Shown: positions 1 to 64,000 of the stretch, piece after piece
How the letters are laid out: each line of letters opens with the position of its first letter
How positions within the stretch are numbered: position 1 is the stretch's first letter
DNA from: Octopus vulgaris
Taxonomy: Eukaryota
NCBI GenBank assembly: GCA_951406725.2
Contig: OX597824.1
Coordinates: 65,348,001 to 65,412,000, forward strand
Reading direction: 5' to 3'
DNA length: 64,000 nucleotides
Notes under the pieces: model-generated
Told to the model about the DNA's origin: nothing
Seen by the model: the letters and a program-made list of their open reading frames with translations, nothing else
The model's database searches: none
Made by a program: the position numbers and the translations under genes

Positions 1-173
1 GTTTTATGTGAAGCAGTGGTGATTCTATCAAGATTTGCACTTAACAATATAAAGAACTGCATTAAGATTTGAATCATCTCCACAACACTACTATACCCAC
101 TGTGCCAGCTCTGCTACTCTAACCTTTTCAGGAAGATAGCACTGAACTCTGTATGCTACAATATATATATGCA

Positions 174-204
<31 letters not shown>

Positions 205-273
205 GCGCGCGCATATACATTCACACATACAAACATAATATAGATATTGTGTGTGCATGTGCATGTATGTATG

Positions 274-305
<32 letters not shown>

Positions 306-668
306 AATGCTATTACATTAATATAAAATTCATTTTTTAAGTATTCTTCTAGTTTATCCATTTCTCTTGCTTGCTCATCTTCATTTATTTCACCTCTTTT
401 ATTTCTACATCAGTTTTCTACTCTCTCTCTCTTCCACACACAAAATACCTTCATCAATTAAAACCCTACGAAATTTTTTTACTAATGTTTATGGAAGCAT
501 TAACTCTGAGACAGAAATATTGACAAACACATGTTCAAGAACTCCTAACATCTGTTGCTGAATGTTGGTTTGTCTTGTTAAACCTGTTATTCAGTTTGGT
601 ATGACTCATACATCTTCCGAGAAGAGTCTCTGCATGTCTGTGTACAAGAATGTGTATATATTTATGTA

Positions 669-708
<40 letters not shown>

Positions 709-3644
709 CATGCATATTAATGTTTGTGCATGATTATACATTCACGTAAGGGTTTGCATGTCTGTCTATTGTTGTGTATGTGTTTGGTGTAGTTACATAT
801 TTGGTTGTGGATTTGTGTATGTGTACAATCAGATGTGCATGCAAATGCAATGTGCCTGCACGTTCTTCATTCTCTTTCACTGTCTCCACTCTTTCTCTTT
901 CTTACCCCTTCTCTTTCTCTCCCTCTTTCTTTTCCATATCTCAAATTACAAACACACACACACACCAGATTTAGTTTTGCTTCTGTTCTGTCCATTTCCT
1001 CCCCACCATCTTTTTACCTCGAAAGAAGATTCCTCTTTGATTGCAACGGCTCGAGGCTAATTATGCATTTCTTGCATTTTCATTCGTTCGTCAATCTAGA
1101 TAATCCATCATTCTTCTTGTGTTCACCTCCTCCTCTTCTTTCTCTTAACTTTTTCGTGGTTTTGTTTTCTTGTGTTGTGTTTTATTTATATATTTCACCT
1201 CTGTCTGTGTGTCGGTGTCCCTACAAATACCTATCTTTCTGCTACACTTCTATCTGAGATCTTTTACAAAACTTTTTGTATATACTTTTTCATTATTTTG
1301 TTTTATTTAAAAAAAGTATTGTTAATTTTTTTTTATTAATATTTTTGTTTTTTGACATCATATTTTTCTGCATTGAGTGAGAAGTTCTCGCTAAGGATTT
1401 TTCAAGATTTTTTGTATATATTCATATAGTGCACATCTATGCTTCTGTATTTGCATAGTGTGTTTGTGTGTAAATGCATGTTCATGCACTTGTATGAACG
1501 TGTGTGTGTGTGGTATGCATACATATATGTATAAGCATTTGTATATATCTATATTGTATGTGTTTGTATATATGCATATGTGTGTTTGTATATATGTTAA
1601 TGTATGTGTTTTTATATCTGTACATTATATATATACATATATATATAGCAGATTCTCCTATCATATTTGATGTATGAGAGTCTAACAGTCGATATAAGTC
1701 CTTGGGCATATATATATATATATATATATAATCATTCAGCCACGGTAGTGGTTGAATATATTAAGTCCACCATTTAGTCAGTCACAGCAGCTTCCAAGCT
1801 TTACCACTAATTCAGTTCTTGACTAAACTGCAAACTGTTAACAGTTTTAAAGAAGACACCTTCTCAGCTACACTTTGGCATAAATAGTTTGAGATTTGGT
1901 TCAGTTGAAAAAATTACATCAAAATATCTGCGACCTCAAGGGGTCAGTAAGGCACCTATTCACCTTCAATTAACATAAACTTTTTAATTTTAAAATAAAG
2001 GTATACTTTTCTTAGGCTTAAATGATAGAAAAATGTGTGAGGAATTCAGAGTTGTTAGTCATATTGAACAAAAATTAGTAGAAGAAAAGTTATGGGGTGA
2101 AATGCCACGAAATTTCATATCAGCAAGTAAGAGAGTAAGGAAGTAACGCTTAGCAATAAGAATAAAGAATATATTACTAAAATGGATGCTTACATTCTAA
2201 GGTAGCGTGCTGGCAGAAGCGTTAACGTGCCGAGTGAAATACTTAGCCGTATATTTCACCTATGTTTACATTTTGAGTTCAGATTCCGCTGAGCTTGACT
2301 TTGCTTTTTATCCATTTTGGATCTATTCAATTTGACATAGATTATTTAATTAATTTTTAAAACTAAACACTTTGAAACTTCCGATATTGGTACAATGTGT
2401 CACATACAACAGGGTTTACTTTGTTGGCAAAATTTTGTATTTTAGAAGTTATTTCGTCACAAGTACCAGAGTTTGATAAGTACCAATTCACGAAACTCTC
2501 AGCTTTTGACTTACTCTCTAACTTCTGCCCATGATATATATGCATATTATACATAAATGTTTAAAAAAATCTCATCATGTAATCAAACCAATGAAAGAGC
2601 CTCTACCTGGTCGCTTGACACGCTAAAAAAAGCAGCCAATGTATCCCCCTACCCAGTATTTTATAAGGTAAAATCTTAAATTATTAATCGATACATTATT
2701 AATTATCTTATAACAGCAATGCCAGGGAGAACCATGGATTACATGGAAAAATGCGAGCATTAAAAGTCATATTCTTAAGATTATAAACTTGGAAAAGTAC
2801 AGGACAAGTTATTATACCTGTAAAAGCATAGGACAAACTATTACTTCAAGTAAAGAATAAGAAACTTCTTACTTAGAATATTGCGGCTAAAATTAAAATT
2901 TGAATATTGAGCACTGTATACAATAATTTCATTATTATTTTTATTAAAAAATATTTTATTATAGTTTACAAATAACACTATGCTTGTTTAAGTAGAATTT
3001 GGCTAATTTACTACCTTAAATACATAAAAACAGTGACTAATTAGACAAACTTACAAATTAGCTGAACAGTTTTGTAAAATAAATTTAAAAGCCACCCTAC
3101 TCACCAAGCAAGCTTGATGGTGTTACTGGTTTCGTCATTGTTGGCCTGACCATGCAACAGGTTATACTGGATCACATGTTACCAGTAGCATTTAAGAGTG
3201 ACCCTTTACACACAGACACACACATGCACACATATGTCAGGTTGCTCTTGAGTACTACTGATAACATACATGCATGACGGCTGTCAGCTCAGGGATGAGT
3301 ATGACCATCACTGACAAATTACTACATTTTCAGTGAACCCACCTGGCATATATTATACATTTAATAGAATTTGCTTCAACACCCTCCCTGCCCTCTGCAT
3401 ATGGTCACTTCCCTGTTCTTTCCACTTCACCACATACTTTACCACTTCCTATTACTTTAGTTTTTTTTACTTCATATCTTTTGTCTCTATACAGTCCTTC
3501 CACTTATTCATTTTCTCTTTCAATCCATCCATTCTCTCTCTGCCAATGTGGTGAACTAGCAGATTCATTAGAACACTGATCAAATTGCTTAGTGGTATTT
3601 CTTCTGGCTTTAAGTTCTGAGTTCAAATTTGCCTTTCATCCTTT

Positions 3645-4913
3645 CAGCTATACTTCATGGTAGTGAGACATGAGCTCCGAATGTAGAAGATATGCATAGA
3701 CTGGAGAGAAATGAAGTTCTGCTGGATGTGCAACATCAGTGCACATGTATGACAAAGTGCAAATGTATTGAGAGAAAAGTTGGGCATAAAAGGAGTCAAA
3801 TGTAGCATGCAAGAAAGAAAACTACGTTGGTTTGGACATGTGATATATATGAATGAGGACAGCTGCATAAAGAAGTGTTGATCACTGAAAGTAGATGGTA
3901 CCTGTGAAAGAAGGAGACCCAGAAAGATGTGAGATGAAGTGGTAAGGACTGATCTTAGGATTTTGGGCCTCACTAAGGAAATGACAATGGCCTGAGATGT
4001 CTGGTGATATGAAGTTCGTGAGAAGACCTGCCCATGTCAGTGAAACTGAGTTCTAGAAGTGGTGTGTCCCCCGCCCACACTTAACAAGAAAATTTCTCAC
4101 ACGTTCTACCACAACAAACCAATTTACATCTTTTCTCTTCCTCACATATCCACTTCATGCACTAGGTTTACCTTCCACTCCCCAATCCTGTCCTCTTGGC
4201 CCTGTGCTACTGTATCATTGCTATCTGCTAACTTCTCACCTGTGTGTTCCACCCACATCATGTCTCACTGTATCATTGCATATACCCAGCACTTTGCCAC
4301 CATCTCTATCCTGCTGTCTCTTTCTCTCTCTCTCTTCTTCTGCTGCACTTCCCTGAGTTTGGGTAACCATGTATTTCCTTTGCAGCAGCACACCTGTTTC
4401 TGTCTTCATTCCTGATCTCCACCTCTCTCTCTCTATCTCTGTCCTCTCCCTCGCTGGGTAACATTGTACCTCCTCTATAGCAAGACACCTGTTTCTGTCT
4501 CTCTGCCTCACTATAACCTTTCATCATCCGACATAGGATCACCTCGTCCAATGCTCCCTTCCTTCTCAAAAGAGTTTTTTTTTTGTCTTGCAAGTACTTG
4601 GTGACCCTGTCAGTGCAGGTGCCACTTAAAAGCACCCAGTCCACACTGTAAAGTGGTTGGTGTTTGGAAGGGCATCCAGCTGTAAAAACCTTGCCAAAAC
4701 TGACCTCACCTGTGCTTGTGCCACACAAAAAAGCACTAAGTTCACTCTGCTGAGTGGTTGGTGCTAGGAAGGGCATCCAGCTGTAAAAACCCTGCCAAAA
4801 CAGTTACAGAAGTCTGGTGCAGGCTTCTGCCTGGCCGACTCTTGTCAAACTGTCTTCTCCATGACAGCATGGAAAGCAGACATTGATTATGATGATGATG
4901 ATGATGATGTTGA
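3645..4913 (+). mobile_element. RTE-clade LINE, 5'-truncated 3' portion
   Basis: Decayed RT C-terminus (LHGSET.., RKLRWFGHV.., RRRPRK) followed by a long 3' UTR, ...ggaagggcatccagctgtaaaaac... and a (GAT)n tail. The UTR is shared with 33165-34033. Confidence 0.85.
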
Positions 4914-6093
4914 TATATATATAATCTTCAGAAATGTTATTTTTTTCTGTAACAAGTTAATTTTATCTTTGTCCTACCATCAAGTTTGTTCTCAAATGTC
5001 TGTTACAATGAGTTGAATCTGTTTTTCTCTCCTTACATCTATTTGCTATCATGGTTATATTTTCATATTGAAAATTTTTTTGAAAGGGAAGGGCTTTATT
5101 TATTTTGTATCTCTTCAATAAGACTTTGGTTGCACTAAAATTTCTTTGCTCAGCTTCTATCGACAACCCCACTGGAATTCTTTCTAAACATTTACAGTTA
5201 TATGTATATGTGCTTGTATAAACATGTTTTGTTTCCTATCTTCAGGTTTATTTATATCTAATAGCTGAACGTGCTGCCTGAATAGTAAAAATGCTGCTTC
5301 ACTGATCCCGAGGCAGATTCTACTACTTACTTTATATTGTTGTTATTTAACTCCAAGTCAGCCTTGATTGAGTAGATATACAATCAGTTGCTTTCCAGCT
5401 GTGACCATCATGTCTTGATTCACACATACAGTAAGCTTCTGTGCAGTTTGTATCTACCGAATCCCACTCACAAAGTAATGATCAACATGATACTAAACTA
5501 GGAGGCACTTACCAATGATGTAGCACAGTAGCATCTTAACCATATGTTTATTCTTAACCACATGTCCATACTCAAGCTTTTGTGTCTATATGTGGTGAGA
5601 TATTCACTAAAAGTTCTTATAGAAGAAAGTTACAGTAGTGGAGTAAGATACAGTGGATGTAGGACAATCCATGTTTGCAAATGAAATGATCCAAAATATG
5701 GACAGCTGGAGAAATACTATTTTGCAAAATTATTCAGTCCTCACCTATATTTATTACCAAATATTAAAGCTGTCATGGAAGCTTATAGTAGGTCATTTGT
5801 CTTCCTAGAAATAGCAGACAAATTTGCTTCAAACCAAACTCTACTTTTTTCAAAAAATGCAATAATGTAGTATTGGCTACATTATATCGGGAAAAAGATT
5901 GGATGGTCACAGCAGGAATACCTTCAAGCATAAATCTGATTCATCAAGGGCTGACCTAAGGCCACACAATGACAAGAACGATAAATTTATAGGCAAAGGG
6001 AGAAGTGTAATTCATTGGAATAACCCTCAATATATATATCTAGTATTGACTCTCAGAAGGAAGAAAGACAAAGTCAATCCTGGCTGACTTTAA

Positions 6094-6292
6094 CCCTTTA
6101 GCATTTGAACAAGCCACATCTGGCCCAAATATTTTACCTTTTTTATGTTCAAACCAGCCAAATCTGGCCTCACACACTTCTCCTACAGTGTCGTCCTAAA
6201 ACTAAATAATTACATCATTAATTCATAATTGATTCGAAACAATGTGAATAAATACGTAGTACATTTGATACAGTAATGTGAGTTCTAAAGGG
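6094..6292. mobile_element. piggyBac-type MITE family A
   Basis: TTAA|ccctttagc...ctaaaggg|TTAA (TSDs 6090-6093 and 6293-6296). Confidence 0.85.
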
Positions 6293-7489
6293 TTAAATGA
6301 AAGAAAAATAAACAAATAAAACAAATATAGTACTATGGAAACTAGAGGTAAAAGCATTTAAGTTGCTTCTGTACCATATCTGCCACAACTCCACTATATG
6401 GTGTGGAGTTATAATAATAGAAGTAATTGAACTATAATAAATCCTTCCTCTGAGTCAGTGACTCATATCAAAATGACATGCTGAGGCCACTGTTGGTGTT
6501 CAACTGATGTGTTTATCAAGACAACATGCAGGATTTGTTTTGCATGTTGACACTGTATTTACTTAAGTGCATCTAAATTTGGTATTATATGTTAATATGT
6601 TTGTTCAGTATATATGGTTTTGAAATATATTTGCTGACGAGAAATACATACAACACACATGCATGCACATGTGCACATACACACACATTAAGTTTTTTCT
6701 TATGATTACTTTCTAAGAATAACTCACAAACAAGCCTTGGCTGATCTCCTTTCCCTCCATACACAGGCACATCACACTCACACATTAACACAGAATGCAC
6801 ACAAAGGTATATGTTTTTAGATGGTTGTGTATATTTGTGTTGTGAATGTGTAATTAAAACTCAAACACGCATGTTTAACAAAACATACTCAAAAGCAAAC
6901 ATGGGTGTTTATTGAGAATATTTATTGAACACAAATAAACACACACTTGCAAATTTATTTGTATAACACACTTTGCTGTGTATTATTGATATTGTTTATC
7001 ATAAGAGAATGTAGAAGAAAATTTTCAACATTGTCTTACACTTCTACACAAATACATATGTAACATACATAATTGTGGCTACTGGATGCAAGCATGGTCA
7101 AATGTTTAAGAAGTTCATTGAGGTTCAAGTATGGTTGTGCTGTTAAGAGTTGTTCTTCTCAACCACATAGTGTCACTGTGTGGCACATCAAGAAAAGGTC
7201 TTCTACTATATAACCTGAGGCTGTCCAAAGACTTATGAATGGATTTGGTATGTGGAAACTGAAGCCATCGCACAGGAGTGTGTGTACATGTGTGTGTGTA
7301 TATGTTTGCGTTTCCTTGTCTTAACATCCATATGATAGTTGTAAATGAGCATCACCATACAAGTAGTCTTGTTATACACACAAAACACACATACACACAA
7401 AATAGATAAATTATATATATACATATATACAAATATTTGCACACATTTATATTATATATATGATACATATGATATACATATATATGTAA

Positions 7490-7640
7490 GTACAGATGAA
7501 AACAGTTTGATTCAAATACCATGGTACTTAAAGTTTCAAAGCATAAGAAAATGCTTATCCTCAACCACTGGAAATTTGATACAAATTTCCAATGGTTGAG
7601 GATAAGCACAGAATTTGAATCAAGCTGTTTTAATCCATAC
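7490..7640. repeat. Foldback/MITE-like element with an internal near-perfect palindrome
   Basis: Outer IR gatgaaaacagtttgattcaaat / atttgaatcaagctgttttaatc (21/23); inner hairpin 7552-7608. Confidence 0.75.
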
Positions 7641-8007
7641 CTGTGCTAATGGAGTAAAATAATAGGTTATTTATAGAGCTTTTAGCATCTATTTCAAGCA
7701 TGTTGGTGTGTCTATGCACACCCTTCTGCTATAATTATATCTATATAATTATATATCAGTATAAATATTTTCCTAAATGGAGTTAACATGCTAGCCACTT
7801 GATGGAGTCATTAAATGGTTTTATCCTTCATTAATTAATTAATCTAATATTTACTACAGTATTTATTTTGATTGAAAAAGCATCTGGTTTGTGGTAAAGA
7901 AATTAGATTTGGAAAAGTCTATACATGTGGATATCTGTATAAATTTGTGTGGATACAAGTTTGTTCATATGGTATGTTTAGATATCTACATATATATTCT
8001 TTGGCAT

Positions 8008-8072
8008 CCTATACTGATGACAGCACAGGGAATTTACTTCCCTTAGCCTGAAATCAATCAGCAATCTATAGG
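8008..8072 (+). ncRNA. Type I hammerhead ribozyme-like motif (partly decayed)
   Basis: Stem I cctata/tatagg; core CTGATGA 8014-8020; stem II with inner agggaa/ttccct; GAAA 8050-8053; weak stem III; ATC cleavage triplet ending 8066. Confidence 0.6.
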
Positions 8073-8934
8073 CAACCTTTCTTTTGATATCTGATTGATT
8101 CACTAGCTCGCTTTCAACCTCTGCTAACCGAGTAAAATAATAGGTGGTTTATAGAGTTTTTAGCATCTATTTCAAGCATGTTGGTGTGCTACACTCACCT
8201 TGGTGCTGTAATTATATTTATATACTATTTGTATATATATATATATATATATATACATACATACAGGCTGCCCCCTCGTTATCAAGTATGGCCACTGCAC
8301 GCAGCTTAATCAATGTTGTTATTGTGCAATGCCTGTGCAAGAAGATGTTTTTTTGAAGTGAGGAAAGGCTGTGCACTGAGTCAATCCCACTCACTAAGCA
8401 ACAGCAGCCATAATCCGAAAAGAAGAACACGTCAACATCATCGGTAACCACTGAGCCGCAGGTTTTATGTCGGAGTTATCCCAGTTACCTGAGTTACCTT
8501 CTCTTATCTATCTATCTATCTATCTATCTATATATCTATCTATATATATATAATTTTCTCTCTTTATTTTCTCTTGTTTCTTATTGTGTTCCTTTCTGTG
8601 GAAGAGCATAGGCTTGAAACATTAAAGACATTTTCACTTCTTGAGCGTTAAACTAATACATCTGTTTGTTGTCTACACTACCTTCGTCTTTTGTTTTTTT
8701 TGGAATTCTCCCCCTATATGTATATTTATGTATATGTAAGGCAAATAAGACAAGGTAGAAAATGCTAAAATGATTTTATCATGAAGAACATTTTAGTACC
8801 AGTTTCAGTCTTTGCAACTTTTTTAACTTAGAGTAAAGCATGAAAAACAATAAAATTGTGGAAAAATTAAATGAAATAGTTTTCAAATGCAAGGGACATT
8901 TTCCTTTTTTCTGTTTGTCTCTCTTTTTTATTCT

Positions 8935-9862
8935 TGTGAAGGCTTTTTGCTGCTTTCAATTTTTTTGTTTATCGATTTGAAATTTTTGTATGCCGTCCAT
9001 TAAGAATTTTGCTCTCCCTGGGGATTTTGTCCTTGTGGCCTTTCTCTCCGGGACACATTTGTAGCATATGGTTTGCGCTACAGACATGAATTGTTGAAGT
9101 TTCATGTCAGTGTCTGGCAAGGAGAGATATTTAGGCCAGTTTTGTTTGAGGATTTTTCTCAATTTGTTTCCACTTTGCCTTATGGAAGTTCAAACTAGAA
9201 AGATTTTGAGAGTTTCTTGTAGGCTGCATATCCATAGTTTCCTTTGGTCCATATATGGTCATTTCTACCATGTTGTGATCCAAGAGTAGTGTTGGAGTTA
9301 CTTTCACATTATGGATGAAATCCATATTATTTGTGAAGCAGAGATCCAGTATATTACCTGCCCTGGTTGCTTGGAGTTTGTTCCATATACAAAGTGTTGA
9401 TGAAGTTCAAGAGGGAATTCAGCTGTCCTTGTTTGCAACGTACCATTCCTGGGAGAGAAGGGCCTTCAGGCCATCCAACATTACAGATTGTTCTAATGTA
9501 ACACTTATGTGTTGTTCTAATGTAACTAGAACTTCTATTTTTGTAAGGCAGTTTTCAAACTTGTCCGTGTGATTTGGAGCATCTGGAGGGCGATATGTAG
9601 TACATATAACTACATCGAGTTGTTTTATATGTACAATTAGGGTGTCACATACTGAATTTGAGTGTGACAAAAGGACCTGGGGTGTGAGGTCTTCGCAGAT
9701 GTACATAGCAACTCCACTGCGACTCCTTTCTTTTCTGTTGGTCCGTAATACAACATATTGTGGTATGTCTATTTCTACATTTGCTATATCTGGTTTTAGG
9801 TGCATTTCTGTAAGTGTTATGCATAAGGCTTGATTACATGCAACAAGGTTTCCCATATGCAT
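8935..9862 (-). mobile_element. LINE ORF2 apurinic endonuclease fragment (frameshifted)
   Basis: LCITLTEMHL...YVVLRTNRKERSRSGVAMYI...ICTTYRPPD, then N(I)LDLCFTN and LLDHNMV, are APE motifs of non-LTR retrotransposons. Confidence 0.8.
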
Positions 9863-9894
9863 ATATCATCATCATCATCATCATAATCATTGTT

Positions 9895-10110
9895 TAATAT
9901 ATATATATGTATATACATATGTACATATGTGTGTGTGTGTGTGTGTATGTATATATGTGTATATATACTATATACATGTGTGTGTATATATATATATCAT
10001 ATATATATATATATACACATGCATATATATATATATGCATGTATATATATATATATATCATATATATATATATATATATAGGTATGTATATGTGTATATA
10101 ATTATGTATG

Positions 10111-10153
<43 letters not shown>

Positions 10154-10195
10154 GTATATATGTACATACATGCATACATATATAAATATATATAT
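9895..10195. repeat. Compound (TA)n/(TG)n/(CA)n microsatellite (one of dozens in the window)
   Basis: Direct reading. Similar tracts at ~160-305, 13670-13726, 14400-14498, 45070-45240, 52440-52537 and 58130-58220. Confidence 0.95.
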
Positions 10196-11002
10196 TCAAA
10201 TATAGCAATATGTCATCATTTACACACATGCAAACATGGACATATTCACATCATATATCATTATATCATATAAAGAAGAAAAAAATCTCTCAGTTATATA
10301 CTAAAAAAAAAGCATACAATTTTCTTTCTACACATATGCTCATAGGTAAACACTTGTGTCCATTTGAATGTTGACATTTGCCATGACTTTTGAAAGTTTG
10401 AGCTAAATTAGAGAGTGAATAGACAGAGAATACACAGCTTGACATTAAGAGTAATTTGTATACATTTAGCTTGCATAGGTGGTGAGGTGTGGCAATAGAG
10501 GTGATTGGCTATACTAGGTGGCAATGACTAAATTGACACTTATGGCATTGTGTATGTGGATGCTCATGTTCATTCCATATGTTTATGCTTATGTTTTTTC
10601 ATGGCTGTGTCTTTGTATATATCAGCACACCTCATACACATACTGACACAATCTTTTGTGTTTATAGTGTGCATTGAAGCATATCAAACTACTAAAAGAG
10701 CTGAAAGTATCCTATGTTATTTTTTTAATAAAGGATAAATCTAGTTAAATTGTTATCTACATTGTAATAGCTATGATGTAGACCCTATATTCGTTGTTAT
10801 TGTGCTGAACCCAAAGGTCATGAGTTCAAAAAATAAGGCTTTATTTACTTTAGTTGACTCTCCCTGAAATGGATACTACTATCAACTGATATATAATTGT
10901 TTTATGTTTGAAAGTATATCCACTTCTAAAACCACTAATACACTAATAAATGAATGAACATTGGTGTTTTTTTAATTAATTAAACTACAATAGGTAATCA
11001 TA

Positions 11003-11164
11003 GATGCAGGCATGGCTATGTAGTAAGAAGTTTGCTTTCTGAACACATAGTTCTGAGTTCAATTCCCACTGCGTGACACCTTGTGTAAGTGTCTTCTTAT
11101 GATATTCCAGGCTGAACAAAGACTTGTGAGTGGATTTGATAGATGAAAATTGAAAGAGACTCCT

Positions 11165-11209
<45 letters not shown>

Positions 11210-11435
11210 ATGCACATGTGCGTGTTTGTCCCTCAAGCACCATTTGACAAATGGTGTTGGTTTGTTTGCATCCCTGTAACATGACGGTTCAGCAAAAGGA
11301 CACTAAAGTACCAGGTTCAGAAAAATAAACAAGAAAGAAATATGGGGTTCATTTGTTTGATTAAAACCCTTCAAGGCAGAGCCCCAGCATGACTGCACTC
11401 CAATGACTAAAATAAGTAAAAGAAAAAAGATAAAA
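11003..11435 (+). mobile_element. SINE family A (older copy)
   Basis: Same head, CORE-like region, (TG)n and tail. Further fragments at ~5430-5575(-), ~7080-7370, ~19225-19350, ~30160-30280, ~37000-37180(-), ~42230-42370, ~42900-43260 and ~58260-58400. Confidence 0.8.
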
Positions 11436-13665
11436 GATTAATCAAGAGACTTGATAATTCATTAGAAATTTGTACATTTTTAACTATTGATATTAGTAAG
11501 ATTGAAAAATATGGGTTGTCAGATATGCTCGTTTGTTTTGTTTTCATTTTAATTTCAATTCCTATCAATGTTATTTGAATTAGCATGAAAAATATTTTTA
11601 TTCTGGTGTTTTATGTTTTTTTAGTAGCAATATTCTTTCTCTACAACTTTTGTATGTTGTTTTTGAAATTTGAATAAATTTTACCTCTTTTTTGACATAT
11701 GACAATGGAACAACCAAAGAGTAAAAAATAAAACAAAAGTAAAAATGAATTTATCTGATAATTAAATACAAAACTGCTAATTAGAATATAGCTGTGTTTT
11801 CCTACCTGTGTGTTAAGATACTTCAGTGTGTTGGCAAATTATACAGATGTAATGCATAATTGGGCAAGTCAGAATATTTTATCACTGATTTTTCGCAGTT
11901 GAAGATTAAAATTAAATATTGATTACCTATTTTGACTGTAAATACATACATACTCTTTCATATGAATCGGAATATGTTCTATTTAACAGTTATATAATGT
12001 TTGATTTTAAATAATTATGTATTTATAAAAAGTGTTGTCTGTATTGAAACAAAAATGTGCGAGTAGAATAAGGTAGCTAAGGGATGGTATATAATCTTGT
12101 CTAGTAATTAATATCTTATGGAGAGGGTTATTCATTTCTTATCTATTTCATACTACTGAATCTTATGGAGAGTTCTGATCTTTTGAGAGCCCTGTGATCT
12201 ATGTAAATATTTTTTCTGAAGATGAAATGATTGTGTGGATATGGTAATGTACTATTTGCTCATGGTTCTTGAGTTCAAATCACCTGTACCAGATTTTCTG
12301 GAAATGTTACCTGAAGTATAATGTTTCTGTATCCAAAGACAGATTCAATTCTTAGCATAATGGAACTAAAGGTGAGTATTGTCTTTTGAAAAGGTAGTTA
12401 GGAAAGGTTTTTTTACTTCCTAGTCTGGCTTTTCAACTGTTGGTTTATTTCTCCAACTTTGAGACAGCCTCTGGTTCTGTGATACAAACTTCCCATTTCA
12501 AAATGATTTAAATTAAAATCTTCCATCAAAATTTCATATTCATGTTCCAAACTTCAGTTCAATAATGATTAAGTTGATTCACTAAATTCTGCATTATTTA
12601 TAAAATTAATTGAAGCAAAGGCAGTTTACTTCAACAGAAATATATAACAAAAGAGTTAAACCATTTATAGTTTATCTATATATATTTAACCAAATGATAA
12701 GATAAAAATAAACTTAATTCAAATAAAAACTTGCTATTTCTAGTCTACAAACCATGTATGTAGATGAACATTTTGGTTGCTGTATTTAACATATCAAATA
12801 TCTCTGCTATCTAGAATTGATTCTTTAACAGTTATAACCATTATTTTTATCTACATTTAAAGATCATTTTGTAAAATGAAAGTATCTAGTTAATTGAGTC
12901 CAGCCAGCATGAGAACTTCTATGCATTACTCAACCTATTAGAAATAGCAAGCAAGTCTCTGACAAATAACCCCACATTATCTTAAAAAGTATGACCACCA
13001 ATGTACTGTACCTGAAGAGAAATGGAATGGTCGTTATTGAAATGCCTTTGACCAAAGGTATGCTCAGTCAGGGCTGTTGTAGTGGCCCATAACCTACGAT
13101 AAATTACATATGTATTTTAATTGTGCATGAAATGCATGTGCACATGCACACACATATTCCTGCACTCACAAATGCATATTCTCACTTAGCCAATTTATAG
13201 GCATTGTATTTTAGTTCTTCCAAAGAACTTCACCAAAGTTTATCAGCTTCTAAAGATCAAAGACCACCTGTCAAGTACTAATTGGAATGTCACTTTGAAA
13301 GTCTGGAGTTTATTAACAAGTAAACCAAAGTAAAACAGCATAAATAACATAGTTTATCTTGCTTCTCTGGTACTGTTCAAGTCAGGTAGAAGTAGGCTAT
13401 TGCTACAGTTCTTTTAGCAGTGGGCACATGTAGGGGATATGATGAAGGTTGTTTTGTATTTCTAGTAAGAGCATTGATGAAATTGGTAGGAAAGGATGTG
13501 GATTGCTTCCTTGTTATAAATTGAATCCTGTTTCAGCTCACTCCAATCACATTATACTGCTGTTTCCTTTACATGCTTCTTTGAAGATAGTTTATTCCAG
13601 GTTTTTCTATGATTGTTGTGGTTGTTAATACTATTGATGTCTGTTATCCTGTATGAGTTTACCAT

Positions 13666-13731
<66 letters not shown>

Positions 13732-14424
13732 CTACGGAAAACAGCAGGGGGAGGGATTGGAGTCCCAAGCAAGCTGTGTCATCCAATTATTACTGCTGAT
13801 GTCTGTTGCCAAACAAGAAGCATTATCCCTCCCCATTAATTTTTTTATTAGGAAGTACATTCCCCCATCTCTTTTCCTCTTCCTCCCCCCCACCTCACTC
13901 ACTTTCTCTCTGTCTATATAGCTTTCCTTATCTTTATATTCATTATTTAACATTCTTTTGTCTCTTACACTTTCATCATTGATTCCTTTTATTTTATTTT
14001 CTCTCTTCTTTCTTTCTCTCCCTCTCATTTTCTTGCATTTCTTCTAATTCACTCTCAGCTTTTCTACTCTCCATTGATCCCTTCTTTTCTCTGTTACATT
14101 TCTTACTTTTCCCTTTTTCTCTATTTCTGGGCACATTATCGTTCCTTGTAATGTTTTTGACCCCCCCTCCTCTTTCCACTGCACTCTCATTTCTCTTCAC
14201 TTCCCCTCTCACTTTTTTTTTTTGGAAAAAAGAAAATGAAATTATTACATCAATGAGTCTGAGTTAGATGAAGAGAACCAAAATGAGTCACATTACAAAA
14301 TTAGTCAATCAAGTAGATTGACACTCCTCGCTGATTTCTCAATATTTCAGTGATACACATACTTTTAAAAGAATTTTCAATTTACACACACACATTCAAA
14401 TATACACACACACACACACACACG

Positions 14425-14473
<49 letters not shown>

Positions 14474-14498
14474 TATACATATACAATATACAATATAT

Positions 14499-14598
14499 NN
14501 NNNNNNNNNNNNNNNNNNNNNNNNNNNNNNNNNNNNNNNNNNNNNNNNNNNNNNNNNNNNNNNNNNNNNNNNNNNNNNNNNNNNNNNNNNNNNNNNNN
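14499..14598. other. Assembly gap (100 N)
   Basis: Run of exactly 100 N next to a microsatellite; probably a placeholder of unknown size. Confidence 0.99.
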
Positions 14599-15691
14599 GT
14601 GGTTGTTTTGTGTGTGAGTAACTCCTTTTTAGTATTAGATAGTTGCTAGGAAAGAAATGTTTGAGGAGTAAGGTGGTAGCTTAGAAAAAAAGATTAGTTT
14701 TAGTGTTTGGATTTATGGAAGGGAGGGGTTAATTTTTTAATGATAAAATTATTTTGCAGAGGCAAGTATTTTGGGATGTGTGCATATAGGAGCTGCATAG
14801 GTATGTAGGGAGTTAATGGTGGTTTGGGGAGTGCAAAAATTGTTTGAGGTTTCAGAGTTTGTTTTAAGCCATGCTTCTGTTTGTTTTATTTTTATTGTTT
14901 CTTAATTTTCTTTCCTAATAGTCAGTGATTAATCACTTGCCATTCTAGTGGATGCAACAAAGCTATTTCCTTCAGAACTAATTTCAGAATCTGACATTTA
15001 GTTGATATCATAACTCATGGATGTCAACTGAATGAGATGTAGTTTATAATTGTTACTCTTTTGCTTTCAGTGTTTGATTATTGTCTTGACTTTTAACTAC
15101 TTTTTGACAATCACTGAGAATTTCTAGCTAGTGATCTAGAGAAACATCATTGCATATCGTTAGCAGTCATTTATATAAATTTTCTTTCTGTCGTATATTT
15201 TATGCCTTCCAATTATTCTTTGAGCTGTCAAAGTGAAGGTTTTGCATTTTAAACATGTACACCTACCGTTTATTTACAACAGAATGTCCTTGCTTAACTC
15301 TGATGTTGGAATAATGCATATTGAAATATTACTTAGAAAGGAAAAATAATATGTTTTTTTTGCTTCCAACTAGTTTGAAGGTTTCTCATGAGTGAATAAT
15401 AAAATATTTTGAGTCTCTTAGCTAGAGTCAGGATAATTTGCAGGATATCAAGTTATGATGGTGGCTAAAGAGATTGTGTCAATGGCAATATGCTCTTGAT
15501 ATAAAAATGAGATTTCTTAGTGGATAAAATATTGTTATACATACTTGGATGCCGGGATTTCTAATTATATATATAAATAGTTGTATACATACGTGCATAT
15601 ACATATACATATATGTATGTATACGTTTGTATATGTAAGTATTCGTATGTTGTATGTATATATATGTGCATTTATGTTACTCTCTGCGTAT

Positions 15692-15750
15692 ATTCCACTG
15701 ATGAGGCAAAGCATTTCATAATGCAAAGCCAGAAATCCGGGATCTGGAAT
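15692..15750 (+). ncRNA. Type I hammerhead ribozyme-like motif
   Basis: Stem I attcca/tggaat; CTGATGA 15698-15704; stem II ggc/gcc with inner gcatt/aatgc; one extra A; GAAA 15732-15735; near-palindromic stem III tcc-g-gga; ATC triplet ending 15744. Confidence 0.7.
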
Positions 15751-15999
15751 TATCCAGTAATTTTTTACTTGTTTTATTTTGTCTTCTTGTCTTCTCTCCT
15801 TGTGCTGTATGGGCATTTAATGTGGTTTTAGAGCCAGATCTTGGCTGCTATTTTCAGCATGGTGGTTTCTCTTAGATACCCTAAATTATAATTTTAATAA
15901 TAATTATTACCTTTGAAGGTTTTTATTTTCATGCTGGCCACTTGATAAGATCGTTATTTAATTTAAATTAGCAATCTTGTCCTTATTCATATATATATA

Positions 16000-16030
<31 letters not shown>

Positions 16031-16043
16031 ATATACACACATG

Positions 16044-17233
16044 CTGGGTGTGGACAGTATTTGTTCACATAATGATTGTCTCAGGAAAGAAATGAGACAG
16101 TGTTTTTATTTTTTTAGATATATTTATGAAATTTGGGTCAGTTTGTCTTCATGATGTGTTCTGTTGATCTCACCTAATGAACCTGCCTGTGGCTTCGATG
16201 ACAGCCTCCAGGTGGCCTCGCCACTGACCATAGGCCTTCATCACTATCTCCTGTTTTAGGCCCCTGAAGGCTCTGGTAATCCTGGCCCTTAGCTCATCCT
16301 TTATGTTGCTGTGGCTTTGTTTATCTCTTGTCCCACCACACAAAGAAGTTGAGGGGATTGCAGTTAAGCAAGTTGGTAGATCAAATGTCAGGTGATGTGT
16401 GAGCAAAGAAGTTCTCTGACAGCCAATCCTAAGTCTTCTGGCATGGCGTGGCACAGAGTGATGCTGGCACACATATGGCCTCCTTGCAGCTAATAGGTTG
16501 ATCCAGGGCTTCACCACCTCACTTGGATGTAACTGCCATTGTTCAGCTTGAGGATCTCAGGAAAGAAGTGGGGTATTATGATGTCACCTTCACTACTGAT
16601 GACACCAAAGACCATGATTGTTGCCGGAAATTTCGTCTGCATGACTCTGGGCATGTTCTTGGGTGTGACAGCAAGCCACCTGTTGTTCTGGGAGTCGATC
16701 TTCTGATCTTGGCAGAAAGACTTCTCTTCAGAGAAGAAACACAACATGTCTGGCTCCAGTGGGGGTTTCAGTTTGTTGATTAGCTTCTTGGTGTGTTTGA
16801 GTAACTTTTCTTGCATTGTTTTGGACAGAAATTGTCCCTGCTTCATCTTGTACGAAAAGTAGTGAATGTCCTCTGCACCACCAGTATGATAAGCTTTTCA
16901 TCCACACCTTTCTCTCTTACAATTGTATGCCTTGATTTGCCGGGATCATTGTTGATGGTCTGGATTTGATTGATGAATTCTGGCTTTCTGATGGTGTCAT
17001 ATTATCTATTGATCATGGGTTTCCGTCTCTGCTGTCACCTCATAGTTGAATCCTGAATCTTCCAGTTCCTTTCTGACCTTTTCCACCGTCCTTCTACTGA
17101 CTATTTTTAGTAGTCAATTATCTTGCAAAAAATAAAGCAAAAATGGTTAATGTCTTTAAGAAAAAAAAATCAAAGTAAAAAAAAAAGTGTAAAATAAGCA
17201 GTTGAAAATTGTGAACACATACTGTCCACACCC

Positions 17234-17235
<2 letters not shown>
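16044..17235 (-). mobile_element. Tc1/mariner superfamily transposon, maT (DD37D)-like, full length but decayed
   Basis: 26-bp TIRs (ctgggtgtggacagtatttgttcaca 16044-16069 / tgtgaacacatactgtccacaccctg 17210-17235, 24/26 match). Transposase remnants FFSEEK..NNRWLA..TKFPATIMVFGVISSEG..PHFF and VKPWI..RPYVCQHHSVPRH are split by frameshifts. Confidence 0.9.
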
Positions 17236-17267
<32 letters not shown>

Positions 17268-18376
17268 ACCAAATATCTATGAGCACTGTATAACTATGTC
17301 CGGTGTGTGTGTGTTAGTTTAGAAAGATGAACTCCACCTATTTGAATGTGTCTTAGGCACACCCAAACCATAATTAATGACTTCAAATAATGATTTTATC
17401 ATATTAGATCAGACTTGTTGGTGCAGTTATTTAGTCCTAAGTCAACCCTGATCAAGTAGACCTATAATTCCATCTGTGACTACTTTGGGTTTTTTTTTAA
17501 TGTATCGTACTAAAGACTACATATTCTTTTTGTAGCATGATATTTGAAGGAAACTTAACTGCTATTTTTGTTAGATTGAGTGGCTACATACCAGCTTCTT
17601 TATTGGCTTATGATCAATGTTGTTGCTTAGCACAATGTCAGCTTTGATTGAGTAGATCTATGATCAAAGACATCCTGTGACAATCCTATCTTTTATCCCA
17701 CCCACCCAAGATGATTGGGTGTGATATGTGAGACATTTGGTTGCTATTTCTAATAGGTTGAGTGACCAAATGTATTTCTGGATAATAGTGAAAACACTGA
17801 AGAAAATAATGATCAAAGTGCATATAGAGAAACATTGTGTAGTCACCTGTTGCTGTGTCTCAATAATCTGTAAGTTATGGGAGATAGGGGAATTTAAACT
17901 CAGACAAGATTTAAAAAGCATTATCATTCTGAGGCAGAATATGACAACCTTCTTAGCTTCTATCATGTTGATAGATGGGAATCCTGATGCTAAGAACTGG
18001 TGATGTTGGGAAAAATTTTAGACTCAGTTTTCTTAAATATATATTATATTTTGTAATGGAGTATTTACTGAAACAGCTATACATGCTTCAGACTGAATAC
18101 CTTTCATATTAAAAAAAAGTGAATAAATAAACTGTTGCTAGGTGAAGAGTGGAGGAAGAGCAGGAGAGAGATGGGAGGTGGGACACCTGTAGTGATTGGT
18201 AACTTGGGAGTGAAACAAATGAAAAAGATTGAAGTAAGACAAGTAATGTTAATGTACCTTTAACAGGTTATAATGCTAGTGAACTCAATACACAGCCTTA
18301 ACCAGATCGCCCCTATGTCAATACTAAACTTTAGGTTCATTTATCTTAATTACATTAGCTGGCGGAGACCTGTTAT

Positions 18377-18521
18377 CACTAGCATAGCTAGAGTGTGTGC
18401 TGTCTAGGGTGGCTCTTCCAGTTTCTTCTCCTGGATCCCACAAAAAACACATGTAGTCTACAGCAGATCCAAAAGTGGTGCTGCTGGGGCAGACTCCCCC
18501 CTCTCACTAGCTACGCTAGTG
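18377..18521. mobile_element. hAT-type MITE
   Basis: 15-bp TIR cactagc(a/g)tagctag; 8-bp TSD cctgttat/cctattat. Confidence 0.8.
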
Positions 18522-19356
18522 CCTATTATGTTTATTGTCAGTTTTAGGAGGAATATTTCCAAAATTTTTTTTACTGTAACTGTGATACAAGTTTTAATAG
18601 AGTTGAGGTTCTTACTGCCAATATACCATAGCAATGAATTCTCACTTCAACCAATTCCCGTTTTGTGTTGAAGCTCCTCATATATGAAGGTATCTTGCCA
18701 TATTGTTCTACTCCTTATCATACATAAGAGAATCATAAATCAAAAAAGGAAAGGAGATGAATTATGTGTGAGAAAGAGAGAAGATAATGAATACACTGAA
18801 ATGAAGATAGAAAAAAAAATAGTGAGAGAAAGAAGGGGAAACAATGCTGAAATATGAATGAGACAGAATGAGAGAGAAAATGTATGACAAGGGAGGGGGA
18901 ATGTGAACATTCATGTATTGAAGAAAATGTGAAAGAATAAGGGAGGAACAAAAAATATATATAAAAAAAAGGCGGGATTAGAGATGCATAAATCATAAAG
19001 CAGGTGTATTTTGTTTGTTAGAGAGGTTATTTAGAATGGAAGTGAGTGGAAAAAAATTAAAAAGTAATGTTAAAAAAAGCTGTTACTGTTTAAAGCACTT
19101 CATGTAGGGAGCAGGTGTAAATATGTCAGAAATTCCTCGACAATCCTTGAGTAGTAGCAGTTTGACTTAATATAAAGGAAATATGACTGGAGGAGAAGAG
19201 AGTAGAGGAACACAAAATAAGTGTAGGCATATTGTGTAAAGGAGTTTGCTTTGCAACTAACTACATAGTTCCAGGTTCACTCGCTCTGTGAAATTTTGTG
19301 CAAGTGTTTTCTAAAGGAGCTTCGAGTTGCCAATATTTTAAGATTGAAATTTGTTA

Positions 19357-19732
19357 GGCGCAAGAGTGGCTGTATGATATGTTACTTGCTTACCAACCAC
19401 ATGGTTCCAGGTTCATTCCCACTGCGTAGCACCTCGGGCAAGCCTTGTGAGTGGATTTGGTAGACAGAAACTGAAAGAAGCCCGTCGTATATATGTATAT
19501 ATATGTATGTGTATGTATATGTTTGTGTGTCTGTGTTTGTCCCCCCCCAACATCGCTTGACAACCGATGGTGGTGTGTTTACATCCCGTAACTTAGCAGT
19601 TCGGCTTAAGAGACCGATAGAATAAATACTAGGCTTACAAAGAATAAGTTATGGGGTCGATTTGCTCGACTAAAGGTGGTGCTCCAGCATGGCCACAGTC
19701 AAATGACTGAAACAAGTAAAAGAGTAAAAGAG
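19357..19732 (+). mobile_element. tRNA-derived SINE family A (CORE-like, central (TA/TG)n), small internal deletion
   Basis: A/B-box head, gccttgtgagtggatttggtagac, microsatellite, tail ...gactgaaacaagtaaaagag. Confidence 0.9.
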
Positions 19733-19756
19733 AAGCTGAGTAAAAGATCGCTGTCA

Positions 19757-19787
<31 letters not shown>

Positions 19788-22700
19788 GTTGCATTGTCAC
19801 CCTTTATAACAAAAGTTAATTTCACAATTGCTAATTAGAGATCAATAAAGTAAAATAAATAAGTTGAAATAAGTGCTAGGATCTGTGTGATAATCTAAAA
19901 CCTTTTAAGGTAGTACCTCAGCATACCCACTGTCCAGTGACTGAAACCAGTAAGGGAATAAAAAGGAAAATATTATTTAGAAAATGTGAAATTAGCCAAC
20001 AGAGACATAATGAGAATATCTACTAAATTATAGAGCAAGGAGTTGCAAATCATCTGACAACCTTATGCATTTAAATCTATAAAATTGTTTTGATTAGCCT
20101 CTCATAGTTATTTCACTTATTCATAAGTTGTTTTGTATTTTTGTGGTTGTAATGGTGTTAGGAAGGAAGTTAAAAAAAAAGAGGGACTGAAATATAGATC
20201 ATCATCATCACCTCTACTGCCACCACCACTGCTGCCACTGCCACCATTACCATCATTGGAACAATAATAGCTGCTGCAGCCACACATCTAACAGAAATGT
20301 TAAATACCTTTAATTTTTACTTATTTTTACTTAAGTGCTTTTTGATTGCTGAAGTGAGTCAGCGAAGTTTATTTATTCATTTATTTATTTTGTGAGCCTT
20401 ATTTCCATTTCATATATAGTTAACTTAAGAGATGAAAGAAATTGCATGTGCATGTGTGCTCACACATGAGCCACAAATATACACACTTGCATAAATGCAC
20501 ACACACACACACACTGAGTTAAGGAAATTTGTACATGATCACTTGATGCACTAGAAATAGTAGCTAAATCCCTCAAAATCATACCGTACCAATTTTGAAG
20601 AAAAGGAATGAAACATTAAAACAATGAAATCCCTGTTATACATAAAGATGAGATAGTAGGTCTACTCAATCAGAGCTAACTAGGAGATAAAGAACAATTA
20701 ATATAGTCATGGTCTTTTCATACTTGATACCTTTGACCATATTTCATTACTTGCCTAAAAATAATCATGTGATAACCAAAACAGTAATTTCATTAAAAAA
20801 AATTTAATCAAGTCAATAAACTCATAGTATTTCTTTAGTTAATGTGGTAGATTTGAAGAATAATTACAGTATTGGACAAATTGCCTAAAGTTATGACTCT
20901 TAAATTCTGAGTTCAAACCCTGCTGTGGTCAACTTTGCCTTTCATTCTTCCAGGGTAGGTAAAATACCAATGCATTACTTCAGTCAATTTAGTATTCCTA
21001 TAATATATCCCTACAAATGGAATTATAATAGAACTTTTAAATTATATAAGTTTTTATCTGAATTAAATCCTCCACTTAAGAGTGAGGATCACACATATGG
21101 TATTACACAGTTTTTATTTCACATTCATACTACCTATTCTTATTATTATACAACCTCTTAGCTTCACACTACACATCTGGTATATATCTTAGACTTATAA
21201 TTTCTCTGTCTTCTGTATGCTCAAACAAGTGTGACAGCCTTTATACAGTTGCTTGGCCTTCTTAGAAAAGCAACTAAATTTCCCTCAAATCAAACGTTAT
21301 TGTCTTAAAATAAATAAACATATTGGGTAATATCGTCCTAGACACTGTACTATATCTGAGAAAAGAAAATACGATCAAATGATTGTTTCTGGAAAGCTTT
21401 TGATCTTATGTGACATGCTCAGTGTTTTTTCCTACAATTTTTCTTCTCACATTTCCATTTCTATGTGTGCGTGCACGCGCATATTTTTAAAAAATTATAT
21501 CTCCTTTGGTTTCCTCTGAATTTTCCTAGCTTTCACTATATTGTTATCTCATTTAGTTCTTTCTTTTTTATTACCATTCTGCCCTTGCAGCCTTTCAGTT
21601 ATCCTCTTCACCTGCTATTTTTAACCCTTCACTTTTCTGATTTCACTTTGTAATAGTTACTTTTTCTGTAGCAAATATGTCATTGTAACTCTGACAGAGG
21701 ACCCACCTGTGAGATAGGGTGTGATAGATAAATTTGAAAGTAGACCTGGAGAATTGTGATGCACTAAACAAGCATTTAGTCCAACTGAATATCATCAACT
21801 GCACCAATATTATTTTTCTTAAGTCAAGGCATAAAGTCTTAATGTAGTCACTCAACCTACTAGAAACAGGAGCCAAACTCCCCCAGACCTTACCATACCA
21901 TCTTGGAAAAAGGAAGTGCACACTGAATGATGTGGCGGTACCTAGATGTACTGTTAATGTTTATGAGGAAAATGGGTTGTTCTTGGCTGAAATGCCTTTG
22001 ATCTTAGATCTGCCAGATCAAGGCTGACTTAGGTTCTTAACAGCAACACTATTACTATTGCTGTTATAGGCAAACTCTTAGCCTAATTTTTATGCATTTA
22101 GCACGAATCTATTAAAAAATTATCATTATGGAGAGTTATCAGATAGCTTTTACCTTAGCCAAGCTAACAAAATGAAATAATATTTAAGAAGTCGAGATAT
22201 CTTTAGCTTTACCTTTAATTGGCTTAGAGTCAAGTCAATAGCAGCTGTATTTTTTTGTTAACATTATTCTGTTGTGTCAGTTTAAAATCCAGTCATTTTG
22301 TATATGGTTTCAATGAAATATTTTCATTATTTTTTAAATATCTTATAAAAAGAAAATGTCACCATGTCTTTTTGGCTTTTTTTAAAAAAGTATTTTGTAA
22401 AAATCAAATGATAAAAGTAAAACCTTTTTAACTCTTAGCTATAACAATAAACAAATAGATGAATAAAGGTGATTTTTCTCAGAATTAGGGCAATCCTTTT
22501 GTGTACAGCATCAGACATTCTTGCTACTTTAATCTTCACAACTCAATTTATCATCAAATTTAAACACTGTTCCAAATCCCCAAAGCTGGAGGATTAAGTT
22601 GGATTTACTTCTTAATACATCTTCACTTTTCATATTTGTTTTCCTTCCATTATTTCCTATATGAACTCCCACCTCTAGTGATCTGTACGGCTGCTGAATA

Positions 22701-23196
22701 TTTCATTCTTCTCCCTAACACTTTGAAGTTTATTTTATTTATTTATTTTTCAAAATAAACAGTTTCCTTGCAATAACTTAGAAAAAACTTCTATGTTGTC
22801 TAGTTTCTTGTTTCTTTCCCTGCTGCCTTTAAAACAAATGAATTTTGTAGATTTTACTTTATTGTAACAATGGTATGAAAACATGTTGGAAATGTTACTG
22901 TTATCACTGTTGCCTATTAATCATTTTAAAACTCAAAAGAACCATTTATCACCTTTGTTAACTCCACAGATACAGGAGTATGTAGGCAAATAATTTCAAA
23001 TTAGGATTCAGTGATTCTGTGTAATATTTTTTTTGCTGAAGATAACAACAATGACTGTCTGTTAGTAACCACTAACTTCACCTAAGGGCTTCTAGAAACA
23101 GCCATGACTTTTCTTTCTAAGATACAAATATGGAATATTCATTTAATGCTTATGTTTCCTGCTGGCATGGGTTGGACAGTATATAAATATGCGCGT

Positions 23197-23236
<40 letters not shown>

Positions 23237-23981
23237 TTATATGCAGACATATCATCATCATCATCATTAACATTATCATTATCATTTAGTGTCTATTTTC
23301 CATGCTGGCATAGGTTGGTTGGTCTGACAAAATCCAGAGTGCTGCAGGACTGCATTGAGCTCCAATGTTTGTTTGGCATGGTTTCAGCTAGGTTCTCTCT
23401 CTAATACCAACCACTTTACAGACTGTACTGAGTCCTTTTTTGCATCACCAATGCTGATCAAGTCACCTAATAGCTTGCAATATTAGATTTCATGACTGAG
23501 AAGGAGTGTAGTATTGTGGGAGATGTCTTTAAACCAGATTTTGAGTGTATGATAGAGGGATAGAAATAAGTCTCTTGCTGTAGACTGGATACATGGCTGC
23601 CCCAGCTGGAAAAGGAGAGAAAAAGATGGTGGTGATCAGGGTGTGTGGGTGGTTGAGTTTTGGGTTGGTATGCATGGGTGACTGTTGATCTTCTACAAAC
23701 AACCTTGCCCGGACTTGTACTTTGTAGGGAAACTTTCTAGGTGCAATCCCATGGTCAGATTTTCTAAGGCCCCAAAAAATGTTTGCCTGATTTTAAAGTT
23801 GCACTCTCATTTAACAGTCAAGAAGACATTCATTTGCTTCAAAGTTTCATTAATATCCTTCAGCAGTATCCTGTTTTATCTTTTTATAATATTTGCCAAT
23901 ATTCTCTACAAAAATGTTTTGCTCTGATTTGATGAAATCTAAGGCTAACCATTTTTCTTTCTTTTTATCTTTTTTTTACAG

Positions 23982-24334
23982 ATGGACTGAATGAAGCAAA
24001 AGCTGTTTGTCACCTCTATGTACGTTTAGTGACAGATGAGATTCTGAGGCACAGCATAACAATTCGACTAAACAACATGACATCTGAAGCATTCTTGTCA
24101 CCCCTCTATAACTTCTTCATCAACGCTTTGGCCACTGTTCTTCACACTGACGAGAAAAATATTCTTGTCATCAATGTGCAGGATGACACTGATGTGGCAG
24201 CACAGATCCTCAATGTTAGTGTAACTGTGCATTCTGGAATGGCTGACGGAAATGACATCTACCTTACACCACAGTACTTGCAGGAGCAAATTTACCTTCA
24301 AAGAGCTCTTTTGGGCAATTTGTCAGCACTACAG
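23982..24334 (+). CDS. CELSR: CELSR/Flamingo internal exon: end of last cadherin repeat plus flamingo box (phase 1 to 0, 353 bp)
   Basis: Polypyrimidine tract + tacag acceptor (AG 23980-23981); donor cag|gtgaga. Translation (D)GLNEAKAVCHLYVRLVTDEILRHSITIRLNNMTSEAFLSPLYNFFINALATVL...INVQDDTDVAAQILNVS...LQEQIYLQRALL is colinear with the recalled CELSR motifs NSITVRLENMS..FLSPLL, NVQNDTDV..NILNV and LQEQIYLNRTLL. Confidence 0.96.
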
Positions 24335-24381
24335 GTGAGAGGATAATATTCTTTGTTTATAGTATTGGTTTCAAATTTTTA

Positions 24382-25330
24382 AGGCAGCGAGCTGGCAGAA
24401 TTGTTAGCATACCAGGCAAAATGCTTAGTGGCATTTTGTTCATTTTTACATTCTGAGTTCAAGTTCTGCTGAGGTTGACTTTTGATAGCATGCCAAGCAA
24501 CATGCTTTGCAGCATTTTGTCTGTCTTTACAATCTGAGTTCAAATTCTGCTGAGGTCAACTTTGCCTTTCATCTTTTCATGGTCAATAAAATAAATATCA
24601 GTCAAGGACTAGGATTGATGTAATTGACTTATCTCTCCTGCCAAATTGCTGGCCTTGTGCCAAAATTTGAAATCAATATTGCTTTCAAATTTTGGTACAA
24701 GGCCAGAAATTTCGAAGAAGGGGCCAAGTCAATTAGATCAATCCCAGTCCTCAGCTGGTACTTATTTTATTGATCACAAAATGATGAAAGGCAAAGCAGA
24801 ATTTGAACTCATTATAAAGACAGACAAAATGCTACAAAGCAATTCTGCTAACTTGCTGCCCTTTCTCTGTTTTTAACATTATTTGAATAGATGGAGTGAC
24901 AAAATCATTAGAGTATCAGGCAAAATGGCTTCCAGGTATGGCCCTTTGTGTTCTGAGTTCAAATCCTGTTGAAATAAACTTAGCTATTATCATTCCAAGG
25001 GTTGATGAAATAAAGTATCAGTCAAGAAATAGATCAGTTTGATTGTCTATATTTTCTCCCAGAGTATGTGACCTTGTATTAATGCTAGAAATTGATACTT
25101 AATTAGAAGTTAAAGCAGTAAGCTGGCAAACTCATTAGCACACTGGGCAAAATGCTTAGTTGCATTTTGTCAGTTCTTACCTTCTGAATTCCAATTCTGT
25201 TGAGGTCACCTTTGCCTTTCATTCTTTCATTGTTGATAAAAATAAGTACCAGTCATGCACTGAGGTCAATGTAATTGACTTGCCCTACCCCAGAACTGCT
25301 GGCCTTGTGTCAGAATTTGAACCCAATATT
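24382..25330. mobile_element. Cluster of ~5 SINE family B copies (four +, one - at ~24682-24862)
   Basis: Repeated gctggcag..ttagca..aaatgcttag / ctgagttcaaattc / tttgcctttcat / taagtaccag blocks. Other copies at ~2200-2325, ~20850-20970, ~31125-31250(-), ~32012-32232 and ~41660-41850(-). Confidence 0.85.
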
Positions 25331-25409
25331 TAATTAGAAGTTTACTGCAGTTGATAATAATAATTATTTTCTACTTTATTACAAAATGTCACTAATATTG
25401 TAAGGGAAG

Positions 25410-25447
<38 letters not shown>

Positions 25448-26376
25448 CTGTGTGTATTGACTTTGTATGATAATTGTAAATAAGTGTCATTGTTATAAAA
25501 GTGGTGTCATTCACTTCCAATTTTCTGCAAAAACGTCTGGCCACTGGGAAATATTACTTTGCTTGGAAACAGGTTAGGCTTGGTGAGAGGAAGTGCATCT
25601 GGTCATAGAGAATCTGCCTCTCTGAACCTTGTCTAATCTATGCAAGAATGAAAAAGTGGGTGCTAAATGTCCACTTTGATGATGATATTTAGTCTATTTA
25701 TATTTAATCAAATATACTTAGGTATTATCTTAAGCTGAAATTACAGAGATTGTGACTATTAATTTCATGTTTTACCAGTTTTCAAGCAGTCAGTTTAGAA
25801 AATTAGACAACTGTATTTTTACTAGTTAAATCAACATATCAACTTTTAAAATACTTTTCTATATTTGTTGATTTTTATGGTGAAAAATAAGTTCATCAAA
25901 ATTTGTATCTTGTAGTTGAAATATTGTTCATGTATGTACATTTATTTACACAGACATTATCTGGAGAAGCTTTGAGGATAACAATACTTTAAATGTTCCA
26001 ACTCTTTTTTATTTTGAGATCTTCTGGGTTCACTGCTGTTATGTAGCTATAGAAGATGATTGATGGGCTCAATTTAGAATGGCATTCCAAAGGAATACCA
26101 ATAAGTGCCAGGGCACTGTTTATATATAATAATAAGGTGATGTTGGGTGGACAACATGAGGAGTTTTTGAAGTTTGACCCATAAAACTGATAGAGAGAAG
26201 ACAGAGAATCATTTTTCATTCTTTTGTTTAGATTTGGTTCCATGCTTATTTTTTAAAATTCTGTGTCACATCATTGTTCTTTGAAACTACATTAAAGAGG
26301 GTAAAAAGGGCATTGGCTTTTCTGATGTTGAGAATAAGAGGCTTGAGTGAAGATGGTATTGTTATATTTCTATATA

Positions 26377-26595
26377 GGCGGCGAGCTGGCAGAAATGTTA
26401 GCACGCCGGGCGAAATGCTTAGCGGTATTTCGTTCTGAGTTCAAGTTCCGCCGAGGTCGACTTTGCCTTTCATCCTTTTGAGGTCGATTAAATAAGTACC
26501 AGTTACGCACTGGGGTCGATATAATTTACTTAATCCGTGTGTCTGTCCTTGTTCGTCCTCTCTGTGTTTAGCCCCTTGTGGGTAGTAATGAAATA
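26377..26595 (+). mobile_element. tRNA-derived SINE family B, young copy with TSD
   Basis: ggcggcgagctggcagaa...gagttcaagttccgccgaggtcgactttgcctttcatcc...taagtaccag. 17-bp TSD ggtattgtta(t/c)atttct at 26355-26371 and 26596-26612. Confidence 0.9.
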
Positions 26596-26650
26596 GGTAT
26601 TGTTACATTTCTTTTTCATTAAAGTCACTAGAAGTTTATAAAGTATTGTA

Positions 26651-26860
26651 GAGAAAGAAAATATTTAGAATTTATAAAAGCTTAAGAAAAAAGATTATAA
26701 TATTCAGAGGGTTAGAGTTCTTGTTATATAGGTACATCTTGATGTTTTGATGTAAGAGAAAGAAAATATTTAGAATTTATAAAAGCTTAAGAAAAAAGAT
26801 TATAATATTCAGAGGGTTAGAGTTCTTGTTATATAGGTACATCTTGATGTTTTGATGTAA
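26651..26860. repeat. Perfect 105-bp tandem duplication
   Basis: 26651-26755 is identical to 26756-26860. Confidence 0.95.
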
Positions 26861-27004
26861 TAAATTTGAAATTAATTTAATTATTGTGTATATGTAATTA
26901 AATAGCAATATATTTTTTATTTAAAAAAATTTTATTATGCTAATTAGTTTTTTAAAAGTTAAAGATAGACATCACAATGTCATCCAAAAATATGCTGAAT
27001 TTAA

Positions 27005-27660
27005 TTCTTCAGCATCTAAACTGGTCATATCTTGTCCATATTCTACCTGTTTTATATTAAAAAGACCAGATCTGGCCTCTTACACCTATAATGTCATTCT
27101 AAAAACAAACATCATGTTATCAAAATCTAGAAGCTACAAGATTAAAGTATGATTAATTCAAAACAATGTGAATAAATAAGCATTACACTTGACAGAGAGT
27201 AATCTGAATGCTAAAGGGTTAACCCTTTCGATACCAACCCAGCTGAAACTGCCTCTGGCTCTGTAGTACAAATGTCTTGTTTTCATAAGTTTTGAATTAA
27301 AATCTTCCACCAAACCTTCATTACAGTCTATGTTCCTAACAATAGCTGAATGATAGCTAAATTATTTTACTAAATTCTTTGTTATATTTAAAATTAATTG
27401 AAAGAAAATAAGAGCATCTGAAAAGAAAGACAGTAATGAAAGGGTTAAAGAGTGTTATTTACATATGCCATAACTGGCCCAAGTATTCTACCTATTTTAT
27501 GTTAAAATGGCCATATCTAGTTGCTTACAGTTACAATATCATTTTAAAAATAAACATCATATCCTCCCAATCTTGAAGCTACAAGATAATGCCTGATTAA
27601 TTCAAAACAATGGGAAGAAATAAGCATTACACTTGATAAAGTAATGTGAATGCTAAAGTG
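27005..27660. mobile_element. Cluster of three piggyBac-type MITEs (A 27005-27218, B 27223-27444, A ~27460-27660)
   Basis: TTAA at 27001, 27219, 27445 and 27661; ccctt/aaggg termini; internal similarity to 6094-6292 (family A) and to ~12450-12655 / ~36450-36673 (family B). Confidence 0.85.
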
Positions 27661-28424
27661 TTAAAAAATGTTTTTTACATATAACCTATCAGTAATTTAG
27701 AAGTTAGCAAAAAGGGTGTTATTTACATACAACCCATCAGTAATTTAGAAGTTAGCAAGATTTGTTGATAAAGTCAACAGTTGGAAAATGCAAGATATTT
27801 CAACAGTGATATTATTCACGGTATCTCCTCTTTCACTAAACTGGCATGACTATTATATGACTATCATTGTGCTTTTCAATTCAGGTGTGGTGATAGCTTA
27901 ATCTGTTAACCTATCTGGCCTTATTCTTTCTTTCAGCTAAAGAGCACCAAATTCTCACTTTTTACAAGGTCTCAAGTTAGTGTGGATATATAATCTGCCC
28001 TATACTTGACTGAAAAAGATAATTACATGATCAAAAGAATAACTGAAGTAATATGTTATTCTATCTGTCACTATCTTACACCATGTACTTTTCTGCCCTT
28101 GATTTTCTCTAGTGTTGAAGTTATGAAAACATTCATGTCTTTGTATATTACAAAAGTCTTAACTAGTTCTTTGTATTTTGGATAGCTGTACAAACAGTGT
28201 ATTAGTTGTCTACTTTTTAAAAAATTTATTACTTTTGTTTGTGTAATTGTTTTGTTTTGTTTTGATAAATTCACCATGCCTTTTAACAGCAATCTCTTAA
28301 TGATGTTGATAGTTAAATGAATACAAACTATATAAAGAGTGTCATTTAGTGCAAAATGGATGCGTATGCAAGTTATACTGAACTCCAAAACTTTTAGCTT
28401 ACTTCTTTTTTATCATTTATCATT

Positions 28425-28629
28425 TATCTTTTACTTCTTTCAGTCATTGGACTGTGGCTATGATGGGGCATTACCTTGAAGGGCTTAGTCAAACAAATTG
28501 ACCCTAGTCCTCTTTTTTAAACCTGATATTTATTCTGTCAGTCTCTTTTGCTGAACTGCTGTTATGGGGATGTAAGCAAACCAACACCAGTTGTCTAGTA
28601 ATGGTGGTGGTGAGGTTAAACATAACACT

Positions 28630-28677
<48 letters not shown>

Positions 28678-28862
28678 TGTATGTGTATATAAACAAATTA
28701 TGAATTTCTTTAAGTTTCCATCTACCAAATCCACTCAAAGGCTTTAATCAACTCAGGGCTATAGTAGAAGACACTTGCTCAAGGTGCTACACAGTGGGAC
28801 TGAACCCATGACCATAGGGTTGAAAAGCAAGATTCTTAAACATAGAGTCAAGCCTGCACCTG
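28425..28862 (-). mobile_element. SINE family A
   Basis: Reverse complement of the family A organisation (tctaccaaatccactc...gggactgaaccc). Confidence 0.85.
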
Positions 28863-29027
28863 TAACATAAACTTATGTAATTATTTAAAATTCAAATTTT
28901 TGTTGATGTTGTGTAAATGGTTAGTCTTAGTTCTGACCCATCTAACTGACAAGAGAGCATCCACCCAAACAATGTAAACCACATCACACTGAGATTTAAG
29001 CCCAATTATTTTTCACTGTAATTTTAA

Positions 29028-29245
29028 CCCTTTAGCATTCAGATTATTTTGTCAAATATAATGCATATTTATTCACATTGTTTTGAATTAATCATACCTA
29101 ACCTCATACTTTTGAGATTCGAAAGATGTCATTCAGTATTTTTAATGATATTGTAGTATAAGTGTGAGAGGCCAGATCAAGCCAGTTTGAATATAAAACA
29201 AGTAGAATATTTAGGCTGGATATGGTTGGTTCAAATGCTAAAAAG
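29028..29245. mobile_element. piggyBac-type MITE family A, opposite orientation
   Basis: TTAA|ccctttagcattcaga...aatgctaaaaag|TTAA; reverse complement of the 27005-27218 body. Confidence 0.8.
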
Positions 29246-30287
29246 TTAAATTAATGAAATCTGAATGATCATCTGAATTCTCGTTATAAAATCAGCACTC
29301 ATTTCTAGATCCAATTAATATATATTATCTCACCAAACATTTGAACAGAGATATAATGTATTGTTTGTAGTAAGCCACAAGCTAATAATCAGAAAGTTGA
29401 CACTTTGATGCTGTAAATATTTACAATTAATTACATGTTGTAATTGGTATGTTGGACTTAAGTTTTGCGAAATGTGTTCAGCTCTGTGTTAATAATAACT
29501 TGCAGATAATCCATGAAGATATTTGTTATTTAATCACAGATTCAGCTTGAAATATATTACCAATAATGATTATTATGTCTATGAACAACAGTTAAATAAC
29601 GTGTGTTTCTGCTATATTGCCATTATATTTTTATAATAGATATACATTCACATCTATAATATATATGTTAATTGGATCTAGAGATGAGTACTGATTTTGT
29701 AACGAGAATTCAGATGATCAATTTTATGATAGGCTCTGAAGTATCAACAAGTATCAACATTATGACTGGAACATTAATGCTGACTTTATAACCAGAACTG
29801 TCATTGCTAGGTTTATGATGAGATGATTTGGTATCAAGATGATATTAAAGCACCGTATTTTCCTCACCTGTTTGTTAATCTGCAGTAGTAAATTCCTTCT
29901 CTCTCATTATATTTATGCATGAATAGCACAACACAAAACCAGACACTGACAAACTAATATCACTCTTTCTCTCAACCCCGCTCTCAATTTATATTGCAGC
30001 TTCAATCTGTTGTTATTCAAATGAATAGTGCTGCTATAATTTGAGGTCTAGCTAATAACACTCAGCTCAGAATTATTTTTATCTAAATGAGCCAAAGAAA
30101 GAGTAGCTCAGAGCTAAATGTGTGTGTGCATGTGTGTGTATGCATGTTAGCATTGCTGTTTTGTTAATGAGTTCTCTTTGCAACAATGTGGTTCTGGGTT
30201 TGATTTCACTGCACAGCCTTTTGGACAAGTGTCTTCTACTAAAACCTCAAGTTGACCAATAACTTATGAGTAGAATTTTGTTGAAAA

Positions 30288-30439
30288 CAGGCATGGCTGT
30301 GTGATAAGAAGCTTGCTTCCTAATCACATGGTTATGGGTTCAGTCCCACTGCAAAGCAGCTTGGGCAAGTGTCTTCTACTATAGCCTCAGGTCAACCAAA
30401 GCCTTGTGAGTGAATTTGGTAGACGGAAACTGAAGCCCA

Positions 30440-30472
<33 letters not shown>

Positions 30473-30741
30473 CGCGCGTGTATGTGTGTGTGCGTGTGCG
30501 TGCGCGTGTATGTGTGTGTGTTTCTGTCTATGTTTGTTCCTCCACCATCGCTTGACAACCGATGTTGGTGTGTTTATGTCCTTGTATCTTAGTGGTTCGG
30601 CAAAAGTGACTGATAGAACAAGTACTAAGCTTACAGAGAATAAGTCTTGGGGTTGATTTGTTTGACTAAAGCCCTTTAAGGTGGTGCTCCAGTATGGCCA
30701 CAGTCAAATGACTGAAACAAAAAAGTAAAAAAGAAAAAAAG
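30288..30741 (+). mobile_element. SINE family A
   Basis: Full head-to-tail match with family A. Confidence 0.88.
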
Positions 30742-33164
30742 ATATGTGGAAGTCTGCACTTATGTGTGCATTTGTGTGTGTGATTACTTTTGCACTGATC
30801 TAGGAACCAGTGCTGTTGTTTATGTAGTGTACATTTTCTGTAGGCTTCAGTGCTCTCTAGGACGGGTCTTAACTTTGATCTTGTAGCATTAAGTTATTGA
30901 TAAACAGCTTTCCATTGATAAAATATCAGTCTATTGCAAATGGGTGCCAATCATAAGGCCAAATGTGAGTAGTCTGAATTTCAAATGAACCATATAATCA
31001 AACTATCAAAAGATCAAAGCTCTAAATTTTGAAATATTTAAGGAGGAATAATAAGAAAGATGGTCTTAAAAGACGTAAGTTTACAGTTTTAAAAAGTAGT
31101 TTATTTGGAAAAATGTAACATTTTAGTACAAGGCCAGCAGCTTTGGGGAAGAGGCTAAGTTGATCTCATTATCACCAGTGTTCAGCTGGTACTTATTATA
31201 CTGACTGCAAAAAGATGAAAGGCAAAGTTGACCTTAGTGGAATTTGAACACTAAGTAGTTTATTTGAAAAAAGTATGTTGCAGAGATATAATATCAAAGA
31301 CATAAATGAAAACTTAAATAGTTTATCTAAAATTTCCATTCTTCAAATATTTTTTATTATAGTCCATATTTTCTTTTGGTACAAATATACTAAACATTAG
31401 TAAAAAAAAAAATGGCTTGAATTGTATATTAGCTTCACACTGCAAAGAGTTGAAAAAGGAGATAAACAAATGCATGAGCTTCACACTAGTGTATCAAAAT
31501 TAAACGCATTGATATTTTTAGATGCCAGATGTACCGAAAATCCATTTAAATTAAGACTCTCATCTACATATGTTATTAATGTAACCTCCTCCCACTCCTA
31601 CACTGTTTCGTATTAAATCTCTCTTCATTCATAAAGGTGTTGCTTAATCCATCATTACAAATTCAAGAAGCCACTAATCTGATTATCAATGACTGCTTTC
31701 TGTATTAAATACTAGAATAAACATACTGTCTTAAAGATAGCATATTTGGCATTGAGACTTGTATTTTGTATGTTACAATTAATTTTAGCCATGATCATCC
31801 CACTATTTTAGAAGTTTGTAGGATTACATTATTAAATATATCCTTTCTTTATTTCTGGCATGCTGAACAATTGTATAGTGTGCCTTATTGATTTATAATC
31901 TTTGCATGTTTATACAGTATGTGTGTGTGTGTATGTGTGTGTGTGTGTGCATGCATGTGTACAGATGTAGATAAGTGTAAAAAGAAAAGAGCATTTGATA
32001 TTTTATGTAGAGCAAGTTGGCAAGCTGGCAGAATTATAAGTATGCTGGGCAAAATGTTTAATGGCATTTTGTGTGTCTTCACATTCTGCATTCAAATTCC
32101 ACTAAGTTCAGCTGTGCCTTTTGTCTTTTTGCAGTCAGTAAAATAAGTACCAGCTGAACACTGGGGATGATGAGATCGACTTAGCCTCTTCCCCAAAACT
32201 GCTGGCCTTGTACCAAAATTTGAAACCAATATCTTATGTAATGTATTTATTCATGTAATTTAGCAGCCAATGACTCTCATGGGCATCACCTGGTGTTTCT
32301 GAGGCCAGCAGGTATGTGTTCATATGTATAGGAACTTCTGAAAGATTGTGGGAGCCATTTTCTTTGTACACTGATGTACTTGTGTGTGTGTGTGTGTGTG
32401 TGTGTAATTTTGCCAACTTACGTTGCTATAGCAGACACACTGGCCCACCCCATCACAAAGTTCACCAAATGCAATCCACCCCATTGCCATTGTTACTTTG
32501 TTCCCTGCCACTACTCCTTTATGCTAACCCCTAACCTCACTCTTCCCCTTTACTCTCTATATCTGAACAACAATATGGGTAAGACTATTTATACAGTAAT
32601 TAAAAATGAGTTACTAGTTGTTTGTCTCACACTTAGCTGTTTAAGACTGATGTCCTAACCTGGGCCAAAATAATGTAAAGTTAAGAATTAGTTTTAGTGG
32701 GAACATTAACAAAAATTCCAGATTTAGATGTTAGAATGTAAGAATATTCATCTACAGTGTTATGAAAGACCTCTGAAAGGATGTCTATTTTGTTTGTAGT
32801 GGTGGTGGTGATGGGGGAAACCCTTCAAAAGTACAACTTTGATCTGGTGATGTACTGTTTGAGATGCATAAACCAGGTGCTGAATTATTCAAATTTGCTT
32901 CTAGTTTTTGTATGTGATAGTAGATGTAGCATAGTGTAAGATTTGTGTTGACTATATAAAGCAGTTGTTTTTAACTTGGATGGCAACATCTCATTAGGGG
33001 CTTTGTGAGCTCACAAGGAGCTTGCAAATGTCGAGCAACATTATGGAGGGAGATGGAACACTGGGGGTTTTGTTGGAACGAGAATGTAAATCAGAAATTG
33101 TGTTGACAGTGAGCAGAAAACAAAATTGATTATGTACCCAAGGTGCAGTATAATTTCATTATAT

Positions 33165-34033
33165 CTGACGATATGAAGTTCTTGAGAAGACCCACCCACG
33201 TCAGCGAAACTGAATTCTAAAAGCGCTGTGTATCCCGCCCACACTTAAGAAGAAAATTTCTCATACACTCTACCACAACAAACCAAGCTACATCTCTTCT
33301 CTTCCTCAAATTTCCACTTCATGCACTAGGCTTACCTTCCACTCCCTAATCCTGTCCTCTTGGCCCTGTGCCACTCTGTATCATTGCTATCTGTTAGCTT
33401 CTGACCTGCACGTTCCACCCATGACCTGTTTCACTGGGTTATTGTGTATGCCTGGCACTTTGCTACTATCTCTATCCTACTGTCTCCTTCTCTCTCTCTC
33501 TTTCTCCTGCACTTCCCTCAGGTTGGGTAACCATGTGTTTCCTTTGCAGCAGCACATCTGTTTCTCTCTTCATTCCTGATCTCTCTCTCTCTGGCTGGGT
33601 AACATTGTACCTCCTCTACAGCAAGACACCTGTTTCTATCTCTCTGCTTCACTATAACCTTTTATCATCTGACACTAGATCACCTCCTCCAATGCCCTCT
33701 CCCTTCTCAAAAGAGGCTTTTTTTTTTGTCTTGGTGACTCTGTCAGTACAGGTGCCACTTAAAAGTACCCAGTCCACACTGTAAAGTGGTTGGTGTTTAG
33801 AAGGGTATCCAATTGTAAAAACCTTGCCAAAACTGACCTCACCTGTGCTTGTGCCACATAAAAAGCACTAAGTCCACTTTGCTGAGTGGTTGGTGTTAGG
33901 AAGGGCATCCAGCTGTAAAAACCCTGCCAAAACAGTTACAGAAGTCTGGGCCAGGCTTCTGCCTGGCTGGCTCTTGTCAAACCGTCCTACCCATGCTAAC
34001 ATGGAAGGTAAACGTTAAATGATGATGATGATG
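33165..34033 (+). mobile_element. RTE LINE 3' UTR copy (same subfamily as ~4010-4913)
   Basis: Colinear with ~4010-4913 (gagaagacc...cccgcccacacttaa...aaaacagttacagaagtctgg); (GAT)n tail. Confidence 0.85.
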
Positions 34034-35433
34034 AACTCCTCACCTTCTTTAGTAATTTCCATAAAAGTTTAACGTAGGTGATGCCAATCCCTGCAAATAT
34101 CTAAAAAGAGACACATACTGGATTGGATACTGTAAGAAAGTATGGATAAACCACTGTATACAATTAGCTTCTTTTGATTAAAATATTCTGTTTTTTCCCT
34201 TCTTCCTTTTTTGCACCATTCGGTGAAAGGGGGTACTCATTTACAAAAGGTCAACACCTATTAGAATAAATAATATCACGTAGAATTGTTTTAATTTAAG
34301 CAGACTTGTGTCCTCCACTTTTGAATCATTAAATACAAACCTTAATGAGTTGCTAATGTTATACAATTTGAGGCCTAAGTAAGATCTTTATGAAAGGTTA
34401 AATATAAAGAAAGTACTGCAAAGCACCATTGCTCACTACCTAAAATATGAAAGTATAATGATTATTGTTTCCAGTAACTAGGTCAAATTCAGATTAACTT
34501 AGCAGTTTGGAAGATGATGGTTTATGCTTATGAAGAATTCCAAAGATTTAAACATAAAGAAGCCAACTAGATCATGAGTGTACAAGTGTACTGTCCACTA
34601 TTATAGAAATAACTCTATCAGTATAAATAGCAAATACTCAAATCATTCCTTATATACAAAGTCTGCAGAATTAAATTGTCTGTCAAAGATATGTTGTAAG
34701 AGCCATTCATTTAGATATGAAATCTAAAGATAAATTGATTAGGAAAGAATTGTGCATGAAAAATAGACAAAAAGGATGAGTGGTTATTTTTTTGTTCATA
34801 AATTGGAATAGATTGCTTGCTGATCAAACAAAAATTCCATCTGACAACTAAACTGTTTGTATTTAAAAATACTCCTACTCAACTATGATTTGACAATCAT
34901 CTCTCCTTCTGTCTCTCGATTGTGTATACACAGACACATAGACATACACACGCATGTGTGTGTAAATACATATGTGTGTACTCGTACTAGCTGAAGTATA
35001 TTTAGACATCAAGATCAGTTTTTCCATACTAAGAAGTATTGGATTGTTCTTGGAATTCAAGCATTTATATATGTATATGGCTATAAATGGAATGTTCAAT
35101 GACAGTCAGATTAACCAATGGATTAACCAATGAAAATGATAGGTAACCCACAAAGGAATGTAAATGTAAATTTGAATATTTGTTGGTCCCTTGAAAGATA
35201 GTAGAAAGCATAGTTCAAGTAGTGGTCAAAACCCCAGTTTAAATAAATATATGAAGAAATTCTCCACTATGTCCTGAGTACAATCTTCTGACTTTATTTA
35301 CAAACTATAACATGTATATTTGTGTGTGTGTGTTTGTTATACACACACTAACTTCTCTGGTCCCTTTATGTTGGCTCCATTTTATTTGTCATGGTGTGTG
35401 TCTGTGTACTTCCTTCTATGTCCCTTTTTTTCC

Positions 35434-35484
<51 letters not shown>

Positions 35485-36449
35485 TAATCTGTCCTTAATA
35501 AAGTAATGAAGAACAAAGAAAAAAACCTAACCTACCACTTTTTCTTCTTTTGCCTTTTTAACTCTAATCAAATCCCTTTTATTAAAACTTAATGTCCCAA
35601 TTGCACCATAACAAAGTTTCTTTTCTCCCAAACCACAAAGTTTTCAATATAAAATAAATAATAAGAGAGAAAAGGCTCCCGAACAATAAAACTGTTTTGA
35701 GAAAAAACTTCAGTGTGACACTTTACTGAACTTTTACTGTAAGTATCCCCCAGAACATATATGGTGGCTTGAATGTTGGCTAAGGATTTAATTGTTCTCC
35801 TTCTACTACCTGAAATCTGACAGGTGGTCAAGTTGCTGATTGACAAGTACCCCCTTCCACCTTTGCCTCCTTGCCTCCCTTTAAATCTAATTGGTAGGAT
35901 TAACAGTGACTTAGATTAAGATGTAAATACATGAATGTATGGACATGAGCCTAATATATACATGTATTCATGTTTGTGTATTTTGCTGGATGTGTGTATG
36001 TGTGTGTGTGTATGTATGTGTGTGTGTGTATGTATGTGTGTGTGTGTGTGTGTACATATATCTACAAACATGGAGATTCATGCTTACGTATGTATAGAGC
36101 TGCAGATGTGTGTGTGTGTGTGTGCACGTGCCTGTGTACACATGTTTATATATCTACAAGTATGCAAAATTCATAATTATGTGTGTACAGCTGCATATAA
36201 AATAAAGAATAACAATGAATAGATGTAGAAAGACAGATTAATATAGTATTACAATAGATTGAGAAAATATATGTTGTTAGGGTCAGTGAGTAAAGTCAGT
36301 TATTAAAAATGTTCAAGCCAAGTTTGTCATAAGAACTGTTTGTTGCCTTGTGTTTTTTTTTTCTTGGTTTTCCTCTTCATCTGAACATGAAGTGTTGTTG
36401 TTGGGCTGGAAGTAAAATTTCCCAGGATTCTGGATTTTATCTAGTTTAA

Positions 36450-36673
36450 AACCCTTTTGATATCAACTTGTCTTGAAAAGACCCTTGGTTCAATGAGACA
36501 AACTTTCCATTTTAAAGTGATTTGAATTAAATGTTCCACCAAAATTTCATGTTAATTTTTGTTCTAAACACCAGTTTAATAATATCAAAGTTATTTTATT
36601 AAATTTTTCTTTATTTTCATTATTAATTAAGCTAAAGACAATGTATTTCAGCAGGAATATTGTAACAAAAGAG
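36450..36673. mobile_element. piggyBac-type MITE family B (another copy at ~12450-12655)
   Basis: cccttttgatatcaac...gtaacaaaagag|TTAA, similar to 27223-27444. Confidence 0.7.
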
Positions 36674-39600
36674 TTAATCAGCTTATACAATCTCTAAGTA
36701 GCCATTCAATGATTTGCTGGTTATCTTGAGTTCCAGTAATTTTGCATTTAATCTGGTTAAATACAACATTGAAAGCAAGACAATGGTTTGTTCTGTGAAT
36801 TACCATCATTGCGCTAATGTTAATTTGTTGAAGTAGATTTTCTATAAGCAGCTGCCCTTCATATCACCAACCCTTACCTGTTTCCAAGCAAAGTAATACT
36901 TTCTCTATGACAAGACAAGTTTCCATGGAAGATTGGAAATGAATGACATTATTTGTATAACAGTGACACTAGTTTACAACTATTGTGCAATACTGAGAGA
37001 GAGAGAGAGGCTTCATCCAGTTTCTGTTTACCAAATCTTGTAATAGGGCTTTGGTCAACCTGAGTCTGTAGTTGAAGGTACTTGCACAACATGCCATACA
37101 TGAATCACATGGTTCCAGGAATGAACCTGAAACCATGTGGTTGGAAAGCAAACTTCTTGACTGCAACAACCATGTCCATACCTCATAGGTTTGCCTGATC
37201 TGAATTTGATAAAGAAGATGAAAATATAATCTCATTGAGACTGTTTCCAGATAAATGACCTAGACTAAAATCATAGTTATTAAGAAGCTATAAAGTTTCA
37301 CAAGTAATTCCACAAGTAAGATGTGTGAAACTGTACCTTCATATAAGAACTGAGCAAACTTTTGCCCAATTTGATGCAATTTAAAAATTGGGGATTAAAA
37401 AAGAAAAGGAAAAACACTGTAGCAATATCATAATAATGGTATTTCTTCACTTCTTATGTGGCTCACTGCCTTGGTCAAGTTGATAGCTTGTGAGCCACAG
37501 AGGGAGACCTGTAGTAGTTTGATCTGCTACAAATAGTTGCTAATTGTCCTGCAAATTACACCTTTCCATCATAAATAGGGCAGGACATTAGGTAATGTAG
37601 TTCTTGATAAAGTGTCAAAAAATAAGACCAGTTTGTCATGGATGTAGTGATTTTGATCATAATAAGTCAGCTCAGAGCTTTGGCTAAGCAATACAATGGT
37701 TTAGTATTAGCAATGCCAGTTCTTGTCTTACTTTAGAGCTTTGCTGTATCAGAGGCTGTCTTTTTTTCACTTGTTTAGCTCTTAAGTCAACCTTTATTGA
37801 AAAAAACCCATGTTTCTTAGTTCTTTAATTTGTGTTAGCTATCATGGCTGATGATATGCTGGAGCACTGCCTTAAAAAGCATTCTAACCATCATCATGCT
37901 GTCTTTTATATAATAGGTATTCCATTGTCTGGTTTGGTCATTCTGTTTTAAAATGATCAGGTGTGATTTGAAGAAGATTTGGTGTTTATTTCTAGCAAGT
38001 TGAGTGCACACAAAGAAGCCCCCTCAGTGGCTTTTTACCTCTTTGTGTTTGTGTGTGTTTCTGCTTTTAAAGTGTTTGTTTGTGTGTGTTTCTGTATTTA
38101 AAGTGTTTGTTTATTTGTTAATGTGCCAGCAATCTGACATCCCGTTTGTTTGTTTTTAACCAAAAGTTCACTCTATTATTTACTGAACTTATGTTTTCAC
38201 TTGTGTATTTTGAGAATGGGGAAAATGGATTAGAACAAATGTAAAAATCAAAATCAACATTGTTTTTAGAGAAGTTTCTATTATTTTGTTGTTAGGCTTG
38301 TTTTAAGCTAGTATTTAATACGTTCAGAGTTGTGTCAAATAACTTACTAGATGACATTTGTGTGTATACAACAGAGTTCTGTAATTGCTATCATACTAAT
38401 AAAACACCAGACAGTTACTTAATCTGTTTCAGATTTATTTATTTATTTGTTTGTAGCCATTATGCTTTTCTGCTCAATCTCAATTTTAAAATATCTGAAG
38501 TGAAATATTAGATCTTGTGAAATCTTTGCTTAATAACAAGAACAGTTGTGATACTGTATTAAAAAAAAGAAAGAAAGAAAACAAAAATATCTTCATTTTT
38601 GTTTTTCTTATAACATAATCATACAAAAAACATCTGACTGATGATAGCTGTTGACAAACCAGTTTCTTATTACTTATTAATCCTTTTTTGAAAAATGTCA
38701 AAATTGGATGTAAGGTCCTTTATAATTTTTAAGGTAACATTTATGGGTGGTTGTTTCATATTTCAAGGGTTGGCATATACAGTGCACAGCATAAGGTATG
38801 TATTTGCAATGCATTGGTTTTAGAATACAAATTATTTCCTTCTGGTGTTGAATGGTCAACAGGTTGAAATGCCTCATATGGCTAGTATTTCTATTTTTTA
38901 TTTATTAAGAGTTTTGGTGTGATATTTTAGTATGTAGCACAGAAATATGATTGTAGTATTAAGGCATCAGTTTTAGTTGTTATTTCAGCAAGTTGAGGAA
39001 TTATATAAATTGTGCATGACCTACCAAAGGAGCTTCTCTATAAGATTATATGACCTACTAGAAATAGCAGTCAGTTAATACTCTACAGAGGTGCAGAAGT
39101 GATAAACATGCTCAACCTCTGTCTTTGTAATTCTCTTTTTGCAATTATCTTTTGTAGCTGTCCTAAATAAAAGATACAAACTTCAAAATGTATAATGTTC
39201 TTAATAAATATTTTGTTCAAAGTGTAGTCTCTAATATGCTTAGATATGATGCTTCCTCAGCAATAAGTTATTCAAAAGATATTATTCTTAAAAAAAAAAG
39301 AGTAGTATTTAGTTTAAAACAAAATAAATCCTTTCCACTGGTTTAAAGGGCTTTATTCTTTATATCATAGATAAATAGCTTTATAAAAGACTCTTTCTCA
39401 AAGAAAATATGTCAGCTTCCATTACAGCAAGATTTGATGGCATTCTTCTACATTGAATTACATTATCTCAAAATAAATCCATTTTACTCAGCTTTGCAGA
39501 CTGAACTTCATTCTCATCTCTTTCAGGATTTTCTTTTCCATTTCTTTCATTCTTTTACTTTGTCATATATATTTATACATTTATTTTTATTTTGTTGTTA

Positions 39601-40028
39601 TTTTTCAAAATTCCTGTCCCATTTAACAATAGCAGTCTTGATTGATTGAAAGCAGATTATTAAGCTCTAAACATGATTTCCCAGTAAATTATAGATCGCT
39701 AAATTACTCTCATTTTGATAGAAATTGTATTGCAAAATTTGTTCATGCTTTTATTAACTTATTTACTTTGTTGTTTATGATGACACTGATGATCATGAGG
39801 ATGGAGATAATGGTGGTAGTGATGGTGATGATAGCAATGAGAGAGAGAAGGGGAGAGAGAGATGATTGAGGTGTTGATTGTAGTAGTGATGCTATTGATA
39901 AAATGCTATAATGAGACTTCAGTGATAAAATTCTATATTTATCATGCCAAGCCATCTGAGAGATGTAATTATTGTGTGTTTATGTATGTGTATATGAATG
40001 TGTGTGTATGTGTGTGTATATATATGTA

Positions 40029-40460
40029 TATCATCATCATCATCATCATAATCATCATCGTTTAACGTCTGCTTTCCATGCTAGCATGGGTTGGATGATT
40101 TGACTGAGGACTGGCGAACCAGATGGCTGCACCAGGCCCCAATCTTGATCTGGCAGAGTTTCTACAGCTGGATGCCCTTCCTAATGCCAACCACTCTGAG
40201 AGTATAGTGGGTGCTTTTACGTGCTATCGGCATGAGGGCCAGTCAGGCGGTATTGGCAATGGCTACGAAAAAATCGTGCTTTTTTACGTGCCACCTGCAC
40301 ACCGGCACAAGTACCAGTGAGGTGACACTGGTAATGATCACACTTGAATGGTGCTTTTTACGTGCCACTGGCATGAACGCCAGTTAGTCGCTCTGGCAAC
40401 GATCATGCTTGGATGGTGCTCTTAGTGCTCCACTAGCATGGATGCCTGTCATTGAATTTG

Positions 40461-40465
<5 letters not shown>
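40029..40465 (-). mobile_element. RTE LINE 3' end or RTE-tail element
   Basis: (CAT)n followed by the reverse complement of the RTE tail (tttccatgctagcatgggttgg...ggatgcccttcctaa...ggtgcttttacgtgc repeats). Confidence 0.85.
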
Positions 40466-40518
<53 letters not shown>

Positions 40519-41958
40519 CATTGTAGAATGAATTATCAAAAGTGATGATGGTTGTATAAGGTGATGTTTGTAGTAGTACTGCTGGTAGTGAAGTGATCCA
40601 ATTGTGGCGTTGTTGAAAATAAAGCTGTTCACATATAGATAGGCTGAGATAAATAAAATATATTTTGACCAAAGTACTGATCGTTGTGGTTTTATTGATG
40701 ACATAAATTTTACTATCTTGTTATCACATAATGTCTATAAAGATATGGCGATGTAGCTCAACTCACTTGGCTTTTGTTTTCCAGAAACTCATATATTTAT
40801 CATTAGTCAGACTCGGTTAGATAACCTATGACTTAATATAAGCTATGTTTAGAGTGAAACTATACCTGGGATTAATGTAGACAGAAAGCCTGCTTAGTTG
40901 TGATATTTGATGCTGTGATAGGCTTATGATATCTCTGATTCACATAAAACCAATTCCCTGTTTGTTAAAGTCATCAGTGTTATTTTTTTGATACTTTCTT
41001 TGAAACTATTATCCATTGTTCCCTTTAATAATTTTCATACAGTTGACAAAAATGCTACACTCTTTATATTATCTCTTATTCCATCCAACAGTTTTTATGA
41101 GTTTAAATCTCATCATTGTTACCTCACCATTTCATCTCTCTAGAGCTGATAAAATTAGTACTAATAATATACAAGGATTGAGCCAGTTTATTCAGTTTAG
41201 TGAATTGATGTTTGAAGCTTCAGATGTTACCAGGGATATATATTTTTTTTTTTGTTGTGTCTGTGGAGAATTCGATAAAATAAGTACCAGGCTAAGGTAC
41301 TTGCTTATATATCCCTGTCCCTTGAGGCATTGTTGTAACATAAGTAACTACCATTTATTTATCTTTAATTTTTGTCAATAGTTGCACACAGAAAATATAT
41401 TGACCATGTTCACTATTACTAGAAGGCTTAGAGAGCATCAAGTGTCTAAACTTCTGAGATGAGTTACTATTAATACTATTAATTAATCATATTATATTAA
41501 TTATATTATTAATTTTTCAGTTGAGATGAAAAAGTTTTTAATATTTACATCTGCACTATATTTCATTTGGTTTGTACTAGGTATATATCCAGGAATAAGA
41601 TGCTTGATGACAAGCAGTGATCAAATTGATCAATATGTAGTAACATAGATATAAAATAAAAATTTCTAACATTGATACAAGTTGGAAAATTTGGGGAGAA
41701 GGATAGTGTTGATTAAAATAATTCCGCTACTTGCCTGGAAAGACGTAAGTCAAAGTTTAACTTTGTTGAATTTTAACTCAAAATGGTAGAGAGCTGCAGC
41801 AATACACTGCAAGGTATTTTGTTTGATACTCTAATGATTTTTCCAACTTACCTCCTTCTTTGGAATAAATATTATAAATGTTTCATCTCTAAAAATATTG
41901 ATAATAGTTTCAAAATTTTTACTTATAGTAAGTCATTTGTTTGTATTTCTCTCTTCAG

Positions 41959-42133
41959 GTGATGCCATTTGATGACAACTTGTGTGTGATGGAACCATGT
42001 ATTAACTTTGAAGTGTGTATGACACGTCTCCTTAGTGGCAGTGCTGCACCGTTCATCAAGTCTGATTCAATGCTTTTTCGACCAATTCACTCTAACAATG
42101 GATACCAGTGCCGGTGTCCAAAGGGTTTTACAG
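41959..42133 (+). CDS. CELSR: CELSR/Flamingo internal exon: EGF-like 1 (phase 0 to 1, 175 bp)
   Basis: ctcttcag| acceptor, acag|gtaaaa donor. VMPFDDNLCVMEPCINFEVCMTRLLSGSAAPFIKSDSMLFRPIHSNNGYQCRCPKGFTG matches the CELSR signature VLPFDDNICLREPC...LFRPIHP..GLRCRCPPGFTG. Phase joins the previous exon. Confidence 0.97.
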
Positions 42134-43352
42134 GTAAAACAAAGTTTTTTTTTGTTTTTTTTTAAATGAATTACAATTGTATACATATATATATATTTTG
42201 AAATGGGTGTGATATATATGAACAGATATGGTGCAGGTATAACTTGTGAGTGAGAAGCTTATTTCACAACCACATGGTTCTAGGTTCAATCCCACCTTTG
42301 TCAAATTAAATGTCTTCTGCCATAGCTTTTCTTTGACCAATGCTTTGTGAGTTGATTTTGATATGTAGAGTGTGTGTGTGAAAACTATTGAAGTGTAAAT
42401 GGAAAATATTTTCCTTCAATGACTCTTTTATTTTATGCCAAGGCTTTACATAGTGTGGTTCACCAACAATATTTAATATAACCGAGAAAAATCAAGGAAG
42501 AGGATCGCCTGAAAGTTTGAGTATAATAGATTAATAATTGGTATACTTTTCAACATTGATACCTCTCTTACAGACATTATTGATATACATTGTTTCGGTA
42601 AACCAACTTCTAGAAACAGTGAGCAAACCATCTCTTTCCTATTGAAGTTCAACATAGGTATACCACTACCTGGTTCCTAAATCCTGAAAGACTCTAGACT
42701 TTATTGTGTTTAAGAGAAAATGAAAAACCCTGTATACATATTGATTTTAGTAAATGAAGCTTCATTTTAGTATGTTTTTACTAAATGTTATAGTTTTTAT
42801 AAGAACATAATTTTAGTAAGGGAGTTACTAAATGGTATAATTTAAATTTTACTATGACTATATTATTGTTTCATTTGTGTATTATAAGTATATGGTCTCA
42901 TTTGTGTGTTTTGTAAGGAGGGTCAGATTTTTGGGTTCAGTCCCACTGCATGGCACCTCAGGGAGGTATCTCCTATTATAGACTCAGGCCAATTGCAGCC
43001 TTGTGAATGGATATTTGGTAGATGGAAATTGAAAGCTCATATTATATATAATATGTATTATATATGTGTGTGTGAGTGTGTGCATGTTTATGTCTCCTTG
43101 TCTTGACATTGAGTGACTGTTGTAAATGAATGGCATTCATTTCCAATATTCTACTTAAACCTTGCATGGAAATAAATGCAGGTTGGTGGCAGGAAGAGCA
43201 TCCAACTCTAAAAGTTTGTGTCAGTAAACTCCATCTGGTTCATTAAAGTATGAAAAAGTGGATTTTAAATTGGCTGCTGTGGCAGCAGTGGGGTGACAAT
43301 GATGTTTGTCTAATCATATTCAGTATCTCTTTTCATTTCATTTTCTTCACAG

Positions 43353-43478
43353 GAATGACAGTTGATTTACTCTGTGATGTTGAAGTAAATTTCTGTTACT
43401 CAACACCTTGTCAACAGAATGGAACATGCATTCCAAAAGAAGGGGGTTATGTCTGCTTATGTCCAGAAGGATATACAG
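43353..43478 (+). CDS. CELSR: CELSR/Flamingo internal exon: end of EGF1 plus EGF2 (phase 1 to 1, 126 bp)
   Basis: ttcttcacag| acceptor, acag|gtcagt donor. (G)MTVDLLCDVEVNFCYSTPCQQNGTCIPKEGGYVCLCPEGYTG has canonical EGF Cys spacing and matches CELSR CETEIDLCYSDPC...EGGYTC. Confidence 0.96.
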
Positions 43479-44894
43479 GTCAGTATATACATTCCTTTTC
43501 TTTTGTTTGCTACTTTTTCTCATGGTTGTTGCACGTATCAAGGAAGAAACATCTATGTGATTGACCAGTGTGATCAACAATTTGTTAGAAACAGTAGATA
43601 AATCTCACTCAAATCTCACCCAATTGTCTTGATTGGAAAAAAATGAGAAGACGCATTGGATATTATTGTCTAGATCAACTAAGAAAGAAAGGAAAAGATG
43701 GGTGAGTCATGGCTAAAATGACTTTGAACACAGGTCTACTTGTCAAAATTGGGCTGGTATCAAAATAACACCAACAACTACTACAGATAAAAAATTTTTG
43801 TTGATACATTCATGGATTTCATTGCTGTTCTTGTTGATCCTATCCTACCAAAATTAAAAAAAGATACCATTTATTTTCAAAGTAATCCCTTTTGTAGATC
43901 TGTTGCAGATCTCTTACCAAAAAATGCTCTCATATATTTCTACCTATTCTATTGTCACCACAACAGTCTCTGATCCCCTGAATTAGCTAGCTGCATAACA
44001 CCTGTACCCATTTCTTCTCATCTTGTCACCTCATCCATGCCCCACTATTTGCCAACACTTGCTCTCTAGAGCAACAAGCCACTGAAATTCTGCTCATATC
44101 TTAAGTTTTTTCCTGCAGATATGAACTTATAGATGATCAAACTGAGCATGAGTCATATCAATCTCACCAATCTCAGAGGGCCTTCAAAGGTCATGGACAC
44201 TGATTAAACTAGGTACAAACAGTTGAGACATAAGCCACAAAACTGCAACCAGTTACTTTAATTTCCTGAATTCATATAAATCTTGTTTTAATCATACAAA
44301 CACAGGAATTTTAATTAACACACACAGGAAATAAATATCAAAAATAGAAAAAGCAAACATGTATGGGCATGTATTATTCCTGGGTCAGTTGCATCTGGAC
44401 CAACATGATTATTGACAACTTGATATCAAAATGTTTGTCATATTTCAGCAATTTAGATTATGGATAAATTGTTCATTTTATTGGTTACGACAGTATTACA
44501 GTCGTGTAGGATATCTAAAAGACATATTCCATGCTTAGGCTTTCTTCTGTAACTGAATAGAAATTCCTTTCTCAGAAGTAAATAAATGAACTATACCTGT
44601 TTTAAAATTTTAATATATAAATGTGAATGTTTGTATGTTCCAAGTATTAACCCACACTTTTTGACATATAAACCCAGTTTTTTTTTTAAACAGGTATCTA
44701 CTTATATATAACTTTTTCCGTCTTATAATGGTAAAATACCCACTCTTTCTGTTGTTTTCATGGCTATACTGCATTCGAAATTTACTTTCTTATCTGTTAA
44801 ATACAAAACATATTCAATGCTTCTAAAGTTAGTTTACAAAATGTTGTCGTATTCCAAAAGCTATTATTATTTAGCATTTAATTTGATTGTGATT

Positions 44895-44989
44895 GTTGTC
44901 AGTGGGCTGTTTAGCTTAATGGTAGAGTACCCAGCCAGTATCTGAGGGGTATGAATTTGAGTCCTGTAGCCATCTGCTGACAACTTTTT
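44895..44989 (+). pseudogene. Degenerate tRNA-like / Pol III head (possible AGT anticodon)
   Basis: A-box tagcttaatggtagag; cag-ccagtat-ctg arm; decayed B-box tttgagtcc; ggct/agcc acceptor remnant; T5 at 44985-44989. Confidence 0.45.
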
Positions 44990-45117
44990 CCATCTTAAAA
45001 AGGATAAAATACCCAATCTTTCTTCTGTTTTTACAGCTATACTGTGTTCAAAATTTATTTTCTTGCCTGTAATATATATATATATATATATATAGATATA
45101 TATAGATGTATATTATA

Positions 45118-45185
<68 letters not shown>

Positions 45186-45201
45186 CACATACATACTTTT
45201 A

Positions 45202-45239
<38 letters not shown>

Positions 45240-45647
45240 CAAAATAAGAAAATGGAGAAACACATCTTAATCAATGATCAACTACCAGATAATATCCAAT
45301 CACATAATTTATTAAACCACAACATATGAACATTAAGGTCAAACATAATAATATAGAACAAAACAATGTACATGAAAGAGTAATATGATACAATAAGTAC
45401 AGTATGTATAAGTGAATATAAATAAATACAAATATAAATATAAACTATAGCTTACAGCTGTTTCGGCCATGCGTGGTAAAACATTTTACCTTTGCCCATA
45501 TAATACAGTAAATGAATTAAGTGCATCGCAATTCTTAACATTTATGTATTAACTTTGTTGGGTGCTTTACTAGCAGTGAAATCAATTAATACCAAGATAT
45601 CTGTTCTTCCTTTGTGGTTTACGCAAGGTAAGGCCTATTTCAATTTG

Positions 45648-45686
<39 letters not shown>

Positions 45687-45731
45687 AGTGTGTGTGTAAT
45701 AAAGCATTATTACCATTATTAAAAATAACAC

Positions 45732-47550
45732 ACTGATGACCTTGCTCTAATTGCTGAGTCTCTATCAGAACTAGAGAAGTTTCAGGTATGGAAACAAGGT
45801 TTAGAATCGAAGGGCCTTAGAATCAACTTAGCCAAAACCAAAGTCCTAATAAGTAGGAAGGTAGACCAATCACAAACGCCTTCAGGTAGATGGCCCTGCT
45901 CGATCTGTAGAAAAGTTGTAGGTAGAAACTCTATAAGATGCACCAAGTGTAAGCTATGGACACATAAGAGGTGCAGCAATGTCAAAGGAAGGCTAACTAG
46001 GAAGATGGTTTTTGTATGTGGCAGATGCTCAGGAACAATTAACACTGAAAATGCTCTGAGACCAACTTCCGTCACTTTCCAGGGAGAAAAGCTAGAAGTA
46101 GTTGATAGTTTCCGTTACCTAGGTGACCAAGTCAGTAGCGGGAGCGGGTGCGCTGAAAGTATAACTGCTAGAGTAAGAATAGCCTGGGCAAAGTTTAGAT
46201 AGCTCTTACCCCTGCTGGTGACAAAAGGCCTCTTGCTCAAAGTAAAAGGCAGACTGTAAAGATGCATTTACGTACAGCCATGCTACATGGTAGTGAAACT
46301 TGGGCTGTGACTGCTGAGGATTTGCGTAAGCTCATTGCAAGAAATGAAGCTAGTATGCTCCGATGGATGTGTAACGTCAGTGTTCATAATCGACAGAGTG
46401 TAAGTACCTTGAGAGAAAAGTTGAACCTAAGAAGCATCAGTTGTTGTGTGCAAGAGAGACGTATGCGCTGGTATGGTCATGTGATGAGAATGGCTGAAGA
46501 TAGTTGTGTGCGAAAATGCCACACCCTGGCAGTTGAGGGGACCAAAGGAAGAGGTAGACCCAGGAAAATCTGGGTCGAGGCGGTGAAGCAACAACCTTAA
46601 ACTTTAGGTCTCACCAAGGAAATGACCAGTGACCGAGACCTTAATAGGTATGCAAGTGCGTGAGAAAACCCGGCAAGACCAGTGAGAACAGTCAAAATCA
46701 AGATCAAACCAAATTGAGGTCGATCAACATCAGGGCCCCCGTGCAGGTGACACGTAAAAATACCATCCGTTCGTAGCCGTTAATAACAGCCCTGTCTGGC
46801 CCCAAATAAGTTGGTGGCACGTAAAAGCACCATCCGCTCGTGTTCGTTGCCAGCCTGGCCTGGCCCCCATGCCGGTGACACGTAAAAGCACCATCCGTTT
46901 GTGGCCGTTTGCCAAAGCCTGAAATTATGAGGAGGAGGCCAGTAGATTACATTAGCCGGAATGTACAACTGGTACTTATCTGTCTGGCCCCCGTGCCGGT
47001 GACACATAAAAGCACCATCCGTTCGTGGCCGTTTGCCAGCCCTGTCTGGCCCCCATGTCGGTGACATGTAAAAGCACCATCTGTTCGTGTCCGTTTGCCA
47101 GCCCTGTCTGGCCCCCATGTCGGTGACATGTAAAAGCACCATCCGTTCGTGTCCGTTGCCAGCCTCGCCTGGCCCCCGTGCCGGTGACACGTAAAAGCAC
47201 CATCCGTTCGTGGCCGTTTGCCAGCCCTGTCTGGCCCCCGTGTTGGTGGCACGTAAAAGCACCATCCGTTCATGTCCGTTGCCAGCCTCGCCTGGCCCCG
47301 TGCCGGTGACACGTAAAAGCACCATCCGTTCGTGGCCGTTTGCCAGCTCTGTCTGGCACCTGTGCAGGTGGCACGTAAAAAGCACCCACTACACTCACGG
47401 AGTGGTTGGCGTTAGGAAGGGCATCCAGCCGTAGAAACACTGCCAGATCTGACTGGGCCTGATGAAGCCTTCCAGCTTCACAGACCCCAGTTGAACCGTC
47501 CAACCCATGCTAGCATGGAGAACGGACGCTAAATGATGATGATGATGATG
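45732..47550 (+). mobile_element. RTE LINE, 5'-truncated at the RT (Y)ADD motif, with a tandem-repeat 3' UTR and (GAT)n tail
   Basis: Frame from 45732 reads TDDLALIAES...GLRINLAKTKVL...VVDSFRYLGD...RVRIAWAKFR*, then MLHGSETWA...RMRWYGHVMRM...GRGRPRK. Contains stops and a frameshift. Confidence 0.92.
46734..47386 (+). repeat. Minisatellite of ~10 units of 61-62 bp in the RTE 3' UTR
   Basis: Unit ggcccccgtgccggtgacacgtaaaagcaccatccgttcgtggccgtttgccagccctgtct, with two end variants (...gccctgtct and ...gcctcgcct). Interrupted by a 67-bp foreign insert at 46913-46979. Confidence 0.95.
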
Positions 47551-48189
47551 ACACACACACACATATAGACACACATTAATATGTATATAATACAAGAAGA
47601 CAAAGAATGAATTTAGCACATCTTTAATATTCATTACAATTGTTTCTGTGCCACTCTGTTTCTAACCACATTGCATGTAAATGATTGTGTGTGAAAAAAA
47701 TCACACAATATGTGTGGTTGATTATGTTAGAATGGCACTTTGTGAGACTAGCATTAAGTCATGCCTCTTTGCATTGTATGAAGAATATGTATTTGGTGTA
47801 GTGTATATAGAGAAGAAACAGGACAATGAGTACCAAAATATTAATGATGATGGTGATGACAACAAAGAAGAAGAAGAAGAAAAGGGATAAAAAGTAACAA
47901 CAACATTAATACAAATGCCAACAATAATAAAATTAATAGTAGTGGTACAAGGGGCATTTATAAGACCCAGGGACTAATAGAATCAAATAAAATTTTAGCG
48001 TGATAAAGTATTAAGCAAACAAACAGCCTATTCAATGATGATGACGATGATGATAAGGATAGTATATTAAAAATAATAAAAGAAAAATGTAGCAATAATA
48101 ATAACAATAGAGAACAAATAAGTCAGAAGAAAAGGGGGAGATTCAAATAATATTATTAATAATAATAATATTAATAATAATAATAATAA

Positions 48190-48637
48190 TCCTTTTCACT
48201 ATAGGCTCAAAGCCTGAAATTATGAGGAGGAGGCCAGTAGATTACATTGGCCGGAATGTACAACTGGTACTTATTTCATCAACCCTGAAAGGAAGAGAGG
48301 CAAAGTTAACCTCGGCAGTATTTGAACTCAGAATGTAAAGCCAGAAAAAAATGCTGTTAAACATTTTTCCAGTGCAGTAACAATTCTATCAGCTTGTCGC
48401 CTTAATAATAATAGTAATAATAATAATCCTTTCTACTATCATCATAAGACTTGAAACTTTAGAGGAGGAGGCTAGTTGATTACATTAACCTCAGTACTTG
48501 AGTAGTACCTAGTTTATCAATCCTGAAAGAATGAGAGGCAAAGTCAACCTTGGCAAAAATTGAATGCAGAACATAAAGACAGACAAAATGCTGCTAAGCA
48601 TTTTGTCCATTCTGCTAACAAATCTGCCAGCTTGCTG
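48190..48637 (-). mobile_element. Two tandem SINE family B copies with (AAT)n flanks
   Basis: Reverse-complement blocks ctggtacttattt, gaggcaaagt(t/c)aacct, ttgaactcagaa, tgccagcttg at ~48190-48402 and ~48428-48637. Confidence 0.8.
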
Positions 48638-49555
48638 CCGCAATAATGGTCATGATAACTTATACTTATATTATATGTAATAATAATTAATACTTATCAC
48701 CATTAAGACACAAACTCAATAATAGCAATAATAATAAGGATAAAGAAGATGATGATGATGGCAGTAGTAATAATGGTGATGGAAAAATAAATAAATAAAT
48801 ACTTGGGCAAAGATGCGATAATTTGGAATTTAGGAGTGTTCTTGGTGAGGGAAAATGTAACTGGCAATAAAATTCTAAGGCAGTCTGTTGAGAGATGCAG
48901 TAGTTATAAGGATAAAGATTATAAAATTGTTGTGGATGGTTGTTGTTTGATATGCATTCCACTGCAGCCTGTTAAAGTGGATTGACAGAAAATTGACATA
49001 TGCATCAAAACATATATCAGTGAACCATTGATTTCCTGAGAAGTGGAAGGAGGAGAATAAATAAAATAAAAATTTATAAGGTAAAATGTAAAAAAAAAAA
49101 TGAAAAGAATAAAGAATACACAGAATTCATTGGAATGAGTGGACTAATAGAATCAAATAAAATTTTAGCATGATAAAGTATTAAGCAAACAAACAGCCTA
49201 TTCATTAGCTAATTAACAAGTTTGTTAATTAAAACTCCTATGTTGCAAGGTGGAGAGTTAATAATGCTTGACTGGCAGAAACAAAGGACATGAGGGAGTG
49301 ATTGGGGGAAGTATAATGGGCTATAGAGCAATAAAATTGTAAGTACCCAATATAAGGTTAAGGTGTAAACTGAACAATCAAGTGAGGAAGAGAATACTGC
49401 TATTACGAAACATATTTGAGTTATGACAAAAGAAATCCTACATATCCATATGACTGGGTTGTTGATGATGGGGTGTTATGAGAGGGTTAAAGGAGAAGTG
49501 AAATGAAACAAAATGGAAATGAAATATGACAAATTACAGGTATAACTTAAAGATA

Positions 49556-50172
49556 GGTGTAGGAGTGGCTGTGTGGTAAGTAGCTTGCTTATGAACCACA
49601 TGGTTCCGGGTTCAGTCCCACTACGTGACACCTTGGGCAAGTGTCTTCTACTATAGCCTCGGGCCGACCAAAGCCTTGTGAGTGGATTTGGTCCATTGTG
49701 CTAACAAATCTGCCAGCTTGCATCTGCAATAATGGTCATGATAATAACTTATACTTATTATATAATATGTAATAATAATTAATACTTATCACCATTAAGA
49801 CACAAACACAATAGTAGCAAAAATAATAAGGATAAAGAAGATGATGATGATGATGGCAGCAGTAATAATGGTGATGGAAAAATAAATAAATAAATACTTG
49901 GGCAAAAATGCGATAATTTGGAAACTGAAAGAAGCCTGTCGTATATATGTATATGTATGTGTGTGTGTATATGTTTATGTGTCTGTGTTTGTCCCCCCAA
50001 CATCGTTTGACAACTGATGCTGGTGTATTTACGTCCCTGTAACTTAGCGGTTTGGCAAAAGAGATCAATAGAATAAGTACTAGGCTTACAAAGAATAAGT
50101 GCTGGGGTCGATTTGCTTGACTAAAGGCGGTGCTCCAGCATGACCACAGTCAAATGACTGAAACAAGTAAAA
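49556..50172 (+). mobile_element. SINE family A, interrupted by a 233-bp locally copied insert (49691-49923)
   Basis: Both halves are colinear with 52978-53383; the junction is at ...ggatttggt|agac|ggaaactg. Confidence 0.92.
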
Positions 50173-50175
50173 TTA

Positions 50176-50405
50176 TTATTTAACATCCATTTTCCATGCT
50201 GGCATGAGTTGGATGGTTTGACAGGAGCTGGTCAGCTGGAGAGCTGTACCAGGCTCCAATTGTCTGTTATGGCAAGCTTTCTATGACCAGATTCCTTCCT
50301 AACACCAACCACTTTACAGAGTGTACTGGGTGCTTTTAATGTGGCAACAGCATGGGTGCTATTTATGTGGCACTAGCACAGGTGCTTTGTATGTGACACC
50401 ATGTG
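50176..50405 (-). mobile_element. RTE-tail element, older copy
   Basis: ttttccatgctggcatgagttggatgg...ccttcctaacaccaaccactttaca...ggtgctttt. A similar remnant lies at ~23280-23480. Confidence 0.7.
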
Positions 50406-50579
50406 TCTAAGGCATACTCTGTGAAAATGTGTATGGGATCAAAGTGAGTAATAAGGCAAAAGGAAATGTATGGAGGTGGAGAAAATTCAATTATGTTACC
50501 AACGAAAATTGTAAAAGTAGAAACCTGTAGTCCATGTAGTTTGAAATAAATTATGTCTTGTAAAGGATTAGTCATTAGG

Positions 50580-51513
50580 GGCTAATACAAATAAAAAATT
50601 TAGGGCTGAAAATTTCCTAACATTTTTCTCTCCATGCTGTCTCTCCATGCAGGGATACACACTTTATTTTAAACCGTTTCTGGAAATGGTCAAACCATCC
50701 CTTGCTGGTTTGAAAATCTTTGGGCTCCAGTGCTGTCAATGGTCTTGGTTGCGGTTCTCCAATGCCTTCTGCTCCATCTTGTCTGTCAAACTGCTGGTAT
50801 AATTTCTGCACTTTCTTGCAGTTGCTGATCCACAATGCCAAGGTAGATTCCATCCTGATGAAGTAGTTATTTCTCACTGTCTTTATCTTTTTGGCACTTT
50901 CACAAAAGCTTACTGCTGCAGTAGACCTGATCGCTACCTTGTTCTTCTTTATGTAGCATATAGTGCTTTCGTCGACATCATAACAATGACCTACTGCAGC
51001 ATAACTTTGACCGTCATGGAGCATATCCAGCAGTTGTACATTCTTATGGAATGTCATAATCTTTTTCTGGTGCTTAGGTCCACTGCCAGAAGCCTTAGAA
51101 AGTGTAGGGTGTTTGGGTGGCATCTTAGGGCTTTAATAACATGTTGCAAAAAACACAACACTCAGCAAAATACTTGAGATAGCTACTGGATGCAGTTCTT
51201 CCCCAAAAAACATACAAAAGAATCTTCGTTGCGCATACCACCAATGGAAGTTTGAGCAGACATTAAAAATAATCATAGTTTTAAAAGTTTAGTTTGTATC
51301 TAGTGAGATACAGTAATCTATACTATAATAATAATAATAATAATTAGAGTGAGAGAGAAAGAGAGAGAGATATGCCATGAAAGAAGTCATAAAAAATTGC
51401 AGACAATATTTATGATTCCGCGAATATGTGGTGGTTTCCACAAACAAATATTCGTTCTGCGAATAACTGGGACCACGAATGCCAAACTGCAAATAAGCAG
51501 GGGGGATATACTG
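50580..51513 (-). mobile_element. Tigger/pogo transposon remnant (N-terminal psq/CENP-B HTH only)
   Basis: ORF 50617-51123 MPPKHP..KKIMTFHKNVQLLDML...DESTICYIKKNK...MESTLALWI...FQTSKGWFDHFQKRF..VSLHGETA. Tigger-like terminus cagtatatcccccctgcttatt at 51513 flanked by TA. No DDE domain; left boundary approximate. Confidence 0.85.
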
Positions 51514-52438
51514 TATGTGTGTATATGTTTATATATATGTATATCTATCTCTATCTCATTCCCTCCCTCTCTCAGCTCTCTCACTCTCCTCCTCTCTCTC
51601 TCTCTCTCTCCTGCCACCCTCTATATAACTAAGAATTTTATTGCTGAGTTCACCCCATGGGGGAGTGTAAAAATGGTGGGGAGTAAGTTTGTCAAATGCT
51701 GTTAACTTCACAATTGTGTTATATGATATAAAAATAGAAGAAAATCATTTACAATTTTAACTGATAGTTGAAGATAATAGATTTATCATGTTAATGCAAT
51801 ATGTTCTTGCGCAATAGATTGAGAATTCTAATGGAATTCTATTCTCACAGAAAAAAAAACAATAAAACTTCCAATTTGTGAGTGTTGTTGAACTTATTTT
51901 TGCCAAAACACCATCATTTTTCTCTAATTCATGTGTTTTACTTTAAAGATTTTAATCACTGGATGATAATTTCTCATTTTAATGGTTGTGCAATATGCAC
52001 TTAATTTATATAGGTGTGTATATGTCTGTATGTGGAGAGAAAGAATGTGTGTGTGTTTGTGTGGGTAAAGAGGGATTTAGCACAATGATTTAAATTATCA
52101 TAGAAAGTAAAAAGCAACATTAACTGTGATTTAAAGCTGAAAGAATAGTTTAAGTGTATACTGATATATGGTACTGTGGTCTGACTGGAATGAAACTGTA
52201 GTTGCTTATGGAATAGATGAAGTTGTAGCTTAATGAAGAGGAATGATGATGATGATGATAACGACGACGTCAACGATGAACTATTGAAAACAAAAATATG
52301 TTATATCAATAAATTTCATGTACATCTCGGTGTGAGTCAATAGAAATTTTACCTTAGGACCCAATGTAAATATAAAATATGTATGTGTGTATGAGAAGAA
52401 TAGTATTTGTATTTTGTATTTATATATGCATAAATATT

Positions 52439-52543
<105 letters not shown>

Positions 52544-52890
52544 TTATACACACACAAAACTCCTACTCTCCTGCTCTGGCATACAATCCTATACCTTACT
52601 CTTACACTTATTTCCTTAACTGAAAGTGTATATCATAGATTACCATAAAAGTTGACATTCTCAGCCATGTCTGTACCATTGGAATCAAATGTAAACAATA
52701 GGCTGAAGTCGTATTTGATTGAGAAGTAAAACCAGCCAGACATTTCCTTTAAAAGACAGGTGGATCAAGAAACTAGTGGTGTTAATGGTAGTGGTGATGG
52801 TGAGATGTCATGTCAGGTTAGCTACTAGAATTGTGACAATCTAAACTAGCAACTGTGAGCAAAACCCAAAGCAAACTTATTTTAATTTGT

Positions 52891-52963
52891 TGCTTCATGG
52901 TGCAATGGATAACGCGTCTGACTACGGATCAGAAGATTCCAGGTTCGAATCCTGGTGAGCTCG
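52891..52963 (+). tRNA. tRNA-Arg(ACG), possibly a pseudogene (imperfect acceptor stem)
   Basis: 73 nt, nearly identical to the metazoan Arg-ACG body (tggtgcaatggataacgcgtctgactACGgatcagaagattccaggttcgaatcctgg). Anticodon at 52924-52926; A and B boxes intact; T-run just downstream. 5' acceptor strand tgcttca pairs imperfectly with 3' tgagctc. Confidence 0.85.
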
Positions 52964-52977
52964 CATTTATTTTTATA

Positions 52978-53383
52978 GGTGTAGGAGTGACTGTATGGTA
53001 AGTAGCTTGCTTACAAATCACATGGTTCCGGGTTCAGTCCCACTGCGTGGCACCTTGGGCAAGTGTCTTCTACTATAGCCTCGGGCCGACCAAAGCCTTG
53101 TGAGTGGATTTGGTAGATGGAAACTGAAAGAAGCCCGTCGTATATATGTATATATATGTGAGTGTGTGTGTATGTATGTTTGTGTGTCTGTGTTTGTCCC
53201 CCCAACATTGCTTGACAACTGATAGTGGTGTGTTTACATCCCCGTAACTTGGCAGTTCGGCAAAAGACACCAATAGGATAAGTACTAGGCTTACAAAGAA
53301 TAAGTCCTGAGGTCGATTTGCTCAACTAAAGGTGGTGCTCCAGCGTGGCCACAGTCAAATGACTGAAACAAGTAAAAGAGTAA
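52978..53383 (+). mobile_element. SINE family A, full length
   Basis: ggtgtaggagtg...ggttcagtcccactgcgtggcaccttgggcaagtgtc (CORE-like ccttgggcaagt)...aagtaaaagag. Confidence 0.92.
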
Positions 53384-54121
53384 GACATAATCCTTTTATG
53401 ACTATATCTCTAATAAGTATGGTCTGTGCACTTCTTGCCAACAGCCCTTTCCTGCTTTTTAAGTGAGGGTATTTCTTTTCCACAGAAATTCAAAAGTACA
53501 GAGCAAACATCACCACTTAGAACCCAACCAGAAGTTGTAACATTACAAGTTGTAGTTGTGCTGCAAATGGTGATATCACAATCCATAGCTCAACACAGTT
53601 TTCTAACCATTCACAGACATCCACACACATCTTTCTTCTCGTCTTATTTACCCTGCCTCTTTCTCTCTCAGAACTATCACTCACTTTCTTTTCTATTCTT
53701 CTTCAGTTATAGGAGTCACTTTATGTCCTTAGCCTTGCAAGTTGAGGCTATTCTCACTAGAACTGGTACCAAGAAAAAAAGCACTGAGTTAATTCTGTAA
53801 TGGGGTTAGCATTTAAGAAGGGCATCCAACCACAGAAACCAACTGGAGCATGACTTGTCAGATACCGTTGAAACATCCAACCCATGCCAGCATGGAAGCC
53901 AGACATGAAATGATGAATACATGCATGCATACATGCATGCGTATGAGTCTACCAAATTCCCTCACAAGACAAAAACCTTGTTTAGGCTAGGAATATAGTA
54001 GAAGAGTGGTGTGCAGTGGGGCTGATCTGAAAGAATGCATGATGATTTTAAAAACAATTAGATTTATCTGATGCATAATGGTTAGCAATAAGGAAAAACA
54101 ATAAGCCCTAAAACAACTATT

Positions 54122-54184
<63 letters not shown>

Positions 54185-54185
<1 letters not shown>

Positions 54186-54640
54186 CATCATCATTATCAT
54201 CATTTAACATCTGTTTTCCATGCTGGCATAAGTTAGATGGTTTGACTGAAAACTGGTAAACTGGGGAGCTGTACCAGGTTCCAATGTGGTTTGGCAAGGT
54301 TTCTGTGGCTGGATGCCCTTCCTAACACCAACCTCTCTGAGAATGTAGTGGGTATTTTTTACATGCCATTGGCAGGGCACCAACATCAACCACAACTACA
54401 GTCTCACTTGGCTTGACAGGTCTACACAAGTATGGTATATCATCAAAGGTCTTGGTCACCTGTCATTGTCTCCATGAAGCCACTGCTTGAATGGTGCTTT
54501 TTATGTGCCACTGGCATGGGTTCTAGTCAGATGGCTTTGGCATCGGCCATGACTATGATTTCACTTGGCTCAACAGGTCTTCACAAGCACAGCATATCAC
54601 TAAAGGTCTCAGTTGCTTGTCATTGCTTCCATGAGGCCTC
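54185..54640 (-). mobile_element. RTE-tail element, older copy
   Basis: (CAT)n + ttttccatgctggcat...ggatgcccttcctaacacc...ggtgctttttatgtgcc. Confidence 0.75.
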
Positions 54641-54740
54641 CTACGTCTACCTCTTCCACAGGTTCTCTCCACCATTAGAGTATGACACTTCTTCACATAG
54701 CTGTCCTCATACACACACACACACAGAATTTATATATATA

Positions 54741-55060
54741 TGTGCCAGTGGCACGTAAAAAGCACCATCCATTCGTGGCCGTTGCCAGCCTCGCCTGGCC
54801 CCTGTGCCAGTGGCACGTAAAAAGCACCATCCGATCGTGGCCGTTTGCCAGCCTCGTCTGGCACCTGTGCTGGTGGCACATAAAAAGCACTCACTACACT
54901 CATGGAGTGGTTGGTGTTAGGAAGGGCATCCAGCCGTAGAAACATTGCCAGATCAGACTGGGCCTGGTGCAGCCTTCTGGCTTCCCAGACCCCAGTTGAA
55001 CCGTCCAACCCATGCTAGCATGGAAAGCGGACGCTAAATGATGATGATGATGATGATGAT
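54741..55060 (+). mobile_element. RTE 3' end with 3 copies of the 61-bp unit and a (GAT)n tail
   Basis: Closely similar to ~47240-47550. Confidence 0.9.
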
Positions 55061-55360
55061 ATATATGTACACATTATATACACATTTTGTTGTTCATTAA
55101 CCATGCATTATGTCTTTATTTACATCTTTCTATCTATCCATCCTCCATCAACACATACATACAACCATACATATACATATAGACATACAAATATACATGC
55201 CTGTAATAGACACAAGCATTTATGCTTGTATGTGTGTGCACGCGTGCGAGCGCACACACATACTCTCATCTATAAATATTTTCATTATAGGAATAATTTA
55301 CATTGCAATGTGTATATTCTTACACTCTGGTCTTATGTTTTGTTATAATTATTATTCCAG

Positions 55361-55595
55361 GCAAAAATTGTGAAATGGATCTGTTTCAAAATTTTGGAAA
55401 GAATTGTCCAAAGGATATATGTAAACCCCCTTCTGTATGTGAACCTCTTGAAGTCGGTGGCTTCTATTGTAAAGGATGCTCTGGTATGGATTATCATAAC
55501 AAATTCTGTGAATTGACTACTCGCCGCTTCTTCAAAGGATCTTATCTGACTTTCCCATCAATAAAGCAACGGAATCATTTCAAGGTTCAGCTGAA
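55361..55595 (+). CDS. CELSR: CELSR/Flamingo internal exon: EGF3 plus start of laminin G1 (phase 1 to 2, 235 bp)
   Basis: ttccag| acceptor, ctgaa|gtgagt donor. (G)KNCEMD...CKPPSVCEPLEVGGFYCKGC...FCELTTRRFFKGSYLTFPSIKQRNHFKVQL matches CELSR GGFHC...YCEVTTRSF...SFVTFRGLRQRFHFTISL. The next exon was not found before 64000. Confidence 0.95.
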
Positions 55596-55664
55596 GTGAG
55601 TATTTTGTTTTGTTTTCAGTCTTCATTCTTCTATTCAGGTACCATGTTTATTTATTTTCTATAC

Positions 55665-55810
55665 CAGTTGTGGGCAACTTGCAGCCTGCATGTCCTTCAG
55701 ATTGGTGTGCCAAATGAAAAGTTACTTCAAATTTTTTTAATTGTTCTGCCCACCTGATGATAAGCTATGTCTTATGTGACCCACTTCTCATAAAAGGTTG
55801 TCCATGCATG
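55665..55810. mobile_element. hAT-type MITE
   Basis: cagttgtgggcaactt ... aggttgtccatgcatg termini; 8-bp TSD ttctatac/ttctgtac. Confidence 0.75.
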
Positions 55811-55849
55811 TTCTGTACTATAGTTTGATCAGAGGAAGAACAGCTTGAT

Positions 55850-56119
55850 GAAGAAGACCCATCAAGCCAAGTAAAATCGTAGTCATGGAAAATACTGGTG
55901 TCATGCAAATGGCACCCATGCTGGTGGCACGTAAAAGCATCCATTACACTCTTGGAGTGGTTGGGGTTAGAAAGGGCATCCAGTTGTAGAAACCGTGCCA
56001 AATCAAACTTGAGTCTGGTACAGCCTTCCAGCTTGTCAGCCCTGGTCAAACTGTCCAACCCATGCCAGCATGAAGAACAAACATAAAATGATGATGATGA
56101 TGATATATGATGATGATGA

Positions 56120-56123
<4 letters not shown>
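55850..56123 (+). mobile_element. RTE-tail element
   Basis: ggtggcacgtaaaagca...gggcatccagttgtagaaac...ccaacccatgccagcatg + (GAT)n. Confidence 0.8.
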
Positions 56124-56157
<34 letters not shown>

Positions 56158-57016
56158 TTCCAAGTAAACCTTCAACAAAATACATTATCATATATTTCTA
56201 TAGATGCCTTAGTGGATTTTTTCAATCTTTCTTCCAAATAATTTACAGCTTTAACTTGTGTGTACGCATGCATTATTTTTCCTGCAGGGTTCATTCTTAT
56301 GTTTTTATCTTCAACACTTTTTTAATCAAAAGAAAATACCTCAAAATAATACCACTAATTAAAATTCCAGGACCATTATTTACTTTTTAGCTGAGAATTT
56401 CCTTTGATACTAGTTCAAAATAACTTCATATTTCAAAGTATTTTTCTTTGTTTTCTGGGATTTGTTTTATTTATTATTTTTTTTTTAATGTTTTGTGTTT
56501 TATGTTTTCCCCCCTCTTTTCTTTCTGCTTTAACTTTGTAGTCTTCTACCAGCTTTGAAAATATTTTGGTTAATTCTGCAGGCATGGAAATCTTTTTCTC
56601 TTACAGTTGACCAAATATAGTTTTAGATTGTTAGGTGTGAGCTACCCAGAATAGAACATATGAATCATTAGGGCTTGAATTCTTTAAAACAGTTTAAGTA
56701 AAAAAAGAAACAAGAAAACAAGAAAAGAAAGGAAAGAAAAGAGAAACAAAATATGCTGCAACAAAGTCATTACATTTAGGTACTATCTTAGAAAGCCAGG
56801 TTCTGAATAGCTTCTTTTGAAGAATTGCAAGTTACTGCATTACGTAGGCTCCTTGGGGATATGTACTATCTCTGTTTTTCTGTTCTATTTGGGTCATTTT
56901 CTCTTTTAAAACTCTTTGTTCTTATTAACTGCATATGCATTTGTGTGTGTTTATATAATATATATTTGCATGTGTGTATTTATGTATGTATAGATAGGCA
57001 TACATATGTGTGTGTG

Positions 57017-57062
<46 letters not shown>

Positions 57063-57078
57063 CACACACATACACACA

Positions 57079-57282
57079 TGAGGTGAGGGCTGGAAAGTTC
57101 CTGGCTTTGGGTAAAAGAAATAGAGGAGAATTAGTTAATTATGATTTTATTCAACATATTCCCCTCTTGGATTCACACTCTGAGACTGTAGTGGTCCTTC
57201 AGTTTTTCTAAGTCTTGTAAAGAACTCAGAGGGTTGGGCTTCCAGCCAGATCTTTCATGATGCCCTTTTCAGCATCCCCTCA
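57079..57282. mobile_element. mariner-type MITE (decayed)
   Basis: tgaggtgagggctggaaag ... cttttcagcatcccctca|ta inverted termini of the CGAGGG type. Confidence 0.6.
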
Positions 57283-57359
57283 TATTTATATATATATATA
57301 TATAAGAATTTTTTGCGTAATAAGATTAAAAAAACCAAGGCTGTATAGATATTAGAGTG

Positions 57360-57390
<31 letters not shown>

Positions 57391-58125
57391 GCATGCATAT
57401 AAAGAGAGAAAGAGATGCATCTATGTGTGTGTGTGTAGTCATCTATATATCATAAGTAATCATACTTAGTAAATACATCATTGATATATCTGCAATATTC
57501 ATCCAGAGATAATTGCTATTTCCTCTATATCGGATGTAACAAATCTAATCTAAGTATGTGGCTAGCTGTGAGTACATGTCATTCATAAGACCCAGCTAGA
57601 TCAAAATACATCTGGCATTCTTGTTAGCCACTGTTTGAAGAGATTTTGAGTATCTCTCGTCCATTAGAGATGTTATGTCTGAATGAATGCCACAGTAAAT
57701 TGCCTTCAAATGATGTATACAAATTAAGTATGATACATAGATAGCTATTTCAATTAAATACTAGCAGATTTTTACTCTGCTAGGTGGCTATTTGTAATAT
57801 CAGTGATTGTTTTATTCACTGTTTCCTAAATATCAGAGACGAAAATTCTCTTCTTGTTTCTTCCAGGCATATGGTTGGTTGTGAGTACTTGGCTTTGGTG
57901 AGGCCCAACTAGACAGAAATGCATCTAGCTTTCTCACTAGCCACTGCTGCTGCAATTTTCATCTCTATCTGAAATACATATTGTATTTTCGAACACAGTG
58001 TGTCTATAAGAGTTGTTATCTCTGGAAAAATACTGCAGTAAATTGCCTTTCAATGATATATTTGCATTAAGTAGTCTGATGTATATTTTAACTTTGTACT
58101 ACTATTACATCTATCTATCTATCTG

Positions 58126-58210
<85 letters not shown>

Positions 58211-58671
58211 ATACATATATACACAGATACATGTAGCAAAAGACACAGTATACATTTAAGAAGTTTGCTTCTTGATCATATTGTTTTGGGTTTGGTCCTT
58301 CTGCATGTCATCTTGTGCCAATACTTCTACTATAGCCTTCCGCTGACCAAAGCCTTGTGAGTGGATCTGGTAAACAAATACTGAAAGAAGACAGTCATAT
58401 GTGTGTGCAAGCGTTGTGTATGTACAAATGTAGAATTTTCATGGACAATTAGGAGAGAAGTGCTCATTGTATGTTGTAAACTATAGGATTAATTGAAATT
58501 GAATAGTTATCTAGTAGCTCAAGTTTTGTGTCTCACTGTAATCTCAGCGTAAGTTTGTGGTGGTGGTATGAAACTTGAGTTGTGAGACATTTAATTTCTC
58601 GAAGCTGTGTGTGTATGTGTGTGTAAAATACATAATATATATGTATCCATCCATCCATCCATATATATGTA

Positions 58672-58729
<58 letters not shown>

Positions 58730-58938
58730 AAAGGGTAAAATTAATTAATCAATTAATAATTAATAATTTTACCAAGTAGTTCGGTATGTTAAAAGAACCA
58801 TTATCAGTAAACTTATGCAAAAATTTTATAATTATGAGCATAATTATAATTAGGGTTCAGCAAAATTTGCTTCACCACATACTGAAATTTAGAAATAGCA
58901 GTTAAAATACTATTCTACTACCATAGTAGAATAATTTT

Positions 58939-58977
<39 letters not shown>

Positions 58978-59029
58978 CAGAAATACTAAATTTCTAAATC
59001 TCTCATAGAGACATGTACGGTGGTGGGGC

Positions 59030-62000
59030 ATATATATATGTATATTCAGTGTTCTTCTTTTTCCTTGTACATGTGGTTTTGACTTCCTGTAACAGTGCTG
59101 GAACCTTAAAAGTGTCTTATAGGCCAATCCATCGGTATTTCTACTCTTGTTGGTTCCTTTTCTATGACTCCTTCCTTAAGCTGATTTCTGTCTCTCCTTT
59201 CTTGCACCATACATTATTCATCCTATGTATTTTACAACTTCTTCCCAGTATTGCTTGCCATTTTTGTACATTCTTACATATACCTTATTACCCATTCTAA
59301 AGAATTTTGGCATGTATTTACTAGCACATATTTTTTTTCTTCACTGGTAACAGTTTATCAAATACTGACTTCACCTTTCTGGTAAACATTAATTCTGTTG
59401 GTGAACTTCCTTCTGGTATATTTGGATTCAGAGTTACCCTGTATACCCTTAAGCATTATTGGATTGCGACCTCATCTGTGGATTCCTTATTGGTTTTCTT
59501 TAAAGCTCTCTTAAAAGTATCTACAAACCATTTGGCCCCTCCATTTGATCTAAGGTGATATGGTGCTATAGTTTTATGTTCTAACATGAACATCTCACAG
59601 AATCTTTTAAACTCATAGGATACAAACTGTCTTCCGTTATCTGAGACAGTTATATCCTGTACACCAAATCTTGCGAACACTCATGTAAGAAGTTTATTAC
59701 TGTATATGAGGTTGATCGTTTTCACCTTTCGACCTCAGGCCATTTTGTGTAGCTGTCTACTACTATTAAGTAATAATATTCATTTACCGGGCCTGCAAAA
59801 TCGATATGCAATCAGGACCATGGTATTTTCACTTCTAGCCAAGGTTCACATTTTGTAGTAGGTAGTTTCACTGCCAGTGTACATCCACTGCAGCCTTTTA
59901 CTAGGTTTTCAGCTCTCTTGACCATGCTTGGCCAGTATATGAAACTTGTATCAGCACTTTCATTCTAGAGATGCCTGGGTGTCCCACATGGAACTCTTTT
60001 AACATTCTCTTCTATAATGTCTGTGGTATGACCACCCTCTGAGCGCACATTAGTACACCATCACATATAGAGTACACACTCACATCTTGGTATTTTTTTT
60101 TGCATCAGATCTTTCCTTTTATTGACCACAGTTTTCTTTTTGTCACATTAATAAATTTGTCATTTCTCGCATTTCTTTTTATTTCTTCCGAAGTTACTGG
60201 TATTTCACACATAATGTCCCACATCACTTTTTTTGTTTCTGCTTCCGCTCTTGACACTGCTATTATGGTGTTGTCAGTGGTTCGTATTTCTTGGAATTAA
60301 CCTCGAAAGACCATTGGCATCCCCAACTTTTTTGAAGGCAGATATTTCATTCTATAATCGTAGTTTAATAGAATGGTACCCCACCGCTGCAGTCTGTATG
60401 CTATATGTGTCAAGATTCCTTTCTTGGATCCGTATGTCATTATTAGAGGTCTATGGTCCATTTGCAACCAAAAATTGTCTGCCAGGAATGAACCTGTGGA
60501 ACTTTTTCATCCAAATATAATAGCCAACACCTCTTTTCCAATCTAGCTATTGCTCTTTTCCACCTGCTATAATGTCCTTGATGTGTGAGCTATGGCCTTT
60601 CTCCTGCCATCGTTATCCTTGTGTAGGAGCATAGCTCCTATCCCATACTCACTAGCATCTGTAGTATTATCTCTAACTTTGGGTTGAAATGCGTATGATA
60701 CAAGTCTGAAGTTAACATATCTTTTAACTTGTTAAATGCTTTGCATTTTTTTTTAGTAATTCATTAAGTGGTGCCTTTACCTTATGTATATTTGGGATGT
60801 ACACTTGGTAATAATTTACCAAGCCTAGAAATGCTTGTAGCATTGTCATGTTCATAGGGGGCGGCATATTTTGTATTGCCCTCGCCCTTGATGGGTTTGG
60901 TCTGCATCCACTTTCATCGATTACTTGACATGAGTATTTTATTTTTTCCATCAAAAATTTACATTTTTCTTCTGTCAGTTTTAGCTTTACTCACTTACTT
61001 CTCTCGAATACTATCTTTATGTGTTAGACATGTTGCACCTGAGACTCACTCTTTATCAAAATTTCATTGAAGTATGTGATGGTGAACTTACAATCACTTG
61101 ACATTACAGCCATTATTTGTTGGGATATGGCGGGTATCACTTTTACTCCAAATGGCAGTCATTTGAACTTGTACAATCCATGGTAGGTGTTGATTGCTAG
61201 TAGATGTGTGCAATCTTGTTGATTGCTCTAACTGATTTTGAAGGTACACCTCTGAGAGGTCTAACTTTGAGAAAATTTACCTTCTGTTTAGTTTAGCAAA
61301 TACTTCTTCTGGATTTGGTAGTGGATAATTGTGTGTGAGTAAACAGTTGTTTAATCTTGTTGAGAAGCCTGTGCACACTCTTAACTTTGTTTTTTACATA
61401 GACCACTAGTGCTGCCTAGTCTGCATGGTCAGTCTTTTCAATTATATTCAGGCTTTCTGACCTTTCTAGTTCTTTATTGACCTGACCTACTGCCACAAAT
61501 GGCATGTTCCATTTGGGCCTGAAAGTTGGTGTTTTTGTTTTTGTGCAACATCCTAAACCTTCCGAAAAGACTTTTGGGAAAGTTTCTTTCATTTTTTGTC
61601 TCAGTTCATTGACCTTGTTTGATCGTTTGACTGCTCTGTTTATGTTATTGCACAAAACGCTTATGGGTGTATCCTATAAATTGAATCTCTCCATATATTT
61701 GGTGCCAAATAAATTCATGGATTTTTTTTCAACACATAAACATTCACTTTTTTGGTTTGACCATTGAACATTATATTACAAACATGTTCACCTGTGAAAA
61801 ATAATTTTCTTCCTGTAACACCAAATGCTATTTTGTTTGAACTACGTAATTTTGGTTTACCCATTTGTTCCCATATTTTCTCATTTATGACTGTGATTTC
61901 ACTTCCCATATCTAATTGCATTCTGACACTAGTGGTTTCAATTCTCACATTCATGAATTTTCTGTTTGTTGTAGTCACAACTTTTCTTGCTGATAAGCTA

Positions 62001-63410
62001 TTTATTTTTTCTTGTTTGTTCCATTTTCCTATCATTCTAGTTTTGTAGTGCAATTTTATGTCCTGTAAACACACAGTGAAAACACTTTGCATTTTTATAT
62101 GGACAATCTTTTTTCAGGTGCATCCTACCACATGCCATACATCGGTTTACATCCCAATACTTTTTCTGTTTTTCCTGCAACACTTTATTTGTCTTCCAAC
62201 TTTTTTGCACTGGTCTTATGTGAAAACACTCTTTCTGTTGAATTTCTTCTGTGTCATGACTGTATCAATTCCTGGTTCATTTCCAGTTTTTCTGCATCCC
62301 TTTTATCTGTCAATCCTTATGCAAAAATCAAACACTTGAAAGAATCTGGAGTAAGCATATCCAACCTAAATCTCTCACATTCTTTACTGATGCTGCCTGT
62401 GTAAGTAGTGAAGTCTTCATCTTCGATCTTTTCTATAGTTTAAACATTTCCATCTAGTATTAAACAGTGAGCTCTTTTCACTAAACATTTTGCACAAAAT
62501 GTCAACTGTGTTGGTGAAATTTATGTTGGATGCTTTTTTTTTGGCAATATGAAGTTACTGTGCTTCTCATGCTCTACTGTTGCTAGTTTTCTTAAAACTA
62601 GACATGTTTTCAAAAATTTGTTCAAATCTTTGAAAGTAAGCCTCAAATGTTACTCCTTCTTTGATATCATATTTGAATTTGCTTACGAAATTTGCTACAT
62701 GGTCAGATGAAAATGTAATCTCTAGTTTGGTCATCAACTTCATTAGTTGTAACATTTGCTGCTGCAATTCTTGTTGTTGTTCTCATTGTTCCTTGCGTTG
62801 TTGCTATTTTTGCAACTCAACTACCCCAGCTAACAAGTCTTCCATATTTTACAATTTTCATAAGTTTGCACTACAAGATTTTTGTTTCTTTTTTATTGAG
62901 TTATTTAATTTTCCATGCAAATTAGTTTAAACTCTCTGTGTGAATGTCTTTTTTTTCAGTCCACATAAATTTGTTTTTCATCATCACCTCTGTTGTGAAA
63001 TGGGTTCCTCCCACTGGTGTAATGTGTGACTTCTGTTGTTCTGTAGTTGCTGTTTTACGCTTGTAGCCACAACAGTTACTAGTCATCAGATACCATTATA
63101 TGTCTTCGTACCAGAATAGTAATACACTAACTTCTGTTGCTGATAGCTCCACAAGACACCGACTAAAACTATCGACTCTCAACTCTTCAACTCTCAACCC
63201 TCTCTTGATGACCAGCTACTGGTCTATTTATAATGGTTGCCTCCTACCACTTTTTACTGGGAGAGGTATACAGTCTCACTATACAACACATTTTATGGGC
63301 GATGCCCATCTTGATATCAACCCTTATAATTTGGATGATCATCTAGAGGCTCACTTATTAGATCATAATAATGTATTGTAATGCTGATTGAGACTTAAGA
63401 AAATATCACA
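59030..63410 (-). mobile_element. Ty3/Gypsy LTR retrotransposon (Mag/K02A2.6-like), heavily decayed
   Basis: Minus-strand order gag (EGVTFEAYFQRFEQIF), protease (MQLDMGSEITVI), RT (LPFGVK..), RNase H (DASEYGIGA), integrase (VSDNGRQFVS..APYHLRSNG..FVDTFKRAL). Decayed PBS-like tggctacaag near 63060-63069. Putative 5' LTR ~63075-63410; matching 3' LTR not found; boundaries approximate. Confidence 0.88.
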
Positions 63411-64000
63411 CATAAAAGCCAGAGAATGAAACACCCATCATTATTACTCCTGGTTGAAGTAATTATGCACTTATAAATGTACCATTTATTCTTTTACTTG
63501 TTTCAGTTAAAATTGCAGAAAAGTAACAACATATGTCAAAATCCAAAAAGCATGTAAACAATAAAGGCAGTGCTCCAGCACCAGCTTTATTGTTAATTCT
63601 CAGTTGATTTGTTTGCACTAAGAATGGTGTGAAGCTGTATGAAGTAATTGTTCTGAGCTAAATTACTTTTCCTATGGAAACATGTTAGAAAACAATAGAA
63701 AAACAATGATGGATGTTAAAATTCAAAAACATGTTAAATCTTCCAAAACTAAATGCAAGAAAAGGAAGGCAAAAGTATAAAATAGTTATGAAATAGGTCA
63801 TTATAACATTTCACTAAGATTTAAGATGTGTGTTGAAAGTTGGAAATATTTATTGAGATATCAGATTGTATTACATTAACTTTAGGGTGTATATATACAC
63901 ATACATGCACATTAATTATTTTGAGATAATGGGACTTCAAGTTTTGCCTTATCAGCTTGTTCAGTTAGTAAGAATTTTAACAAGATTTTCTGTTTTTATC

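Follow-up and report, generated by a model that had tools for sequence, protein, structure and literature searches.

A decayed hammerhead repeat in Octopus vulgaris from a new ORF-less family of the non-LTR retrozyme or non-autonomous Penelope-like kind

The window, a 64,000-nt stretch of the Octopus vulgaris genome, contains at 7639–~8250 (+) an insertion that we consider likely to be a decayed, probably inactive, ORF-less hammerhead repeat (non-LTR retrozyme or non-autonomous Penelope-like), probably copied into a (TA)n run by a Neptune-type RT-endonuclease. The locus belongs to a new family of this kind, the kind itself being already described (PMC7229834; bioRxiv 10.64898/2026.07.22.740005). 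A sequence-only reading of the window had suggested an old, possibly undescribed family of small hammerhead elements of the retrozyme or Penelope pseudo-LTR type; its age and type are supported, and "undescribed" holds for the family, of which we found no account in the literature, but not for the kind of element.

Layout of the insertion and state of the window copy

The insertion (7639–8250, +), a member of subfamily A1, comprises 1.27 units and contains a single hammerhead and no ORF. Its 5' end is truncated at ~+51 (unit coordinates, with the predicted cut as origin), and its 3' end lies at site 1, one of two fixed end sites of the family. The upstream redundant part (7639–7768, +), carrying block 1, the hairpin and site 1, is repeated directly as the downstream redundant part (8117–8248, +), which holds block 1 from 8144, a partly decayed conserved hairpin (~8175–8210) and the terminal site 1, with 81% identity and a period of 478 bp. 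The sequence-only reading had the period right and the repeat too short (~110 bp, actually ~130 bp), and the ~478-bp unit that it proposed occurs here without forming an array. Between the two parts lie conserved block 2 with an AT-rich tract (7787–7846, +), near whose 3' end maps site 2, the 3' end of many other copies, and the hammerhead motif (8008–8072, +). The window unit is 46 nt shorter than that of locus L003. The 3' end merges with a (TA)n run (8213–8263), the putative target.

The motif displays a type I hammerhead core, CUGANGA ... GAAA ... UH arranged around stems I–III and open at stem I. Stem I (8008–8013/8067–8072) forms six Watson-Crick pairs, the core consists of CUGAUGA (8014–8020) and GAAA (8050–8053), and an interrupted stem II (8021–8049) and a damaged stem III (8053–8065) precede a predicted cut after C8066 (8066/8067). 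A descriptor scan for an intact core with six Watson-Crick stem I pairs located exactly two sites in the window, 8008–8072 and 15692–15750, as against a mean of 0.0 and a maximum of 0 in 100 block-wise dinucleotide-word shuffles, bearing out the hammerhead first proposed at 8008–8072. The second site belongs to a separate insertion of the related subfamily B (15600–16006, +), with a predicted cut at 15744/15745 and a 3' end at site 2 followed by (TA)n. Block 1 begins 72 nt past each motif, at 8144 and 15822, as had been noticed from the letters alone. The stems of the two motifs had been said to differ completely yet still to pair; they do pair, but a GCC before the core and the AUC at the start of stem III are common to both.

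Comparison with the A1 consensus (n = 8, window copy included) revealed divergences of 9.4% over 224 sites and 5.6% over 108 sites. Three changes break three of the five stem III pairs, weakening the predicted stem III self-duplex to −2.3 kcal/mol compared with −11.8 for the consensus, and the free fold predicted for the window copy is no longer a hammerhead. The base before GAAA is a T (8049), as a rule an A in every subfamily. The mismatches first noted in stems II and III thus separate into two classes: stem III and T8049 reflect decay of this copy, and the mismatch at the base of stem II is family consensus. With a single motif, the copy falls short of the two-unit rule by which Li et al. 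class a retrozyme as "active", and it cannot release a monomer by itself. The window copy is probably a dead insertion, as the first reading had surmised, and would have decayed neutrally after insertion; in itself it is an unremarkable fossil.

Abutting the 5' end of the insertion is an unrelated, high-copy MITE-like repeat (7490–7640) with 28-bp terminal inverted repeats (24/28 matching) and an internal palindrome of 57 bp; this palindrome (7552–7608) was considered as part of the element and ruled out, belonging to the MITE-like repeat. Other repeats flank both retrozyme copies, from 8262 onward and at 16160–16900, which we take from their appearance to be DNA-transposon remnants; a Pfam search of the frames in 16173–16897 returned no match. 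Elsewhere, the window holds an EGF-like domain in an open frame (43247–43561, +; Pfam E 4e-9), probably a host exon, a PHD-finger match (45729–46199), a tRNA-like match above the Rfam threshold (52895–52958), probably a SINE head, a 62-bp tandem array within a SINE-like repeat (46734–47454) and an assembly gap of 100 N (~14499–14598).

Five subfamilies and a covarying hammerhead fold

DNA and pattern searches of the genome assembly (2.8 Gb) assembled a superfamily of dispersed units of ~480–556 bp, composed of five subfamilies: A1 (the window copy), A2, A3, B (the 15692 motif) and C, the last first met nested behind a Penelope element. The A search gave 57 matches from 40 scored of 187 candidates, the B search 332 and 454 exact 24- and 23-mers against 0 in reversed controls, and the C search 45 exact 18-mers; first-look candidate totals (187, 282, 3403 and 1711) are not copy numbers, and the C query contained a TA run. 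Over the hammerhead and ~150 nt downstream, consensus likeness is 92% for A1–A2, 81–82% for A1/A2–A3 and 64–68% for A–B, and the C consensus gave no global alignment to those of the other subfamilies. Median decay from consensus is 12.5% in A1 (n = 8), 10.2% in A2 (n = 10), 13.9% in A3 (n = 42), 10.7% in B (30 pattern-sampled copies) and 4.0% in C (30 best-scoring copies).

The structural features tested at family level for a non-LTR retrozyme were found: no ORF in any subfamily unit examined, a small unit (periods in real copies of 478–524 in A1, 484–498 in A3, 480–501 in B and 555–558 in C), a low GC content of 0.30–0.33, one type I hammerhead per unit and tandem copies. Copies longer than one unit (A, B and C) run upstream into the unit's own 3' part. 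The downstream block accompanies the hammerhead in every subfamily, so the association seen twice in the window extends to other copies. Tandem arrays with one hammerhead per period, which the sequence-only reading had anticipated, exist but are rare: a C locus (L206) forms a 2.5-unit array with three motifs at a period of ~555, and L118/L129 has two direct motifs ~497 apart. Direct arrays at unit spacing numbered 0 among the first 100 B matches listed, versus six inverted pairs, and two among the 45 C matches. The C loci L179–L208 and L218–L247 are young, with U3·G8 in place of U3-A8 in about half of the copies, and one motif (L105:1446–1546) joins a B-type stem II to an A-type 6-nt stem III palindrome, representing an intermediate or a recombinant.

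The covariation proposed for the stems is borne out. Stem I is a perfect 6-bp helix in each subfamily consensus, with a different sequence each time; all six pairs change on both sides between subfamilies, and 94.6% of cells are paired across 33 copies. The whole structure is 95.2% paired, compared with 24–40% in slid controls and 0/500 shuffles. These counts cover stem I, stem III and C3-G8 in 33 hand-picked A2, A3, B and C copies; five A1 rows and two others were dropped and stem II was left out because the alignment misplaced A1 and stem II was out of register between subfamilies, and distal stem II was judged by comparing consensus motifs. The covarying changes represent ~4 independent lineages rather than 31 sequences. 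The C3-G8 pair becomes U3-A8 in part of subfamily C, and U3·G8 occurs in 16/30 C copies. Stem III is short and self-complementary throughout, a 6-nt palindrome in A2/A3 and 8–9-nt near-palindromes in B and C, with a 7-nt duplication of the A2/A3 palindrome in A1 that permits a 5-bp hairpin.

Stem II, composed of a 2–3-bp helix, an internal loop and a 5–6-bp helix, joins the core through an odd junction. The base before GAAA is an A in 103 of 105 intact-core copies (A 26/28, B 47/47, C 30/30), facing another A in C, older B and some A3 copies, nothing in most B copies, and a C, together with a second A·C mismatch, in A1–A3. A paired 10.1-11.1 adjoining the core, used elsewhere as a hammerhead filter (PMC3088659), is absent from the family. 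CpG decay was ruled out as the origin of the mismatch, the same letters being the consensus of A1, A2 and A3 and nearby CpGs mostly persisting. Rfam returned no hammerhead match in the window at E ≤ 1 and, at E ≤ 10, none in six loci carrying better copies; the conserved odd junction accounts for the failure of Rfam and standard descriptors to pick up these motifs, and retrozyme-like elements with such junctions may be undercounted. HHR_Amex2, an axolotl retrozyme, cleaves with a U·U mismatch at the stem II base (PMC7229834), a precedent that limits the novelty of the junction. Literature on hammerheads, retrozymes, mollusc/cephalopod and Penelope elements and G10.1/C11.1 mismatches yielded no description of this family or its junction. 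Luense et al. 2017, outside that scope, reportedly deals with small variants of the hammerhead found in Penelope elements, perhaps including such junctions.

A1/A2 and A3 have the C·A/A·C junction in common, yet four compensated stem I pair changes separate them, and the outer three pairs of A3 recur in B and C. The fold was therefore probably still selected after the junction arose, although recombination between subfamilies could mimic this pattern. These changes bear on a reading in which the A-lineage hammerhead is a catalytically dead relic: the element would move on uncut tandem transcripts, the fold being kept as a protein-binding or structural signal only. We regard this as possible, if somewhat unlikely; it involves the same mobilization route as our preferred explanation and differs from it on catalysis alone. 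Stem II base mismatches in all three A consensus motifs, the spread of U3·G8 within C and the lack of 5' ends at the cut site speak for it, and lower cleavage would be expected from the core oddities that these successful masters carry, C·A/A·C in A and U3·G8 in C. Hammerhead mutants were without effect on insertion by Penelope protein in vitro (PMC11167929), and 8/9 Xenopus retrozyme dimers remained uncleaved (bioRxiv 10.64898/2026.07.22.740005). Against it, the core letters and the C3-G8 to U3-A8 covariation are kept across subfamilies only 64–68% alike, stem III stays self-complementary through three different sequences, the four compensated changes occurred around one odd junction, and the axolotl mismatch, at the same place, permits cleavage. 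Contigs of two presumed RNA runs, searched for subfamily A only, included none over the hammerhead and one short contig over 7520–7699, which is not evidence either way.

Insertion anatomy and Neptune-type elements

The 3' ends of copies cluster at two AT-rich fixed sites ~100–110 nt apart, running into (TA)n. Measured from the predicted cut, these sites lie at ~+150/+260 in B, +196/+295 in C and ~+175/+280 in A. Arms ending at site 1 or site 2 amount to 54/75 in B and 33/40 in C among pattern-sampled loci, and to 38/45 in A among loci chosen by likeness to the window. Inverted pairs in the pattern-sampled B and C loci are joined 5'-to-5' without exception (23/23), and each of the 14 classifiable pairs combines site 1 on one arm with site 2 on the other. 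In A, six of seven classifiable pairs are likewise mixed, the exception (L015) carrying site 1 twice. A hairpin precedes site 1 in all five consensus sequences, at the same place with a different sequence, a comparison made without a control.

The 5' ends of copies are scattered. The predicted cut is crossed by 28/30 C and 18/30 B copies, none of which starts exactly there, and no pile-up of 5' ends at the cut site was seen among 30 B, 30 C and 9 A loci, some from the same arrays; cutting thus left no genomic fossil. The flanks are TA runs, and target-site duplications were not discernible in those inspected. Altogether, the insertions display the elements of a Penelope-type footprint: a partial tandem, an inverted 5'-truncated arm, two 3' ends and a microsatellite target.

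This anatomy leaves little room for a classical satellite or SINE in which a hammerhead-like motif arose by chance and which unequal crossing-over or LINE machinery dispersed, an origin that we hold to be very improbable. SINE- and LINE-like repeats are common in the window and would favor such an origin, but the motif is absent from all 100 shuffles, the stems are compensated, the copies are dispersed with two fixed ends and 5'-to-5' arms, the unit is circularly permuted, and the flanks inspected showed no fixed poly(A)-like tails accompanied by target-site duplications.

Inverted 5'-truncated copies and tails are typical of Penelope-like elements (PMC8557442). A purified Penelope protein nicks both strands of AT-rich DNA and extends each of them, beginning at two internal positions of the RNA that lie in a stem-loop, which accounts for the tail; the Penelope hammerhead works with the help of the protein, and insertion in vitro does not require this hammerhead (PMC11167929). 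Judged from the anatomy of the copies, the octopus insertions appear to match this published biochemistry, except for a wider end spacing.

Neptune-type elements, which share the (TA)n target, abound in this genome: when 150 of 6136 candidates were scored, 148 GIY-YIG matches resulted, many of them within 781-aa frames. The RT + GIY-YIG elements carry a CX4CX2C linker, described for the Neptune type (PMC8557442). In the dominant Neptune family, copies terminate at (TA)n and their two alternative ends lie 36 nt apart, the tail being present in 5/12. The 3' end of this element (781-aa frame; L067 and 20 related loci) bears a minimal hammerhead with a U3-A8 core and a weak, AU-only stem I, and its optional 36-nt tail holds a small hairpin. 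Block 1 was considered as a motif common with the Neptune 3' end and rejected, 642 of 1000 shuffles scoring as high. At L177 (G000:C1:179396500-179406400), a B copy and a 5'-truncated Neptune are joined 5'-to-5' over a short TA-rich spacer, the Neptune belonging to another family (45% to the dominant one); shared targeting alone could explain this junction. A C-like two-armed fragment lies on the 5' side of a truncated Neptune at L068. The GIY-YIG match at L078 is unlike Penelope endonucleases and is presumably a host SLX1-type exon.

An autonomous Penelope element (RT + GIY-YIG) with the same terminus, for which the sequence-only reading had suggested a search, did not emerge: among 30 GIY-YIG loci (plus L177 for C), none shared A, B or C unit sequence, the matches consisting of TA runs or nested retrozyme copies only, and no RT + GIY-YIG ORF between pseudo-LTRs was found for copies of this repeat. 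Alternatively, what we treat as an independent ORF-less unit could be the terminal pseudo-LTR, truncated on its 5' side, of some autonomous Penelope element that the searches missed. A long interrupted stem II and a short palindromic stem III mark the hammerhead as one of Penelope type (PMC4209133), most copies are shorter than one unit, and the GIY-YIG candidates examined (150 of 6136) are a small share, all of which would suit such an origin. We nevertheless judge it quite improbable. Copies that exceed one unit continue upstream with the 3' part of the same unit (A, B and C; 2.5 units in L206), Penelope protein fragments occur in 10/245 overlapping locus records, and among the inspected loci L165/L276, L158/L267, L179, L190/L241, L207 and L028, no ORF continues into the unit as its own terminus.

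Several observations weigh against our preferred explanation, a non-autonomous repeat likely mobilized by a Neptune-type enzyme: the lack of an autonomous partner with the unit's sequence among the 30 GIY-YIG loci compared (150/6136 candidates scored), the end spacing of ~100–110 nt versus the 36-nt tail of the dominant Neptune family (30–40 bp in the Penelope literature), the failed comparison of block 1 with the Neptune 3' end, the rarity of arrays, unlike coral and axolotl retrozymes, the A pair with site 1 on both arms (L015), the core oddities, the small number of independent covarying lineages (~4) and the missing pile-up of 5' ends at the cut.

Proposed mobilization and relation to known retrozymes

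For an ORF-less repeat of this anatomy, mobilization may begin with transcription of rare tandem source loci. The short palindromic stem III would allow two hammerheads to pair and cut as a dimer, possibly with protein assistance, and the released RNA could circularize. A Penelope protein, probably of Neptune type, would nick both strands of a TA run, and reverse transcription would be primed from both strands at two internal positions of the RNA, of which the first lies immediately 3' of the conserved hairpin. Since the template runs through the cut site, it would be a religated circle or an uncut multimer, and copying past one unit would account for the terminal redundancy of the window copy. 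Circular folding of the units gave z values of −3.0 to −5.9 relative to 25 shuffles of each, a weak signal inflated by AT tracts.

The octopus repeat resembles metazoan non-LTR retrozymes (Cervera and de la Pena 2020, PMC7229834) in several respects: a unit of a few hundred bp that lacks an ORF and is poor in GC, a single type I hammerhead in each unit, copies in tandem, a stem III that is short or palindromic, and the presence of Penelope elements alongside; its stem II base mismatch has a precedent in the U·U of axolotl HHR_Amex2. It differs from the elements described there in its unit of 480–556 bp (reported range 150–450), in copies that are mostly dispersed insertions of less than a unit to 1.3 units with inverted arms rather than arrays, and in a motif whose stem II is long and interrupted and whose GAAA is preceded by an unpaired A. 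Li, Clavereau and Pollet 2026 (bioRxiv 10.64898/2026.07.22.740005) treat retrozymes as non-autonomous Penelope derivatives, reporting dispersed monomers with rare multimers and Neptune co-occurrence, as here, and unit lengths of 51–972 bp, a range that covers the octopus units. Their sample, as described, is without a mollusc, and their link between retrozymes and pseudo-LTRs is drawn by sequence, whereas the octopus link rests on insertion anatomy.

Penelope pseudo-LTR hammerheads (PMC4209133) share with the octopus motifs a long stem II, a palindromic stem III for dimers, the U3-A8 core variant (subfamily C) and an additional base preceding stem II on its 5' side (A, C and older B); in the octopus, in contrast, the extra A follows stem II on its 3' side, and G10.1-C11.1 is set off from the core rather than adjoining it. 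The likeness to Penelope insertion anatomy (PMC8557442, PMC11167929) comprises AT/(TA)n targets, an inverted 5'-truncated arm and two reverse-transcription starts near a stem-loop. Unlike the Penelope-like elements of these reports (PMC4209133, PMC8557442, PMC11167929), the octopus repeat is without an RT-EN frame, and its ends are ~100–110 nt apart, not 30–40.

A further proposal, which we consider unlikely though worth stating, is that the superfamily carries a working hammerhead variant in which stem II is joined to the core by one or two non-canonical pairs (A·A, then C·A/A·C). This variant would cut as a dimer or with Penelope protein, and a Penelope dimer would copy the circular RNA from both nicked strands, starting at two fixed sites whose positions, ~105 nt apart, are dictated by the conserved hairpin. 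If this were true, the five subfamilies would constitute a natural series on the core changes tolerated by retrozymes and on what defines Penelope priming sites. So far, arguments about the mobilization of animal retrozymes have drawn on co-occurrence and similarity of sequence; in the octopus, the anatomy of the insertions fits Penelope biochemistry, and its footprint (two fixed ends, 5'-to-5' arms with one end each, and TA targets) holds across subfamilies of ~4% to 14% decay.
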